From: a virus
Virus record (IMG/VR): IMGVR_UViG_3300035492_000062
Location: 32,925 to 96,924 of that record
Reading direction: 5' to 3' (one strand)
DNA: 64,000 bases
In this document: in pieces, positions 1 through 64,000 of the stretch
Position numbering within the stretch: position 1 is the stretch's first letter
Layout of the letters: every line of letters begins with the position of its first letter
Position numbers and translations under genes: made by a program
Notes under the pieces: generated by a model
Told to the model about the DNA's origin: nothing
The model's input: the letters and a program-made list of their open reading frames with translations, nothing else
The model's database searches: none

Positions 1-87
1 GGTGACTGGGATATTGTTGTTGAGATGGTTGAATTTATTGTAGGATCTCATTTCCATCTGGTTTATTATGATTTTGACAAGGGGTAA
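1..87 (+). CDS. 3' end of a gene truncated by the window edge, possibly a macro-domain protein
   Basis: Frame 1 reads GDWDIVVEMVEFIVGSHFHLVYYDFDKG*; GDWxxV resembles the C-terminal GGxW motif of phage macro domains. Confidence 0.3.
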   Translation, partial: GDWDIVVEMVEFIVGSHFHLVYYDFDKG

Positions 88-90
88 TGT

Positions 91-507
91 ATGACAATTT
101 TAGAGAAAATTTCTGCTGATATTACAGCAGCCAGACGCAATCAGAATAAAGTAGAAGTCATTTTGCTGACTACTCTACTTGGTGAGTTGCAGCGTAATCC
201 AAAGAAACTGAACACTGACGATGACGTGATTAAGGCTCTTTCTTCTTATGTAAAAGGGCTTAACGAACGTGCCAGACACTTCATTGAGAAAGATCTCCGT
301 CAACCAATTCTTGATGAAATTGCGTTGATTAAAGAACGGTATTTGCCAAAACAGATGGAGTATGATGATCTTCTGAAGCTGATTACGGAAAACTCATTCT
401 CTAACGTTAAAGAGATGATGGCGTTCTTGTCAAACCATCAGAAAGAAACAGGTCTGTTGATTGATCGAGCAGCAGCCAAGCAAATTTTTGAAGATACCCA
501 AATTTAA
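91..507 (+). CDS. YqeY/GatB-like protein
   Basis: LEKISADITAARR...LLTTLLGEL...DDDVIKAL...EIALIKERYLPKQM matches the YqeY pattern. Confidence 0.6.
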   Translation: MTILEKISADITAARRNQNKVEVILLTTLLGELQRNPKKLNTDDDVIKALSSYVKGLNERARHFIEKDLRQPILDEIALIKERYLPKQMEYDDLLKLITENSFSNVKEMMAFLSNHQKETGLLIDRAAAKQIFEDTQI

Positions 508-561
508 GTGTTGATGATTTTATAGAGATGGGTTTATGGGTAAAAATAAATTAATTTTTGG

Positions 562-1180
562 GTGGGGATAAATGATGTTAATTATCCAGTATGCAAATAC
601 GAAGAGATGCCTACTGTTAATGGAAATAGAAAGCAAAAATGCGTTTGGGAATGTCCATACTATCGGAAATGGAGAAGTATTATTAAGCGGTGTTTTAGTA
701 CAAAACTCCAAGAAAAGTACCCAACTTACAAAGGTTGCTCAATAACAGAAGATTGGAAAAGATTGAGCAACTTTATAATATGGGTTGATAATCAGCCAAA
801 TAAAGATTGGAGAAATTCTAACTTAGATAAAGATTTTTTAGTTTCTGGGAATAAACATTATAGTCCAGAAACTTGTGTTTTTATCTCCAGTGTAGTTAAT
901 ACTTTTATTATTGATAGTGGAAGGGCTAGGGGGAAATATATGATTGGGGTCAGTGCTGAGCAAAATAGTATAAAACCCATATAAGGCTAGTTGTAGTAAC
1001 CCATTTAATAACAAGGGGGAGTATCTAGGATTATTCCCAACCGAATTGGAAGCGCATCTGGCTTGGAAAACCCGTAAACACGAATTAGCTTTACATTTGG
1101 CAAGTATTGAAGTAGACTCACGAGTAGCGTCTAGGTTGCGAGAAATGTATGCACTAGACAAAGATCTAACCAAAATATAG
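562..1180 (+). pseudogene. HNH-type phage homing endonuclease-like gene with a +1 frameshift near 975-980
   Basis: YRKWRSIIKRC...YKGCSI...W..LSNF...LDKDFL..GNKHYSPETCVF; continues in the +1 frame as KPYKASCSNPF...YLGLFPTELEAHLAWKTRKHELA...* (TAG 1178-1180). Confidence 0.65.
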
Positions 1181-1186
1181 GAGCAT

Positions 1187-3577
1187 ATGATGCAACTCAC
1201 TCAAACCTTAGCACCGGTAGCAACATCTGGACAATCACTACGTACATCGGAGTTCCAGATGAAAATGAACCAGAAGATGTTTGAGATTTTCTCATCATCA
1301 ATCTACTCAAACAAGATTCGTGCCGTAGTTCGTGAACTGTGCACCAACGCATTCGACATCCATAAAACAACTGGTATTGGTAATGTGCCATTTGAAGTCA
1401 GTGTGCCTACCACAGACAATCCGATGTTTGTTGTGCGTGATTTTGGTACAGGCTTATCCGAAGAACAAGTATTTGACATTTACACTGTCTACTTTGAATC
1501 TACCAAAGATGGTGATGATGAGGCTCATGGCGGCTATGGTCTAGGTTCTAAATCACCACTGGCTTATGTAGACTCATTTCAGATCCGTTCTTACCAAGAT
1601 GGTATTCTGAAGTGTTATACATGTTACCGGAAAAATGGTACACCAATGATCTCTCTGATTCTGGAAACGACCACAGACGAACCCAATGGTTTGGAAGTGT
1701 CTGTGGCTGTCAATGAGTCTGATTTTAAGCGATTTAACACCGAGATTGGATATGTTTTATCTACATTCCCAGTAAAACCAACCATCGTGAATGGTGAAGT
1801 ATCTTATTTCAACTTCAAAGAAACAGAGAAAGAATTATTCTCAATCACAAACTTCCCAAACGTAGTGGATAGAGACAACCAGTTCTTTGTTTACATTGAA
1901 CCAGTACTTTATCCTTTATTGAATGACATGAAACAGATCTTCAAGAACTCGAAGCTGTATAACATGTTTTTCCGTAATGACTCTGGTCGTTATGCATTTA
2001 AGTTCCCGATTGGTTCTATGATGATCCCACCCAGTCGTGAACAGATTGATAACACAAAATTTAACATTGATGCTTTCCAGAAATATATGGATAACATTGA
2101 TCAACTTTATTCAGTGAAACTGAATGACATTTATGAGCGCACTAAAGATCTGCCGTACTGTGATGCATTGACTACTGTCTCAAAAGAAATTGAAGGGATT
2201 ACTGGTGTTAAAAATTCTGGTCTTCTTGCAACATTCATGGAGAATAAGGATTATATCTATGCACATCCATTTGGTGACATGCAGCAGTATGATGAACGTG
2301 TAGCAATCAAAGAAGACAAAACTACTGGCATAATCGAGTACGGGATTGTTAAAAAATTCAGTCCATCAGAGAAAATTAGACTATCGCCTATTGAAAAGGT
2401 TATGTATCGCTCACTAAAATCAGGTGTACCATTATTTCAGGCACGATATTTCGATCCGAAGTCCAAAGTAAGCTTCGGGTATAATTCTGGTTGTGAAGAG
2501 TTTGTTCCTTATGTCATGGGGAAGAAGCTAGTGATCTTCACACTAGACCAGAAAAATTATCGGAAGTTCATTGAACATTTTGAAGAGCAAATGAAAAGTG
2601 ATTACCAGCAAAACCAGTTTATTTATATGCTGAATAAGACAAAAGATGAGGTGATGGATGAACTAAACGATTGGAGTTTTTCTGGAAAAGTTACTGACAT
2701 TTTTCCAAACATTGAAGTTGTTGAGTTTGCTGATATTCGTAAAAAATATCCGTTGTCACGCAACACATCTGGAATGACTGCATCTGTTAGAGGAACAAAA
2801 CCACACGCACATCTTCTATTAGATGGTGGTAGTATTGTAAACGATGAAACATCAATTAATGATTTAATCAAATTGGTTGATGAGTCTACTGATACGGTAA
2901 AGTACATTCGGAGTGATGAGGCATCTGCTACATCATACACCAACATCATCAAGGCAGTTAAACGGTCATGGGCTTTGTCAAATGTTTGTGCTGATTTGTT
3001 TGCTGAGTTTGAAGGTACACTTATTTTTACAAATCAGAAATTTGATGTCACTATCGAGAAAATGACAAAGAACGGTGTAGATATTGAGAATGTGACTGAT
3101 GTTTTCTTTGAGAAGATGAAAGAACACATCCGACAGTATTTTATGACGACTGAGAACTGGGTGTATAACAATTTATCAAATTCAGGATCAGGGAGAGAAC
3201 TCTTTGGACGCATCTCTTACAATAATAAAATCACCAGTTATTTAGGTAAAAAATATGATGTTTTATGGCACCGGAGAGTGAAAAATAAGCGAGATGAACT
3301 ATTCCCAAATGCACAAGCACCAGTAACATTCGATACCACTCATGAGTATCTGCGAATTATTAGAAATGCCGACAGCTTTAATAGTATTTTTTCTGTTCAT
3401 GAGTATAGTGAACTTTTCGAGTACCATAGTGAAGTGGAGGAATTGATTCATTATAAAATGAAAGAAATCGAGAAAAAGATCCCGCTATTGGTTGCGCTAT
3501 GCAAAAGTGTGGTATACAATAGTGATGAAACAACAGCAGATTTAATTCTGGAACACATGAAAGAAAAAGGGGTTTAA
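1187..3577 (+). CDS. rIIA: rIIA-like protein (N-terminal GHKL ATPase)
   Basis: IYSNKIRAVVRELCTNAFD, VRDFGTGLS, GGYGLGSKSP; adjacent to rIIB. Confidence 0.8.
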   Translation: MMQLTQTLAPVATSGQSLRTSEFQMKMNQKMFEIFSSSIYSNKIRAVVRELCTNAFDIHKTTGIGNVPFEVSVPTTDNPMFVVRDFGTGLSEEQVFDIYTVYFESTKDGDDEAHGGYGLGSKSPLAYVDSFQIRSYQDGILKCYTCYRKNGTPMISLILETTTDEPNGLEVSVAVNESDFKRFNTEIGYVLSTFPVKPTIVNGEVSYFNFKETEKELFSITNFPNVVDRDNQFFVYIEPVLYPLLNDMKQIFKNSKLYNMFFRNDSGRYAFKFPIGSMMIPPSREQIDNTKFNIDAFQKYMDNIDQLYSVKLNDIYERTKDLPYCDALTTVSKEIEGITGVKNSGLLATFMENKDYIYAHPFGDMQQYDERVAIKEDKTTGIIEYGIVKKFSPSEKIRLSPIEKVMYRSLKSGVPLFQARYFDPKSKVSFGYNSGCEEFVPYVMGKKLVIFTLDQKNYRKFIEHFEEQMKSDYQQNQFIYMLNKTKDEVMDELNDWSFSGKVTDIFPNIEVVEFADIRKKYPLSRNTSGMTASVRGTKPHAHLLLDGGSIVNDETSINDLIKLVDESTDTVKYIRSDEASATSYTNIIKAVKRSWALSNVCADLFAEFEGTLIFTNQKFDVTIEKMTKNGVDIENVTDVFFEKMKEHIRQYFMTTENWVYNNLSNSGSGRELFGRISYNNKITSYLGKKYDVLWHRRVKNKRDELFPNAQAPVTFDTTHEYLRIIRNADSFNSIFSVHEYSELFEYHSEVEELIHYKMKEIEKKIPLLVALCKSVVYNSDETTADLILEHMKEKGV

Positions 3578-3579
3578 AG

Positions 3580-4566
3580 ATGAGTACTAAAGTAGATCAA
3601 GCATTAAAACAGCGTATCTGGGAATTTATGCTGTCAGAAGCCAAACGTCAAAATATTGATGTTCTGGCTGTAAACAAAACAAAGACTGCCAATCAGTTTG
3701 GTGTGTCTCCTCGGACTGTTGGTCGTGTAGTAGATCAGTTCTATGGTAAAGATAACAGTGACCAAGAGTCTACAGTCACTGTAGAAGAAACACCAAAAGC
3801 AGTCACTGTAGAAGATGTAGTAAAAGTATCAGAGAAGAAATCTAAAGTCTCTGTAATCAACTGGACAATTACACAAAACAGTGTGCTGTTGACGTTATCT
3901 GATGGTAATAACGCATCAATCACCAAAGATAACACGAATTTTGGTGAAGTTTGTAAACAACTGCTTGCCGGAAATACTGATGTAATGGCACTGGTTAATC
4001 CAGCCAAAAACTTTGAGTATGAATATGGTAACATCAAAGTGGTCGAAGATGGTGTGTTATTTGCTGGTAATAAACTGCCGAAAGAGATCGCATTCTTTGT
4101 TATTGATGCAGTTCGTGCTGGTAAACAGGCAGATGTGGAACGATTCGCGAAGTTCCTGAATAATTTGTTAGAGAACCCAAGCTATCGAGCAGTACAGACT
4201 TTATATCCGTTCCTGAAACATAATGACATCCAAATCACTGATGATGGAATGATCTTGGCTTGGAAACGAATTACAGGTGATTTTAAAGACTGCTACACTA
4301 AAACCATTGATAACACTATTGGTACTGTGGTCAAGGTTCGCAGGAATGAAGTGGAAGAAGACCCAACTCGTACTTGTGCAAAGGGTCTACATTTGTGTGC
4401 TAAACATTACTTGTCTAGTTATAGAGGTGATGTTGTAGTACAATGTTTGCTGAATCCTCGTGATGTTGTGGCCGTACCACACGATTATAACGGTTCTAAA
4501 CTTCGGTGCTCAGAATACAAAGTTTTAAAAGATGTAACTGTTGAATGGGAAGCTGGTAAGTTATAA
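3580..4566 (+). CDS. rIIB: rIIB-like protein
   Basis: N-terminal HTH (FGVSPRTVGRV); NPSYRAVQTLYPFL, ITDDGMILAWK, CAKGLHLC, DVVAVPHDYNGSKLRCSEYKV. Confidence 0.85.
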   Translation: MSTKVDQALKQRIWEFMLSEAKRQNIDVLAVNKTKTANQFGVSPRTVGRVVDQFYGKDNSDQESTVTVEETPKAVTVEDVVKVSEKKSKVSVINWTITQNSVLLTLSDGNNASITKDNTNFGEVCKQLLAGNTDVMALVNPAKNFEYEYGNIKVVEDGVLFAGNKLPKEIAFFVIDAVRAGKQADVERFAKFLNNLLENPSYRAVQTLYPFLKHNDIQITDDGMILAWKRITGDFKDCYTKTIDNTIGTVVKVRRNEVEEDPTRTCAKGLHLCAKHYLSSYRGDVVVQCLLNPRDVVAVPHDYNGSKLRCSEYKVLKDVTVEWEAGKL

Positions 4567-4582
4567 ATAAACTCCCTCCTCT

Positions 4583-4613
4583 ACTCAGCCAGAATATCTC
4601 TGGCTGAGTTTTA
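4583..4613 (+). terminator. Rho-independent terminator after rIIB
   Basis: ACTCAGCCAGA-atatc-TCTGGCTGAGT then TTTT. Confidence 0.8.
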
Positions 4614-4619
4614 TAAATT
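4612..4619 (+). promoter_or_regulatory. T4-type late promoter-like motif upstream of nrdA
   Basis: TATAAATT just after the terminator; an exact TATAAATA also lies at 4562-4569. Confidence 0.4.
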
Positions 4620-4669
4620 TTCCTCAATCCCGCAATGGGAAGTTTTTCTTTTATAGGACAAAGAGAATA

Positions 4670-7600
4670 ATGATTAGTGTAGTAAAAAACAACGGAAAAA
4701 GAGAGCCATTTGATGCAGAAAAAATTAATGAGATGTGTACCTTTATCGCAGAAGGTTTAGCTGTATCCCCATCAGCAATCGCTATGAAAGCACAGATTTC
4801 TATCTTTGATGGTATTCATACTAGACAAATACAAAAAGAATTAGTTGACGCTGCACGAGATTTGGCGACAATTGATGAACCAGATTACCTAATTGCGGCA
4901 GGTCGTTTGATGATGAGTGATCTTCGTAAGCAGGTTTATGGGCAATTCGATCCTCTGCCATTATACGACATCATTTATGAGAATACTTCTCTAGGCCGTT
5001 ACGATAAAGAGGTGTTGGAGCTTTATACTAAGGAAGAGATTGATTTCTTAGACTCTCATATTGTCCATGAGCGTGATATGTTTATTCCTCAAGCAGCCGC
5101 GCTTACATACCTTGAGAAATATTTAATTAAAGATAAAATTACAGGCACTGTGTTTGAAACCCCACAGGTCGCTTTGATGATGATCCCAATGTGTCTATTG
5201 GCAAAGCGACTTGACCGTTTGAATCGGATTATTAAATTCTACGAGGCGGTTTCCACGAATAAATTTTCATTACCTAGTCCGATAATGGCAGGTGTACGTA
5301 GTCCAACAAGACAATTCAGTTCATGTTGTTTGATAGATAGTGATGATGATTTGGATGCAATTAACGCTACTGCAAACTCAATCGTCAAATACGCATCAAA
5401 ACGGGCTGGTATTGGTGTGAATGGTGGTCGTATTCGTGCACAGGGAAGTCCAGTTCGTGGCGGTGAGATATCCCACACAGGTTGCATTAACTTCTATAAG
5501 ATGTGGCAAGCAGCACTTCACAGTTGCTCTCAGGGGGGATTGCGTAACGCATCTGCGACATTATTCTATCCATGGTGGCATTATGAGGTTGAAGATTTAT
5601 TAGTGCTTAAGAATAATAAAGGAACAGAATCAAATCGGGTTCGCCATATAGACTACGGCTTCCAGATGAATAAGTTACTAATGGAACGAGTCAAAAACAA
5701 TGAAATGGTATCTTTATTTTCTCCTCATGAGAATAAAGAGTTATATGAAGCATTTTTCACCAATCAGGATAAGTTTGATGAGATTTACTATCAGATGGAA
5801 AACAACCCTCTAATACGACAAAAGCGTGTTAAGGCGTTGGACTTGTTTACATTATTTATTAACGAGAGGGCAGCAACTGGTAGAATATACGCAAACTTTG
5901 TAGATCATATGAATGACTACAGTGGGTTTGATTGTAAAAATTCTGTCATTTATATGTCAAATCTTTGTGTTGCCCCAGAAACACAAATTTTAACAGATAA
6001 TGGTTATATCCCAATTGCTGAGCTAGAAGATCAGAATGTCAGTGTATGGAACGGGGAGGAATTTACAGAGACTGTTGTTAGAAAAACTGGCTCAAATCAG
6101 AAATTACTTAAAGTAATCACCGACTCAGGCCAAGAACTCTACTGCACGCCATATCATAAGTTTTATGTGTTTGATGGATATGGCAAAGATTATGTCGAAA
6201 AAAGGGCACATGAGCTAACTTCCGGCATGAAGCTTGCAAAATTTGACTTACCTGTTTTATACAATGGGACAAAAGAGCTTCCGTTGGCATATCAGAATGG
6301 GTTTTATAGTGGGGACGGATGTGCTGTACAAAATACCCAAAGAGTTTATTTATATGGAGAAAAGAGAAAGTTGGCGCACATGTTTGATGTTAAGTGGTCG
6401 ATACAGGAAGAGCAAAACAGACAATATGGGCACTATCATGGTGAGTTAAAAGAAAAATATTTCGTGCCGATGAGTGAGTATACTCTGCGCTCCCGCATCA
6501 ACTGGTTGGCTGGTTGGTTGGATGCAGATGGTTGTGTGTATAGAAATGGAGACAATCAGCAATTAGTGGGCACATCAGTTGAGCTGTCGTTTTTGAAAGA
6601 CGTACAATTAATGTTACAAACGTTGGGTGTTTCGGCAAAAATAAAAAAAATAGCAGAGGAAGGATACAGGAAACTACCACTTAACAACGGCACTGGGGAG
6701 TATGGTGATTTCTGGTGCCAAACATCATATAGACTGATCATAACAAGTAACGATGTTTATCGACTATTATGCAATGGACTGAAACTTCATAGATTACAAT
6801 TAGAAAAGCGTCTACCTCAGAGAGATGCAAGACGGTTTGTTGTGGTGGAGAGTGTAGTTGATAACGGAAGAGTTGACGATACATTCTGCTTTACTGAATC
6901 AAAGCGCGGCATGGCGATGTTTAACGGCATCTTGACTGGTCAATGTTTAGAAATAGGACTTCCAACTTCACCAATTTTTAACATTCACTCTCCCGCTGAG
7001 GATGAGGACGGTGAGATTGCACTTTGTACATTAGCCGCATACAATTTAGGTGCAGTTGAACCAGAAGAGTTTGAAGAGATTGCTTACATCATAGTGGAGG
7101 CATTAGATGAGCTATTAGACTATCAAGACTATCCGGTAAATGCAGCTAAACATGCACTGAAACGCAGATCGTTAGGAATTGGAGTTACAAATTATCAATA
7201 CTGGTTGGCTAAGAATGGTTTTAAATATAGTACCCGTGATGGAAACAACGCTACCCATGAGTTGTTTGAACGACTGCGTTATAGTTTAATGAAAGCATCA
7301 GTAGAGTTAGCTAAAGAAAAAGGTCAATGTGAGTGGTTCTATAAAACCAAACTAGCAAAAGGGATCATGCCAGTTGATAACTATAAAAAAGACGTTGACG
7401 CTTTACACACAGCTGAACTGAAAATGGATTGGACATCACTCCGGCAAGACATTTTGAAGTATGGTATGCGAAATAGTACACTGATGGCTCTTATGCCAAG
7501 TGAAACAAGTGCAATTATTGCTAACGCCACTAATGGCATTGAACCACAGCGAGGACCAATTGCAATTAAAGCTGGTAAAGATGGCAATATGAAGATTATT

Positions 7601-7936
7601 GTACCAGAGTACCATAATCTTAAACATATGTATGAGTTTGTGTGGGATATTCCAGATAACACAGGCTACATCGAGAAAGTTGCAATTATGCAAAAATTTA
7701 CTTGTCAGGCGATTAGTAGTAATTTAAACTATGATCCATTCAAATACAATGATAGGAAAGTCCCGCTAAAAATTATGATGCAGGATATTTTCAGAGCGTA
7801 CAAGTACGGGTTCAAGACTATCTACTATCACAATACTCGTGATAAACGAGGTCAGGACATTGATGATGTTATGCCTGTTGTTACTGACGTAGTGGATGAA
7901 TCTACTCCAGAAGTATGTGACGGTTGTGCTATTTAA
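4670..7936 (+). CDS. nrdA: Class Ia ribonucleotide reductase alpha subunit containing an intein
   Basis: ATP cone (VVKNNGKREPFDAEKI), TRQFSSCCLI, SCSQGGLRNASAT, SNL|C-LEI catalytic motif split by the intein, C-terminal CDGCAI. Confidence 0.95.
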   Translation: MISVVKNNGKREPFDAEKINEMCTFIAEGLAVSPSAIAMKAQISIFDGIHTRQIQKELVDAARDLATIDEPDYLIAAGRLMMSDLRKQVYGQFDPLPLYDIIYENTSLGRYDKEVLELYTKEEIDFLDSHIVHERDMFIPQAAALTYLEKYLIKDKITGTVFETPQVALMMIPMCLLAKRLDRLNRIIKFYEAVSTNKFSLPSPIMAGVRSPTRQFSSCCLIDSDDDLDAINATANSIVKYASKRAGIGVNGGRIRAQGSPVRGGEISHTGCINFYKMWQAALHSCSQGGLRNASATLFYPWWHYEVEDLLVLKNNKGTESNRVRHIDYGFQMNKLLMERVKNNEMVSLFSPHENKELYEAFFTNQDKFDEIYYQMENNPLIRQKRVKALDLFTLFINERAATGRIYANFVDHMNDYSGFDCKNSVIYMSNLCVAPETQILTDNGYIPIAELEDQNVSVWNGEEFTETVVRKTGSNQKLLKVITDSGQELYCTPYHKFYVFDGYGKDYVEKRAHELTSGMKLAKFDLPVLYNGTKELPLAYQNGFYSGDGCAVQNTQRVYLYGEKRKLAHMFDVKWSIQEEQNRQYGHYHGELKEKYFVPMSEYTLRSRINWLAGWLDADGCVYRNGDNQQLVGTSVELSFLKDVQLMLQTLGVSAKIKKIAEEGYRKLPLNNGTGEYGDFWCQTSYRLIITSNDVYRLLCNGLKLHRLQLEKRLPQRDARRFVVVESVVDNGRVDDTFCFTESKRGMAMFNGILTGQCLEIGLPTSPIFNIHSPAEDEDGEIALCTLAAYNLGAVEPEEFEEIAYIIVEALDELLDYQDYPVNAAKHALKRRSLGIGVTNYQYWLAKNGFKYSTRDGNNATHELFERLRYSLMKASVELAKEKGQCEWFYKTKLAKGIMPVDNYKKDVDALHTAELKMDWTSLRQDILKYGMRNSTLMALMPSETSAIIANATNGIEPQRGPIAIKAGKDGNMKIIVPEYHNLKHMYEFVWDIPDNTGYIEKVAIMQKFTCQAISSNLNYDPFKYNDRKVPLKIMMQDIFRAYKYGFKTIYYHNTRDKRGQDIDDVMPVVTDVVDESTPEVCDGCAI
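5966..6943 (+). mobile_element. Intein (326 aa) with LAGLIDADG endonuclease in NrdA
   Basis: Starts CVAPETQILT after SNL; block B CTPYHKF; GFYSGDG and WLAGWLDADG; ends NGILTGQ before Cys(+1) of CLEI. Confidence 0.9.
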
Positions 7937-7942
7937 TAGTTC

Positions 7943-7966
7943 TGGAGCATGGACGCTCCATATTTT
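7943..7966 (+). terminator. Hairpin between nrdA and nrdB
   Basis: TGGAGC-atggac-GCTCCA then TATTTT. Confidence 0.4.
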
Positions 7967-7978
7967 AGAGGTTTAAAA

Positions 7979-9115
7979 ATGACGCGAAGTATATTCCCAC
8001 TGGAAAACAAAGACTACACCAAAGAATTTATGTTCTTTGGTACTGAACCAAACATCAACAGAAACGATGTTATGCGGTTCCCAAAATTTAATGACTTTAT
8101 AGAACAACAACAAGGATATTTCTGGCGTCCGAGTGAAATTGATTGTACGAAAGATCGTGTTGACTATATGAATATGGAAGAGCACGAAAAGCACATTTTT
8201 ATTAGCAACATAAAGTACCAGAGTCTGTTGGACTCTGTTCAAGGTCGAGCACCATTGATGGTGCTAGGGCAAATTGTATCACTACCTGAGTTGGAAACAT
8301 GGTTAACAACGTGGCAATTCTCAGAAACCATACATGAACAGAGCTACACTCACATTCTCAGAAATGTGTTTCGCGATCCATCTCACGTTTTTGATACAGT
8401 ACTTGAGATCCCAGAAATTATCCAGCGAGCAAAGGATGTGACTCGATATTATGACGAGTTGTATGAAGATGTGGTGCGATATAATGCTGGTCTTGCAGTT
8501 GATATGTACCAGATGAAAACTAAATTGTTTAAATGTATTGTGGTGGTTTACTTCTTAGAAGCAATCAGATTCTACGGTTCATTTGTATCCACATTTAGTT
8601 TTGCTAAGCGTGGAGTGATGGAGGGACAAGGTAAGATCATGCAACTTATCGCACGAGACGAGTTCCTCCATCAAGGTTCAACACATTATATGCTCACTCG
8701 ATGGTATGCTGGTCTGGACGATCCCGAAATGACAAAAATTGCAAAAGAGAACGTTCATTTCGTATTAGATACTGGTAAAGAGGTTGGAGATCAAGAAAAA
8801 CTATGGGCAAATTATTTGTTTCAACTTGGTAGTATTATCGGCCTGAATGCTCAAATTTTGCAGCAATATCAGATGTGGTTAACTAACAAACGAATAGAGG
8901 ATTTGTTAAAACCAAAAATTCAGGGAAGAGAGTTTGACTTTGGTTATGTTCCGGTGTATCCTGATGTTAAAACTAACCCTATTCCATGGGTAAATGAGTT
9001 TTTAGAATCTGATAACGTACAAGTAGCGCCGCAGGAAACTGAGATTAGTACTTATATGGTAGGACAAATTAATGCAGATGTTGATGATGAATTTTTAGGA
9101 GAACTTGAACTGTGA
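7979..9115 (+). CDS. nrdB: Class Ia ribonucleotide reductase beta subunit
   Basis: FWRPSEID, QSLLDSVQGR, FSETIHEQSY, EAIRFYGSF, IARDEFLH, APQETEISTY; start taken at the ATG behind the GAGG RBS. Confidence 0.95.
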   Translation: MTRSIFPLENKDYTKEFMFFGTEPNINRNDVMRFPKFNDFIEQQQGYFWRPSEIDCTKDRVDYMNMEEHEKHIFISNIKYQSLLDSVQGRAPLMVLGQIVSLPELETWLTTWQFSETIHEQSYTHILRNVFRDPSHVFDTVLEIPEIIQRAKDVTRYYDELYEDVVRYNAGLAVDMYQMKTKLFKCIVVVYFLEAIRFYGSFVSTFSFAKRGVMEGQGKIMQLIARDEFLHQGSTHYMLTRWYAGLDDPEMTKIAKENVHFVLDTGKEVGDQEKLWANYLFQLGSIIGLNAQILQQYQMWLTNKRIEDLLKPKIQGREFDFGYVPVYPDVKTNPIPWVNEFLESDNVQVAPQETEISTYMVGQINADVDDEFLGELEL

Positions 9116-9399
9116 CAAAACCAAAATTTGTACTTGAAAATGTATCTGATTTGACTGATGATACAGAAGTTAGTCTTATACAAATAATCTATAAAAACGG
9201 GGAGACCATGTTTTTATGGACAGTGAAGAGTTACTTTTCATTAAAACACGATGGGATTTATTGGAGAGCATTTACATATCCACAACCACTCAAAATTAAC
9301 CTTGAAGAGATTATGAGTGTGTGGGTGTGCGAAAATACTACACTCGGTGAACTGAAACAGCAATACACTGAAGAGGGGTATGAAATTGTTATTAAATGA
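9112..9399 (+). CDS. Hypothetical protein
   Basis: ORF overlapping the nrdB stop and the glutaredoxin start. Confidence 0.6.
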   Translation: MTKPKFVLENVSDLTDDTEVSLIQIIYKNGETMFLWTVKSYFSLKHDGIYWRAFTYPQPLKINLEEIMSVWVCENTTLGELKQQYTEEGYEIVIK

Positions 9400-9637
9400 A
9401 AAAACTTATCGAGTTTACGGTAAACCAGCCTGCACATTCTGCACACAAGCAATCGACTTATTGACGGCTCGTGGTTTGAAGTATCAGTATATTAATGTAA
9501 TGGAAGATCCAGCATCATTAGAGATGTTACGTGCAAGAAATTTCCGCACAGTGCCACAGATCTATGAGTTTGATGGGGTATCTGAGGTACATATCGGTGG
9601 GTTTACCGAGTTACGAAATCATCTGAACAACGCATAA
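9380..9637 (+). CDS. Glutaredoxin
   Basis: VYGKPACTFC, RTVPQIY, HIGGFTEL; next to nrdAB. Confidence 0.9.
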   Translation: MKLLLNEKTYRVYGKPACTFCTQAIDLLTARGLKYQYINVMEDPASLEMLRARNFRTVPQIYEFDGVSEVHIGGFTELRNHLNNA

Positions 9638-9668
9638 CTTTATGTTTCTAGTCATGATAAATAATTTC

Positions 9669-10115
9669 ATGGCTAGAAATTATCAACAAGGTTATTACGA
9701 AGTTCAGAATAAAGACAAGTACTGTGGCACAAAAACCACAATCAGATACTTGTCTTCCTATGAGCTACACTTCTTTAAATGGGCAGATAGATGCCCATCA
9801 GTCCTCTCGTGGTCAGCAGAAAATACCATAGTCCCATACTTCAATCCTATAAAAAATAGACAAGCTCGATACATAGTAGACATATATCTGAAATATAAAG
9901 ATAAAAATGGAAATATCAGAGAAGAGTTGGTTGAAATTAAGCCTGAGCAGCAGGCTAAGAAACCTCAGAAGGGCAGAAAATCTCAGAAAACATATGAAAC
10001 TGAGATGATGACTTGGATTGTAAATGAGTCTAAATGGAAAGCAGCTCAACAATACGCCAAAGAACGTGGATGGGGATTCCGAGTTATAACCGAGAACTCC
10101 ATTTTCAGGGGTTGA
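9669..10115 (+). CDS. Head completion nuclease (T4 gp4-like, TnsA-type endonuclease fold)
   Basis: NKDKYCG...YLSSYELHFFKWAD...WSAE...RYIVDIY...LVEIKP...NESKWKAA; start at MARNYQQG. Confidence 0.8.
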   Translation: MARNYQQGYYEVQNKDKYCGTKTTIRYLSSYELHFFKWADRCPSVLSWSAENTIVPYFNPIKNRQARYIVDIYLKYKDKNGNIREELVEIKPEQQAKKPQKGRKSQKTYETEMMTWIVNESKWKAAQQYAKERGWGFRVITENSIFRG

Positions 10116-10140
10116 CGTCTTAGTAAAATTCTGCAATAAT
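10112..10140 (+). promoter_or_regulatory. sigma70-like early promoter
   Basis: TTGACG-17 nt-AATAAT. Confidence 0.55.
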
Positions 10141-10158
10141 GTCTCTAACTTCTTAAAA

Positions 10159-10407
10159 ATGAGGATGGAGAAAATGTCTAAATCTGTACCAATTCTAAAT
10201 CATTTTGTCATCGTTTCTTTTGATAATGGTGAAATTTCGAACGTAGACTATTATTCGTGTGGAGATGAAGCTACTCTACTTGGGTATATTAGCGAACACT
10301 ACTCAATTAATGAGATGCGAACCATTCAAGTACATAGGCTGTCAAGAGTTTCAAAGGTTAATATCTCAATTACTGTTGGCGATTTAGTGGGGGGAAATTT
10401 AATATGA
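10159..10407 (+). CDS. Hypothetical protein
   Basis: ORF downstream of the promoter, tightly packed. Confidence 0.55.
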   Translation: MRMEKMSKSVPILNHFVIVSFDNGEISNVDYYSCGDEATLLGYISEHYSINEMRTIQVHRLSRVSKVNISITVGDLVGGNLI

Positions 10408-10871
10408 ATCAGTACAATTTAAATGTGAAAGATTTAACATTGTTGGCTAACTATTTAGAGAAGCTGCCGATACATTATAGTCATTTTAATATGGTAAGAT
10501 TTAATAGTGCTTTCGGTACGATACCTGCTGAAATAGAGGAACACTCCTGCGGAACATCTGGATGTGCAGTTGGTCATGCTCCGTTTGTTGAAGGTATACC
10601 TAAGCCAGAAAAAGAAGAACTTTGGAGCGATTATTCAGTCAGAATTGCGTTTTTAAACGATGGATTTTTATGCGAAGACCAAGAAAGTTTGTGGGATTTT
10701 ATGTTTGGTCCTATCTGGTTTGAATACGACAACACTCCACACGGTGCAGCTAAACGCATTAAATTAGCACTATCAAATCCAGATGCCTGTTTAGAAGTTA
10801 TGAAAATACGGTATCGTGGCGACAGTATTACAGAAAGCTATAACAATCTTTTATTAGAATTGGAGAAATAA
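10404..10871 (+). CDS. Hypothetical phage protein
   Basis: CGTSGCAVGHAP motif; ATGA overlap with the upstream gene. Confidence 0.65.
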   Translation: MNQYNLNVKDLTLLANYLEKLPIHYSHFNMVRFNSAFGTIPAEIEEHSCGTSGCAVGHAPFVEGIPKPEKEELWSDYSVRIAFLNDGFLCEDQESLWDFMFGPIWFEYDNTPHGAAKRIKLALSNPDACLEVMKIRYRGDSITESYNNLLLELEK

Positions 10872-10872
10872 A

Positions 10873-11091
10873 ATGAAGATTTTGATTCTATTCTTTTTAG
10901 TTTTGTTAACTGGATGTTCACGAGAACATTTCGGAGTTGTTCCGAACAACAACTCATTTAATAAAAGCGATTTTAGTATTCAGGGCTTACAAGGCGTTCA
11001 GTATTACGTAAGGGCTGCTGGATATAAAGGTTATATGGCGGTTGTAATCGATTCAGAAACTTTACAACCAAAACGTTGTCAACAATTTTAA
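10873..11091 (+). CDS. Small lipoprotein
   Basis: Signal peptide with lipobox LLTG/C. Confidence 0.6.
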   Translation: MKILILFFLVLLTGCSREHFGVVPNNNSFNKSDFSIQGLQGVQYYVRAAGYKGYMAVVIDSETLQPKRCQQF

Positions 11092-11102
11092 GGAGATATC
11101 AT

Positions 11103-13451
11103 ATGTCAAACTATTCAGCTTTTATTGCAAAAATTGATCGTGTAGAACCAATCGAGAAAGCAGATAAAATCCATGTCGCATACGTTCTGGGCGAACCTGT
11201 AATCGTCTCCAAAGAATGGGGAGTAGGTAAGGTGGGTGTTTTCTTTGCACCTGATACACAGCTTTCTGTTGAGTTCTGTGCGAACAACAATCTATATCGA
11301 GATGCAGAGAAAAACTCAGACAAAACCAAAAAAGGTTTCTTTGAGAATAATCGCCGTGTACGTGCACAACCATTCTTAGGCATTAAATCGTGCGGCTTCT
11401 TTGCTGATCTTTCTTGTTTAGATTGGACGGGTCACTCAATTGAGTTTAAAGTGGGTGACAAGTACGAAGAGATTAATGGCCAGAAGATCTGTCAGAAATA
11501 TGTCAGTGAGAAGACTCTGAAAGCGATGGGTGCTGGTACTAAGAAAGCAAAAATTACCTTCGCCCCAGAGTTTAAAGAACACGTTGATACTGACCAGTTT
11601 AAGTACTATGTTGATCATATTCAAAAAGGTAGTCTGATCTCTATTCAGGCTAAACAACATGGATGCTTTCCTCCGTCTCAGAAGATAAAATTGTGGGGTG
11701 GGCAGATAAAGAAAATTGGTGAAATTGTAGCTGGTGATGTAGTTATTGGTTTAGATAGTAACAATAAACCAGCACCAGCCACAGTAACCAATGTTTTTGA
11801 TAATGGATGTACTGATGAGTGGGTTAGACTAACTTACACTCGTGGAGGCATAAAGGGAAACTGTACTGGAAAAATAATCTGTACTCCAAATCACCAGATT
11901 CTTACAGGTAGAGGTTACATCGATGCAAAAGACGTCATTGATGGCGATATGGTTTATAGTGCAAAAACAACCAAAGTACCATCAAAACAAATGATAGGAA
12001 CATTCCTTGGTATGTTACTCGGTGATGGGTATTTGTCAGAACACAACAATCTTCAATTCTGTCATAAATTAGATCATCTAGACTACTTGAATTATAAGTT
12101 GAGTATATTTTCAGAATTTGGTGATAGGACGAAAAGAACAACTAATAAAATTTCTGGTTATGGTTCTAAGACAGTCTTTAATCTTCTTCCAGCAATCTCA
12201 ACCATGACACAATTATTCTCTAAAAATCAAGTGAAGGGGATTGGTAAAGTTCTTACTGGCGATTTAGTTGAACTTGCAACAGTGGAGACTTTGGCATTTT
12301 TATATATGGATGATGGGAATCTCCAACACACTGAGGTGCAACAAGATCGAGCAGGTATTGCCATTTGTGGTATTCGTGATGAAGATGTACATACAATCAT
12401 CAAAATTTTTAATAAGTTTGATATTTATCCTGTACACTATAAACGAGACTATAACAGATTGAGGTTTAATACGAAAGATGCATACAAGCTATTTGAGCTT
12501 ATTAAGAACATCGTGCCCGTTTGTATGCAATATAAATTACCCCCAGAACTAAGAACGGGGGTTGAACCGAGCTGGGATTTTGGTAAAGTAGAAGATGGAG
12601 TAGTGATGACTCCACAAACTATTATCTCAAACACTATTGAAGTTATGCAGTCAACAAAGAAAGTGGACATCGAAACAACCACCCATAATTATGTGGCTGG
12701 TGAAATTTTCGTACATAATTCTTCATTTCGGGTAGCTCATACAAAAGTAGTGGTTGAGTTGCCGAAATGGAAACAGTTAGTCAATAAAATCTACCCAATC
12801 TTCCCTGAGTTTGAATGGAAGTGCATTGCTGGCACTCGGCGTGTGGTGTTAAAACCAGAAGAAACAGACAAGGAGGGTTGGCATGGCTCGGAATCTTATA
12901 GATTTGAGGTTTTAGAGGCATTAAAACCATATCTAACCAAAGGTATGACCATGTACGGTGAGATCGTTGGCTTTGTCAATGGCAAACCTATCATGGGAAC
13001 ACATGATGTTTCTAAGCTTAAAGACGAACGCTTTACTAAGAAATATGGTAAAACAATCACATATTCTTACGGCTGTAATGAAGGCCAGTACAAGTTTTTT
13101 GTGTACCGGATTACATTAACAACTGAGGGTGGTGATGTGATCGACTTCACTCAAGATCAGTTATTGGATTTCTGCCATAACCGTGGAATTCCGCACACGT
13201 TTGATCTTGTTGAGCCATTTGTTTATGATGGTGATAAAGAGAAACTGATGGAACTTGTAGAACGTCTTACTGAACGCGAAGATGTCTTGACTGAGGACTA
13301 TATTGATCCGAGAAGTGTGAGCGAGGGGGTTATCATTAGGTGTGATTATAAAGGTCTTACGCCTAAGTTTTACAAGAGCAAATCTAAGGTCTTCCGCATC
13401 CTCGAAGGGATTTACAAAGAAGACAATGTGGATGTAGAAGACGCCTCGTAA
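11103..13451 (+). CDS. ATP-dependent RNA ligase (Rnl2/DRB0094-like, N-terminal OB-like domain) containing an intein
   Basis: IDRVEPIEKADKI N-domain; motif I KQHG|SS after splicing; motif III MYGEIVG, IIIa FFVYRI, IV SEGVIIR, V YKSKS; start behind AAGGAG. Confidence 0.8.
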   Translation: MSNYSAFIAKIDRVEPIEKADKIHVAYVLGEPVIVSKEWGVGKVGVFFAPDTQLSVEFCANNNLYRDAEKNSDKTKKGFFENNRRVRAQPFLGIKSCGFFADLSCLDWTGHSIEFKVGDKYEEINGQKICQKYVSEKTLKAMGAGTKKAKITFAPEFKEHVDTDQFKYYVDHIQKGSLISIQAKQHGCFPPSQKIKLWGGQIKKIGEIVAGDVVIGLDSNNKPAPATVTNVFDNGCTDEWVRLTYTRGGIKGNCTGKIICTPNHQILTGRGYIDAKDVIDGDMVYSAKTTKVPSKQMIGTFLGMLLGDGYLSEHNNLQFCHKLDHLDYLNYKLSIFSEFGDRTKRTTNKISGYGSKTVFNLLPAISTMTQLFSKNQVKGIGKVLTGDLVELATVETLAFLYMDDGNLQHTEVQQDRAGIAICGIRDEDVHTIIKIFNKFDIYPVHYKRDYNRLRFNTKDAYKLFELIKNIVPVCMQYKLPPELRTGVEPSWDFGKVEDGVVMTPQTIISNTIEVMQSTKKVDIETTTHNYVAGEIFVHNSSFRVAHTKVVVELPKWKQLVNKIYPIFPEFEWKCIAGTRRVVLKPEETDKEGWHGSESYRFEVLEALKPYLTKGMTMYGEIVGFVNGKPIMGTHDVSKLKDERFTKKYGKTITYSYGCNEGQYKFFVYRITLTTEGGDVIDFTQDQLLDFCHNRGIPHTFDLVEPFVYDGDKEKLMELVERLTEREDVLTEDYIDPRSVSEGVIIRCDYKGLTPKFYKSKSKVFRILEGIYKEDNVDVEDAS
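11664..12719 (+). mobile_element. Intein (352 aa) with LAGLIDADG endonuclease in the RNA ligase
   Basis: Starts CFPPSQKI; block B CTPNHQI; GMLLGDG and AFLYMDDG; ends DIETTTHNYVAGEIFVHN before Ser(+1). Confidence 0.9.
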
Positions 13452-13462
13452 GAGGCTTCTTT
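13443..13462 (+). terminator. Rho-independent terminator
   Basis: GCCTC-gtaa-GAGGC then TTCTTT. Confidence 0.65.
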
Positions 13463-13470
13463 TATAAATA
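13463..13470 (+). promoter_or_regulatory. T4-type late promoter
   Basis: Exact TATAAATA 24 nt before the ATG at 13495, RBS AAGGAG. Confidence 0.75.
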
Positions 13471-13494
13471 ACTCATACATCTTAAGGAGTTTTT

Positions 13495-14076
13495 ATGAGT
13501 TTTATTAATTTACTTGAACAAGAGCTTAAAGCTCTGGAGGAATCAAGTCTTTCTCGTTTACAGAGCAAAGTTTCTGCATTTGAGTCTGGTGCGATTACTG
13601 CGTTCCGTGGAGAACGAGATCTTGCGACTAACAAAGCAAACAACCGCAAACTGAAAGCATATCTGATGCAACGTGGTTACTCAGTGACTGCGGTGAAAGG
13701 TTCGTACATTGAGAACTTTGGCTCTGAGAATCAGCGTGAAGTTTCTGAACCATCATTCTTTGTTTCTGACCATCAAGGTATTGGTAACTTAGAGCAGACA
13801 TTGACTGCACTGGGCAGAATGTTTGATCAAGACTCTGTGCTTATTGTACCAAAAGGTGGTAAGGACGCATATCTGATTGGTACTTCTCAACGTCCAGATG
13901 CGTGGCCTTCTTATGGCAAACGTGAGATTGTCGGCAGCTCTAAGTTTGGTAAGGTTGCCGGTCAGTTCTTATCTCGTGTTAAGAATCGTGAGTTTGCATT
14001 TGAGTCTGTTAAATTTCCAGATACCATCAATGGTAAACGTGGATGGCACATGCTTGCAGAATCAGTGCAGAAATAG
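13495..14076 (+). CDS. Conserved phage protein, late-expressed, possibly virion-associated
   Basis: EESSLSRL...GAITAFR...GYSVTAVKGSYIE; own late promoter. Confidence 0.7.
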   Translation: MSFINLLEQELKALEESSLSRLQSKVSAFESGAITAFRGERDLATNKANNRKLKAYLMQRGYSVTAVKGSYIENFGSENQREVSEPSFFVSDHQGIGNLEQTLTALGRMFDQDSVLIVPKGGKDAYLIGTSQRPDAWPSYGKREIVGSSKFGKVAGQFLSRVKNREFAFESVKFPDTINGKRGWHMLAESVQK

Positions 14077-14077
14077 C

Positions 14078-14106
14078 TTGACCAGTTAGGATAAAGTAGT
14101 TAAAAT
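14078..14106 (+). promoter_or_regulatory. sigma70-like promoter for dam
   Basis: TTGACC-17 nt-TAAAAT. Confidence 0.65.
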
Positions 14107-14136
14107 GGCTCTATAGAATTCACTATGGAGCCATTC

Positions 14137-14960
14137 ATGTTATACACAAACTCTCCACTTAAGTGGGCTGGCGATAAAATGAAGTTACTACCACACTTAC
14201 TCCCGATTTTAGAAAAACACCGAAAAGGTACATTTGTCGAACCTTTATGGGTTCGTGTACTGTATCTTTAAACTTTGAATCAGACAACTATTTCCTGTGC
14301 GATGCGAACGCAGATCTGGTTAATTTCTTTTCAACCATCACTACCAACGACAAAGATTATTTGCTGACGTTAGCCAATGGATACTTTACTGCTGAGTATG
14401 AATCTTATTACACCATACGAGATTTGTTTAACAATGAACCAGTATGGAGCGTTAAACGTGCAGCAATGTTTCTTTACCTGAATAAATTTGGGTTTAATGG
14501 TCTGTGTCGTTATAACAAATCAGGTAAGTTTAATGTACCTATTGGAAAATCAGCTTCACCTGTCAGATTACCAAAACAGTTGATTCATACATGTAGTGAC
14601 AAGCTGAAATTTGCATCTTTCAACAACTATGATTTTAGACAAACATTTAAACTGACTGAATCAATAAACGATGATTTGGGTGTCTTGATTTATTGTGATT
14701 CTCCGTATGTTCCACTGACTACAGAGTTTAACTACACTGCGGATTGGTTTAAAGAGCAAGACCATGTTGATTTGAAAGATTTGTCAAAAAGTTCTAAGCA
14801 TACTGTTATTTTGTCTAATCATCTGACTGATTTTACAAAAGAGTTGTACAAAGATGCTGATGAAGTGTATACTGTTGATGTACAGCGAACGATTTCTTGT
14901 TCTGGTTCTGAGAGAAAGAAAGTACAAGAGATGATTGTGGTTTATAAAGGGGAGAAATAA
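14137..14960 (+). pseudogene. dam: Dam-family DNA adenine methyltransferase with a frameshift near 14245
   Basis: SPLKWAGDK...FVEP then -1 frame MGSCTV...DANADL...YLNKFGFNGLCRYN...FNVPIG...YCDSPY; one T missing from CCT TTT ATG. Confidence 0.8.
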
Positions 14961-14961
14961 T

Positions 14962-15516
14962 ATGTTTGGATTTTTAAAAAATTTATTCTATGAGAAGCAG
15001 GAAGAAGTACTACAGACAGATCTATCAAAAACTTCCGAAACGATAGCAAAAATCGGACAGGACGGATTTGTTACAAAATTTGTAGAAGAAAATTTACCAG
15101 AAAATTACAACTCCCCGATGATAGATTCTATTTGGGAGAGATTAAAAACTCACAAAGAAATGGAATTTGAGTTTTATCATAAAGAAACTAGGTTAGATAA
15201 GTACTACAACTTTGTGTACACTAAAATCCCAATTTCTAATGGAAAAATAAGATTAAATATGTCCTTACATTTCAATCTGGATGGAGAGCCGGTTGGTACT
15301 CGTTTAGCATATGATATCTCTGAAAAAAGAAATCCAAATTTGAGTTCAGCTCTTCAGATGGTTGAGACTATTTGTACAACTAATGACCATCTATATCTTC
15401 TCTCTTTGTACTTGCGAGATCGTGATGAACTGGTTAGAATGTATAAAGAGAAAGAAATGGAACGGTTTAATGAATATTTGAAACTTTCTGAAAAAGAACC
15501 AATTGAGGGAGAATAG
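14962..15516 (+). CDS. Hypothetical protein
   Basis: ORF with GGAG RBS. Confidence 0.65.
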   Translation: MFGFLKNLFYEKQEEVLQTDLSKTSETIAKIGQDGFVTKFVEENLPENYNSPMIDSIWERLKTHKEMEFEFYHKETRLDKYYNFVYTKIPISNGKIRLNMSLHFNLDGEPVGTRLAYDISEKRNPNLSSALQMVETICTTNDHLYLLSLYLRDRDELVRMYKEKEMERFNEYLKLSEKEPIEGE

Positions 15517-15518
15517 AC

Positions 15519-16079
15519 ATGAAGATTAACAAAAATGCTTGGCACTTTAAATTTTTAATGGGACTTGATAACAGAACTGCTGAGCGATTGGATTATGGCG
15601 GCAAAGTATCTTTCTGTGATTATATGCGAGCATTGGTGTGGAATATGTTGTGGGTATCTTTGGTGTCTATCGCTTTACTGGTACTTGTTTTTTACGCAGT
15701 TATTGTACCTTTATTCTACACACTTTTCGGAGTTGGCGAATCACTTATTAGTGAAGGCGTATTTGCAACATATTTTATTATATTGATGGTTTTGGGGATT
15801 AGTGGTCTATTTCTAACTACTAAGTGGATCTCATATGAGCTAAACCGAGTTGAAGATTATGAGATTGGTGTAGATGAGTTCAATGACTCTTTTGTACCAA
15901 AATATCTACAAAAATATATTTCTTTTAAGTGGCTGTACAACTGGAAAGTTAAGCAGATGAATAAGCCGATTAAACAGACAGTGTACAAACAAAAAGAACC
16001 ATCTGTGTTTTATGAATGGTATAAATCATTCAAAAATAAAGTATGTCCGATTGTTGAATTAGATGAAGGAGAGAAATAA
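15519..16079 (+). CDS. Membrane protein
   Basis: Two hydrophobic segments; GAGG RBS. Confidence 0.65.
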   Translation: MKINKNAWHFKFLMGLDNRTAERLDYGGKVSFCDYMRALVWNMLWVSLVSIALLVLVFYAVIVPLFYTLFGVGESLISEGVFATYFIILMVLGISGLFLTTKWISYELNRVEDYEIGVDEFNDSFVPKYLQKYISFKWLYNWKVKQMNKPIKQTVYKQKEPSVFYEWYKSFKNKVCPIVELDEGEK

Positions 16080-16618
16080 TGGAGAGCTTCTTTCCAACAG
16101 CATTGGTAGTTTGTGTTGCTCTATTTATAGTGTTTGTTGTAGCTTTATTATCAACTACACCGAAACAAACCCAAGAACGAAGTTATGTCCATCACACTAG
16201 CTGCCTTGATGTGGAAAAGCTAATAGAAGAAACGCCGGAAATAATTCTGTGTGCAAAATCATTCAAAAATTTAGAAAACAGAGAGCAGTTATTAAACTCA
16301 GCAAAACACCTAGCAGAACGGGTACTAATAACTGATATACAACTACATGTCAAGTATGTAGTTACACAAAAAGACTTTATTGAATTTGATTTAGAAATAA
16401 ATGATTTTTCATACACCAAAAAACCAGACAGATATAGTGAGTTGACTATTAATTTTCTAAAGTCTGGATTGATGTCCAAAGCAGACAGATCATTCATTTT
16501 AGCGAACGCTTATTTAATGAGTTTAGCTGAAATCAAAGAAAGTTACACCACAGAAAATTTCTTAAAAACTGTGGAAGAGGAAACAAAAATTGAGAGAGGT
16601 GAAAAATGTTTGAAGTGA
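16079..16618 (+). CDS. Hypothetical protein with N-terminal TM anchor
   Basis: ALVVCVALFIVFVVALL; TAATG coupling. Confidence 0.6.
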   Translation: MESFFPTALVVCVALFIVFVVALLSTTPKQTQERSYVHHTSCLDVEKLIEETPEIILCAKSFKNLENREQLLNSAKHLAERVLITDIQLHVKYVVTQKDFIEFDLEINDFSYTKKPDRYSELTINFLKSGLMSKADRSFILANAYLMSLAEIKESYTTENFLKTVEEETKIERGEKCLK

Positions 16619-18681
16619 TTAATCTTGGTGGAATCAAAACCACCACATCAAAAGCAGCATGTAATCATTGTTACTGCGTAGATGTATCTGGTTCAATGTC
16701 ATACGATCTACCAAAGATCCGACAGCACCTTAAGAACATCATTTCAGTAGTTACTCAACCTGAAGATACTATGACGGTGATTTGGTTCAGTGGTAAGGGT
16801 CAGTGTGGTGTAGTTTTTGAAAACTTACCAGTTTCTGACGTCTCCACTGTACAGATGATGCATACTGCCATTGACAAATGGTTGAAGCCCGTGGGTCTGA
16901 CTGGTTTTGTCGATCCAATCAACTTGGCAAAAACAATTGCATTCGCACCAAACAAGATGAACAACTTTGTTTTCTTGTCTGACGGCTATGACAATCAATC
17001 AACACACAAAGACATATTAGAACGTGTTTCTGAGTTACAAACGGTATTCCATAGTATTACTTTCATTGAGTACGGATTCTATGCTGACCGCGAACTATTG
17101 TCTAAGATGGCTCAACAGGTCGGTGGTTTGCATATCTTTGCTGAAGGATATAATCAGTATGATCGTGTGTTTACTGATGCTATCTCTGGTGCTGTACGAG
17201 TAAACAACATCACTGTATCAGTCAACAAACGTGCAAAACATTGTGTTTTCATCTATAATGATGACCAAATCCGCATTGTTCCGGTTATTGATGGGCAGGT
17301 AACAGTACCGGAAGATACACAGAAGATCTATTCTGTTGTACCTAAAGATGTGCTGAGCAAGCAGCTGAGTGCAGAGCATTTGTACTTAATCGTGTACTAT
17401 GCATCAAAAACAGATAACTCCGATTTGGTTTGGAAATGTCTGGAAGCTCTTGGTGACGTTGCACTTGTTAAAGCATATTCCAACGCATTCACCAAACAAG
17501 AACTTTCTCAGTTTGAGGCTCTGGTTGAACTAGCAGTTTTGGATGAATCGAAAAGATTCATCGAGGGACGGGATCTCAATGCGGTTCCAAACAAAAACAC
17601 ACCAACTGTACTTGATTTGCTGAATACGCTATCAGAAGTTGATGCTGAGTTAAGAATTACATCTAGTTACTGGGAGTACAATAAAACAAGTCGCAGTCGT
17701 GAAAGTGCAGATGGAGATAAGACACTCCCACGGTTTGAGTACTCTGAATTGGATAACTCAGTACCATTACATGGTCTGGTATTTAACTCATCAAGACCGA
17801 ATGTCAGCATTCAGACAACACGTTCTGGTCGGGTAGTATTGCCTGAGAATGATTTTGGTTTGGAATCAGTGCCATCTTTTGTTACACGGAATTACACAAT
17901 CATCCGTGATGGGATTAAGAATGTGAAAGTTCTCCCTATTGTAGTAACTCCAGAGGGTTATGAGTCTTTAAAATCATTTCCACATGAGGTGATTGAGTCA
18001 AATGGTAGCAAGAAGTTTGTCATCTTCAACATAGAGAGTTTGCCAGTTGTCAATCGTTCATCGGTTGAAAGTGTTTCTAGTAAAGAGATGATTGATGCTA
18101 TTCGTGCGATTGAGATTCTTGCTGTGCGGAATAAAGTCATCAAATATCGACTTGATTCAATGGAAGTTGCCAATGTTAAGACAGCAAAAATGGCAGAGAA
18201 GTACGGACAAGAAGCAGCAGATTGGTTAAGCTCAATTGGTGTGCGAGACTATGGGTTTTCTCCTGTAGGGACTACCGGATCTGAAGTGTCTGACGTGTAT
18301 GAGGCTATCTCCGTCTCTTACAAGATCAAAGGTATGTCATCTATTCCAGCAGTTGGCGCAGTGATCAAGAAAGCTGATGAGATTAAACAGGCTATTGAGT
18401 TTGGTAAACCGTCTAAGAAGTCTTTAAACCTACCAGAGTCTTTGATAATTGAAGTTCTGGATGAATTAAAAGACTTTAAAGAGAAAGACCTGCTGGCTTT
18501 GCGAGAATCTTCCACAAAACGCAAACGCATGTTAGAAGTGATCTTGGCGAAGAAGGTTTTTGCACTGATTCTTGGTCGCAAGTGGTTTGCTGATACAGAT
18601 GAGTTTGAGAGTGAAATTGATTTTGGTGAAAGAAAAACGCAAATCACCTTGATCAAATCACGGGAAACTGTTAAGATCTAA
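16606..18681 (+). CDS. von Willebrand factor A domain protein
   Basis: MIDAS DVSGS, FLSDGYD, ITFIEYG. Confidence 0.8.
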   Translation: MFEVINLGGIKTTTSKAACNHCYCVDVSGSMSYDLPKIRQHLKNIISVVTQPEDTMTVIWFSGKGQCGVVFENLPVSDVSTVQMMHTAIDKWLKPVGLTGFVDPINLAKTIAFAPNKMNNFVFLSDGYDNQSTHKDILERVSELQTVFHSITFIEYGFYADRELLSKMAQQVGGLHIFAEGYNQYDRVFTDAISGAVRVNNITVSVNKRAKHCVFIYNDDQIRIVPVIDGQVTVPEDTQKIYSVVPKDVLSKQLSAEHLYLIVYYASKTDNSDLVWKCLEALGDVALVKAYSNAFTKQELSQFEALVELAVLDESKRFIEGRDLNAVPNKNTPTVLDLLNTLSEVDAELRITSSYWEYNKTSRSRESADGDKTLPRFEYSELDNSVPLHGLVFNSSRPNVSIQTTRSGRVVLPENDFGLESVPSFVTRNYTIIRDGIKNVKVLPIVVTPEGYESLKSFPHEVIESNGSKKFVIFNIESLPVVNRSSVESVSSKEMIDAIRAIEILAVRNKVIKYRLDSMEVANVKTAKMAEKYGQEAADWLSSIGVRDYGFSPVGTTGSEVSDVYEAISVSYKIKGMSSIPAVGAVIKKADEIKQAIEFGKPSKKSLNLPESLIIEVLDELKDFKEKDLLALRESSTKRKRMLEVILAKKVFALILGRKWFADTDEFESEIDFGERKTQITLIKSRETVKI

Positions 18682-18688
18682 ACTAGAT

Positions 18689-18713
18689 GGGGACTCCATT
18701 GTCCCCTTATTTT
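18689..18713 (+). terminator. Rho-independent terminator
   Basis: GGGGAC-tccatt-GTCCCC then TTATTTT. Confidence 0.65.
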
Positions 18714-18727
18714 TGAGGAAATATCTA

Positions 18728-19060
18728 ATGGGAAATACATATTATCCAGACGGCTGGTGCATCATCAGGTTATTAAACAACGACTATCGAGTCTTTGCCT
18801 CATGGGGTGGTGGTTATCTCCACGGTGATAGTTGGAGAATCAACTCAGGGGTTGCATCTTTTACAGAAACTGAAACTCATATTAACTTTATCGGTGACAG
18901 TGGTTCTGTGTATGTGTGCGCCAAGTCAACTGAAAATAGACTAACTGGGTATAATATGAGTGTTCTTGATGGGGTTCTGAAAAGGAACGTTGCTGTAATA
19001 GTCCAATTTGAAAAATTTAAAGAAGACTTTGAACTTCCTGTTGCGAAGTCTGACGAATGA
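18728..19060 (+). CDS. Conserved hypothetical phage protein
   Basis: YPDGW...VFASWGGGYLHGDSWRINSG...SGSVY. Confidence 0.7.
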   Translation: MGNTYYPDGWCIIRLLNNDYRVFASWGGGYLHGDSWRINSGVASFTETETHINFIGDSGSVYVCAKSTENRLTGYNMSVLDGVLKRNVAVIVQFEKFKEDFELPVAKSDE

Positions 19061-19069
19061 TAGTACAAT
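19041..19069 (+). promoter_or_regulatory. sigma70-like promoter
   Basis: TTGCGA-17 nt-TACAAT. Confidence 0.55.
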
Positions 19070-19103
19070 AAAAGCACAGATATGAGTAGATTGGAGATAT
19101 AAA

Positions 19104-19487
19104 ATGATCAGTAACAAAGATTTCAAAACAATGGTAGTTAATGCAATCCTTGCGCTTGAACAACAAGGGGAACCGTCTCATAATTCTGAAACTGGTGGTT
19201 GTTTTTATCTAATGCATAAAAATGACGGCAAAAAACTTTGCTGCATCGTAGGACATATGATGCCAGATAATGATGTACGAGTCAGAGCAGACTCAAACAG
19301 ATACACATCAGTCGATGATTTATATAGTATTAATTTCGAGTGGGTTAAACAATTTTCAGAAGAGCAGCTTAATCTGTTGGTTAGTTTACAAGAAGAGCAT
19401 GATAATTGGACTGATAATCACAGCATCAAGCAAATGAAAATTCTAGCAGAAGAATTTTTTGACGAAAATTTATTTGGAGAAGTATAA
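19104..19487 (+). CDS. Hypothetical phage protein
   Basis: QQGEPS...CFY...CCIVGHMM...LQEEHD; GGAG RBS. Confidence 0.65.
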   Translation: MISNKDFKTMVVNAILALEQQGEPSHNSETGGCFYLMHKNDGKKLCCIVGHMMPDNDVRVRADSNRYTSVDDLYSINFEWVKQFSEEQLNLLVSLQEEHDNWTDNHSIKQMKILAEEFFDENLFGEV

Positions 19488-19723
19488 TGGAATTTTTTGT
19501 TTGGTTGTTATCTCTGATTGCATTATTTTCATACATCGTCCCTATGATTGCTTACTATGGTCTACTCTATCTGAACATAGAACTCTATCGGAGAAAGTAT
19601 AAAGATTTTAATAACGAGTTGATTTTAATAGTCTCGGTTGGTGTTATTCCATTCTTCAATGCGTTATTTCTTCCAGAGATGTACAAGGACTATGTTTTGA
19701 AGGATGCTGGTGATGACTCGTAA
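19487..19723 (+). CDS. Small membrane protein
   Basis: Two hydrophobic stretches. Confidence 0.55.
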   Translation: MEFFVWLLSLIALFSYIVPMIAYYGLLYLNIELYRRKYKDFNNELILIVSVGVIPFFNALFLPEMYKDYVLKDAGDDS

Positions 19724-20228
19724 CCTTTTTATTGGCGATCTTCATATTGGTCATAGAGGTGTGTCTGAGAAATTCAGAACGCAATTTTCGTCTGATGAAG
19801 AACATGATGAAATTATTTTAGATAATGTTGCGTCTTCTCTGAGAAAAAGAGATACACTCTGGCTACTTGGTGATATTTGCTTCAAGGTAGAGAAGTTTAA
19901 ACTGTTTGACAAAATCTTCAAAAGCTGTCAAACTACAAACATTATACTAGGGAACCATTGTCATCAGGCTTTTCCTAGATTTTGTTTGGATAACTACACA
20001 TCCGTTAATGTTTTTGGTTTACAGAAGAAATTTGGTTGTTGGATAACTCACGCACCAATTCACGAAGATGAGTTATATAGGGCGCATTGTGTATACGGTC
20101 ACACACATAACAAAGTGATTGACAACCCAAGATATCTTTGTGTATCATGTGAACAAGTTGATTTTAAACCTGTGACATTAGAGTTCATACGAGAGACGTT
20201 TACATCTCGTGGTGTGCCACTAAAATAG
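19704..20228 (+). CDS. Calcineurin-like metallophosphoesterase
   Basis: GDLHIGH, LGD, GNH, THAP, GHTH. Confidence 0.85.
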   Translation: MLVMTRNLFIGDLHIGHRGVSEKFRTQFSSDEEHDEIILDNVASSLRKRDTLWLLGDICFKVEKFKLFDKIFKSCQTTNIILGNHCHQAFPRFCLDNYTSVNVFGLQKKFGCWITHAPIHEDELYRAHCVYGHTHNKVIDNPRYLCVSCEQVDFKPVTLEFIRETFTSRGVPLK

Positions 20229-20237
20229 AGGGATATT

Positions 20238-20450
20238 ATGATTTTTCAGAAACTTACCTTAGATGAAGCGGATATGATCTTTCGTGCTGCTAAAAGGAAT
20301 TCGTCACTTCATAGTCTGCGTCTAGGTCAAGCATTGATGAATGAAATGCCAAAGGACATTTATGAGGCGGTAACTGGTACTGAGTTAGATATGTTTCATT
20401 TTTCGGATGATGAGGTTGCAGAACAGTTCTTCTGGAATAAATTTATTTAA
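20238..20450 (+). CDS. Hypothetical protein
   Basis: LRLGQALMN motif; GAGG RBS. Confidence 0.6.
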   Translation: MIFQKLTLDEADMIFRAAKRNSSLHSLRLGQALMNEMPKDIYEAVTGTELDMFHFSDDEVAEQFFWNKFI

Positions 20451-20459
20451 GGAGGACTG

Positions 20460-21005
20460 TTGATGAAACATCTTCTCATTGGTGCTGTTCTAAGTCTATC
20501 TTCTTTCTTCTCTCATGGAGTAGTATCGTGTGAAAGGTGGGATAACCTAGACCTAGAACAGAAAGCAAATCTTCATGTTGCTTATTTTCTTGGTAGTGAA
20601 CATGATTTAGGGTGGACATTATCTGCCATAGCTTTGGCTGAGTCGAACGCTGGTAAATGGAGACTGAACTACCAATCAAATGATTTTGGTTTGTTTCAGA
20701 TAAACATGGCTACAGCAAGTAGCATTCTTTCAATCACAAATCGTTATAAATTGTTTGAATTGGCTGAAAGATTGCTGTATGATGATGTTCTTGGTGCTGA
20801 TTTGGCGATAGATGTACTAGAACACTTCCGCAGAGGAAGAATTTTAACAAACAGTGTTTACAAAGAAATGATAATGAGCTACAATCGTGGTTATAGATGG
20901 AAACACGATAAAGCAGAGAGAAAGAATGCAGAAGCGTATTATCATCGTGTGCAAACAAACGTCAGAATGTTGAAGAAATGTTCAGACATTAACAATCAAA
21001 GTTAA
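20460..21005 (+). CDS. SLT-family lytic transglycosylase with signal peptide (T4 Vs.1-like)
   Basis: AIALAES, DFGLFQIN, SYNRG; hydrophobic N-terminus. Confidence 0.7.
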   Translation: MMKHLLIGAVLSLSSFFSHGVVSCERWDNLDLEQKANLHVAYFLGSEHDLGWTLSAIALAESNAGKWRLNYQSNDFGLFQINMATASSILSITNRYKLFELAERLLYDDVLGADLAIDVLEHFRRGRILTNSVYKEMIMSYNRGYRWKHDKAERKNAEAYYHRVQTNVRMLKKCSDINNQS

Positions 21006-21019
21006 AAGGGGAATAAACC

Positions 21020-21646
21020 ATGGCTACAAAAATGACATTGACTCGTGCACTTGCTAAACTGAAAACCTTAGATGCACGTATCGCTTCTGCGGAAGTAGGT
21101 AAACTGTTTGCATACAAAATTGGTGCTCGATTGGCTAATACCAATCTATCTGAGCAAGATTTTTCAAAAACAGTCCAATCAACTTGGGATGAGGTTAATG
21201 ACTTGGTTCAGCAACGAGTCAAGATCAAATCTGCTATCATGAAGGCAAACTCAGAGACTTATCTGACTGTTAATGGTGAATCTATGACTATTGCTGATGC
21301 AGTTGCTCGTAAAGAGTTCTCGACAGTCCATCGTACACTGTTGACTAAGACGATTACAACTCACAATACAATGCTACGAGATGTCACCAAACACAACCAA
21401 GGCGTTTCTGAGCGTCTTGATAAGATGTTGGAGTCTTTGGTTGGTAAAGATAAGAAAATGGCTGAGGGTGAGTTTGAGGCTGTTTCTAAGCCATTCTTAG
21501 CTCAAAATGAGGCTACCTTGTTAGATCCTCATGCAGTGTACAAGAAAGCTGGAACACAGCTAGAAGAGTTAGAGAAGTTTTTGGCTGAAGTTGATTTCTG
21601 CTTGTCGGAGGTTAATGCTAAAACTGAGATTGAAGTTGCCATTTAA
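21020..21646 (+). CDS. Alpha-helical/coiled-coil conserved phage protein upstream of the ncRNA candidate
   Basis: MTLTRALAKLKTLDARI...IKSAIMKANSET...MTIADAVARK...VDFCLSEVNAKTEI. Confidence 0.75.
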   Translation: MATKMTLTRALAKLKTLDARIASAEVGKLFAYKIGARLANTNLSEQDFSKTVQSTWDEVNDLVQQRVKIKSAIMKANSETYLTVNGESMTIADAVARKEFSTVHRTLLTKTITTHNTMLRDVTKHNQGVSERLDKMLESLVGKDKKMAEGEFEAVSKPFLAQNEATLLDPHAVYKKAGTQLEELEKFLAEVDFCLSEVNAKTEIEVAI

Positions 21647-21651
21647 TCTCA

Positions 21652-21659
21652 GGTAAATA
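21652..21659 (+). promoter_or_regulatory. Late-type promoter (NNTAAATA) directly before the ncRNA candidate
   Basis: GGTAAATA ending 3 nt before the 5' arm of the closing stem. Confidence 0.45.
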
Positions 21660-21662
21660 AAT

Positions 21663-21968
21663 TTGCAATTGTTTTGGTGAATTTCCTAAACAACTGAGCG
21701 TTAAGGGGAAGCTGCTCTTGAAGAAACCCCAAACCAACTATTTAATGGTATTTAAATAAAGATAGTGGTGTCAGTGAGTGTATCTCACGACATCACCCAA
21801 CTCTTAAAGTTTAAATTTTAACCATGAAAGTTGATAAGTTCAAATCTGAAACATTAACCTTTAAAACGGCAAAATGGTAAAGATGAAAACTCATAAAATC
21901 CGGTGGTTATGCAAATGAGGTGTAGGTTATGACCTTGGAAGGCTATCCGGCAACCAAACTGATTGCAA
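21663..21968 (+). ncRNA. Candidate structured non-coding RNA (~305 nt)
   Basis: No ORF; 21663-21678 TTGCAATTGTTTTGGT pairs with 21953-21968 ACCAAACTGATTGCAA; internal hairpins; A-rich quasi-periodic tract; terminator follows. Confidence 0.65.
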
Positions 21969-21979
21969 CCTTTTCAAAT

Positions 21980-22009
21980 CAAAAGCCTGAGAAATATCTC
22001 AGGCTTTTG
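21980..22009 (+). terminator. Rho-independent terminator
   Basis: CAAAAGCCTGAGA-aata-TCTCAGGCTTTTG, 13-bp perfect stem. Confidence 0.85.
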
Positions 22010-22060
22010 TCTATCTAAACAGTCAAAAATTAATTTCTTCATAAAATCTGCATTCTATAC

Positions 22061-22089
22061 TAGACACAAGTCGGAATTTCGTGTACTAT
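22061..22089 (+). promoter_or_regulatory. sigma70-like promoter
   Basis: TAGACA-17 nt-TACTAT. Confidence 0.6.
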
Positions 22090-22124
22090 GTTATTAAAGA
22101 AACGAAAGATAACATGGAGATAAA

Positions 22125-22625
22125 ATGTCATACATTGTCGGGCAAACATATAATGTAGTTGATGGTAAGAAACCAGATGATCTTGGTGATTTGGATTACA
22201 TCTGTGCTGTTACTCAAGGAAAATATCATACTGTATCTTATCCAGAGGTGGCAACTTCTATTGCGTTTAACTGGGAAGATATGGATGCATTTTTGTATAA
22301 GGGACGGCTTGAGTTGTTTAAACCGCATCCAGTGGATAGAACAGTCGTATTCACTCCAGATAGTTTAGAAAAACGTCAAGTGGTGACTGCTGCAAATAAC
22401 TACAATGGTGTGATTGTGTTGGGAGTTCGTCATTTCTGTCCATTGATGCGCTATACACTGCATAGATTCGGGATCAAAGGAAGTAGTCCACATGAACAGG
22501 GCTTTGTTGACCAGTGGGGCAACTTCATGGATCGGAAAGAAGCACTCGTGGTTTTAAAAACAAATGGTAAGTTCATTCGTGATGATGATTACCTAGATGA
22601 ACTTTACTCAGAAAACTTACATTAA
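22125..22625 (+). CDS. Conserved hypothetical phage protein
   Basis: GVRHFCPLM...EQGFVDQWGNFMDRKEA...LYSENL. Confidence 0.7.
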   Translation: MSYIVGQTYNVVDGKKPDDLGDLDYICAVTQGKYHTVSYPEVATSIAFNWEDMDAFLYKGRLELFKPHPVDRTVVFTPDSLEKRQVVTAANNYNGVIVLGVRHFCPLMRYTLHRFGIKGSSPHEQGFVDQWGNFMDRKEALVVLKTNGKFIRDDDYLDELYSENLH

Positions 22626-22637
22626 GGGGAAGCGTTT

Positions 22638-23015
22638 ATGCAAAACGAAATTTTACAACTGAAAGGTAATGAGATTTTAATGTACGACTCAATGAAGAAG
22701 AGCAAAGTCGTTGCTTATCTTCTGGGTGCATTATTTGGAGGTTTAGGCATTCACCGCCTATATCTAAAAGAGTACGTTGGGTTCTGGTGTTACTTGACAT
22801 GCACATTAGCCAGTTTTATTGTGTCTCCATTGGTTGTGGTGTTAGTGTTCTTCCTTTTGGTTGATGTCATTTATACTTGGATTCTATGTGACCAGTACAA
22901 CAAAGATGTCATTAAGAAAATCGTACATTCTCGTACTCCAGAGAAATCTGAGCGCGAGGTGGTACATGTTCACCACTACAATGATTCTACAGTCACACAA
23001 CAAGAAGAGAAATAA
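22638..23015 (+). CDS. TM2-domain membrane protein
   Basis: KKSKVVAYLLGALFGGLGIHRLYL. Confidence 0.8.
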   Translation: MQNEILQLKGNEILMYDSMKKSKVVAYLLGALFGGLGIHRLYLKEYVGFWCYLTCTLASFIVSPLVVVLVFFLLVDVIYTWILCDQYNKDVIKKIVHSRTPEKSEREVVHVHHYNDSTVTQQEEK

Positions 23016-23016
23016 G

Positions 23017-23370
23017 ATGATTGGGCATCTGCTAGTAAATTGTTTCAAAGTTTTTGGTGTGTTCTTTATTGCACACTACTTTGAGATTTATTGGTTGTTC
23101 TGGATATTTTTGTTACTGATGGTGTTTAATTTGCACAAACAACTTGAGCTGGCAAAGAATAATAAGATACCAACAGATTATCTGATAAAAATCGACTTTA
23201 CTGGCTCTAACTATGCAATACTGGTTGGTAGTGTCTTGACTACATTGGTGATTGTGCAGTATGATGTAGTGAGTGCAGTGTGGGTGTTTTTGGCACACAT
23301 GGCATCATCTGTCTCGTTGGTTGAACTTAGAGAAGTGACTAAGAGAAGAATCAAGAGAGGTCAGAAGTGA
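23017..23370 (+). CDS. Membrane protein
   Basis: Multiple hydrophobic segments, starts MIGHLL. Confidence 0.55.
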   Translation: MIGHLLVNCFKVFGVFFIAHYFEIYWLFWIFLLLMVFNLHKQLELAKNNKIPTDYLIKIDFTGSNYAILVGSVLTTLVIVQYDVVSAVWVFLAHMASSVSLVELREVTKRRIKRGQK

Positions 23371-23397
23371 AACATAGTATGAATTTGGAGAAAGTAA

Positions 23398-23814
23398 ATG
23401 ATTAAGTTATTGCTCAATGGTGAAGTAATTGATGTGAAGTGGTACAAATTTAGTGATGGTGCTATTACTTGTAAAGTTCCTCAATTCAAAGATCCTGTGT
23501 TTCAAACTGGTGTGGTGGTGGGTGCTGATGTTTCTACTCCCGACACTCGCAATATAGACACATTGCGCAGACAAGCTGAGCGTTTAGTAAAACGTGCATC
23601 TAGTGAACCAGATTACGTAAAATTCGTTGCACAGAATATGGTTCGCATTGCGGATGAGTTTGCAGAAACTCTGAACCGCCTGCAAAATAAATCATCAGCA
23701 TTAGAGGATGAACTTATAGAACTACGCCAAGCAGTTAAAGATTGTCGTCTTTCGGCTGTAGACGAAAAATTCAAAAGACTATTACAGTTGACTGATGAGG
23801 CGAACGATGTCTAA
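23398..23814 (+). CDS. Hypothetical, possibly chimeric protein (Prs-like N-terminus)
   Basis: IKLLLNGEVIDVKWYKFSDGAITCKV followed by an unrelated coiled-coil region. Confidence 0.55.
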   Translation: MIKLLLNGEVIDVKWYKFSDGAITCKVPQFKDPVFQTGVVVGADVSTPDTRNIDTLRRQAERLVKRASSEPDYVKFVAQNMVRIADEFAETLNRLQNKSSALEDELIELRQAVKDCRLSAVDEKFKRLLQLTDEANDV

Positions 23815-24199
23815 TAATAACGGATTCAACGTCTACTTAGGTAAAGACAAAAACGGTAAAGTTGTCTATGTTGGCACAACAATTCAAAAACCTTCAGATC
23901 GATGGCGGTGGCATAAACACAACGGTAAAGATCTAGACTTCTGTATGTTTAGAGTATGCGAGTCTACTGAAGAAATGCTTGCATTAGAAAAGCGTTTAAT
24001 TGATGAGTTCAAACCAAAATTAAACAAGATTGCTCATCGGAAACAAAACCTTAATGTAAAACTATCAGAAGCAGTTCTGTTTGCACGTAAAGGTGATTCA
24101 GAGTGGTGTCAGTGTTGTTTAAAACGTAGAGTGAATAAGGGCTACTCTATGTGTCTTAGTTGTGAACGTGAAACTAGAACTAATTTTCGAGGTATGTGA
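23807..24199 (+). CDS. Small GIY-YIG nuclease with C-terminal Cys cluster
   Basis: VYLG...VVYVGTT...RWRWH...LEKRLI...PKLN; CQCC...CLSC. Confidence 0.7.
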   Translation: MSNNNGFNVYLGKDKNGKVVYVGTTIQKPSDRWRWHKHNGKDLDFCMFRVCESTEEMLALEKRLIDEFKPKLNKIAHRKQNLNVKLSEAVLFARKGDSEWCQCCLKRRVNKGYSMCLSCERETRTNFRGM

Positions 24200-24456
24200 T
24201 GACCGCTGGTTATTTTGAAATTATTTTAATGTGGTATGTAATACTCAGTGTGGTTGTAGGATTTATGGTTTCTATATTTGCAGGCGTTAAAGAGATACAA
24301 GCAGGCAGAAAATATGAGAATGAGATTTATGCTGCTCTAACATCCTTTGTCTGGGGTCCAATGCTTGGGCTTGCTGCATTGGGTGTAATTGTATGTGCTC
24401 CGTTTTATCTGTTGATTTGTGGGTTAATGAAAGGCTTAGCCAAGGTATTGGGGTGA
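24196..24456 (+). CDS. Membrane protein
   Basis: Hydrophobic ORF with overlapping start/stop. Confidence 0.55.
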   Translation: MMTAGYFEIILMWYVILSVVVGFMVSIFAGVKEIQAGRKYENEIYAALTSFVWGPMLGLAALGVIVCAPFYLLICGLMKGLAKVLG

Positions 24457-24459
24457 TTT

Positions 24460-24690
24460 ATGGGAATTAAAGTTATAACAAAGGCAGTCATTGATGGTAA
24501 GCCATGTAGTAAAGTATTTCAAAAAGGTGATTTATCTGTATATCAAGTGGACATCAATGATTGTAGTGAAGGTCGAAGGTTACTGTACTTTGCTAAAGGC
24601 GAAAATGTCCTTTTCAAGCAAGATATAAGTGCCGGTTGCGGTCAGAATGTCGGTTATATCTCTGGTATCCTGTTTCAAGGAGTTGACTAG
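24460..24690 (+). CDS. Hypothetical protein
   Basis: ORF in a packed + strand array. Confidence 0.5.
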   Translation: MGIKVITKAVIDGKPCSKVFQKGDLSVYQVDINDCSEGRRLLYFAKGENVLFKQDISAGCGQNVGYISGILFQGVD

Positions 24691-24693
24691 AAA

Positions 24694-24801
24694 GTGACAA
24701 TACCTACACTGGATCTTCTTTTAAAACTGATCTTGATTAGTGGTAGTATAGCGCTTATGCTGTGTTATATCTTTATTAAAATTTTTGAATGGATGGAATA
24801 A
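24694..24801 (+). CDS. Small membrane peptide (35 aa, not in the ORF track)
   Basis: GTG start; MTIPTLDLLLKLILISGSIALMLCYIFIKIFEWME*; TAATG coupling to the next gene. Confidence 0.45.
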   Translation: MTIPTLDLLLKLILISGSIALMLCYIFIKIFEWME

Positions 24802-25196
24802 TGAAAACAGAAGCTGAATTACTTCAAGAGTACATTGACACGTATGCTACGACCAAGACGGGGACAGAACCAACATTCGATGAGTGGTTAAAGGTATTGC
24901 ATCCATATTTATATGTGATTAGACATAAAGACAATCTTGCTGTTGACGTATTTACTAAACAGATGAAAAAGAAACTAACAAATGCTCGTGATAAAGGTTG
25001 GGGAGGTTGGGAAGATCATTATCGTTGTTCTGGTGTTGAGTTAGCACAAATGCTCATCAATCAAATCCATAAAGCCAATGACGGTTGCTTTGTGGATATT
25101 GCTAACTTTGCTATGATGCTCCATATGCGAGGGGAGCATGAGACTGTTCTGATAGATGCGCTAAACTCTAAAGAAGGCTCGGATAATGGACGTTAG
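24801..25196 (+). CDS. Conserved hypothetical phage protein
   Basis: MKKKLTNARDKGWGGWED...VDIANFAMML. Confidence 0.7.
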   Translation: MKTEAELLQEYIDTYATTKTGTEPTFDEWLKVLHPYLYVIRHKDNLAVDVFTKQMKKKLTNARDKGWGGWEDHYRCSGVELAQMLINQIHKANDGCFVDIANFAMMLHMRGEHETVLIDALNSKEGSDNGR

Positions 25197-25398
25197 TAAA
25201 TTTCTAGAAATTGTCAAACTTAAGCGGTTTGACAATGCGCCTAAAGAAGCCGTATACTATGCAAACGGGCTGTTCTACAATAAAACTTTCATGTGGTACT
25301 ATGAAACCCACAGTTATCGAGCTTGGGTTCAAAGCGGTTATAGATCAGTATCACAATTAAAACATTTTCCAGACTTTCAGGAGCGTGAAATAAAATGA
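25186..25398 (+). CDS. Hypothetical protein
   Basis: Packed ORF. Confidence 0.55.
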   Translation: MDVSKFLEIVKLKRFDNAPKEAVYYANGLFYNKTFMWYYETHSYRAWVQSGYRSVSQLKHFPDFQEREIK

Positions 25399-25607
25399 AA
25401 AAGTTCTTAGTTAAAATTTCTTACACTACCGATGGGTCTTACGGCGACTACGACAAGAAAGTAGAAGAAGATGTCGTTGCTTTCGATGAAGACGACTTAG
25501 AGAATATACACACTATCCGTCAACGAATTGAAGGTTGGTTTAACTGCTCACCTCGTTTTTCTATTGATAACTTCTTTTATTTAGGTGAAGATAATGGGCA
25601 AAATTAA
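25395..25607 (+). CDS. Hypothetical protein
   Basis: Packed ORF, ATGA overlap. Confidence 0.55.
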   Translation: MKKFLVKISYTTDGSYGDYDKKVEEDVVAFDEDDLENIHTIRQRIEGWFNCSPRFSIDNFFYLGEDNGQN

Positions 25608-25956
25608 ACTACCTGACCTTAGTCCTTATGAAATTGAGGGTATGATTAAGTACGGCATCAACACTGATTCTCCTAGTATAACAGCCCACTGTTTCAGGTT
25701 GGGGTATCTCCATGCAAAACAGGAGCCAAACGACACTAAACAAGCGTTACTAGACGCTGGTACTGAAATCGCCATACTCAAAGATAGGATGCGCCGCCTA
25801 AAGAAAGAAGTTAGAAACGCAGTTGACAGCGTGGAGGAAAAAGAGTATTGGAATTGTGGTATGGGATTTAGTGTCTATAGCGAATTAAAACATCCATCGA
25901 CAATTAAAGCCGAAATTCTAAAGAAATTAGAGGAGCTGTTAGATGAAACCAAGTGA
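25585..25956 (+). CDS. Hypothetical protein
   Basis: Packed ORF. Confidence 0.55.
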   Translation: MKIMGKIKLPDLSPYEIEGMIKYGINTDSPSITAHCFRLGYLHAKQEPNDTKQALLDAGTEIAILKDRMRRLKKEVRNAVDSVEEKEYWNCGMGFSVYSELKHPSTIKAEILKKLEELLDETK

Positions 25957-26353
25957 AGCGTTACGTCAAATTAGACGAAAAAAGTTTAAATCTTTGAATC
26001 CGTTTATGCATGGAATATGCAAATTGTATGCAGTTATAAAAGGTTATTACTTAAGTTCTGATATGAGAGACGCTGGTATTTCTTTTAAAGATTGGCCGGA
26101 ATTTGGTTTACTCGGAAATACGGGAATTGTACCCAATACACACTGACACAAAATTCATAGACGGGGAATATGAATATTATAATAACTCCCCATACAAATG
26201 GTCACGTTTCACAAAACATGGCAGAGCAAGACGAAGATTGCTGGATTTCTGGCAGGACTAGAAGCCGGACAGAGAGAAAATTTACCTACAATTCCACAAC
26301 AACCAAAAACTCATAGAGATTGTAATTTTATTGGAGACCCTAAAAATGAATAA
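25943..26353 (+). pseudogene. Hypothetical phage gene apparently broken by two compensating frameshifts
   Basis: MKPSEAL...GIC...WPEF, then +1 frame ELYPIHTD...KWSRFTKHGRARRRLLDF, then back to the first frame LAGLEAGQ...PKNE* overlapping the next ATG (26346). Confidence 0.45.
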
Positions 26354-26594
26354 ACTTGAGCTTGGTGATATTTGGGCAGACAAGGATTGCATGGTCTCAA
26401 TTTTAGGTATGAGCAGTATAATTGAAGAGCCTATTGTCTATGTCATCTATCTGATTAGCGGTGGTTTGATGGAGTGGCCTTTAGAATACTTCAATGATAT
26501 GGGGCTTGTCTTTAGACGAAATTTTGTAAACAAACTAGACACTCATTTCAGACTCGTATACAATGAATATGTACCGCAAGAGTGGGGTCTATAG
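26346..26594 (+). CDS. Hypothetical protein
   Basis: MNKLELGDIW... Confidence 0.55.
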   Translation: MNKLELGDIWADKDCMVSILGMSSIIEEPIVYVIYLISGGLMEWPLEYFNDMGLVFRRNFVNKLDTHFRLVYNEYVPQEWGL

Positions 26595-26629
26595 GAGAAC
26601 ATAATCATGAACCGAAGGAGAAGACGTAA

Positions 26630-26830
26630 ATGTCTAACGAATTGACTTGTCCTAATTGTAAATCAGATAAATTGTTAGTATACTCTGATACTGCATCATG
26701 GATTAATACTGACGAGCATTTCTGTCACTCTATCAAGACACATGATGATTGTGCTAAAGTCTCTTGTTTTGATTGTGGATGGGAAGGAACACGTAAAGAT
26801 GTAATAACTCATTACGAGAGGAATCGTTAA
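26630..26830 (+). CDS. Zinc-ribbon protein
   Basis: CPNC...CFDC; GGAG RBS. Confidence 0.6.
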   Translation: MSNELTCPNCKSDKLLVYSDTASWINTDEHFCHSIKTHDDCAKVSCFDCGWEGTRKDVITHYERNR

Positions 26831-26831
26831 T

Positions 26832-27152
26832 ATGGGACTATATGTTATCGTATACAAGGATAAAGATGCTTCTCAACTTGTCCTAACAAATGAACAAACT
26901 AAAACCGCTTGTATATTTTCTGAGTACGCAAAAGCAGCTAGTATTATTTCAGAAGTGTCGGAACGATTAAAGTTTCTTTTGGATGGTGAACCAAAGACAT
27001 ACTCAAGTTTTCTATATTGGGCTAAACCCTATAGAAAAACTGTTAGAGACCAAGACAAAGAAAACTGGGAAAGAATACTAAGCACACTAGAGATTAAGAA
27101 AATATCTGAACTTAGTTTCGCAGACGGTACAGCAATAAACAAGGAAAAATGA
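26832..27152 (+). CDS. Hypothetical protein
   Basis: Packed ORF. Confidence 0.55.
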   Translation: MGLYVIVYKDKDASQLVLTNEQTKTACIFSEYAKAASIISEVSERLKFLLDGEPKTYSSFLYWAKPYRKTVRDQDKENWERILSTLEIKKISELSFADGTAINKEK

Positions 27153-27341
27153 ATGCCATCATATAACGTAAAATGTCAAAACGAATCTTGTAAGAACAGT
27201 GAACAAGTATTTGAAATTAAGAAAAAGATGATGGATGACTATCCTCCATGTCCTGAGTGTGGCTTTACCATCGAGGCTGTATTTCAACCAGTTGGATTTG
27301 TCCTTAAAGGGAGAGGATGGTGTGGAACTACTCGCCGTTAA
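27153..27341 (+). CDS. FmdB-family zinc-ribbon protein
   Basis: MPSYNVKC..C...FEI...CPECG...FVLKGRGW. Confidence 0.75.
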   Translation: MPSYNVKCQNESCKNSEQVFEIKKKMMDDYPPCPECGFTIEAVFQPVGFVLKGRGWCGTTRR

Positions 27342-27652
27342 AAAATAACAGTAACAAACCTCCGTTAAAATGTGTTGTGCGCCTTGAAACGGAGGCATTC
27401 TTCCGAGGGAAGAAGTATTACTACTGCAAGACACTTTCCTACCTCAAGCGAAAATCTACAGCACATGACTATTTGAATGATCAGTTTAAAGAAGAGATGT
27501 ACATAATAGACTACCCAGAATTTATTCCAGAAATTGAAGGTTTGCAAACTTTACCTGATGGTTTGTATGTGTTAGAATGTCATTATCACCCATACGATGA
27601 AACATGTTCATTCAATCTAGAGCCATATAATGACGAGAATCAATCTAGTTGA
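27317..27652 (+). CDS. Hypothetical protein
   Basis: Packed ORF; start uncertain. Confidence 0.5.
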   Translation: MVWNYSPLKNNSNKPPLKCVVRLETEAFFRGKKYYYCKTLSYLKRKSTAHDYLNDQFKEEMYIIDYPEFIPEIEGLQTLPDGLYVLECHYHPYDETCSFNLEPYNDENQSS

Positions 27653-28079
27653 CCCAAAGACTCTCTGTGACCAGCATCTACTGGCAGAACATAGAGAGTT
27701 GACCAGAATTCCAAACACAATCAAATCAGGAAAAGCCAAAGTAGATCCAAAGAAAATCCCATGTTCATATACACTAGGTAAGGGACATGTTACGTTTTTC
27801 TATGACAAGTTGTATTTTCTGTACAATCGCTATGAGAAATTACATAAAGAATGTCTGGTTCGTGGGTTTAATGTAGAGTGGAAATTTCCTGAACTTGATG
27901 AATTGCCAGAGAATTTGCTTGGTGATTATTTTCCATCAGAAATCTCAATCTCAACCAATGTAGAACGAATTTTAGAACGAGCATCAGAGATGAAAGTGAT
28001 TAGACTTTTGAAAGATGAAATCTCTCTTTCGGACTATGATGCTTTATTACATGGGAGACACCACAATGTATTTATATAA
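27630..28079 (+). CDS. denV: Pyrimidine-dimer DNA glycosylase (endonuclease V)
   Basis: MTRINLVDP..LCDQHLLAEHRELTRI...YTLGKGHVTFFYDKL. Confidence 0.92.
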   Translation: MTRINLVDPKTLCDQHLLAEHRELTRIPNTIKSGKAKVDPKKIPCSYTLGKGHVTFFYDKLYFLYNRYEKLHKECLVRGFNVEWKFPELDELPENLLGDYFPSEISISTNVERILERASEMKVIRLLKDEISLSDYDALLHGRHHNVFI

Positions 28080-28269
28080 AGGGTACATCATCTATACTGA
28101 GTCTTTAGGAAACTTCAGAACCTTTAACTTTAATTTCTCTTACCCAACAAAGCTAGAGAAAAATAAGATCGCACGTCATGTTGAGTCTGCATATGGTGTT
28201 GACTTGGGTAATGTTTCAGAGGATAATGTCTTTATTGAAAGTGAAGAAAATATCCCATTTCTGAGGTGA
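28015..28269 (+). CDS. Hypothetical protein
   Basis: Packed ORF; true start probably the internal MYLYKG. Confidence 0.45.
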   Translation: MKSLFRTMMLYYMGDTTMYLYKGYIIYTESLGNFRTFNFNFSYPTKLEKNKIARHVESAYGVDLGNVSEDNVFIESEENIPFLR

Positions 28270-28592
28270 CTATGGCTCGTAAACCTAAAGTAGTACCAAC
28301 CCCAATAATTGAGCAAACTCCATGTACCGAGTTTGCTGTAGGCTCTCAGGTGCTATGTAATCTGAAGTTGTCTTTTCAGGACATGTTCAATCCATGGACA
28401 GCAAAGGGAACAATCATCTCCATGTTCAATACAGAAGATAAGCAATTTGCCAAGGTTGACTGGAGTAATGGATGTTTGGCTTATTACCGTCTTGATAAAG
28501 ACGAGTTGATAGAGTACTCAGATGCTGTACTCAAACAGAGAAAATTAGATGCTAAATCCCAAAAGAGTAAGAGTGTATCGGAATCTACATAA
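28266..28592 (+). CDS. Hypothetical protein
   Basis: Packed ORF with GAGG RBS. Confidence 0.55.
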   Translation: MTMARKPKVVPTPIIEQTPCTEFAVGSQVLCNLKLSFQDMFNPWTAKGTIISMFNTEDKQFAKVDWSNGCLAYYRLDKDELIEYSDAVLKQRKLDAKSQKSKSVSEST

Positions 28593-28974
28593 CGGAAAAC
28601 TATCTTTACGTGTTGGTAAACTCGTTGTAGGACACTGTGATTATGTGGAGCTAATCAATCCTAAGTTTATTGTACTTGCTGCCGGAAAACTGAGAGCAGT
28701 AGAAACAAAGGTAAGAAATGTTCACGCATTTGTTGAGGGTGAAGTTATTGATATGACTGGTTTTGTCCCTTACAAAGGGAGAACACTCAATTTCACTGAG
28801 CAAAAATACGACATATCTAAGACTAAGGGTTATGGCACAATTTGTTACAAGCCTTTTGAGTTGGAAGGCTTCTATCACCAAGGCAGAGAATACGATCTTT
28901 CTGCGTTTAATGTAGTGACAATCGACACCATATTCGGTATCATGGGCAAATATATTCAATTTGACGAGGAATAA
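28549..28974 (+). CDS. Conserved hypothetical phage protein
   Basis: VRVYRNLH...SLR...RNVHAFVEG. Confidence 0.65.
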   Translation: MLNPKRVRVYRNLHNGKLSLRVGKLVVGHCDYVELINPKFIVLAAGKLRAVETKVRNVHAFVEGEVIDMTGFVPYKGRTLNFTEQKYDISKTKGYGTICYKPFELEGFYHQGREYDLSAFNVVTIDTIFGIMGKYIQFDEE

Positions 28975-28978
28975 AATA

Positions 28979-29848
28979 ATGCAATTGATTCTTACAGTAG
29001 GTGCACCACGTTCAGGTAAAGATACTTGGGCTGACAATTTTATCAAATCTCAACCAGTACCATCTCAATGGATTAAGGTTAACCGAGATGAGCTGCGGCG
29101 AGAATTATATGGGTTCTCAAAGTGGTCTGAGTACAAGTTCTCCAAAGAGAAAGAAAAGACTATTTCTGAGTGTCAATTTGCTCAAATGGAAGCAGCTGCT
29201 GAAGATGGTCTAAACATTATTTGTTCTGATACCAACATCAATCCGACCACTCGTGCTAAGTTTGAACAATGGGCGAAAGAAAATGGCTATGAAATTTCAT
29301 ATCAGTACTTTGATGTACCTCTACACATCTTAGAACAACGCAATGCAGACGCGCCATACGGTGTCTCTCCGCAGGTTTTGGTTGATATGTGGATGCGATA
29401 TAATGACCAGTTTGGTGAGAAGTATGTGCTAAATCCAGAAAATCCACCAGCTATTATTGTGGATGTAGATGGAACATTGGCAGACCATACAGGCATTCGT
29501 AAGCCATTTGAGTGGCATAAAGTTGGTTTAGATAAGCCTAGAATGAATGTGGTCAATTTCACCAAGATCATGTCAGAGCATCTACATGTGATCATTCTAT
29601 CTGGTCGGGATGGGTGTTGCCGCCAAGAGACTGCTGATTGGTTGATGGAGCAAGGTATTTTCTATGATGAGTTGTTGATGCGTACTGCTGGCGATAGTAG
29701 ATCAGACTACATCATCAAAAAAGAACTGTTTGATCAGGTTAAAGACAAGTACAATATCCAGTATGCAGTTGATGATAGAGATCAGGTTGTAAACTTATGG
29801 CGGTCTATTGGGTTAGAGTGTTTTCAAGTGAACTATGGGAAGTTCTAA
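28979..29848 (+). CDS. pseT: Polynucleotide 5'-kinase/3'-phosphatase (T4 PseT-like)
   Basis: P-loop GAPRSGKDT, VNRDELR; HAD motif DVDGTL, LSGRD, DDRDQV. Confidence 0.92.
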   Translation: MQLILTVGAPRSGKDTWADNFIKSQPVPSQWIKVNRDELRRELYGFSKWSEYKFSKEKEKTISECQFAQMEAAAEDGLNIICSDTNINPTTRAKFEQWAKENGYEISYQYFDVPLHILEQRNADAPYGVSPQVLVDMWMRYNDQFGEKYVLNPENPPAIIVDVDGTLADHTGIRKPFEWHKVGLDKPRMNVVNFTKIMSEHLHVIILSGRDGCCRQETADWLMEQGIFYDELLMRTAGDSRSDYIIKKELFDQVKDKYNIQYAVDDRDQVVNLWRSIGLECFQVNYGKF

Positions 29849-30161
29849 GGAGAATGTTATGAGAATCAAACTTCGAGAAATTGGTGATTTTGCATCATTA
29901 AGTGTTGGTAGTATCATCTATGATGCTGAGTGTGAAGAAGATTTATGTCTGACGTCTTTACCAAAACTGAGATGCACTAACGGCAAGATTGATTATGTTC
30001 AACTTTCTCTGGCAGATAGTGCTGGTGTATTTTATACCTACAGCATTACTCCATACGATTGTAATGAGTTTTATTTGGTAGTACCAGACAGTGTGACGTG
30101 TGGTAAGACCAGAATGATATCAGACACATTGACTTATTTTGCTGGAGACTATGCAGTATAA
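29835..30161 (+). CDS. Hypothetical protein
   Basis: Last gene of the + strand array. Confidence 0.55.
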   Translation: MGSSKENVMRIKLREIGDFASLSVGSIIYDAECEEDLCLTSLPKLRCTNGKIDYVQLSLADSAGVFYTYSITPYDCNEFYLVVPDSVTCGKTRMISDTLTYFAGDYAV

Positions 30162-30162
30162 A

Positions 30163-30187
30163 GAAAAGGAGCATTAAGCTCCTTTTC
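30163..30187. terminator. Bidirectional terminator at a convergent junction
   Basis: GAAAAGGAGC-attaa-GCTCCTTTTC, overlapping the last codons of the 2H gene. Confidence 0.75.
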
Positions 30188-30689
30188 TCTTTTTCCAATC
30201 CAAATCTAACTCTTGGTGATACTCCCCGATGAATCTCAGATACGCAGGCAGCACCCCTTTAGTTAAATTTATTTTCTCTGGATTTGGTACATCATACGCC
30301 AATGTAACATGAGGTTTATATGGATTATATGTGTGTCTCAGTCCGTAGAATGTCCCAATTTCTAAGTGTCTAGCCTTCAACTCAGGACAATCAAAAGCCA
30401 ATACAAGTGTTTTCTTATCTTCTCCAAACCAGTCCAACTTAGCACTTGTACCAATCTCACTCTTGATTGATTTCATTTCTGGAACGAATGGAAATCTTGG
30501 CTGATCAAAGCTGTACATCATTGTGATATGGAGATCTTCTTCTTTCACAGAATTCTGTCCCAGTCCCAATTCTTTTTGTAAAATCATGATCAATTGTCTT
30601 GAGACAGAATCTAACTTTCTTCCAACATACGTACCAGCACTACCACTAACAGAAATAGATAGACTCTCGTAAATTTCATCAAAACGCAT
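30174..30689 (-). CDS. 2H phosphoesterase, T4 gp57B/Acb1 (anti-CBASS)-like
   Basis: Two HxT motifs (LHITMMYS, PHVTLAY), LVLAFDCPELKARH; shared N-terminal leader MRFDEIYESL. Confidence 0.8.
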   Translation of the reverse strand: MRFDEIYESLSISVSGSAGTYVGRKLDSVSRQLIMILQKELGLGQNSVKEEDLHITMMYSFDQPRFPFVPEMKSIKSEIGTSAKLDWFGEDKKTLVLAFDCPELKARHLEIGTFYGLRHTYNPYKPHVTLAYDVPNPEKINLTKGVLPAYLRFIGEYHQELDLDWKKRKGA

Positions 30690-31243
30690 TAGGTTCCCTT
30701 AGTCAGTGTGATGTACTGATCGAATACTTTTATATTTATGTTGTCAAATTCTACAGTTACAGAAATATCTGCCAAGTCATCATCACCAGTGGTTGGTTCT
30801 GAGTGCGTGATGTTTGTTATGAAACAGTCTTGTAGATCATAAGACTCTGTAACTTTATCCATGGCATCTAAGAAGTCTACCTTGATACCAAACTTATACT
30901 GCATCCCCTTCTCAATCTTACCAAAGACATCAACATGCTTGCTCTGCTGTCTCATGATCTGAGCATAGAGGAACATAGAAACTATACTCTGCTCATCATC
31001 TTTGAATGTGATATTGATTGGTTGCAGCTCTACTTTACCAAAGTCGTTATAGGTGTTTCTTCTGTGTGAAATTTTAATCACATCAAAGGAGATATCTGGT
31101 CTGGTGATAATAGATACTTGTCTACCAAGAACATTAGAAATATTTTCTGGTAGATTATAGAATGTTACATAGAACCTGTCTATTCGCTTAGATTTTGTAC
31201 CTAAATTTTGAAAGTTAATATTCTGCATGATTATGTAATCCAT
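30689..31243 (-). CDS. Tail tube-like protein (gp19-like)
   Basis: RFYVTF...RPDISF...GKVELQPINITFKDD...ISVTVEFDN. Confidence 0.65.
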   Translation of the reverse strand: MDYIIMQNINFQNLGTKSKRIDRFYVTFYNLPENISNVLGRQVSIITRPDISFDVIKISHRRNTYNDFGKVELQPINITFKDDEQSIVSMFLYAQIMRQQSKHVDVFGKIEKGMQYKFGIKVDFLDAMDKVTESYDLQDCFITNITHSEPTTGDDDLADISVTVEFDNINIKVFDQYITLTKGT

Positions 31244-31908
31244 TTCTCAGAAATAAGCTGTTCTGGAGTTGGTATAGCCTCCTCAGTCTTATTGAAAATT
31301 CTCATTCTGATGTCTTGAATGAATTTATCATTCTCACCTACTGGATAGCGTAAAGTCACGGGAACATCAAAACTCAATGTCATTAGCACAACTTGTTTAT
31401 TTTGACCCATTGGATACTGGATCTCTGGTTGAATGCCAGCCAGTGTAATCTCAGTGATATAATCACCATTCAGAATGCTAGAGTCTATTTGCAACGCTAC
31501 TCTTGGATGAAATATTAGCAAAATCTGCTCAAGTATCTCCATCAATTGAGTTTGAGAGTCTGCATAAATCGACAGTTCCATTTGCATCTGAAATGGGATA
31601 CCAACCAGACGAGAGTAAAATTTATCATCTATTACCAGTTCATCTACATGAGTGTTTGGTAATTTACGTGTTGGATCTGGAGTCAGTGCAGTCATGTTGA
31701 CCGCCATAATGGGTACACGTTCATTGGTAAAGGATTCATTCTTCTTCAATAAAGCAGCAACCACACGATCCATGTTGCCGTAAACAACTGGTACTGTTTT
31801 CAATGTCGTCTCTGTATTGTCTTTTGGTACTTGAAATCCTTTAAACACTCTGATAAACTGACCTATGTACCGTTCAATTTGTTTGGACTTTCTATAAGGA
31901 TAAAGCAT
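31231..31908 (-). CDS. Tail sheath stabiliser/completion protein (gp15-like)
   Basis: IERYIGQFIRVF...VPVVYG...VPFQMQMELSIY...EILEQILLIFHP. Confidence 0.7.
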   Translation of the reverse strand: MLYPYRKSKQIERYIGQFIRVFKGFQVPKDNTETTLKTVPVVYGNMDRVVAALLKKNESFTNERVPIMAVNMTALTPDPTRKLPNTHVDELVIDDKFYSRLVGIPFQMQMELSIYADSQTQLMEILEQILLIFHPRVALQIDSSILNGDYITEITLAGIQPEIQYPMGQNKQVVLMTLSFDVPVTLRYPVGENDKFIQDIRMRIFNKTEEAIPTPEQLISEKWIT

Positions 31909-32683
31909 TCATTGCTCCTAATAACGTACTCAAGAAGCTACCAGCTCTTAGTTTCTTCCTGTTTCTAAATCGTCTCTTGGCTATTCTGTTTCTTGATGTA
32001 GACATCTTGGCCACACTTCTATCTACATTGTTAATGACTCTTCGTCTTTCGTCTTTTCTATTCTTCTGGATGGGTACAATATCAATCACACCAGGTTCTA
32101 TAAAAAATATAGACACTGGATGTTTCTTTCTACCACCAGTCAATATACCTGTTCCATGTGGATCTGAGATCCCATAGTACCCAAGAAAGAGGAACAGTTC
32201 TCGCCAAACAACTCCAGAGTTTGCCCTATTCTGGGTCATTGCGATTTCTCGTGTCATATCCCAAAGTTTTTGAAATGGGCTACGTAAGATAGATTTTGAT
32301 AACGAGGTTTGAACAATCTCTGCAATTACTTCTTCATCCAGACCTTGATAGTTAACCAGTTTGAGAATGTCAGATTTCAGATCAGTTGTGTTATACGTTT
32401 TAATGTTCTGAATGAAATTTGCTCTGGTGTTAAATCTGAATACATGAGCATAGAATGCAGCATCCTTTACCTTTCTACCAACAACATCAAACACACTATG
32501 ACCTGTCACGCCAGATGGGACTCTGACGGTTGGACGTTCATTTGTTTTTAATCTATCATCATTTGAGAAACTAACAAACATATCCAGACGACCATAATAT
32601 AGTCGCCTAAGCTCATTCACGTCCATCACTGAAGAAGTACCAAAGCCTTCTTCTAACATTTCGTTCATTTTCTCTTCAAACAT
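31892..32683 (-). CDS. Hypothetical protein, probably virion-related
   Basis: In the structural cluster; GATAAATA late-like motif upstream. Confidence 0.6.
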   Translation of the reverse strand: MFEEKMNEMLEEGFGTSSVMDVNELRRLYYGRLDMFVSFSNDDRLKTNERPTVRVPSGVTGHSVFDVVGRKVKDAAFYAHVFRFNTRANFIQNIKTYNTTDLKSDILKLVNYQGLDEEVIAEIVQTSLSKSILRSPFQKLWDMTREIAMTQNRANSGVVWRELFLFLGYYGISDPHGTGILTGGRKKHPVSIFFIEPGVIDIVPIQKNRKDERRRVINNVDRSVAKMSTSRNRIAKRRFRNRKKLRAGSFLSTLLGAMNALSL

Positions 32684-32741
32684 AACATTCCTCTACAGCT
32701 TATTTATCGTGTAAATATACAGTAATATAGGTGAGGTAACA

Positions 32742-33431
32742 ATGCTTCCAATAAGAAGAATCGGAAAAATTGGTGTGTATGGCACCAAGACCAGATTACT
32801 ACAAAGACGGCTATCATACGAGGTGTATGGATTGACGTTTAAAACCGCAGTAGTGTGGAGATATCTAGGGTCAAAAGCATCCCTATCCCCAGAATTAACA
32901 GATGTTCAGACTAAGGTGTTCTGGGAAGTTCCAGATCGTGCATATCATGAAGAAGCAGTTCAGATTCCCATCGGTATGGAACTTCTACCGGAGGTTAAGG
33001 CAGATTTCAGTAGATTTGGTTACATAGACCCGTTGCAGAATGAAAACTTGTTCAGAGTGCATATAGACGACTTTGAGCCATTGGGTAGGTACATGGTTGT
33101 TGGTGATGTATTCGAGATGCCTTTCTTTGAGAAGAATGATCAGAAGGTGTACTGGGAAGTAACTGATGTGGACATCAAGTCAGAATACGAGAAGTTTATC
33201 GCAATCGTCCATGCTTCTCCACTCGGTGACTCTCGTAAGACAAACTCAATTTCTGTTGATCAGTCTAATGACTCATTGTTGACTGACTTAATGAATGAAG
33301 CGGACGAAGAGTATCAAGATCAAGTTCCTGTACAAGATTTAGTACTTGATACTGATATTGAGCCAGTTGATTTTGACCAGAGAAGTGATTTAGTGTCAGG
33401 GTTCTTAGATGACCCAGACAAGATTTTATAA
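32742..33431 (+). CDS. Neck/head-completion protein (gp14-like)
   Basis: DFSRFG...FRVH...VVGDVFEMP...YWEVTDV; TGTAAATA upstream. Confidence 0.6.
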   Translation: MLPIRRIGKIGVYGTKTRLLQRRLSYEVYGLTFKTAVVWRYLGSKASLSPELTDVQTKVFWEVPDRAYHEEAVQIPIGMELLPEVKADFSRFGYIDPLQNENLFRVHIDDFEPLGRYMVVGDVFEMPFFEKNDQKVYWEVTDVDIKSEYEKFIAIVHASPLGDSRKTNSISVDQSNDSLLTDLMNEADEEYQDQVPVQDLVLDTDIEPVDFDQRSDLVSGFLDDPDKIL

Positions 33432-33441
33432 GGAATAAAGA

Positions 33442-34209
33442 ATGTACCAGATGTATGATACTTTTGAAGAATTTAAAGAAGATTTATTGCTTGCCTTGGG
33501 TGGTAACTTGGTTGATGTTGAGCTAGAAGACAAAGACTATGCCTATGCGTTCAGACGGGCTATTGCTAAGTTTGTTCAACATGGTAATAACAGCTACAGA
33601 AAAGCATTTCTCCCCATTGAAGTGGATAAGAACACAATCTTATATCCACTACCGGAAGCTACTGTAGATAATGGTCGTATTGATACCATTGTAAAAATTA
33701 TCAAAGCTAGTGGTGGTTGGAACATTGATGATCCTTTCTCCATCGTTGCCTACAATGATATGTTTAACGGCGTAGGAACGTCTACAGGGGGTTGCAGAGG
33801 TTGCTCGACTAACTTCCTTCAGTATGAGCTTACAATGCAGCAGATTGAGAATGCGAAGCGATATATGGTGTATGATACTCAGTTCATTCATGACAAGTTT
33901 AAAAACACCATCATGTTTCTAAAAAAACCTGACTTGAAGACAGTATGGCTACTTGAGTGTTACTTGAATCTTACTGAAAAAGAATACATGAATATTGATT
34001 GGGTATTCAGATGGACGTTGGCTGAGCTGAAACATACTTTAGGCATTGCGTATCGTAAGTTCCAGAGTTTACCTTCGCCAACTGGTGAGACTACGTTGAG
34101 TGGTTCTGAGTATATTCAGGAAGCCAAGGAAGACAAAGAACGACTGATGGAGGATATTCAAAATGGCGTAGATGGAGAAGCATCATACGTTGAGATCCGG
34201 TTTGGATAA
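33442..34209 (+). CDS. Neck protein (gp13-like)
   Basis: LALGGNLVDVELED...WVFRWTLAELKHTLG...TLSGSEYIQEA. Confidence 0.75.
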   Translation: MYQMYDTFEEFKEDLLLALGGNLVDVELEDKDYAYAFRRAIAKFVQHGNNSYRKAFLPIEVDKNTILYPLPEATVDNGRIDTIVKIIKASGGWNIDDPFSIVAYNDMFNGVGTSTGGCRGCSTNFLQYELTMQQIENAKRYMVYDTQFIHDKFKNTIMFLKKPDLKTVWLLECYLNLTEKEYMNIDWVFRWTLAELKHTLGIAYRKFQSLPSPTGETTLSGSEYIQEAKEDKERLMEDIQNGVDGEASYVEIRFG

Positions 34210-34213
34210 AAAG

Positions 34214-34238
34214 AAAGGGAGCTAGATGCTCCCTTTTT
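34214..34238. terminator. Bidirectional terminator
   Basis: AAAGGGAGC-tagat-GCTCCCTTT between convergent genes. Confidence 0.75.
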
Positions 34239-34240
34239 CA

Positions 34241-35242
34241 TTACTTGTTACGATTCTTTGCTAATCGTTCGCGCAGTGCTTGTGCACGAGACTTAGCAGA
34301 ATTTTCTGGCTCTGGCTCAGATTCTGTTTCTTCCGGTTCAGAAGTTTCTTTCTCTTCTTCCTCTGGAGCTTCGTCAGTAGCAGCTCGGCGTTCTTTTAAA
34401 CGTTCGGCAGCAGATTTCAGTTTCTTGGGTTCTCCACTACCAGCAGCGTCATCGTCATCTCGACTAGATGAAGAACCAGACTTACGCTGTTTCTGCTTCT
34501 CATCTTTCTTGATGGCTTCCTCCAACCACTCTTCTGCATCTTCCAACGACACAGAATCAGGTACTAAATCTAAATTCTCGTAGTTATAAGGCTCAACCAC
34601 TGAATCTTCAAAAGCAGCCAATTCATCATCAGATACTTGTGACCGGTAGTCAAAGTAAGAAGACGAGTAGTCTGGAGTGTCTTTTGTACCTTTCTTGATT
34701 GATTTCTTAACCCACAGCGGTGTGGTTAAGATAGAGTCTTCATCAATCTGACCTTCAGCCAGAGCATTTTTGATTAATGCTTCAATGGCATATGGTACAT
34801 ACATCAGTTTCACTTCATTACCATCATCAGCAATAGGCACTTCAAACGGAGCTTCCAGAACAATCACAGACATGATTGTGGTGTCTTTCGGGAACCAACG
34901 TTTTGCTTCTTCTTTCAGAGCTGGATCATTGCGGTCTTTTGATTCCTGTAACAGATCAAAGCCACGCTGACAGATTGGGCACTCTTCATGGTCGTTGTTG
35001 CGGCGACAGCTAATCGCAGACAGACCAGAGATCTTCATGTTTGGACCATGAGATGAATAACGATGCCATAAGTTACCATTCTCATCTGGTACGATCAGAA
35101 CTTTCACTTTCTCACCAAACTTCATGTCGTAGTATGGTAAGATGCGAGCATCTTTCTTACGACCACCACTGCGCGATTCTTCTTCTTTTTCCAGTTTTTG
35201 TTTCAGGTCTTGACGGATTTTAAATTTGTTCAATACAGACAT
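34241..35242 (-). CDS. Single-stranded DNA-binding protein (gp32-like)
   Basis: C...CPIC zinc site, PDYSSSYF, long acidic/charged tail. Confidence 0.7.
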   Translation of the reverse strand: MSVLNKFKIRQDLKQKLEKEEESRSGGRKKDARILPYYDMKFGEKVKVLIVPDENGNLWHRYSSHGPNMKISGLSAISCRRNNDHEECPICQRGFDLLQESKDRNDPALKEEAKRWFPKDTTIMSVIVLEAPFEVPIADDGNEVKLMYVPYAIEALIKNALAEGQIDEDSILTTPLWVKKSIKKGTKDTPDYSSSYFDYRSQVSDDELAAFEDSVVEPYNYENLDLVPDSVSLEDAEEWLEEAIKKDEKQKQRKSGSSSSRDDDDAAGSGEPKKLKSAAERLKERRAATDEAPEEEEKETSEPEETESEPEPENSAKSRAQALRERLAKNRNK

Positions 35243-35271
35243 AGTGTTTTCCTTTTTCAACAGTTATTACA

Positions 35272-36027
35272 TTAATGGACAGGTGCTACGATAACAGATA
35301 GTGGTTGTGCTGTCAATACAGCAGTACCAATATTTGTGATGAAGAATGAAACTTTCTTATCAACATCACACTCAGAAGACCGCTTAAGTGCTAACTTAAA
35401 GGATTCTAAATCCCACTGGGTAGTGGGAATATCACTCTCAGAAACATCGGATGGGAATGTTTCAACAAACGAATCACTTTCACCATCTGATACAGTAACA
35501 ATCAACTCACCATTGCCTGATTTAATGGAGATGCGGCGATTCTCGCGCTTACCAGTAAATGAGATGGAGTTGAATACTTCAGTCAGATAATCGATAAAAT
35601 CTTTACTAAATTCAATCACATCGCCATAAATCTCATACTCAGGCATCACTTTTGGAGCTAAGATGATGTTTGGATGTGACATGGTATAGGTTGCTTTACG
35701 CTTGCCTTCTTTGATCTCAATGGAAGAAACAAAGGTACTGCCATTTGATACGGTAACGGATGCTTTGTCTTCGTTAAAAAGAGCAAGACGACTCTGTAAG
35801 CCCTTGGTTGATGAGATTGCCATGGCTTTCTCTGACAGCTTACCTTCAACTTGGTCAAAGATCAAGATTGAGTGGTCTTTATTACCAGCTCGAACTTGTG
35901 TATGATCTTTTCCATCCAAAGTCACAGGCTCAATGATGGCCTCAGAGATGCCAAGTGTGGTTAATTGTTCAAGAATGTCTTTCAACATTCGCAGATCAAT
36001 ATTTGATTGTACGACTGGTTTAGTCAT
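35272..36027 (-). CDS. Sliding clamp (gp45-like)
   Basis: About 250 aa beta-rich; position among replisome genes. Confidence 0.55.
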   Translation of the reverse strand: MTKPVVQSNIDLRMLKDILEQLTTLGISEAIIEPVTLDGKDHTQVRAGNKDHSILIFDQVEGKLSEKAMAISSTKGLQSRLALFNEDKASVTVSNGSTFVSSIEIKEGKRKATYTMSHPNIILAPKVMPEYEIYGDVIEFSKDFIDYLTEVFNSISFTGKRENRRISIKSGNGELIVTVSDGESDSFVETFPSDVSESDIPTTQWDLESFKLALKRSSECDVDKKVSFFITNIGTAVLTAQPLSVIVAPVH

Positions 36028-36172
36028 GTTCTACTTCTTCCTCTCTTTTGTGTTTATCTTTGCGCTTGTACACTTTACCAGACTCTTCAACTTTTGGTTT
36101 GTTGAACTGGTAGAGATGTTTATGCACCAGATTCTTCGGTTTCTTTTTCTTCTTTAGTGCTTTGTTCACCAT
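36020..36172 (-). CDS. Hidden 50-aa basic peptide, ArfA-like (not in the ORF track)
   Basis: MVNKALKKKKKPKNLVHKHLYQFNKPKVEESGKVYKRKDKHKREEEVEHD*; overlaps both neighbours. Confidence 0.55.
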   Translation of the reverse strand: MVNKALKKKKKPKNLVHKHLYQFNKPKVEESGKVYKRKDKHKREEEVEHD

Positions 36173-36356
36173 CGAGATACACCCTCTTATAAGTCTCTAA
36201 CATTACTTCTGCGATTGGAAGATACTTGGTGTCTCCAACAACATCAGCATAGGTTTCATCCCATACTGTATAGATCCCAGTAGTTTTGTCAAGTGTTATC
36301 TCGCCATTCTTGGTGATGAATACAATATCATCACCATTTTGGTTGTCTAGGAACAT
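36120..36356 (-). CDS. Hypothetical protein
   Basis: Packed ORF. Confidence 0.55.
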   Translation of the reverse strand: MFLDNQNGDDIVFITKNGEITLDKTTGIYTVWDETYADVVGDTKYLPIAEVMLETYKRVYLDGEQSTKEEKETEESGA

Positions 36357-36898
36357 TATGCTGCCTCGTCTACTGCATTTTCAATACTGACGTGGGTGAT
36401 GTTATGCTTTTTCATAAGATCCATAAAGATATCAAAAGCGGCAGCAGAACTCCATACAGCAGGAACACCCTCGTGTGTGCCTTCTTTCATACCAGTCAGA
36501 ACACAACCATCAGAATTACGTGGATAGTTACCTATATGGAACATAATGAATGTCCGGTTTGGTACATTACAGATTTCATATCCTTCCTTGTACTTCCCCT
36601 TTGATGTACGCTCTACTACTGGAGACTGCCGAAGTTTAACCTCATATAAACCAACAGGAACACATGATTGACCTCGTGCATTATCTAGCCAAGGTAGTTC
36701 TAATGATTTTAATACAGTACCACATGGGAAAATAATGTCTCCAACGGTTGCTGCACTATGATGATTGTAACGGATGATTCTAAGAAGACTCATGATGGTT
36801 TCTTCCTCTGGTTCTTCTAATAACTCACCATGAATGGTGGTTTGATTTTCTGATGTTTGCCCAAAAAGAGACAAGATGTATCGAAAAAGTTCTTTCAT
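36356..36898 (-). CDS. DUF5675-like putative peptidoglycan hydrolase/L,D-peptidase
   Basis: SLELPW.DN...SCVPVGLYEV...RTFIMFHIGN...SDGCVLTG. Confidence 0.7.
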   Translation of the reverse strand: MKELFRYILSLFGQTSENQTTIHGELLEEPEEETIMSLLRIIRYNHHSAATVGDIIFPCGTVLKSLELPWLDNARGQSCVPVGLYEVKLRQSPVVERTSKGKYKEGYEICNVPNRTFIMFHIGNYPRNSDGCVLTGMKEGTHEGVPAVWSSAAAFDIFMDLMKKHNITHVSIENAVDEAA

Positions 36899-36907
36899 GT
36901 AATTTCC

Positions 36908-37831
36908 TTATGCAACCATTGGTGGTCTTGGTGTTTTAAATGGAGTTTTATCTACCTCATGACCAGAGATGATAATGTCTTTCCACTCTAATGATAACAG
37001 ATCGTCCAAAGATTGCAAGTCTTTATTGATGGATATGTTAGCTTTTACATTCAAAGCACTTCGATCTAAAATCTCATCAACATACTCAAACTGATTATCA
37101 TAAATGTGTGCGTTTGTAATATCAGCAGACAATGCACCAAGCGCAAAACCAAGCATCTTGCATAACATCATCTGAAATAGACGGTATTGTTGAATGGCAA
37201 ACAACATACCAAATGTAACATCGAGACTTCGATTAATGAGTTTTACGTGTAGAGTTAAGTTGCCCTGATCATTTGGTAGAACTACATACTGACTTGTATG
37301 CCAACATGGAGTTAGTGGCATGAGATGTTCTTGTACTGGATTCCATAAGGTAACAATATGGCGTCTACCAGTCGGGTCTGCTCTCAAACCACCAATCAGT
37401 CTACGCAATTGATCGATACCAGATGAATCCAGTTTATCATAGTCACTTCTTACATCCCAGTTACCACCAGCATTTCGCCACTGCATTGAGTACGCATGAC
37501 CTAGATTTCCTTCTGGGAGGTGTGATAAACCACGTCTATCTAAAAACTCACGAGTAGTGTTACCACGCCAGAAATTACATCCTTTCTCTTCCAGTTTCTT
37601 AGTTTCAGTCTCACCACGCAAGAAAAACATAAACTCTTCAAATGCCAGACGCATTGGTAAGGGACGATGTGTTACAACGAAATGTTCTCCCTCTGGGATA
37701 ATGAATTTTGCATCAAAGATAGTTTTGCACACATGACCTGTGCGCTCATTTTTAACATCAACACCAAAAAGTAAAATATCTTGCAGAAGATCTAAGTAAC
37801 CGTCTTCTCCATAATAGACAAAATCTTTCAT
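36908..37831 (-). CDS. thyA: Thymidylate synthase
   Basis: NERTG, LGHAYSMQWR, PTGRRHIVTLWNP, LTPCWH, NRSLD, NAHIYDNQ. Confidence 0.93.
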   Translation of the reverse strand: MKDFVYYGEDGYLDLLQDILLFGVDVKNERTGHVCKTIFDAKFIIPEGEHFVVTHRPLPMRLAFEEFMFFLRGETETKKLEEKGCNFWRGNTTREFLDRRGLSHLPEGNLGHAYSMQWRNAGGNWDVRSDYDKLDSSGIDQLRRLIGGLRADPTGRRHIVTLWNPVQEHLMPLTPCWHTSQYVVLPNDQGNLTLHVKLINRSLDVTFGMLFAIQQYRLFQMMLCKMLGFALGALSADITNAHIYDNQFEYVDEILDRSALNVKANISINKDLQSLDDLLSLEWKDIIISGHEVDKTPFKTPRPPMVA

Positions 37832-38334
37832 TTCTTTGTTCCTTTTAATAATCGACTTTCACCAAAGCTACCCACAACCTCAAGCGGATGATCTTCAAAA
37901 AATCCACTATTCGGCTCGATGCTTTTCATTTCTGTGTCATTGGATGGGAATATACTGAGTTGATGAATATAAATCTCATCAACAAAGCCAGACATCAACC
38001 ACTCATGGTATGTTCTAGCACCACCGAGCACCACAATATTTTTTAATTGAGCTAGTGCATGAAAGTATACTGATGCTACACTTCCACCAACCATCATTAG
38101 ATTAAAGCTAGATGCAAGATTTTTTCCAATATCTTCTTTTACCTGTGGACCACAAGCAGCAATAGATCCACCCTTCTCCATCAAGAAATTTCTAAAAATT
38201 GTTCTATCCAGAGTCCTAACACTTGTATCTACAAGTGGATGGTCTACAATATTTTTGAAAGTATCACCATCCTTGTAGCAGTAGTTAAAGTTCATGTCAG
38301 TACATGCAATCAGTCTAACTTTTGGAAGCCACAT
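37828..38334 (-). CDS. Divergent dihydrofolate reductase
   Basis: LIACTD, VVLGGARTY, VDEIYI; adjacent to TS. Confidence 0.6.
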   Translation of the reverse strand: MWLPKVRLIACTDMNFNYCYKDGDTFKNIVDHPLVDTSVRTLDRTIFRNFLMEKGGSIAACGPQVKEDIGKNLASSFNLMMVGGSVASVYFHALAQLKNIVVLGGARTYHEWLMSGFVDEIYIHQLSIFPSNDTEMKSIEPNSGFFEDHPLEVVGSFGESRLLKGTKK

Positions 38335-38336
38335 AA

Positions 38337-39662
38337 TTACCTCTTCGTATTTTTAAGAATTTGACGCATCTTATCTTTCCCAGTAGAGTTCATCTTACCA
38401 GAATCATCAGACTTGTCAACTTTTTTCACCAACGGAGATTGACCTAAGAATGGTTGATCTGACACTCTCAATGATTTTGGGCACCGATACATGATGATTG
38501 GTTTCTTACTCTTAGCACCGTTTCGAATTTTTAGTTGCTTGAGTTGAAACTGATTATTCTCAATGTCTTGATCAGTAGCTACCAAACCAAGTGACCAATC
38601 ACTGCCGTTTACTGCTGATAGACCACCTGCAACGTGTTTTGGTGATAAGTCAACAATACCATCTGCATCTCGGTTTAACTGACCCGCTGTGAGACAATAT
38701 AAATCCCATTCATCTGCAATACGTTGGAGTTCAAAGATCTTCAACTCATCCAAGTCAAACTTGTTCATTGAAGATTGATTGACACCAGTTAGTCCCATCA
38801 GTGCAAGATAGTCAACAATCAAATAGTCTGGTTTGATACCATACTTTAACTCATATTCAAGTAATACGGTTTCAATATCAGTCTGAGTTGAACCAGTTTT
38901 AAGGCGCTTAATGACCACGATGCCTAGATTTTCTTCATGCTCTCGGTAAAATTCTTCAAAGCTATCTGCATTGTCACTGTGTTTAGCTATATCACCACCA
39001 GTGAAAATACAGTCCATCCGTTTGGCATAGAGAACATCTTTCAACTCTAGTGAGACGATAAGGCCATTATGTTGTTTCTTTGATAGCCAGTAAGACATGT
39101 TTGCAAGCATGACCGACTTACCAGCTCCAGTAGAACCATAAACAATGCCCACTTCTTTCTTGCGGATACCGTTTAGAAGGTCATCTAACTCTTTGACACC
39201 GAAATAAATCTCACCACTCATCTCATCAGTGGTTTTGATACGTTCTGCTGCTGAGTCAAATAGTTCTACACCAACCGAGTCATCAATTTTCACCATGAGA
39301 GCTTTTCTGACTAAATCAGAAACATCAGCAAGTTTACCTTCTTTAATCAAATCAACTGAGTCAAAAACAGCATTAGTCATTGCAGAAACTTGACAAAATT
39401 CTTCAAGTTCTTCAATCACATAAGAGATTTGATCCTTGTCTATTGAACGTTCGTCCAATTCGATTGATGTTTCTGCTTCAATGATGTCTACGGTCGGAAT
39501 ACCTTTATGTTTCTGGTAGTATTTTTTAATAACCTCACATACCCGATCAAGAGGCTTTTCAAAGTATAACGGATCAATAATCTTGACTACCTTTGCAAAC
39601 ACCTCTTTATCAGCGATTGCATACTCCAACATCAGTTTTTGTTTTTTGTTGATTGTGCTCAC
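38337..39662 (-). CDS. Replicative DnaB-like helicase (gp41-like)
   Basis: Walker A GSTGAGKS, SLEL, IVDYL, AGQLNR. Confidence 0.9.
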   Translation of the reverse strand: MSTINKKQKLMLEYAIADKEVFAKVVKIIDPLYFEKPLDRVCEVIKKYYQKHKGIPTVDIIEAETSIELDERSIDKDQISYVIEELEEFCQVSAMTNAVFDSVDLIKEGKLADVSDLVRKALMVKIDDSVGVELFDSAAERIKTTDEMSGEIYFGVKELDDLLNGIRKKEVGIVYGSTGAGKSVMLANMSYWLSKKQHNGLIVSLELKDVLYAKRMDCIFTGGDIAKHSDNADSFEEFYREHEENLGIVVIKRLKTGSTQTDIETVLLEYELKYGIKPDYLIVDYLALMGLTGVNQSSMNKFDLDELKIFELQRIADEWDLYCLTAGQLNRDADGIVDLSPKHVAGGLSAVNGSDWSLGLVATDQDIENNQFQLKQLKIRNGAKSKKPIIMYRCPKSLRVSDQPFLGQSPLVKKVDKSDDSGKMNSTGKDKMRQILKNTKR

Positions 39663-39664
39663 AT

Positions 39665-40621
39665 CTACTCCTCATTCATCCATAGTCGCAATTTTATCTT
39701 TGCTTCTTGATAGTTGTCAACCAGAGAATTTTTTATTATCTTAGCAACCTCAATAATCCCCAAATTGCAGACAGCTTCATTCAAATCTTTGTATTTCCAG
39801 TTCGGAATAATCATTTTGCAGTTTGGGTAATCTTGCATTATCTGTAAAAAGTTGTCAGTGTTTCTGTCAGGGAGAATCCACCACTCTGGACAGTCTTTCA
39901 ACATATAAGCCTGTTTCTTTGATAGTTTGGAGTGCATTGTTGCCACTGTATTAGGAAAACACTTAGCATCAACAAACCCCTCTACGATGATTGGGATTCT
40001 GGGTACTGTTCTTTCTGGAAAGTACAAAACACCATCGTTTATGGTCTCTATGATATATTTTGGACCATTTGTACTTCTGGTGAAGATCTGAAACCCAATG
40101 ACCTTATCATAGTAGTACATAGCGCCAGCAATCAGATTTTTGTAAATTCCTGACTTAATGAAGTAAAAATCATTTAACTCTACGTGGCGGTTTGTTAGCG
40201 TTTCTCTCCAGCTCTTTGCAAAGTTGGATGAATCATCTACCAGTGGAACCCAATCTTCTGGTACGAGTATTTCTTGATAGCTGTTCTTCTCATAAAGTTC
40301 AAGATCAAGAGTGCGCTTAATTGCATCTGCCAATACATTTCGTTTTGCGTTGAGTGTCATTGGGATTTTAACACCTATTGCATCCATGAGATTGCGAAAT
40401 TTTCTACTAATCGGTGTGTCTATCTCGTATACAGTAGATGAACCACAAGACGCTCTGAAGCAGTTATAGATGATTTTGTCTTGTTCAAACTTGAAGCCAC
40501 CAGTCTTCCTATCGCTTTTACACATAGGACAAATCATGGTATGGAATCCAGTCGCTTCTTGTCTGGACATACCAATCGCACCAACTATGTCAGATTGTAG
40601 TCTTTGAAAATCTTTACTCAT
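39665..40621 (-). CDS. DNA primase (gp61-like)
   Basis: CPMC...CFRASC zinc finger; TOPRIM VEGFVDA, PDRN, KDLNEA. Confidence 0.85.
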   Translation of the reverse strand: MSKDFQRLQSDIVGAIGMSRQEATGFHTMICPMCKSDRKTGGFKFEQDKIIYNCFRASCGSSTVYEIDTPISRKFRNLMDAIGVKIPMTLNAKRNVLADAIKRTLDLELYEKNSYQEILVPEDWVPLVDDSSNFAKSWRETLTNRHVELNDFYFIKSGIYKNLIAGAMYYYDKVIGFQIFTRSTNGPKYIIETINDGVLYFPERTVPRIPIIVEGFVDAKCFPNTVATMHSKLSKKQAYMLKDCPEWWILPDRNTDNFLQIMQDYPNCKMIIPNWKYKDLNEAVCNLGIIEVAKIIKNSLVDNYQEAKIKLRLWMNEE

Positions 40622-41022
40622 AGCATTACCATTGAGATTATTTGATTTACAGAAGTATACTTGTGCTGAGCTAGTATTGAAAGATTTTGTTTTAATCTTA
40701 TAACCAGAAGTTGGTTATCCTCATCAAGAATGTTCCCATTCATCAGTGCGATCTTAAGAACATTTTTCGGTGTGCGATACATAACACCTCTCAAATTTGG
40801 CGACAATAAGACCGCAAAACCAATCTCACGAATTAGTTTTTCATCATTCTCTTTACTCATTGCGTTTAGTACTGTTACACGCAAATCCCTATCAAAACAT
40901 AGACATTCTGATGTTGCTATATCAACAGACTCTTCACCAATCCTACAAAAATGTATTACAACACGCATCTCCAATGGAGAAAGTAAGTGATTTTCAGATT
41001 GTTTTGCCATTTTTGACCTCAA
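40618..41022 (-). CDS. Hypothetical protein
   Basis: ORF coupled to primase. Confidence 0.55.
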   Translation of the reverse strand: MRSKMAKQSENHLLSPLEMRVVIHFCRIGEESVDIATSECLCFDRDLRVTVLNAMSKENDEKLIREIGFAVLLSPNLRGVMYRTPKNVLKIALMNGNILDEDNQLLVIRLKQNLSILAQHKYTSVNQIISMVML

Positions 41023-41055
41023 TAAATAAATGGTATGTGAGAGAAGAGGACTTCC

Positions 41056-41379
41056 ATGAGTGGTAATTTATTAGACATTATAGAGACAGAAGACAAAGTT
41101 TACAACTGTGTTATTGATTATATTTCAAAGCGCCAGATCATAATTTATGACCTGACTGGGATTAATGATGCGACTGTTAGATTATTGTTAATAAAATGGA
41201 AGATGAACTTCCCCAATCTTAGATTTTCTATTTTTAAATCAATATATTATCCAAACGTACCACTTAACAAACCAGTCATTCTATCACTAAAATCAGTAAA
41301 ATATTGCAATCGTTGTCTTAAACCCACCAAGCCAAAACGCTCGGTGGTTAAGATTGTTGCTTCACCAGACAATGCCTGA
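41056..41379 (+). CDS. Hypothetical protein, lone opposite-strand gene
   Basis: GAGG RBS; AATAAATA late-like motif upstream. Confidence 0.6.
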   Translation: MSGNLLDIIETEDKVYNCVIDYISKRQIIIYDLTGINDATVRLLLIKWKMNFPNLRFSIFKSIYYPNVPLNKPVILSLKSVKYCNRCLKPTKPKRSVVKIVASPDNA

Positions 41380-41970
41380 TGGATTTTTAAGTTTGTTCAT
41401 TACAGCCACAATCATAATAGCATACGCTATAGCGTGAGATTTTTTAAAATACGCTGTACCGTCTAATGGCCTACTGTATAACCTCTTCCTTACTGCAACT
41501 TGATTCTTTCTGTACTGGGGTATTAACCCAATCTTTGCAGGACGAATCAGAGCAATCATATCTGCAAGCTCTTCCACATTAGTCGGTTGGATTTTAACCA
41601 CAGTCTCATAGTGATTAGCTATGTGTGGTAGTCTCTGTACAAACAATTCATCCATCAACCAGTTCCAATCTGGCTCTGCTTCTGCTGCCCTAAGAACCTC
41701 GGTCTTTGTTTTGAAAATGTCATATGCTTTGTTGGTTAGAATATCCACCTTAGAAAATCCAACCTCATCCCCATACTTGTAGTCAAACGCACATAACCCA
41801 GTCACCGGATCAATTGGCACTGGCTCCAAATAAACGCCAGATGGATGTGGTAGGATTCTATGGGTCTCTTCGTTATAGACCATAGCACGAGTGCCATAGT
41901 CTTCTCTATTACACTGAGTGTTTACGTCTATGTCTACGTCAAAACTACGTCTCGCTAAGGACATACTCAA
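41362..41970 (-). CDS. DNA polymerase III alpha (DnaE)-like C-terminal fragment: catalytic palm/fingers
   Basis: FDVDIDV, HPSGVYL, KVDIL, IALIRPA, FKKSHAIAYA. Confidence 0.85.
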   Translation of the reverse strand: MSMSLARRSFDVDIDVNTQCNREDYGTRAMVYNEETHRILPHPSGVYLEPVPIDPVTGLCAFDYKYGDEVGFSKVDILTNKAYDIFKTKTEVLRAAEAEPDWNWLMDELFVQRLPHIANHYETVVKIQPTNVEELADMIALIRPAKIGLIPQYRKNQVAVRKRLYSRPLDGTAYFKKSHAIAYAIMIVAVMNKLKNPSGIVW

Positions 41971-42358
41971 TCATTTCCTCAATTTCTTCTTCAACAAAAT
42001 TATCATCAAAGAACCCAACTTTCAACTCTTCAAAAATATCTTCACCATCTAACCACCGGAAGTACTGTTCTAACTCCCAATCCTCTAGGTTATGGTAGCG
42101 TTTATTTCCCATAGCTGCCTTTATACCATCTTTTGATGCAACTTGACAATCTTTGTAAAGATATTCTGTAACGGAGAATAACGCATTGATAAATTCTTCA
42201 TAGAAGTGCATGTACTCACTAGAGATGTATCGAGCCACTTTGAAAGAGTACTTTGTTTTGTCTAGTGTACTGAGATTACTTTTGATGAATGCTTCTCGTA
42301 CTTCATTTAAAATAATTTTTCGTTCGTCTGGTGTTAATGTGATTGAGATTTGCGACAT
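41945..42358 (-). CDS. Hypothetical protein
   Basis: Packed ORF. Confidence 0.6.
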   Translation of the reverse strand: MSQISITLTPDERKIILNEVREAFIKSNLSTLDKTKYSFKVARYISSEYMHFYEEFINALFSVTEYLYKDCQVASKDGIKAAMGNKRYHNLEDWELEQYFRWLDGEDIFEELKVGFFDDNFVEEEIEEMIEYVLSET

Positions 42359-42359
42359 C

Positions 42360-42989
42360 CTAAACTCCTGATAAGAATTCTTGTAACAGTAAGAAATTTC
42401 CAGTACTCATATTTTCGAAAATATCTGGTCTGATTCTGGAAATGTATTCAAACGCCACCTTACCTTTAATTATAGCGGATTTCACAAACTCCTCATCTTC
42501 AAACTGTTCTTTGTGTTTCTGATAAAATTCTTTGGAACTGTTACCGATCATGATTACATGATGCTTTTGTAACCAAATCCGGTAACTATTTTTGTTGACA
42601 CTATCGACCACAGAAACAGCTTTCACAAAGTTGTCAATGTTTTTCTCCGCATAAATGTAGCATAAAAGAGAGTCAGGCGGGGTTTCAATTTCATAAGAGA
42701 AAATAATAAACCGCATGACCACATTATAAATCACACTCTTCCTAAACGCAGCTCTCGATAAATTGTACTCATTATCTTTCATGAATGATAAAGCAGCATC
42801 TTCATATACAGTGTCTGCACAAATTTCTTTCAAAGAAAAACACGTCATTTCGCTCATGTGGTTTTCTATGGTAGTCTTTTTCACTGCCTGTTTTCCACAC
42901 ACCGGACAGATGAACTTGTTTGTGATTGGATCTTGGATGATAGGTTTTTTAAAATATTGTTCTACATCGTTAAAAATGGAAAGTGACAT
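42360..42989 (-). CDS. Hypothetical zinc-finger protein
   Basis: FICPVCGK...IENHM..C. Confidence 0.6.
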   Translation of the reverse strand: MSLSIFNDVEQYFKKPIIQDPITNKFICPVCGKQAVKKTTIENHMSEMTCFSLKEICADTVYEDAALSFMKDNEYNLSRAAFRKSVIYNVVMRFIIFSYEIETPPDSLLCYIYAEKNIDNFVKAVSVVDSVNKNSYRIWLQKHHVIMIGNSSKEFYQKHKEQFEDEEFVKSAIIKGKVAFEYISRIRPDIFENMSTGNFLLLQEFLSGV

Positions 42990-42994
42990 CTTTT

Positions 42995-43420
42995 CTACTC
43001 CCTGTTTTCAAAGAACTTGGTTATTTGTGCTACTTCTTCTTTGGTTAAAACTTCTTTATACTCAGCAGCATCAGAATGTGTTACATTGTAAAACTTTGCA
43101 ATCATGTCGATTTCTGGCGTCTTTTCTGCTTTACCTTGTTTCTTAAACGCATAACGAGTGCGACTAATGCCCCCATTTGCTGCTATAAACAACTTTAGAA
43201 GTAACCGTGGGTGTTTGGATAGACTAAACACTTTATCAGGCACAGTATGCGCTACAGATAGCGTATGGATAGGTCTAACCGCTTTGTCTGTTGGTTGCCA
43301 CATGAGAAGAACATATGGTGACAGTTTCTTTACCTCTTCGTCAGACATATCATCAACATGACTAAGATCACCAGCATTCATTTTATTAAAAAAATCGAAA
43401 AGGTCTGAGTTGTTTGACAT
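42995..43420 (-). CDS. Clamp loader small subunit (gp62-like)
   Basis: DLFDFF...LSPYVLLMW...HPRLLLKL...IAKFYNV...A.EY; near gp44. Confidence 0.55.
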   Translation of the reverse strand: MSNNSDLFDFFNKMNAGDLSHVDDMSDEEVKKLSPYVLLMWQPTDKAVRPIHTLSVAHTVPDKVFSLSKHPRLLLKLFIAANGGISRTRYAFKKQGKAEKTPEIDMIAKFYNVTHSDAAEYKEVLTKEEVAQITKFFENRE

Positions 43421-43429
43421 AATATTATC

Positions 43430-43984
43430 CTAAAACCGATTCAGAATCTCTTGCTTGATTCTATCATCAGTGTGCAATTCTGCAACTTTTTTAGCGTGTT
43501 TCTGTTTTCTTTCAATCCAAGCAGCAACAGCCTTTTCTTCTGTATCAAAATACCCAACATGTTCTTGGACTACTGTAAACGGGTTTGAGCATCTGACATG
43601 AAACTTCTCTGATTGTTTTTGTTTCGTAAGACCAAGATGATTGCAGACTCCGATCTTAAACTCGGTGTTCTTGATGAAATGGTGAGTCGTTTTATCAAGA
43701 AATACCACAGTTTCTTCTGAATAATGAGTACCATCACCAAACAATACATTGTTTAGAACAAAATCTTCTTGGTAGTTTTCATCAAACCATTTCTTAAAAT
43801 TTGAGAATATCAGCCAATCAGGACTCATTGTATAGCCTGCATCTGGTTTGTGGTAGCACCGCTTCAGGATATTGCACCATGCTTTGTATGCTTTGCAGTA
43901 TACAATCTTACCACGTTCTATCCATTGTGTTGGTGTTGGGATATCTTTCACACCAACACCATAAAATCTAACACGCTTCGTCAT
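43430..43984 (-). CDS. HNH-type homing endonuclease-like protein (paralog of 562-1180), possibly degenerate
   Basis: YGVG...YKAWCNILKRCY...W..FSNFKKW...HYSEETVVF...CSNPF...VGYFDTEE.A..AW..RK. Confidence 0.65.
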   Translation of the reverse strand: MTKRVRFYGVGVKDIPTPTQWIERGKIVYCKAYKAWCNILKRCYHKPDAGYTMSPDWLIFSNFKKWFDENYQEDFVLNNVLFGDGTHYSEETVVFLDKTTHHFIKNTEFKIGVCNHLGLTKQKQSEKFHVRCSNPFTVVQEHVGYFDTEEKAVAAWIERKQKHAKKVAELHTDDRIKQEILNRF

Positions 43985-44926
43985 TTACTCTTCCATAAAA
44001 AAAAGTTCATAGATACATGCATCCAAAATAATTTGTTGGTTTGCAGTTCGAGTACCCATGTCCAAATACTTTGCAATTTTGATGATTGCCATAGCTGGAT
44101 CTGAGTATAGTTGGTGATTCTGGTAGAGTTGCGTATAGAACCAATCATAATTGGCATCGTCTACCAGATGAGTTAACTCAAGTAATTCTACAGGATCTAC
44201 ACTGTCTTTACTACATAATTGTTCCCACCTATCTAAGTCTTCAGATGCTTTTGTTTCGCCCATAGGTGCGTAAAGAGTTCTGAACCCGTTTCCATTATCA
44301 TCAAATGGAGATGATTGTTCAATAGAGTTTAAGATCTTGCGGAAATCTGGATAATACAGGTCAATGTGTGCCATGATGAAATCTGGATTATCATCTAATG
44401 GGAAAATCTCTTCTTTATCCAGAATCTCAATGACGCGATTAATCACATCATCAACATTGATACCATTTAAGTCCAACATTGTGAATCGACTCATCAGTGG
44501 TGCGGGAATGCGAGATATTGTGTTAGCCGTGGCAATGAATCGGATATAGTCTGAGAACTCTTCTGTGAGTTGTTTGAGTGCGTCAAATGCGTGTTTGGAT
44601 AAACGATCCATTTCTTCTAGGTGGACAATCTTGAATTTTCCAAGTGGTGCTTTCTTCATCCATGGAGCTAACTCTTCACGGATTGCAGCAATCCCAGTAT
44701 CTGCTGAGCAGGCCATAACCTTAAAATCAGCATCAGTTACACCTAATTCTTCTTTCAGTAGACGAGCCAATGTTGTTTTACCAAGTCCCTGTGAACCTAC
44801 CATCATCACATTGGGGATTGATTTCTCTTTCACCCACGACATGACAGTTTTCTTAATCTTTGGATTTTGAAAGATGTAATCTTCAATTTTCTTTGGACGA
44901 TATTTTTCTGCTAGTAGCTCTCTCAT
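43985..44926 (-). CDS. Clamp loader large subunit (gp44/RFC-like)
   Basis: LAEKYRP, GSQGLGKTT, LEEMD, SRF. Confidence 0.9.
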   Translation of the reverse strand: MRELLAEKYRPKKIEDYIFQNPKIKKTVMSWVKEKSIPNVMMVGSQGLGKTTLARLLKEELGVTDADFKVMACSADTGIAAIREELAPWMKKAPLGKFKIVHLEEMDRLSKHAFDALKQLTEEFSDYIRFIATANTISRIPAPLMSRFTMLDLNGINVDDVINRVIEILDKEEIFPLDDNPDFIMAHIDLYYPDFRKILNSIEQSSPFDDNGNGFRTLYAPMGETKASEDLDRWEQLCSKDSVDPVELLELTHLVDDANYDWFYTQLYQNHQLYSDPAMAIIKIAKYLDMGTRTANQQIILDACIYELFFMEE

Positions 44927-44936
44927 TTTGTTCTCC

Positions 44937-45332
44937 TTAAATATGCAGCATGGATAATGTTAGCATGAATTCTTCTTTGGCGCTATAATATTCTTCTTTT
45001 CTTGTTAGACATGAAACTTCGCAAATGAAATTTTCTTCACCACATTTTTCGAATACATTGTTTTCATAAAAGTATTTTATATGCTGAATGTCGGATACAT
45101 TGAAAATATTTGTTTCTTTTTCTGAAATTATGTAGAACGATGCTTCTTGTTCTTGTTCCCATCCATCTGTTCTATCCAAGCTCTCCCCTGTTTCAGTGAT
45201 CATTACTGATGAAACTTTTGGGATGATTTTATGATATTTTGCCAGTTTGTACTGGAGCAATCTCATAACTTTTGGGATGTCTTTTTGTTGAATTTTTTGT
45301 GCTAAAGAAAGGTAATCCATCTCTGCCTCCAA
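44937..45332 (-). CDS. Hypothetical protein
   Basis: ORF behind a sigma70-like promoter. Confidence 0.55.
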   Translation of the reverse strand: MEAEMDYLSLAQKIQQKDIPKVMRLLQYKLAKYHKIIPKVSSVMITETGESLDRTDGWEQEQEASFYIISEKETNIFNVSDIQHIKYFYENNVFEKCGEENFICEVSCLTRKEEYYSAKEEFMLTLSMLHI

Positions 45333-45346
45333 TGTAAATTTTCTAC

Positions 45347-45375
45347 AGTGTACCAGAGATGGATTTTTAGATCAA
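45347..45375 (-). promoter_or_regulatory. sigma70-like promoter
   Basis: Minus strand TTGATC-17 nt-TACACT. Confidence 0.5.
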
Positions 45376-45376
45376 C

Positions 45377-46159
45377 TTAAACAGTTGAAGTGAAGAAGCG
45401 ATTTCTTACGTTTTTGGTGAGTCGTGCTAACGACATAGTGTTATCTGATAAGAAGTTTTCGACCAGATCTTTCAGCTTCTGATTGTCTTCCACGCCATCT
45501 TGTACTTTTACATAAGTACCATCTTTGTAGCCAGATGATTGACGGATCTGGTTCAGTGTCATTTTTGCTGTATAGATTGCTGAAATCTCAAGAGATGTCA
45601 GACCAACACTTGCAACTAACTGGAGTAGAGCAGCATAAGACAGTCGGAACAGGTCTAAGTATGTGAAGTCTTCTCCACTTGTAAAAATACCTAAATCTCG
45701 CACAATGTCAACAAATGTTGTATAATTAATCCAACCGTCATTAGTGATCAGGTTCATGTCAAATGATTGGCCAGCTAGTTCTAATACATCAACACCTACA
45801 TACATGGTTTTGCCAAGTTCTGTTAGCTGTTGTTCTGCTTCCAAGCGATGATCACCACCCATGTGCTCCATTGCATTGCGTACTGCCAAGATTTGAGCAG
45901 AGATGATGAAGTGAATAGCATCAATAACTTCGATTTTGACATTCCATGTATCTATTTGATTTGTATCAGATTTCTTCCACCATTTATAAGAAACGCCTGA
46001 TTCTGTAACCAGCTCAGCAAGCTCTAAGATTGCTTGTGCTACATAATGACTCGGAGTCATACTGGATTTCCACTTTGGTACAGTGATTTCGTTCAAATAA
46101 TCTTGTGCTACCACAAGATCAGTAAAATTCATAATTCGTTCATTTAGCTGCATCTTCAT
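45377..46159 (-). CDS. Dimeric (all-alpha) dUTPase
   Basis: ELAEL...YKWWK...KIEVIDAIHF...Y.AK..LNQIRQSSGYKDGTY.K...EDN. Confidence 0.8.
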   Translation of the reverse strand: MKMQLNERIMNFTDLVVAQDYLNEITVPKWKSSMTPSHYVAQAILELAELVTESGVSYKWWKKSDTNQIDTWNVKIEVIDAIHFIISAQILAVRNAMEHMGGDHRLEAEQQLTELGKTMYVGVDVLELAGQSFDMNLITNDGWINYTTFVDIVRDLGIFTSGEDFTYLDLFRLSYAALLQLVASVGLTSLEISAIYTAKMTLNQIRQSSGYKDGTYVKVQDGVEDNQKLKDLVENFLSDNTMSLARLTKNVRNRFFTSTV

Positions 46160-46295
46160 ACACCTCTTTAAGTTGTGCTTGTAATTCTTGATATTCTTCA
46201 ATAGCTTGGTTTAAATCCTTCGTGGTCTTGTTGATGTAGTCACCAAGGATAGCTATCTTCGCATTCAGTTCTTGTATCACTCGTTTATGACTCAT
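46140..46295 (-). CDS. Small coiled-coil protein (51 aa, not in the ORF track)
   Basis: MSHKRVIQELNAKIAILGDYINKTTKDLNQAIEEYQELQAQLKEVYEDAAK* fills the gap between genes. Confidence 0.55.
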   Translation of the reverse strand: MSHKRVIQELNAKIAILGDYINKTTKDLNQAIEEYQELQAQLKEVYEDAAK

Positions 46296-46297
46296 TG

Positions 46298-46885
46298 TTA
46301 ATCCCCATCTGGTTCTGAGAATTCATTGAGAATTTTATGGTACACGTATGATGCGAAATCGTCAATACCATAATCATCATTATCAAGTAGTCGTATTGTC
46401 ATGTCTGGATGACAAGTAACCCATCCGCGAGAGTCATTAGACCAGTTACTCCCAAAACGGGACCATTGTAGAATGAGTACATTACTTCCACCAAACTCGT
46501 TTATAACTGCAATGGTTTCTTCATCAAACCCACCGTCAGTCACCAAGAAAAACTTATCAGTGATTCCGGTTTTTTTGATATTGTCGCACAGTGCTTTTCC
46601 AAAATAATCTTTTCCGTGTACTGGTTTTACCCATTCCTCAGAAATCTTAATCAGGTACTGGCGTTGGGATAATCCACCTAACTTATCCCATGGTTCTTCT
46701 TTCATAGAAGACTCATATCGTTCATCCCATTCTTGCTTAGGTATCATAGATACACATAAAGCTATCTCAATCAACTTCTCCTTGAAAGAAGCAATCTCGA
46801 CAGGCAATCCAACGTCTTTGAGATAGGACGCAACAGCGTCCTTTCCAGAGCGTTTTGGACAGTTGAAAATAATAATCTTAGGCAT
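46298..46885 (-). CDS. dNMP kinase (T4 gp1-like)
   Basis: FNCPKRSGKD, SFKEKL, RQYLIKISE, VTDGGF.EE. Confidence 0.75.
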   Translation of the reverse strand: MPKIIIFNCPKRSGKDAVASYLKDVGLPVEIASFKEKLIEIALCVSMIPKQEWDERYESSMKEEPWDKLGGLSQRQYLIKISEEWVKPVHGKDYFGKALCDNIKKTGITDKFFLVTDGGFDEETIAVINEFGGSNVLILQWSRFGSNWSNDSRGWVTCHPDMTIRLLDNDDYGIDDFASYVYHKILNEFSEPDGD

Positions 46886-48533
46886 ACTCTCTTCTCCATT
46901 TTCCATTTTTCATTGTAACCATTGTGCGTTTGAAGTTTTTATAGGTAATAATATGACTGTGACTCCATGAGGATGGCGATCCATCATTATACCCAAGTCG
47001 AAGTTTACTACATGTACCTGCCTGAAACACTCCATCATCAATACAAGCACTATGGCTATGGTTCAGGTTAACACGAGTGCCAATGTGTTTAAAACCTTTT
47101 GCAGAGCCTCTAGCGCCATTTGGACCTAAATGTCCATGATACCCACACTCGATATTACCAATAGTAAAACTTTCACCCTCGGACAAGAACTGTACGTCTT
47201 TTCTTGAAATGTCTGGTTGTAATAACTCCAACACATACTTGAACAGATGGAAGTCTTTATCTTGCCGTTCAATCGCTTTGTAAGTAGCAAGCTGACATTC
47301 TAGGAAGAATACGGCATTTGCTGGATCGTGTTTATAATCGGCAGTTTTTATCCACTTCATCAAAGCTAAGTCATGGTTTGCTTCCACTACCACAATTTTT
47401 GAGAATGGTCTTGACATCATGTTAAGAAAGTCTGCAACAAACTTGATCGAATCTCTGACAGAATCATCCTGTTTAATAAACTGGCTGAATCTGAAGTGTG
47501 GATCGTTAATGTTGTGATGATTCCTGACTTTAAAATCAGCAGTATCAGAAGCAAACTGAATTTTAGGTCTCAGGACATCCAACATATTATTTTTGTTTGC
47601 ATACATGATTGATTTTGATGGATAATCATACTTCAAGCCAAAAGCATTCAATGCTACGACCGGATCAACTACTTCTAAATGCAGGTCTCCCCAGTTGATC
47701 GCTGCAACATTATCTGTTGCTTTTGCATATCCGTGTGGCGCATAGAAGTAATCTAGGTCATAAAATGTTCCGTCTTCCTCAGAAGCGTTGATCTGTCTGA
47801 CAAATGAATCACCGTCTTCATCTACCTCAACAATCAATGCACCAAAAATGTGATGGTATGCTGCTTTCTGACCTGCTTTCTGCTCGATATAGTTCAATCT
47901 AGTTACTGCACCAGATGTGTACAAATGTCGTGCACCTGATGATATTGGTGCTGCAAGTGGCTTCATGCGCTGCTTAGTGTGTGGGATGATACCAGAGCGA
48001 TTCCCGCAATAACTCTCGAACCCAGATTCTGGACAGCCTGCGGTGGGTAGAATATTCATCTCACCACAGAAGATCAAATCATCCGCTAAAAGCAAACGCT
48101 CGTTGCAAATGTAGGGTTTAATCTTCGGATCGTACCAAATATCTTTACCCCCCTCACCGTTCTGAAACCCATTTTTGTTATAAATGAATGTAGAGATCAA
48201 TAGCTCAGCACCTCTATGTTCACATAACCTCAGTAATGAATCGAAGAACTGCTTATGGATTGCAGTATTATTCTGAGCAGATGTGATGACAAATGTTTTA
48301 TTCTTGCCATACAGTCTGGTGGATGGTTCATAAGGTTTTTTATGACCAGCACTAAACGTTGGTTTTTCGTCATACACTAACCAGAAATCTTTATAAGAAC
48401 GCCTCATATAGAAATCACGGATGGTTGTGTCTGGAATGCCCAACTCTGCTGAGATCTTGCGGAATGCATACTTCTCTACATCCCGCAAGCGAATTATTTC
48501 ATGCATATCGTGGTCGTTTAAAACTCTCTTCAC
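46878..48533 (-). CDS. HTH plus metallophosphoesterase-like protein
   Basis: N-terminal HTH (FRKISAELGIPDTTIRD); GDLH, NHH, ANHD, HGHLG, HSHS. Confidence 0.65.
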   Translation of the reverse strand: MKRVLNDHDMHEIIRLRDVEKYAFRKISAELGIPDTTIRDFYMRRSYKDFWLVYDEKPTFSAGHKKPYEPSTRLYGKNKTFVITSAQNNTAIHKQFFDSLLRLCEHRGAELLISTFIYNKNGFQNGEGGKDIWYDPKIKPYICNERLLLADDLIFCGEMNILPTAGCPESGFESYCGNRSGIIPHTKQRMKPLAAPISSGARHLYTSGAVTRLNYIEQKAGQKAAYHHIFGALIVEVDEDGDSFVRQINASEEDGTFYDLDYFYAPHGYAKATDNVAAINWGDLHLEVVDPVVALNAFGLKYDYPSKSIMYANKNNMLDVLRPKIQFASDTADFKVRNHHNINDPHFRFSQFIKQDDSVRDSIKFVADFLNMMSRPFSKIVVVEANHDLALMKWIKTADYKHDPANAVFFLECQLATYKAIERQDKDFHLFKYVLELLQPDISRKDVQFLSEGESFTIGNIECGYHGHLGPNGARGSAKGFKHIGTRVNLNHSHSACIDDGVFQAGTCSKLRLGYNDGSPSSWSHSHIITYKNFKRTMVTMKNGKWRREYA

Positions 48534-48545
48534 GATAACTCCCTT

Positions 48546-49706
48546 TTAGATTGCTACAGTAAGATGTGTCATCGCTCGACTACATCCTGTGTAACGATAT
48601 CTTCTTTGATCAATGAAGTATGAAACATCTTCATCAATAAAGAGTACTTTTTCGAAAGAAGAACCTTGGCATCGGTGCGAGCTAAGAGCATACCCAAAAC
48701 CAAATTGATTCATTCCAGAATCACGAGAATATTTCTCTGGTACTCTTTCGGTAATCCAAGTCTCATTGGCAACAGTTACCCATACATTAACATCTCTGTC
48801 TAAGGATTGCAAGTTATATCTGTTCTCATCGTTTGAAAGTTTCATTATTCCAGAGATCTTGAATCTTTCCCCGTTTGAGATCTTTGTATTACTGACCACA
48901 TCATTTCTAAGACAAACTACAACCTCACCAATCTCTGGAGTATCTTCATAGAATCCCTTTGCCGAACGAATGAGTTCATTGAGTTTTTTTCTTGTCTTGT
49001 TTGTACCACAAATCACAACATCAAACTCATTTTCTTGGTGGAATTTTAGTGTCATGGGTTCAGATTTTCTGATCATTGTCAGACCTTCTTTTTTTACCCT
49101 TGGAAAAGAATTTGCTTTTCTTAAATGAGCACAAATAAATCCAATACCAGAATTCTCATCAAATCGCCGGATTTTTGTTAGTGAAACTACTGGAGCAGAA
49201 AGACTTACCATTGGGTTGAAGTCTTTTAAATCACCCTTTGATTCATCATTAATCGGTTCTAGTTGATCATAGTCGCCACAGATAATCACTGGTCTTCCGA
49301 TAGTCATAATATCGTTGTACATGGTGTAATTAACCATTGAACCTTCGTCCACTGCGATGATATCGCCAACATCATCTTGGATTTCTTGTGCAGTTCTTTT
49401 ATCCCAGCGAATAAGATTGCCCTTTAAGTCAAGAACAGGTTTATATAGATAAGAGTGACATGTACCAGCGACTAATCCGGTTTTAGCCAACTGCCCAGCA
49501 GCACGTCCAGCTAAAGCCATACAAGACAACGAAAGACCTGCATCACTTAAAAACTTTCCAAGTGCTCTAAGTACAGTCGTTTTACCAGTACCCCCAGCTG
49601 CACGAAATACGACTACATTGTTCTTTTTATTGATGATAAGATCCATGATCTTATGAAAAGCCTGTTTCTGGTCATCAAATAAATCGTTGTACATTTTTCC
49701 TCCCAA
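48546..49706 (-). CDS. SF1B Dda/RecD-like helicase
   Basis: AAGGTGKTT, VDEGSM, GDYDQL, LTKIRR, YALSSHRCQGS, YTGCSRA. Confidence 0.88.
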   Translation of the reverse strand: MGGKMYNDLFDDQKQAFHKIMDLIINKKNNVVVFRAAGGTGKTTVLRALGKFLSDAGLSLSCMALAGRAAGQLAKTGLVAGTCHSYLYKPVLDLKGNLIRWDKRTAQEIQDDVGDIIAVDEGSMVNYTMYNDIMTIGRPVIICGDYDQLEPINDESKGDLKDFNPMVSLSAPVVSLTKIRRFDENSGIGFICAHLRKANSFPRVKKEGLTMIRKSEPMTLKFHQENEFDVVICGTNKTRKKLNELIRSAKGFYEDTPEIGEVVVCLRNDVVSNTKISNGERFKISGIMKLSNDENRYNLQSLDRDVNVWVTVANETWITERVPEKYSRDSGMNQFGFGYALSSHRCQGSSFEKVLFIDEDVSYFIDQRRYRYTGCSRAMTHLTVAI

Positions 49707-49721
49707 TGGGAAGAAAGAGGA

Positions 49722-50054
49722 TTACTCCTCTTCTTCACTCACAGTTGTTTGCGTTTGGATGTTTGTCGGGTTAGATACTTTGTGCTTACGAGATACATCA
49801 AGCAATTCTTCATTAAGCTGAACAAGGCGTTCTGCTTTCTCCAACACCTTACTTTGCTTGTCCCCAAATCGCTCAGCAACCAGTGCATTAAAGTCTGCTG
49901 ATGGAAATGCTAACTCTTCTTTTGCACGTTCTGCGACATCTTTCATGAAAGACTTCAAGTCTTTGATTTTCTCAAGTGCAACTACACACTCGCGCACCAT
50001 GCCATCTAACTTCAGCTTATCAGCTGGATTTGAAAAAGTTGGAATATCGCTCAT
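49722..50054 (-). CDS. dsDNA-binding protein (T4 DsbA-like)
   Basis: KIKDL...KDVAERAKEEL...FNAL pattern. Confidence 0.5.
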   Translation of the reverse strand: MSDIPTFSNPADKLKLDGMVRECVVALEKIKDLKSFMKDVAERAKEELAFPSADFNALVAERFGDKQSKVLEKAERLVQLNEELLDVSRKHKVSNPTNIQTQTTVSEEEE

Positions 50055-50064
50055 TTATGTCTCC

Positions 50065-50310
50065 TTAAATTTGGCCGTTGTTGTGTTTGTTTAAAATACC
50101 TTCCAGCTCATTCAGGCGCTCCCATTGATAGTGATTTGGGAAGAAGTTGAAGCCGTAGTCTTTTATTTCTTTAAACAACCAAGAAACTTGAACTTGAGTT
50201 TGTTTTGACAAATCTTTTAACTGACGAAATTTACGAGTCAGATAGTTGTAACGCAACTCTGCCGATGAAGTGTGTGGTTGATTCTTTTTGAACTTGTTGT
50301 TTGCTTTCAT
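50065..50310 (-). CDS. Hypothetical protein
   Basis: Packed ORF. Confidence 0.5.
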   Translation of the reverse strand: MKANNKFKKNQPHTSSAELRYNYLTRKFRQLKDLSKQTQVQVSWLFKEIKDYGFNFFPNHYQWERLNELEGILNKHNNGQI

Positions 50311-50313
50311 AGG

Positions 50314-51495
50314 TTATACCTCTATTCTTACTGTTTTAGTGTTGTCTTGTCTGAACATTGTTCCAGACGGTGTTATTAAGAAAATTGTTTCACATAAAAT
50401 TGGTGCTTTTATTTTTGGGATGTCGCCGTCTGTATAAATCACACATACATCAATACCTTCATCTAAGAATAATCTGTTTGCTTCATCAACGATTGCCGTC
50501 ATGTCTGTACCACCGCCACCTATAAACGTCTTATTGATGTTTTCAAAGGTATCACCATTTTCCGATTTATAGTGGCCTAATGTATGTGCTTTTACATCAC
50601 ACGTAATTAAAATCAACTCCCACTCTTCATACTGGTTCAGAATTTCATATATACCACCTAATGCTATCCTAAGTTCTTCTTCACTCATAGACCCAGATGT
50701 GTCTACCCCAAAAACAACTCTAACAAACTCACCAACACGCTTAGGAAAAAGAATCGTTCCGCTTAACTTGTTGTATTTGTTATAAGTATACCGCTGAAAA
50801 GAATTTCTGTCTACCTCTGTTTTCAAAAAATCTTTCCAATTGATCTTAGGTTTAACAATATCAGCCAGCGTTCGTAAAATACCAGCCTCTGTATCACCTA
50901 TACCACTACCCATAGAGCCACCGACAACTACAGCAGAAGTAATGTCTCTACGTAATTGAGATTCTTGCTCTTCAGTGCTCCAACTATCTCCGATTTCATC
51001 AAAAAGGTCATCTTCTGAGTAAGAATCAGCATCTTTCAACAGTTCATCATAAATCTCATCAGCAGACATCCCAATGAATTTAGACTCATATAAACCAATT
51101 CTTGGCATAGAGAGATATTTTACGATACGCTGATCTTGCATTTGTCTTTTTGTATTCACATCGACACTGTACCCTTTGAGAGTATAGTTGATGAAGTAGT
51201 CTGTTGCAATATTCCAAAGAATTGGATTGTAGTTGCAATCCTTCATCCTACCGAAGTGAAGTAGAAAGATATGCATGACCTCATGAAATAGAAGAAATGC
51301 TCGCTCACTGTGATTCAGAGAGTTCCAAAATTTCTCCCCAATCTCAATCTTATACTGGTTGTTAATCATAGTTGCTCTGGCAGTTTGACACTCACCATAA
51401 GAAACATCAAATTTAAACAACAAGTATGCAAGCATTGGCATTGCAATTGCACAGGTTGCTCTTACACTGGCCAGATCTTCTACTTCTCTCATCAT
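50314..51495 (-). CDS. Metallopeptidase-like plus vWA protein (DUF2201-like)
   Basis: HEVMH, WNIATDYFIN, VDTSGSMS, GGGGTD, YTDG. Confidence 0.85.
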   Translation of the reverse strand: MMREVEDLASVRATCAIAMPMLAYLLFKFDVSYGECQTARATMINNQYKIEIGEKFWNSLNHSERAFLLFHEVMHIFLLHFGRMKDCNYNPILWNIATDYFINYTLKGYSVDVNTKRQMQDQRIVKYLSMPRIGLYESKFIGMSADEIYDELLKDADSYSEDDLFDEIGDSWSTEEQESQLRRDITSAVVVGGSMGSGIGDTEAGILRTLADIVKPKINWKDFLKTEVDRNSFQRYTYNKYNKLSGTILFPKRVGEFVRVVFGVDTSGSMSEEELRIALGGIYEILNQYEEWELILITCDVKAHTLGHYKSENGDTFENINKTFIGGGGTDMTAIVDEANRLFLDEGIDVCVIYTDGDIPKIKAPILCETIFLITPSGTMFRQDNTKTVRIEV

Positions 51496-52607
51496 TTAAC
51501 TCTCGAAGCAATTGGTTGATAGAGTTTCATCAGTTCTGGATAAGACAGTACTTTTAACAAGTACCCCAACCCAATACTCTTGATAAGTTTAAACAAAACC
51601 ACCCGATGGTCAATCTCTAAATTCGAAATAATTGCAGAAAGATGCCCCACGTATTCAGAATCTTGATCATCCATAGCCACTACAACTTCTCGACTTAGTG
51701 CAGTCATAACGTAATAACGTTCTGCAATTCCAGTAGGAAGTGTATAGGTCATACCAGCACGAACATCGTCCCATTTCGGGAGAATTGACTCAAACTCCAT
51801 GAAAGCCATAAATTCACTACCAATTGCTGAACCGACTGTACCAGCAATCATAGCAGTCTTTAGTTCAGTAGGGAGATTTGCACCATCAACCAGATTCTCA
51901 TGCAACATTTCCCATGTACGGGATGTAGCGAATGCTGGCTCGTTCGCGTAAGAAACGTTCAATGCATCTCGCTTGTATGAGATGAATGAAATGATGCGCA
52001 TATCCAGATTCTTTGCATAAGCATATCGAATAAAATCATCAACACAGCGATCTTTGTCAATTTGTAAGTGTACGCTAAACCGGTTTGCCAATGCTGGCAA
52101 CACATCACGAGCACCAGTGTTGTCTGATTTTAAGTTACCTGCTGCAACAATCCAGACATTATCACCCAATTTCTTACCGTTGTTGATGCTGCGATCAAGC
52201 ACCAGTCGATATGCAGCTTGTTGAATTGATGGATGTGCGTTCGGTAGTTCATCTAAGAACAAAATATAAAACACATCTGGATTGTTATCAGGAAACCAAG
52301 AGGGAGTAGAGAAGTACATCTCAGTCTGATCATCTTTCTTCTCTGTAGGTAAAAATGGAATGCCCATCAGAGAAGCAGGATCATCAAATGCACTCAGACG
52401 AAGATCAATCAGCACGACCTTCTTGTACTTAGTTTTTGACTTGATGTCTTCTACTGTGTCTTGAATAATAGTTGATTTACCAAGACCCATTGAGCCATGT
52501 ATGAAAGTGTTTCGAGGGACACGGCCTGAGTTGATTGCTGAGATTGTCAACTCTCGCAAAATATCATAAGCTTCAGTAATAGAAACTGAGTAGAGTGGCT
52601 TATTCAT
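51492..52607 (-). CDS. MoxR-like AAA+ ATPase
   Basis: GSMGLGKS, IDLRLS, LFLDELP, AAGN, ALANRF. Confidence 0.88.
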   Translation of the reverse strand: MNKPLYSVSITEAYDILRELTISAINSGRVPRNTFIHGSMGLGKSTIIQDTVEDIKSKTKYKKVVLIDLRLSAFDDPASLMGIPFLPTEKKDDQTEMYFSTPSWFPDNNPDVFYILFLDELPNAHPSIQQAAYRLVLDRSINNGKKLGDNVWIVAAGNLKSDNTGARDVLPALANRFSVHLQIDKDRCVDDFIRYAYAKNLDMRIISFISYKRDALNVSYANEPAFATSRTWEMLHENLVDGANLPTELKTAMIAGTVGSAIGSEFMAFMEFESILPKWDDVRAGMTYTLPTGIAERYYVMTALSREVVVAMDDQDSEYVGHLSAIISNLEIDHRVVLFKLIKSIGLGYLLKVLSYPELMKLYQPIASRVK

Positions 52608-52619
52608 TTAAAAACTTCC

Positions 52620-52925
52620 TTAGATTTTAATCATGGAGTTAAAGGTGTCTCGATCAATCTTGTTAATCGAGGATTCTTTTTCATTATAAATGAAATAATA
52701 AGAAGATGAAAGTAAAATATCACCATCTTTGATTGGTGGTTGGGTATCTTCGTCAATGACGATCTTGAGTGATTCGGAAGTCATAATAGCTTCTGACTGT
52801 TTGGTGAAATTGCTTTCACCAGCATCTAAGATTGCAAAGACTTTATCTCCAATACCGTTCACTCTATTCTCATCAAAGCGAAACCAGATGCTGGGTAAAA
52901 AATTTGACATGAGTTTATTCCTCAA
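52620..52925 (-). CDS. Hypothetical protein
   Basis: Packed ORF. Confidence 0.5.
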   Translation of the reverse strand: MRNKLMSNFLPSIWFRFDENRVNGIGDKVFAILDAGESNFTKQSEAIMTSESLKIVIDEDTQPPIKDGDILLSSSYYFIYNEKESSINKIDRDTFNSMIKI

Positions 52926-53208
52926 TTATTGCTGAAAGTTCTTTTTCGGATGTGATTGCTACTTTTACAATTTTACCATTCTCGTCACGTAAGTCAAATG
53001 GTTGTGTAATTTTTCTCCAATCTCCAACTACGATATCACCTTCTTTAACATACTTACACTGTTCACCAGCTTTTAAAATGATGTAATGGTGATGTGTATC
53101 AGAATCAGCAGTGTCTTTTACAAAGATAACACCTTTCTGTTCTTCTGGACGGCGGATCAGTAATACATCATCGCGTAGTGGTTTAAAATTCTCAATTGTT
53201 GACGTCAT
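52915..53208 (-). CDS. GroES-like co-chaperonin
   Basis: FKPLRDDVLLIR...GVIFV...ILKAGEQCKYVKEGDIV...SEKELSAII. Confidence 0.75.
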   Translation of the reverse strand: MTSTIENFKPLRDDVLLIRRPEEQKGVIFVKDTADSDTHHHYIILKAGEQCKYVKEGDIVVGDWRKITQPFDLRDENGKIVKVAITSEKELSAIIEE

Positions 53209-53459
53209 TGTTTAATGTCTCCCATAAATTTTTCTCGTTTCGCTTGTTGTAGTTCAGGAAATTCAGACCAACCATATGTGTTGTCTGGATTTTTCCATAG
53301 ATAAACCTTTTCCATCTCCATACCAGAAGATACATAAACAATCTCATACTCTTCTCGGTTGGTATTATTGGGTACAACGTTAATTCCTAGAATACGCACC
53401 TTTTCAGAAAAACGCAAGATGCATTCTTGAATGTTCTCGTCTAAATCAGATAATTGCAT
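53205..53459 (-). CDS. Hypothetical protein
   Basis: Packed ORF. Confidence 0.5.
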   Translation of the reverse strand: MQLSDLDENIQECILRFSEKVRILGINVVPNNTNREEYEIVYVSSGMEMEKVYLWKNPDNTYGWSEFPELQQAKREKFMGDIKQ

Positions 53460-53971
53460 TACATCTCCTTAGATAATTCGTGGAACTTAATTCCATATTT
53501 TAATGGGTTAACATCAGTTATCTCAAGAAGATAGAACACCAATGATGCACATGATGACCCGCGACCTACTCCCCACACTATACCACGTTCTTTGAATTTT
53601 TCAATAAGATCCATGCAATAAAAAACAAAAAAGATATTTTTTGTCCTAGAAAAGAACTCAATCTCTTCTTCTATGCGTTTATTCATAGACTCTGAGTCAA
53701 CATAGCGAGGTGATGTTAGAATTATATACATCAACACATCAAGATCTGCTGGTTCATGGTCGTGTGATTCAGATGGTTCTGGTCTCTCGTCAACCACTTC
53801 AACAGAAATGTTTGTCTGGTTTAGATAATCATATGTCTGACTATGGAAGTCAGAAATGACAGCATCTGCAACTTCTTCACCTAACAGAATTTTTCTTGCC
53901 AAAGAAAAAGAGTCTACCATTGAGACTCCATTTCTTAACAATATTCTACCGTTGTTCCGGTCTTTGTACAT
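53459..53971 (-). CDS. DNA polymerase III alpha (DnaE)-like N-terminal fragment
   Basis: RIEEEI...GIVWGVGRGSSCASLVFYLLEITDVNPLKYGIKF. Confidence 0.85.
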   Translation of the reverse strand: MYKDRNNGRILLRNGVSMVDSFSLARKILLGEEVADAVISDFHSQTYDYLNQTNISVEVVDERPEPSESHDHEPADLDVLMYIILTSPRYVDSESMNKRIEEEIEFFSRTKNIFFVFYCMDLIEKFKERGIVWGVGRGSSCASLVFYLLEITDVNPLKYGIKFHELSKEM

Positions 53972-53979
53972 TTATACCT

Positions 53980-54450
53980 CTATACAAAATCGTATGCATT
54001 CATCTCTTTAGTTGTTTTCCACTGATCCGTTCGAGAAAGTAACACAACACGCTTCTTACACTCAGACAAAATTGGGATGATATTATTTGTGTTCGGCCAG
54101 AAATGCTTCTTCATTCTAGCATCAATCACCGTTATCGAGTCATTATCCGGTGTTGATAGATTTTTGTCAAATGATAATGCATCTACATCCCTACCAATAA
54201 TCTCATCTACCAACATTGAGTCTACAGTACCATACTCGTCTGCCAGTACAATATAAAGACCAGATGGGATCTGAAACATTGCGTTACCAATCTTCAAAAA
54301 ATAAATCATTGAATAAACTTCTTCCCACGAAAACGTTCTTAATAGAAAGAAATCGCTCTGGTCAGTCTTGAATTCAAACATTTCTTTTGCAACACACGAA
54401 ATATCATCTAAACGATTGTGGTTGTCCTCTGTACCTAAAAAATAACTCAT
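53980..54450 (-). CDS. Hypothetical protein
   Basis: Coupled to uvsW. Confidence 0.6.
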   Translation of the reverse strand: MSYFLGTEDNHNRLDDISCVAKEMFEFKTDQSDFFLLRTFSWEEVYSMIYFLKIGNAMFQIPSGLYIVLADEYGTVDSMLVDEIIGRDVDALSFDKNLSTPDNDSITVIDARMKKHFWPNTNNIIPILSECKKRVVLLSRTDQWKTTKEMNAYDFV

Positions 54451-55916
54451 TACACACTTATCCTTACTTCTTGCTTGGAGAAGACGAACTTCTCTCGCTT
54501 ATAAATCTTCTGTCTTGCTTTCCTATGTTCTACAGCATACAGAGTGTTTGCAGAAATATCAACTACATGACACTTATTTTCTTCACCATCCAGACGGATA
54601 CCACGGCCAATTCCTTGTAGTACGTTGGTTTCATCCTTACCTGAGTCTACTAGAATAACACGATGGATCATGTTCTGTGAGATACCAGTTGCAGATGTAT
54701 CAAAAGATGCAACAACTATCTCAGTACCTTTCTTAGCAAACTTAGAAAAAAGTTCGTCCCGTGTCTCATTTGGAACGTCTTTATTGATGCAAATTGTCCC
54801 AAAGATTTTTGCTATATGCTGGCCTAGTTCTGGTCTACATAAAACGAGTGTATTCATTGGCTCAAGCGTAGAGATGTAGTCACAAATAGGTTTGGCACGT
54901 TTCTCCATACCGTAATAGCGTTCTTCCTTAGCCCAGTTCCATGCATTGACTCTCACCATGTCTTTTGTGGCAAATTCATCAACAGCCTGATCTTCTAAGA
55001 CGACAAAATCTATCTGGAAGTTTGATGCGTAACCCTTTTCCTGTAACTCTTTAACGGAAACTTTCATCAACTCCCCACCGCCAAGTGAACCGAAAATCTT
55101 TGCACATTTCAACTTGTCCTTTGGTACTGTACCAGTCATACCGATACGAATTGGAGCAGTTGTGAGATTGTATTTGAAAGCGTCAAACATTGTCTCGCCA
55201 AAAATATGCACTTCATCATACAGAATCATCAATGAAATTTCGTTAAAGAAGTCTGGATTCCCTTCATCTTCAACGTACTTGATCAGGTTGTTTAATAAAC
55301 TAGACGTAATAATGATATTTTTGCTCTTAGAGAACATTTTAAGACGGTCTGCATTAGTCTTGATATTTGTACCAACGACAGCAGCTTGTATCCCACAATC
55401 AACATAAGACTGTAGCGTCTGCTTTGCAAGTTTAACATTAGGGACGATAATAAGACCCGTAAGTCCATGTTCGTTAAAGTATTTTGATAGTGCTACACAT
55501 ATTAGACTCTTGCCAGCGTTAGTCGCCAAGTTAAGAACACCACATTTTTTAACAATCACTCGATTAATTGCATCCGTCTGGTGGGTTCTAAATTTAACAG
55601 GTGCCAAATAATTCTCATCAACCAACACTGGTTCATACTCAAAAACATATTCTCGTTCATCTACAAACTCTACGTCTTCCTCACCATAGCCCAACTCAGC
55701 CAACATATCCATTATGTCGTCTAAAAAGTATGCATAGGTGAATCCGTCTGGAGTCATGAGAGGTTCCATACCATCATCCATCTTCATCTGGTATGCAACA
55801 GTCATAAAAGCGCCAGCACGAGGCAATTTTAAACTCTCATAAATCATCTTAAAATGTTTTTTTGGAAGTCCTGCTACATGAGCATTCACTTCATCCAACA
55901 ATGTGATGGTTATCAT
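54450..55916 (-). CDS. uvsW: UvsW-like SF2 helicase
   Basis: RTHQ, ATNAGKS, DEVH, GMTGT, TGIS, QGIGRGIR. Confidence 0.88.
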   Translation of the reverse strand: MITITLLDEVNAHVAGLPKKHFKMIYESLKLPRAGAFMTVAYQMKMDDGMEPLMTPDGFTYAYFLDDIMDMLAELGYGEEDVEFVDEREYVFEYEPVLVDENYLAPVKFRTHQTDAINRVIVKKCGVLNLATNAGKSLICVALSKYFNEHGLTGLIIVPNVKLAKQTLQSYVDCGIQAAVVGTNIKTNADRLKMFSKSKNIIITSSLLNNLIKYVEDEGNPDFFNEISLMILYDEVHIFGETMFDAFKYNLTTAPIRIGMTGTVPKDKLKCAKIFGSLGGGELMKVSVKELQEKGYASNFQIDFVVLEDQAVDEFATKDMVRVNAWNWAKEERYYGMEKRAKPICDYISTLEPMNTLVLCRPELGQHIAKIFGTICINKDVPNETRDELFSKFAKKGTEIVVASFDTSATGISQNMIHRVILVDSGKDETNVLQGIGRGIRLDGEENKCHVVDISANTLYAVEHRKARQKIYKREKFVFSKQEVRISV

Positions 55917-56245
55917 ACCAACGAAATACCCTTTTTGCCTGCATCAGGATCGTATCCCTCTTTCATTTCTTTTCTTCTCAGTCTTTGAATTGATCTCAAC
56001 GCCATTACGTTTCTTGCAACCATCAGATAGTCTTTGATTGATTGTCTGGCAGAGTGAGAATGTTTCAGCAATGGGGCTTCTAATTCAGCAGTACGTTTAT
56101 CCATCAACTCCATCAACTTCTCATCAGTACAGGTATGGAAGAATTCTATCAGATACGGGTCTGCACTGTCTAATCTTTCTTGAATGAGTTGTTCATGCAT
56201 GTCCATAGGTAGTTCCTTATAAAATTGTATCGTCAACAGAAGCAA
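55913..56245 (-). CDS. Hypothetical protein
   Basis: Between uvsY and uvsW. Confidence 0.55.
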   Translation of the reverse strand: MLLLTIQFYKELPMDMHEQLIQERLDSADPYLIEFFHTCTDEKLMELMDKRTAELEAPLLKHSHSARQSIKDYLMVARNVMALRSIQRLRRKEMKEGYDPDAGKKGISLV

Positions 56246-56666
56246 CGATGGAGTTGGTCATGTTATTGAGAAGATATTTTCTACTGTTGATAGTGTCTAA
56301 AACGCCCCTAGATTCATCCCTAAGACGTTTTACATCTACATAGAGCCTACGTATCTCTTTGTACTCTTTATTCGTCTTAGCGAACTCCTTGGCCTCTGAA
56401 ATTGATGAGGAACGATATGAGTCTTTAAGTTCTTTGCTGATTGCTTCTGCATAGATAGACTCCATCTCATTCTCAACAGTGTCATGGAGATGTGCAATCT
56501 GTTTGGTGATAATTTCCCAGTCCATTTGAAGCTGTAGCTGAGATTTTAGTGCATTCTTAAGTGTAACCCCATCAAGTAAGATAGACTCTTCGCATTTTTG
56601 CAGAAGCTCATTGTATGTGTCTTCTAAAGACTCAAGACGTTTAGTCAGTGTTGGTAGTATTGACAT
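56217..56666 (-). CDS. Recombination mediator UvsY-like
   Basis: Helical ~150 aa; position between uvsX and uvsW. Confidence 0.55.
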   Translation of the reverse strand: MSILPTLTKRLESLEDTYNELLQKCEESILLDGVTLKNALKSQLQLQMDWEIITKQIAHLHDTVENEMESIYAEAISKELKDSYRSSSISEAKEFAKTNKEYKEIRRLYVDVKRLRDESRGVLDTINSRKYLLNNMTNSIVASVDDTIL

Positions 56667-56680
56667 AGTTTACCTTAAAT

Positions 56681-56688
56681 TATAAATA
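56681..56688 (+). promoter_or_regulatory. Late promoter for the homing endonuclease
   Basis: Exact TATAAATA. Confidence 0.65.
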
Positions 56689-56730
56689 AAACTGTAATTA
56701 ACTTTTTTCACAAATATCCCCAATATATTT

Positions 56731-56738
56731 TATTTATA
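56731..56738 (-). promoter_or_regulatory. Late promoter for the uvsY-uvsW block
   Basis: TATTTATA on + equals TATAAATA on -. Confidence 0.6.
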
Positions 56739-56750
56739 AGGAAGAAATTT

Positions 56751-57803
56751 ATGACAACAAGTACAGAAGCAAATTTTTACGTTTATGTCTATAAAGACCC
56801 AGATACGTTAATTCCATTTTACGTTGGAAAGGGTAAAGAGTCAAGATACAAGTCGCACATTAATGAAGCTATGAAGTCTGAAAATCCGAGAACTCACAAA
56901 TTAAGAAAAATAAAAAAGATTTTAAATGAAGGGAAGACCCCAATAATAGAAAAATTTCAAGAAGGGATGACCGAAGATGAGGCGTATGATTTAGAAAAAC
57001 ACTTGATTAGTTATTATGGAAGAGTTGAGGATGGAGGTTCTCTTACAAACGTTGCAGAAGGCGGTTTACGTAGTGCTGGTGGTGGTAATAAATTTAATGA
57101 CGAAATGATAACCCTCTATCATTTTGATGGTTCAGAAATTACAGCAACGAGAGGAGAATTAGTTAACAATTACAAATTTTACGCTAGTTCAGTTACTAGG
57201 CTGTTTCAAGGAAAGTTAAACATCATTAATGGTTGGTCTAGGGACAAGAATATTAAATCAAAACATAGGATTTATCATTTCAGAAACAACAAAACTAACG
57301 AACAGGTATTGATGCGACCAAGTGAGTTTGCTAGGTATATTAACATCAGCACGTCATACGTGTCCAAGCTGATTAACGGAGAAAATAAACATATAAGACA
57401 CTGGTGCATTGATTACAATGGTGAAACTGAAACTAAAGACCTCAACGTTTATGAGTTCAAGAACATCAATACTGGTGAGGTTGTTAATTGTACAATACAA
57501 CAACTTAGTGATGAATTAGGAATAAAATACTCAATGGTTGATAGAGTTGTTAATACTTCTGATCACAATAGAAACATAGTACGTGGTTGGGGACTAGCCA
57601 CAAAAATTGATGCTTTGCCAACAAAGATGTCATGTCAAGTTGATAGAAAAATTTATAATTTTTATCATAAAGATGGGATGACTTTTTCTGGTTTACAGAG
57701 AGAATTTAGAAAAAAATACAACATACCTGCCCCACAGGTATCTTCTCTGATTAACTCAAAAATAAAGAGTACGTTTGGGTGGAGGTTAAGAAGTGAGGAT
57801 TAA
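56751..57803 (+). mobile_element. Free-standing GIY-YIG homing endonuclease with four C-terminal HTH repeats
   Basis: FYVYVYKDP...FYVGKG...RY..H...A..LE..LI..YGR...LTN; four ~48-aa repeats ending GW/HW. Confidence 0.8.
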
Positions 57804-57815
57804 TCCTCACTTCTT
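57788..57815. terminator. Perfect 28-bp palindrome at the endonuclease/uvsX convergent junction
   Basis: AAGAAGTGAGGATTAATCCTCACTTCTT, containing the endonuclease stop TAA. Confidence 0.7.
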
Positions 57816-57831
57816 TTCATTCTAGAATCTA

Positions 57832-58854
57832 CTACTCAACATCAACATCAACATCACTAGAGTCAGTTTCTTCAACAATGTCCTCAATGAGTTCTTTTTT
57901 GTTATAAAGATTCATAATGTCGTCAAAATGTTCATCAAATTTTCCGCCTTGAAATTTTCGTGTTTCTCCATTGAACTCATATGAATACCATGCCCCATTT
58001 TTTGTAACGATTTCTGCCTCTAAAAGAGCATCCAACATCCCTTCAGTGAAATCGATCCCTTTGTCATACGGCACTTTTAATTCAAATCTCTGCATTGGAG
58101 CAGTGAATCGTGTTTTATTGACTTCACCTCGTATGAGAACTCCGTTAATTCGTTCCCCAGCCTCTTTCAGTTTTCTCTTCTCTAACATCACTGCCATTGA
58201 TGGAAAAAATTGGAATCCCTTACCGCCGGTACAGATCCACGGACCTGCCCCGTTTAGTATGTCTTGGTTTTGGTATGCATGTGTGATTAATATACAAAAC
58301 GCATCAAACTTTGCAATCTGTTTATTAATATTTTTGACCAAAAGTTTAGTCTTCTTGGCCAGCTGTCCGAGATCGCCCTTAGTGTCACCATCTTTGAATT
58401 CTTTCAGCTCCTTTTCAGAAAGCATACCGGCAACAGAGTCAATAACTAAGATAAACTTATCATCTTTATCAAATGCCGCCCATAATTCAGCTAATGCAGC
58501 AGTACACTGCTCAATTGTATCCACTAGGATTGGCATAAATTTATCAGGTGATAAATCAATACCAATTTTTTCCATATAATCTTCAGAAATTGACTCTTCA
58601 CTATCAACATATACAATCATGTAACCTTGATCTTGCGCTTCTTTACATGCAGTAGACGCTAAAAATGTTTTTCCGGTTCCACTCTCGCCCCAATACAAGA
58701 AAGTTCTTCTATTTGGGATGCCTACATCAAATCTCCCAGTCAGTCGATAGTTTAATAGAGCATTTCCAGTACTAATCCAGTTATCAGGATCGTTCATCTT
58801 CGTTGTAAAGTTTTTCTTTTCCAGCTGTTTGCGCAGTTTAGCTAAATTACTCAT
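57832..58854 (-). CDS. uvsX: RecA/UvsX recombinase
   Basis: ISTG, GESGTGKT, YVDSE, VIDSV, GGKG. Confidence 0.9.
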   Translation of the reverse strand: MSNLAKLRKQLEKKNFTTKMNDPDNWISTGNALLNYRLTGRFDVGIPNRRTFLYWGESGTGKTFLASTACKEAQDQGYMIVYVDSEESISEDYMEKIGIDLSPDKFMPILVDTIEQCTAALAELWAAFDKDDKFILVIDSVAGMLSEKELKEFKDGDTKGDLGQLAKKTKLLVKNINKQIAKFDAFCILITHAYQNQDILNGAGPWICTGGKGFQFFPSMAVMLEKRKLKEAGERINGVLIRGEVNKTRFTAPMQRFELKVPYDKGIDFTEGMLDALLEAEIVTKNGAWYSYEFNGETRKFQGGKFDEHFDDIMNLYNKKELIEDIVEETDSSDVDVDVE

Positions 58855-58876
58855 TGTTTCCCCTTTTGAGTTTTTG

Positions 58877-59374
58877 TCATACAATAGACATCATAATACA
58901 TTCTGTTTTTAACGCAGTCAACGCAGAACTAATGTCTGTGTGCAGTTTACAATTATACCGATTACATGTTATAGCAACATTACCATACCGATAAAACTCT
59001 TTGTCACACATGACGATAATTTTCTTTTTACCACCAGCCATTAATCCAAGCTCAAGAAGTGATATTGGTGCTTTGGAGTCTTTAGGTAGACACAGAAACA
59101 CCAAGTCGGAGTTCTCTAGTCCAGAAATCTCCCAATTGACTTGTTCACTAAACTGTTTATCCTCCGGTACTTGTTTCCAAGAACTATCCCAGTCATCTCT
59201 TCTTGGATTTAGAAATAAGATTTCCTTTCGTCTATTCCAATCCTTAAAATACTCTACTACTTGTTTTTGCCAGTCAATTGCTGCACCCATATCAATAGCA
59301 CCTGCCAAAAATATTTTTATTTTATTTTCGCCATTGTATGGATTTGGTGCTTTTACTTCAGTTACTCTCGTCAT
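58877..59374 (-). CDS. Nucleoside 2-deoxyribosyltransferase-like protein
   Basis: IFLAGAI...DWQ...NPRR...QVNWE...SLLELG. Confidence 0.75.
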   Translation of the reverse strand: MTRVTEVKAPNPYNGENKIKIFLAGAIDMGAAIDWQKQVVEYFKDWNRRKEILFLNPRRDDWDSSWKQVPEDKQFSEQVNWEISGLENSDLVFLCLPKDSKAPISLLELGLMAGGKKKIIVMCDKEFYRYGNVAITCNRYNCKLHTDISSALTALKTECIMMSIV

Positions 59375-59389
59375 TTAAAAATCCTCATA

Positions 59390-59803
59390 CTATTTGACAG
59401 CTTTCAGTTTCCGTTGAGCTTCAAGTTGTTCTCTGGTGAAGAGCGTACCACTCTCTTGTGTTTCTGTCAACCCAGTTTGTGCAGTAATAGCATTTGGTTG
59501 TTTAGGTGCTTGCTTCTTAGCTAATTCTTCTCTCTTCAGAATCAGCATATCTCTCTTGTACATGGCATCTTTAGCTAAATCCAGAAAGTCTCTACTCATT
59601 TCGAAGTAACGAAGTCTATTCTTAGGCTCCACTAGCTGAATGACTTCCTTGATCTCTTTGTAGTCAGTCAATGCCCTCTCAATGGTAAATTCTAACTCTT
59701 TGATCTCTGGGATGTCAAATGACTCGTAGTTCTGATCATCAATAAACGTATCGTCCTCGATGTCAAACGCATCTGATAGAGGGTCGCTGTACTTGTTGCT
59801 CAT
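59390..59803 (-). CDS. Hypothetical protein (possibly small terminase-like)
   Basis: Acidic N-terminus, helical core; GTAAATA late-like motif upstream. Confidence 0.5.
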   Translation of the reverse strand: MSNKYSDPLSDAFDIEDDTFIDDQNYESFDIPEIKELEFTIERALTDYKEIKEVIQLVEPKNRLRYFEMSRDFLDLAKDAMYKRDMLILKREELAKKQAPKQPNAITAQTGLTETQESGTLFTREQLEAQRKLKAVK

Positions 59804-60050
59804 AAATTTCTCCTATCTCTCTGACTATTATTTACTCAGAAAAACTCAAAATTTTAAAATTATTTTTCACTCCACAGACCTCATTCTTACTGGATTTCTA
59901 GCCTATTTGGTAATTAGATTAAACTGTTTATATAATTGGGTTGAAGTGAGAATGGTATATTTCAGTTTGATGAATACTCTAAATAGAGTTACATAGACCA
60001 TGACAGAAGTTGGAGTATGTTTTGGATATGTAAACAAATTGGAGAATTTT

Positions 60051-60797
60051 ATGTCTAAGAAACATAACAAGTTTGATACATCTCAAGAGACACCAGAGAA
60101 CATCTCTTATCTAGCCAAGAAAAAATTTACCACTCACGACCTCGTTACCATCCACCCCAAAAATCCCCGTCAGCAACAATTTTTCGATGAAGTACAAAAA
60201 GACACACCAATGATTAGTTTAGAAGGTCATGCTGGCACAGGTAAAAGCTTCTGTGCGTTATACGCAGCACTCCATGAGGTTTTTGATCCAGACACCGAAT
60301 ATCAACATGTCGTTATCATAAGAAGTGCAGTCGAGTCAAGAAAAATCGGATTTTTGCCGGGATCTGAAGAAGAAAAAGCAGCTGCATACGAGAAACCCTA
60401 TAAACAAGTTATTGGAGAACTGATTAGATTTAAGACTGCTTATGATAATTTAAAGGCACTTGGGTACTTATCTTTTGAGTTGACATCTCACCTGCGTGGT
60501 GTAACATATAACAATACTATTATTATTTTAGACGAATCACAAAATTTGGATGCGTCAGAATTGAGAACAGTTATCACCAGATTAGGGACAAACTCAAAAA
60601 TCTTCTTGTGTGGAGATTCTAAACAAAATGATCTAGAGCGTTATAGAGAAAAATCTGGTTTGAAATATCTGAACGATGTTATGAAAATGATGCCATATGG
60701 TTCTACCGCAACAATTAACTTTAAACTTGATGATATTGTTCGTTCTGGTCTTGTAAGAGAATTTTTGATTGCAGATTCGAAAGTGAGTGAAGGGTAA
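60051..60797 (+). CDS. phoH: PhoH-family ATPase
   Basis: GHAGTGKS, GFLPG, LRG, DESQN, RLG...GD..Q.D, DIVRS. Confidence 0.92.
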   Translation: MSKKHNKFDTSQETPENISYLAKKKFTTHDLVTIHPKNPRQQQFFDEVQKDTPMISLEGHAGTGKSFCALYAALHEVFDPDTEYQHVVIIRSAVESRKIGFLPGSEEEKAAAYEKPYKQVIGELIRFKTAYDNLKALGYLSFELTSHLRGVTYNNTIIILDESQNLDASELRTVITRLGTNSKIFLCGDSKQNDLERYREKSGLKYLNDVMKMMPYGSTATINFKLDDIVRSGLVREFLIADSKVSEG

Positions 60798-60824
60798 TCA
60801 GATTATCCAGATGGATTACAAATT

Positions 60825-60850
60825 AAAAAGGGGACTAATATCCCCTCTTA
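60825..60850. terminator. Bidirectional terminator
   Basis: AGGGGA-ctaata-TCCCCT between convergent genes. Confidence 0.6.
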
Positions 60851-61495
60851 TCTTTGATACAGCTTCATTGTGTTTTCAGTAAACCCAAGATCAATAATTA
60901 CAGGCTTGCCTTTGTATAGTCCCCAGTTGGCCTGACGCCCAAGATCGCCGATACCGATTTGAGTGTAGTTCAACAACAAATCTCTCAACTTGTCATAGTT
61001 CTCGTTTTCATGTACAGATTCAGGCAGTTCTTTGTATCTCCAATTTTTCCTACCAGTTCTCTCATACTCAATAGACGCCATAATAGTATCTATGTCAACA
61101 CCACCAAAGAATCGCTCCAGTTGCTTCTTGGTTATCTTATCGGCATACTCCGTGTGTATCCATACTGGTCTGGAGTTCTGCTCGTCATAATCAATCATAG
61201 GAATCGTAATCCCTATCCCCGTTACATACCAATCTGATAATAAGTCAGCTTCTTCTTGGTTTTGACTTAGACCCTTACCCTGCGAAAGTGCCACCTTGAT
61301 TATTGTCCTACGCCCTTGATATGGTACTTCAAATGCAACACGAGACGATCCTTTGCCCACTTGCTGTGCTCTTGCCTTAGCGTATTCAATCATTTGTTTG
61401 TACGTACCCTGTCTACCTGAGAACATAGATTGATCCCAGTCTGGTGGAAGTGGTGCTTCTTGAATGAGCGTCCTGTATAAATTATCTAATTTCAT
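60848..61495 (-). CDS. Protein-kinase-fold enzyme with the shared N-terminal leader
   Basis: Gly loop VGKGSSRVAF, IIKVA, QNQEE, catalytic DLGRQANWG, DLG; starts MKLDNLYRTL. Confidence 0.7.
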   Translation of the reverse strand: MKLDNLYRTLIQEAPLPPDWDQSMFSGRQGTYKQMIEYAKARAQQVGKGSSRVAFEVPYQGRRTIIKVALSQGKGLSQNQEEADLLSDWYVTGIGITIPMIDYDEQNSRPVWIHTEYADKITKKQLERFFGGVDIDTIMASIEYERTGRKNWRYKELPESVHENENYDKLRDLLLNYTQIGIGDLGRQANWGLYKGKPVIIDLGFTENTMKLYQR

Positions 61496-61935
61496 CTCAA
61501 AATCCCGTATGTAATATTTCCAGCTTCTTCAATCTTAATAGAGTCGTAACCCATGGCTTTTAGGAGAGTGGCAGTTTCTCTTTTATTATTTTCTGACTCC
61601 CAGAACGTTATGATTGGTCTGGACTCTTCACCAAAATATTCTCTGAACCTATTTAGATAAGGAATGACATCTTTAGACTTGTTCTTAGCATTTCTGCTCA
61701 CAACTGCAATGAACCTACTAGCATTGAGTCTCAATCTGTCGTGGCCTAAATCGGCTGTATGTTTTGGATTGAACTCTAACTCAACCATACGACCACCAGC
61801 AACACCACCTCTTGACATTGCGTACTGTGCTGCTATGTTTTTACTAGGTGTAACCCATCTAATCGTTCTTGAGTTACTACCAGCACCTACTCCGCGATAG
61901 ACTAGAGACTCATACAAACTATCAATATTCATCAT
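61492..61935 (-). CDS. ADP-ribosyltransferase-fold protein with the shared leader
   Basis: VYRG...WVTPSKNIAAQYA...GRMVEL...GYDSIKIEE; starts MNIDSLYESL. Confidence 0.55.
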   Translation of the reverse strand: MMNIDSLYESLVYRGVGAGSNSRTIRWVTPSKNIAAQYAMSRGGVAGGRMVELEFNPKHTADLGHDRLRLNASRFIAVVSRNAKNKSKDVIPYLNRFREYFGEESRPIITFWESENNKRETATLLKAMGYDSIKIEEAGNITYGILR

Positions 61936-62414
61936 TAAACCTCTATCACAATTGCCATATAATACGGAAGACCTAGCTGAAACACCACATCAGCACGAGT
62001 GTTACCAGAGAAGATCCTCATTCTGCTACCTTGTTTAAGGATGATAGGCATCTCCATTGGTTTATTCTTAGCAAACCAATCATACAAAGCATCAACCGTT
62101 TTCTCGTTTCTGTACATAGGCCACGACTGATAAGTTTTGAGTGCATTGATCAACTGTTCCTTAGATGCTGACACACCAGACCGATACGAGACTTGATTGT
62201 CTATTGCTCTGGTTATTTTTACTCTAGGTGCCATATTAGCAGCAATGATAAAATCCTGAGCAGTAGGGAATGGATTGCCATACATACGTCCAAGACCCTT
62301 TAACTCATACTAGACTTTGTATTCACGAGCCAATACATCATTCTTTGGCATCACCCAGTTATTAAATGATGCATTCTCTAACAGTAAACTTTCGTACAAT
62401 TGATCTAATTTCAT
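61935..62414 (-). pseudogene. ParB/Srx-like protein with the shared leader, interrupted by an in-frame TAG at codon 35
   Basis: MKLDQLYESLLLE...EYKV*YELKGLGR in frame with MYGNPF...MPIIL...IFSGNTR. Confidence 0.65.
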
Positions 62415-62920
62415 AATTTGCTCACTTCTCTTGCAGCCACAATCTTTACATTTCTTGGATCAAAAACAACCAACGAGTAGTCGAACATGTCCATGAACAT
62501 GTAACTATCATATCCAGATCCAACATAGGTTTCTGTTTTTACACTACCGTCTAAATCATTCTTCAATCTATTCAACTCACGCAAATCAGGAATTAATGCA
62601 TTTTCAATCCAATCTGGTTTGTAAACTGTATGTTTAATCAATGCATTTTTATAAGACCTCTCAAGCTCGCTTGTTATTTTTGTCTTCTTATCAAGAAATG
62701 TTTTTCTTACTTTTGGCTGAACCTTATAAACGTATCCATCTCTACCAGCATATTGTTTAGCTAATTCTAAATTTTTTGTAAGATAAATTCCAGATGGGTT
62801 ACTGCCTCTATTCAGACGTGCAGCATTTAGATCAAATTTAGTAAACAGACGAGGACTCCCGTGATACCAAACATCACGGTCACTTCCCAGTAAACTCTCG
62901 TACAACTGATCTATCTTCAT
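62411..62920 (-). CDS. ADP-ribosyltransferase-fold protein with the shared leader
   Basis: WYHGS...GIYLTKNLELAKQYA...GYVYKV...GYDS...LVVFDPRNVKI; starts MKIDQLYESL. Confidence 0.65.
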   Translation of the reverse strand: MKIDQLYESLLGSDRDVWYHGSPRLFTKFDLNAARLNRGSNPSGIYLTKNLELAKQYAGRDGYVYKVQPKVRKTFLDKKTKITSELERSYKNALIKHTVYKPDWIENALIPDLRELNRLKNDLDGSVKTETYVGSGYDSYMFMDMFDYSLVVFDPRNVKIVAAREVSKL

Positions 62921-63811
62921 CTAATCCCCCACTTCTGCTCTAACATAGGAATAGCATCCTTCCAGTTTGTTACATTATACTTACGCAGCATTTTACTCAC
63001 TTCAAACATCATATTTCTGTGGTCTGGGGAATTTTGTGACATGTGAAGATCCGCACCTATGCCACTCAGATTCTTGTATCTAAGTTTCGTAAGAAACTCG
63101 TTAAGTTGCTTCTCCATACCAGATGACAATTTGTGTCTATCCTCTGGCGAGAATTTCAGTGCAGCAAACAGACCAATCAGCCCCTCAGTGTATCCTTCTG
63201 GGGTAGGACGTCTAATGTTCCTATAGTATCCTGCTGGCTTAGACACATCAGGTTCATTGATGATAGATTCTAGATCAACTTCATTTTGTTGAGCAACCAT
63301 ATCTCTTGGAGTTCTAAAAACTCTAAATGGAATATTTCTGGTCTTGCAGAAGAGAAGATGGCTAATTTTCTGATGTTCCTTGGGTCTTTTAAATCATCAA
63401 CCAAATCAATACCCAGAATGAACTTAGTAATGTCTTTGATGGTGTCATGATTGCTGAAAATTCTGTCTTCTTCCTCATACGCACCATTACTAAATCCTCG
63501 GTAATCTGCTCCCCAGTAGTCAACCGCAGTACCCTTTAGGTTATAAGCAAGTGCACGTCCATCTAACTTGATTAAAGCACTATGGTGTCTGTCTTGATGG
63601 TACTTTCCTGTGCGTGTACGAGCCGTAGACAAGAAATACATCGTAGGTGTTGGCATTGATGCTTCTGATGGTTTGGCGAACACTGGAGCCAATCTAAGCT
63701 CATTCTTAGACAGTATGTTCATCAACATTGGAGTTTGTGTGGAGTGGAGTGGTATACTATGGGGGAGATCCCCTCTGTCAACAAACTCTCATATAAAAAT
63801 TCAATCTTCAT
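62917..63811 (-). pseudogene. ART-fold protein with the shared leader, broken by two -1 frameshifts
   Basis: MKIEFLYESLLTEGISPIVYHST, shift, MNILSKNELRL...FLSTAR...KLDGR...VDYW...EEEDRI, shift near 63390, KISHLLFCKTRNIPFRVF... Confidence 0.6.
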
Positions 63812-63820
63812 CTCATTCCC

Positions 63821-64000
63821 TTACATTACAAACATTGACAATTTTTTGACGAGATTCATCAGTGTTACAAAATCTACATTGTATAGTTTAGCAATCGTTC
63901 TCACTTGACTCTCAGAATTTACAATCACAGTACTAAACCCAGCTTTACCAGCTAAGTTGATCAAGGCCAGCATTGGGCGCTTATACTTCTCTGGGACGTT
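63821..64000 (-). CDS. 3' end of a hypothetical gene entering from beyond the window
   Basis: Open frame NVPEKYKRPMLALINLAG...KLSMFVM*. Confidence 0.55.
   Translation of the reverse strand, partial: NVPEKYKRPMLALINLAGKAGFSTVIVNSESQVRTIAKLYNVDFVTLMNLVKKLSMFVM

Follow-up and report, generated by a model that had tools for sequence, protein, structure and literature searches.

Eight genes in the 99-kb contig of an uncultured T4-like phage start with one common N-terminal leader, a tag of about 13 residues with the consensus M-[KNR]-[ILF]-[DE]-x-[LI]-Y-x-x-[LI], which precedes several ADP-ribosyltransferase-like proteins (ARTs), a minimal protein-kinase-fold enzyme, a ParB_N-like protein and the anti-CBASS enzyme Acb1. 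[quoted passage not shown]

Eight genes share one leader

A sequence-only reading of 64,000 nt of this contig (the window) had described six leader genes. All six N-termini are indeed present on the minus strand, with start codons at 63811, 62920, 62414, 61932, 61495 and 30689, and an additional in-frame ATG at 61935 results in an MM start of the leader at 61932. The number was nevertheless too low, as two further leader genes start just past the right end of the window on the same strand (MKFEQIYNEIIEE, 268 aa, and MNIDQLYTTLTES, 150 aa), which gives eight members in the contig (Table 1).

Table 1. Leader-tagged genes and the terminator of their cluster (positions in the window).
Feature	Position	Strand	Details
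Acb1 anti-CBASS 2H phosphodiesterase, 171 aa	30174..30689	-	leader MRFDEIYESLSIS; N-terminus MRFDEIYESLSISVSGSA, then domain
Intrinsic terminator ending the leader-gene cluster	60826..60849	-	10-bp stem, then T run, directly past the kinase stop codon
Minimal protein-kinase-fold enzyme, 215 aa	60848..61495	-	leader MKLDNLYRTLIQE; predicted cut after I-Q-E13, before APLPPDWD
146-aa protein, probably ART-PolyVal/AcrIF11-like	61492..61932	-	leader MNIDSLYESLVYR; Atlas features
159-codon gene, candidate ParB_N-like	61935..62414	-	leader MKLDQLYESLLLE; in-frame TAG
ART-PolyVal ADP-ribosyltransferase, 169 aa	62411..62920	-	leader MKIDQLYESLLGS; Pfam PF18760
Candidate DarT/Tpt1-like ART-family gene	62917..63811	-	leader MKIEFLYESLLTE; two frameshifts
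3' end of seventh leader gene, 268 aa	63821..64000	-	leader MKFEQIYNEIIEE; start 627 nt past window end; intact paralog of the 63811 gene
Eighth leader gene, 150 aa	beyond window right end	-	leader MNIDQLYTTLTES; directly after TerL

The genome-wide scan that had been proposed with the six genes gave in-frame matches at the start codons of leader genes only, with a regular expression as well as with a weight matrix, in all six frames. In the whole 99,445-bp contig, a loose regular expression matched exclusively the six originally described leaders, each on its start codon. The weight matrix was trained solely on the leaders of another phage, Alishewanella phage Slickus01, and ranks 1-7 among all six-frame positions of the contig were taken by seven leader genes, all at ATG starts. 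The Acb1 leader falls below the listing cut-off of 8 of this matrix and is thus recognized by the regular expression only. Two head-module proteins, orf118 (MKNDILDTIILE, followed by A) and the scaffold (MMKDDLKAIFES), have leader-like N-termini, but these remain under the matrix threshold.

Past residue 13, there is no pairwise BLASTP similarity between the proteins, except for the two paralogs (the 63811 gene and the 268-aa gene), which agrees with the earlier description of unrelated proteins behind a common start. The Pfam domains and the solved Acb1 structure begin only past the leader, and in AF2 models of the kinase-fold protein and the 268-aa ART the leader is a separate low-confidence helix. 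The conserved leader residues are encoded by differing synonymous codons (Leu CTC/CTA/TTA/TTG, Ser AGT/TCT, Tyr TAC/TAT, Glu GAA/GAG), which argues for a selection on the peptide, and at the nucleotide level the leader codons are on average only 59% identical. No matches were obtained when the phage collection was searched for near-identical DNA, and the same was true for a back-translated degenerate leader pattern in IMG/VR, a pattern that is too strict across the codon variants.

Slickus01 has ten genes with the same leader, nine of them consecutive, and identities to the contig are about 61-65% across the compared tagged proteins and the A1-like protein. The tag had been called phage-specific, but “lineage-specific” is the more apt term, because Slickus01 carries the same tag. 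Slickus01 and Slicko01, with the tag on ten genes, are cultured phages of Alishewanella sp. SMS8.

Cut motif, head-assembly genes and late-gene context

The T4 prohead protease gp21 cleaves after I/L-x-E (PMC12991175), and the T4 CTS, an N-terminal propeptide of 10 residues carried by internal proteins that otherwise differ widely, is sufficient for packaging (PMC9026906, PMC3012670). The hydrophobic-x-Glu motif occurs within the first 13 residues of all eight leaders, and leaders that lack E8 carry E12/13, and vice versa. However, such a motif falls by chance within the first 13 residues of about a third of the contig ORFs (44 of 139), which counts against the capsid-tag reading. The contig encodes the T4 head-assembly set, namely a Peptidase_S77 (PF03420, 78.8 bits), a T4_CASP scaffold (PF25623, 31.5 bits) and the capsid protein Gp23 (PF07068, 236.9 bits), and the propeptide of this Gp23 contains LLE17, LNE21, VLE32 and VVE51. 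Slickus01 also has the S77 protease, as do three of five related fragments. When residues 1-40 of the kinase-fold protein were modeled together with the S77 protease, the predicted complex had a score of 0.00, which counts neither way.

The leader-gene cluster lies downstream of TerL and forms a single operon with translational coupling. Acb1 belongs to another operon at a distance of 30 kb, where it immediately follows tail sheath-stabilizer and tail-tube-like genes and has CATAAATA 43 nt upstream of it. A relaxed NNTAAATA (TAAATA, late-promoter-like) lies 18-43 nt upstream of leader genes and likewise upstream of head genes. A strict TATAAATA was not found upstream of the leader cluster, which also counts against a capsid tag. 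Taken from the sequence, the leader genes thus appear to be placed in a late-gene context.

The tagged proteins

Of the cargo folds that the sequence-only reading had assigned, one ART (here an ART-PolyVal), the 2H phosphoesterase (here Acb1) and the kinase are well supported, whereas the evidence is weaker for the other two ARTs and for the ParB/Srx-like protein. Acb1 reaches 100.5 bits with Pfam PF23474 (cut-off 27) from residue 19 onwards, and in the alignment to the solved Acb1 7t26, residue 2 of the latter corresponds to residue 19; both HxT motifs are present. The leader is retained in close Acb1 homologs, of which a word-based search gave only a handful, so that an exhaustive search was required. 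Among 155 diverse Acb1 representatives, 106 have an N-terminal extension of 6-30 residues with hydrophobic-x-Glu.

The 169-aa ART-PolyVal matches PF18760 from residue 17 with 38.4 bits (cut-off 31.2) and is 61% identical to its Slickus01 ortholog, which has the same leader. The 146-aa protein gave no Pfam and no PHROG matches, but the Atlas feature search (0.94, 189 shared features) returned ART-PolyVal/AcrIF11 proteins for all of its ten best named matches, and the protein is therefore probably an ADP-ribosyltransferase of this type, an assignment that we take as a lead only. For the 268-aa protein, AF2 gave a model with pLDDT 76, whose top Foldseek matches all have an ART fold (DarT, Tpt1/KptA, pierisin, pertussis S1; E 4e-3 to 0.2), and its family, for which a word-based homolog search found only a handful of close relatives, conserves H21, STSRTR and YEQEDR. 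The DarT-like identity of this protein and its paralog at 63811 is a lead on this weaker evidence. The product of the 159-codon gene gave no Pfam matches; Atlas structure and feature matches to ParB_N clusters (TM 0.56-0.78, with a poor model of pLDDT 0.46) are a lead to a ParB_N-like identity.

The kinase-fold protein was modeled by AF2 with pLDDT 93. Its best Foldseek matches are Bud32/PRPK, ArkI and CK2, and the matches at E<=1e-3 include more than 120 kinase structures. It has the bilobal fold, the Gly-rich loop, the ATP-binding Lys, the helix-C Glu, the catalytic Asp/Asn and the metal-binding D-x-G of protein kinases, and G47, G49, K67, E82, D184, N190 and D202 are invariant in 71 homologs. 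In total, this family has more than 230 metagenomic homologs and is without annotation. Considering only the 113 homologs with a recognisable leader/cargo junction, P1 is Glu in all 113, P3 is Leu or Ile in 110, and P1' is Ala, Thr or Ser in 105. It could be, however, that the L-x-E preceding APLP is part of the conserved kinase domain and not a cut site.

The leaders of the kinase family vary by phage, with 8-50 residues (median 10), and certain of them nearly copy the tag of the T4 group (MKTFKQFLKE, followed by TPLP). In other phages, the leader of the kinase homolog resembles those of unrelated neighbours (MRAxEFIxE in L010, MKYxDFLxE in L014, MKVKDIxxE in L008); unrelated neighbours in one phage thus tend to share the leader of that phage. 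When leader identities within and between phages were compared, this was only modestly discriminating, which counts against the capsid-tag reading. The gel-band-based virion proteomics paper on XacN1 does not mention the kinase homolog ORF170 and is uninformative in this respect.

Broken leader genes

Two of the eight leader genes are interrupted. At 63811, a single frameshift had been assumed, but there are two, near 63755-63743 and 63360-63357, and when the intact Slickus01 ortholog (300 aa) and the 268-aa paralog were used as tblastn queries, the gene proved to be spread over three frames. The amber codon that had been noticed in the 62414 gene is the TAG at 62312-62310, where the intact Slickus01 ortholog has a Glu codon. 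Both frameshifts and the TAG recur unchanged in contigs from a second tar-pit metagenome run, and an assembly error was therefore rejected as their source. A suppressor tRNA or recoding at the in-frame TAG was likewise rejected, as the three tRNAs of the contig are for Met, Arg and Met, and as 17 other genes are terminated by TAG. These defects are thus real lesions, and both genes are probably pseudogenes. As two of the eight leader genes are broken, these two are not needed by this particular phage, which counts against a capsid tag.

A proposed capsid-targeting mechanism and its alternatives

If the leader is a capsid targeting sequence, the tagged proteins would be synthesised late in infection, and the short amphipathic N-terminal helix (M-K-I-D-x-L-Y-E-S-L-L-x-E) would anchor the cargo to the scaffolding core of the forming prohead. 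The S77 gp21-type prohead protease would then cut off the tag after hydrophobic-x-Glu, at L-Y-E8 and/or L-x-E12/13, and the mature enzymes would remain in the head and reach the next host together with the DNA. In T4, proteins with Asp at P1 are no longer processed but are still targeted. There, the delivered cargo, i.e. two to three ADP-ribosyltransferases, the minimal protein kinase, the ParB_N-like protein, the uncharacterised 150-aa protein and Acb1, could modify host targets and destroy immune signals ahead of any phage gene expression. Core binding, cleavage, presence in the virion and injection are steps that we infer.

What alternatives exist for such a mechanism? The leader could be a protease-removable pro-peptide or a late localisation tag that has nothing to do with delivery, and that keeps toxic ARTs and the kinase inactive or brings Acb1 to where and when the prohead protease is active, with all enzymes acting in the producing cell. 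We know of no precedent for a pro-peptide or localisation role of this kind without delivery, and we regard it as unlikely. The late context of the leader genes and the high number of Acb1 representatives with such extensions would fit nonetheless, and so does the observation that CBASS is triggered late by gp21 protease activity (PMC12991175). In T4, the degradation of cyclic nucleotides by Acb1 begins only at about 15 min into infection (PMC9117128), and therefore Acb1 can act as a late cytoplasmic enzyme for which an injection is not required. Against this stand the encapsidation in T4, for which an equivalent tag with the same cut motif suffices, and the fact that ART-PolyVal and ParB-type domains otherwise occur in proteins that are predicted to be virion-delivered (PMC5512222). 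The leader could also be recognised by another shared partner, such as a modifying enzyme, a chaperone, or an export or assembly factor other than the head core, but there is no candidate partner enzyme in or beside either leader locus, where TerL, PhoH and tail genes are located. As the invariant element is exactly the gp21 cut motif, and as the lineages with the tag carry the S77 protease, this explanation appears quite improbable.

Finally, the shared N-terminus might have no peptide function at all; it could be a relic that was left behind when cassettes recombined at a common 5' end, or serve as a translation-initiation element. Recombination is frequent at the hyperplastic loci of T4-like phages, and the clustered genes do form one translationally coupled operon. 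However, a relic is difficult to reconcile with the low nucleotide identity and free synonymous variation of the leader codons, including AGT/TCT serine, with a tag that is conserved in Slickus01 at the above-described protein identities, and with the Acb1 copy in its separate, distant operon, and we therefore consider this possibility very remote. The head-targeting function remains the likely one.

Relation to known systems and implications

The T4 internal proteins IPI, IPII and IPIII and other T-even Ips likewise have an N-terminal tag of about 10-13 residues that is found on unrelated proteins and ends with L/I-x-E for a gp21-type protease (Mullaney & Black 1996; PMC9026906, PMC3012670). 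Both systems belong to a gp21/gp22/gp23-type head, both have their genes beside late genes and next to Acb1, and both tags have an aromatic residue at position 7, a position that is important in T4. The tag sequences differ, with MKIDxLYESLLxE here and MKTFKEF... in RB7 IpI and Ip5, and a resemblance test of the leader with the T4 tag (MKTYQEFIAE / MKTFKEF) failed, as only M-K and the aromatic residue at position 7 are common to both. Moreover, the T4 internal proteins are small basic proteins, whereas the cargo here consists of enzymes of 15-30 kDa, and, unlike the T4 CTS, the leaders have two alternative predicted Glu sites (E8, E12/13).

T4 Alt, a protein of 70 kDa, belongs to the enzyme class that is predicted for the tagged ARTs. 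Alt has propeptides that are removed by gp21 and is delivered with the DNA (PMC5512222, PMC9026906), but it belongs to the R-S-E clade (PMC5512222), whereas the tagged ARTs are small and of the ART-PolyVal (HYD-type) or, putatively, the DarT/Tpt1-like kind, with motifs of the H/STS/ExE type. ART domains also occur together with DdrB-like ParB domains in the polyvalent proteins of phages and conjugative elements, for which a joint transfer with the DNA was predicted (Iyer et al. 2017, PMC5512222). Polyvalent proteins fuse many domains in one giant protein, whereas here the domains are “unbundled” into separate small tagged proteins. The ejection proteins of the giant phages phiKZ, 201phi2-1 and SPN3US are head proteins that a gp21-related protease cleaves after Glu, and paralogs among them have conserved N-termini; their propeptides, which were mapped by mass spectrometry, mostly exceed 100 residues and have an A/S-x-E motif, unlike the short leader described here (PMC5694885).

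It is conceivable, though we would not yet call it probable, that many T4-like phages carry enzymes against signalling-based immunity in their capsids, with Acb1 as common capsid cargo, the kinase as a widespread injected kinase, and polyvalent-type effector domains as an exchangeable, singly tagged set. Should the tag function as it does in T4, it would provide a sequence-readable list of the injected proteins of this phage group, including ADP-ribosyltransferases, a protein kinase and Acb1, and part of the counter-defence would shift to time zero of the infection. The unannotated kinase family would thereby obtain a role, and the tag could serve for loading the capsids of non-coli T4-like phages with foreign proteins.

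The leader-bearing genes

The source contig (linear, viral, 99,445 bp, about 63% complete, from a tar-pit metagenome; window at bases 32925-96924) encodes T4-type head proteins, namely a Peptidase_S77 (gp21-type) prohead protease, a T4-type scaffolding protein and a gp23-type major capsid protein, together with T4-like replication genes and an A1-like protein, whose family has >1100 records in phages of many kinds. Its portal gene contains an HNH-endonuclease-like stretch at about residues 436-526 that may be an intein or insertion. The nearest cultured relatives are the Alishewanella phages Slickus01 and Slicko01 (141 kb; ~61-65% identity in the proteins compared), and Slickus01 also encodes an S77 protease.

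Five translationally coupled minus-strand genes (60848-63811) have exactly the N-termini listed in the sequence-only reading, and the 30689 gene starts with MRFDEIYESL, as stated there. A loose pattern, scanned in six frames across the whole contig, matched only at these six places, each of which is a start codon. All six members are thus real, but their number was set too low, as two further leader genes lie past the window's right end and the set therefore comprises eight. With a weight matrix made from another phage's leaders alone, seven leader genes, each at an ATG start, outranked every other position in the six frames; the Acb1 leader fell below the cut-off of the matrix listing and is therefore backed by the loose pattern alone. 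The cluster extends from the large terminase gene (TerL) to a clean terminator at 60849-60826. Beyond residue 13, the proteins were described as unrelated, and BLASTP indeed found no similarity, except between the 268-aa protein and the 63811 gene product, which are paralogs. In Slickus01, one gene with the same leader adjoins the terminase; a few genes later come nine in a row that all start with MKI[DE]xLYESLLEE or something very close to it. Three Slickus01 proteins share another, different N-terminus (M-x-x-x-x-K-K ... V-T-N-K-D-R-x-A-P-F-F-F); in our contig this peptide survives as a stub ORF of 26 codons, which lies between the 150-aa leader gene and the one that follows.

Two genes of the cluster are broken. 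The 62414 gene has an in-frame TAG (62312-62310) where the intact Slickus01 ortholog has Glu, and the 63811 gene is frameshifted, though not once, as had been proposed: it is split over three frames and therefore has two frameshifts, near 63755-63743 and 63360-63357. Contigs of a second tar-pit run that cover all three sites show no difference there, the only tRNAs of the contig are Met, Arg and Met, and TAG is the stop codon of 17 other genes. The amber codon and both frameshifts are genuine lesions, which probably makes the two genes pseudogenes.

Coordinates of leader genes and associated features (window numbering unless stated; G000, full contig; L001, Slickus01 locus; L016 and L017, T4-group loci)
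Feature	Position	Strand	Remarks
ART-PolyVal	62411-62920		above Pfam cut-off
Acb1	30174-30689		100 bits; both HxT motifs retained
Minimal protein kinase	60848-61495		pLDDT 93; best folds Bud32/PRPK, ArkI, CK2; catalytic residues all invariant
268-aa family and 63811 probable pseudogene			H, STSRTR, YEQEDR retained; best matches weak, all ART fold (DarT, Tpt1/KptA, pierisin, pertussis S1)
268-aa leader gene	3' end 63821-64000; start past right end	-	start MKFEQIYNEIIEE; leader match
150-aa leader gene	past right end	-	start MNIDQLYTTLTES; begins 10 nt after TerL stop
A1-like protein, 551 aa	46878-48533	-	homolog of T5 A1 'DNA transfer protein' family; among replication genes
NNTAAATA sites	upstream of e.g. 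30689, 32683, 32742, 41056, 59803		many more across G000
Portal, 982 aa	G000 4505-7453, outside window	+
Two small late proteins	G000 8536-8892, 16099-16515, outside window	+	leader-like N-termini
26-codon stub ORF	G000 ~98000-98080, just outside window	-
Second shared N-terminus	L001 1367-1819	-	sequence match
Second shared N-terminus	L001 2120-3124, 4413-4934	+	sequence match
T4-group Acb1 (gene 57B)	L016 1501-1959; L017 1483-1938

Putative cargo

The folds proposed earlier hold for the kinase, the 2H protein (Acb1, an anti-CBASS phosphodiesterase) and one ART (ART-PolyVal), according to Pfam, fold and catalytic residues. The other assignments are more tentative: weak matches hint at an ART fold in the 268-aa family, language-model features provide only a lead that the 146-aa protein might be ART-PolyVal/AcrIF11-like, and a poor Atlas model provides a lead that the 62414 gene product might be ParB_N-like. 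The 150-aa protein had no informative match. Polyvalent proteins, for which delivery by the virion is predicted (PMC5512222), contain ART and ParB-type domains of these kinds; here such domains appear as separate, individually tagged proteins.

The leader as a probable capsid-targeting propeptide

The diverse internal proteins of T4 are conserved only in a 10-residue N-terminal capsid targeting sequence, which suffices for the packaging of foreign proteins and is removed by the prohead protease gp21 (PMC3012670, PMC9026906). This protease cleaves after Glu in I/L-x-E (PMC12991175). A hydrophobic-x-Glu motif occurs in the first 13 residues of all eight leaders: where Glu is missing at 12/13 (three leaders), L/I-Y-E8 is present, and where E8 is missing (four leaders), Glu is found at 12/13. 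The Pfam domains start past the leader, that of ART-PolyVal at residue 17 and that of Acb1 at residue 19, which aligns with residue 2 of the solved Acb1 (7t26). AF2 models place the leader in a separate low-confidence helix.

The strongest test of the propeptide reading comes from the kinase family. Among the best 120 of 232 homologs, from many uncultured phages, 113 have a recognisable junction, and their leaders have varied sequences and are 8-50 residues long (median 10). Nevertheless, Glu directly precedes the conserved [AST]-P-L-P-x-D-W-D in all 113, with Leu/Ile two residues before this Glu in 110 and Ala/Thr/Ser right after it in 105. Some of these leaders are nearly identical to the T4-group tag (e.g. 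MKTFKQFLKE, compared with MKTFKEF of RB7 IpI and Ip5). In several related contigs, the leader of the kinase homolog matches those of unrelated neighbours on that contig (MRAxEFIxE in L010, MKYxDFLxE in L014, MKVKDIxxE in L008) or, in L012, that of an Acb1 homolog with MKLKNIIEDLFEE; a simple identity matrix gives only modest support for such within-phage sharing. The S77 protease was found in three of five related fragments, each 22-49% complete.

The Acb1 family was sampled with 155 relatives (the best 150 of an exhaustive search of all cluster representatives plus five close homologs from a word-based search). A 6-30-residue N-terminal extension with hydrophobic-x-Glu is present in 106 of them, 22 have an extension that lacks the motif, 14 have no extension, and the remainder are longer fusions; the leader type of our Acb1 is kept by the four relatives nearest to it and by the nearest cluster representative. 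T4-group Acb1 differs in that MEFKDFST precedes the domain without a cut motif, which may be a vestigial targeting peptide that has no cut site. The T4-group gene adjoins Ip5 and IpI, which begin with MKTFKEF.

Timing of expression

The strict T4 late-promoter octamer TATAAATA occurs ahead of a small number of genes, among them those of the scaffold and the capsid, but not ahead of the leader-gene cluster. The relaxed motif NNTAAATA, probably the late promoter of this phage, lies 17-40 nt upstream of many head and tail genes (17-43 nt for structural genes overall). It is also found ahead of Acb1 (at 43 nt), of the true start of the 268-aa gene (28 nt) and of the 150-aa gene (18 nt). Of the 66 TAAATA sites in the contig, 24 are no more than 70 nt upstream of the point where an ORF starts. 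The Acb1 gene directly follows those of the tail sheath stabilizer and a tail-tube-like protein, which mirrors the RB7 arrangement (T4 order 3-1-57A-57B-Ip5-ipI). From these sequence features, late expression of the leader genes is predicted to be likely; no RNA run was found to contain the stretch. Two small late proteins also have N-termini that resemble the leader. One, a Gly/Ala-rich protein of the head module, starts with MKNDILDTIILE followed by A, and the other, with an extremely acidic tail, starts with MSHKELLEVLIKE followed by S and lies behind a strict TATAAATA.

Alternative explanations

What else could the leader be? It could in principle be a pro-peptide or late localisation tag that involves no delivery, which we consider rather unlikely. 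In T4, Acb1 degrading activity appears only ~15 min post-infection (PMC9117128), so that Acb1 is able to act as a late cytoplasmic enzyme, and this is the main reason not to take injection for granted. Recognition by some other partner is a still poorer candidate, as the neighbourhood has no gene for such a partner and what is invariant in the leader is the protease motif. That the leader is a functionless relic of recombination or translation is very improbable: its conserved residues are encoded by differing synonymous codons (Ser, for example, by both AGT and TCT) at only 59% nucleotide identity, so that selection acts on the peptide and not on an RNA or DNA element, and the leader is conserved in Slickus01.

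The capsid-targeting interpretation first drawn from the sequence is thus backed by several independent comparative lines, from which we infer packaging, cleavage and injection. In its putative function, the leader is a lineage-specific form of a mechanism that has been known in T4 since the 1990s. What is added is that the cargo includes recognisable enzymes, that the Acb1 and kinase families are probably common capsid cargo, and that the capsid-cargo reading is testable in a cultured relative.
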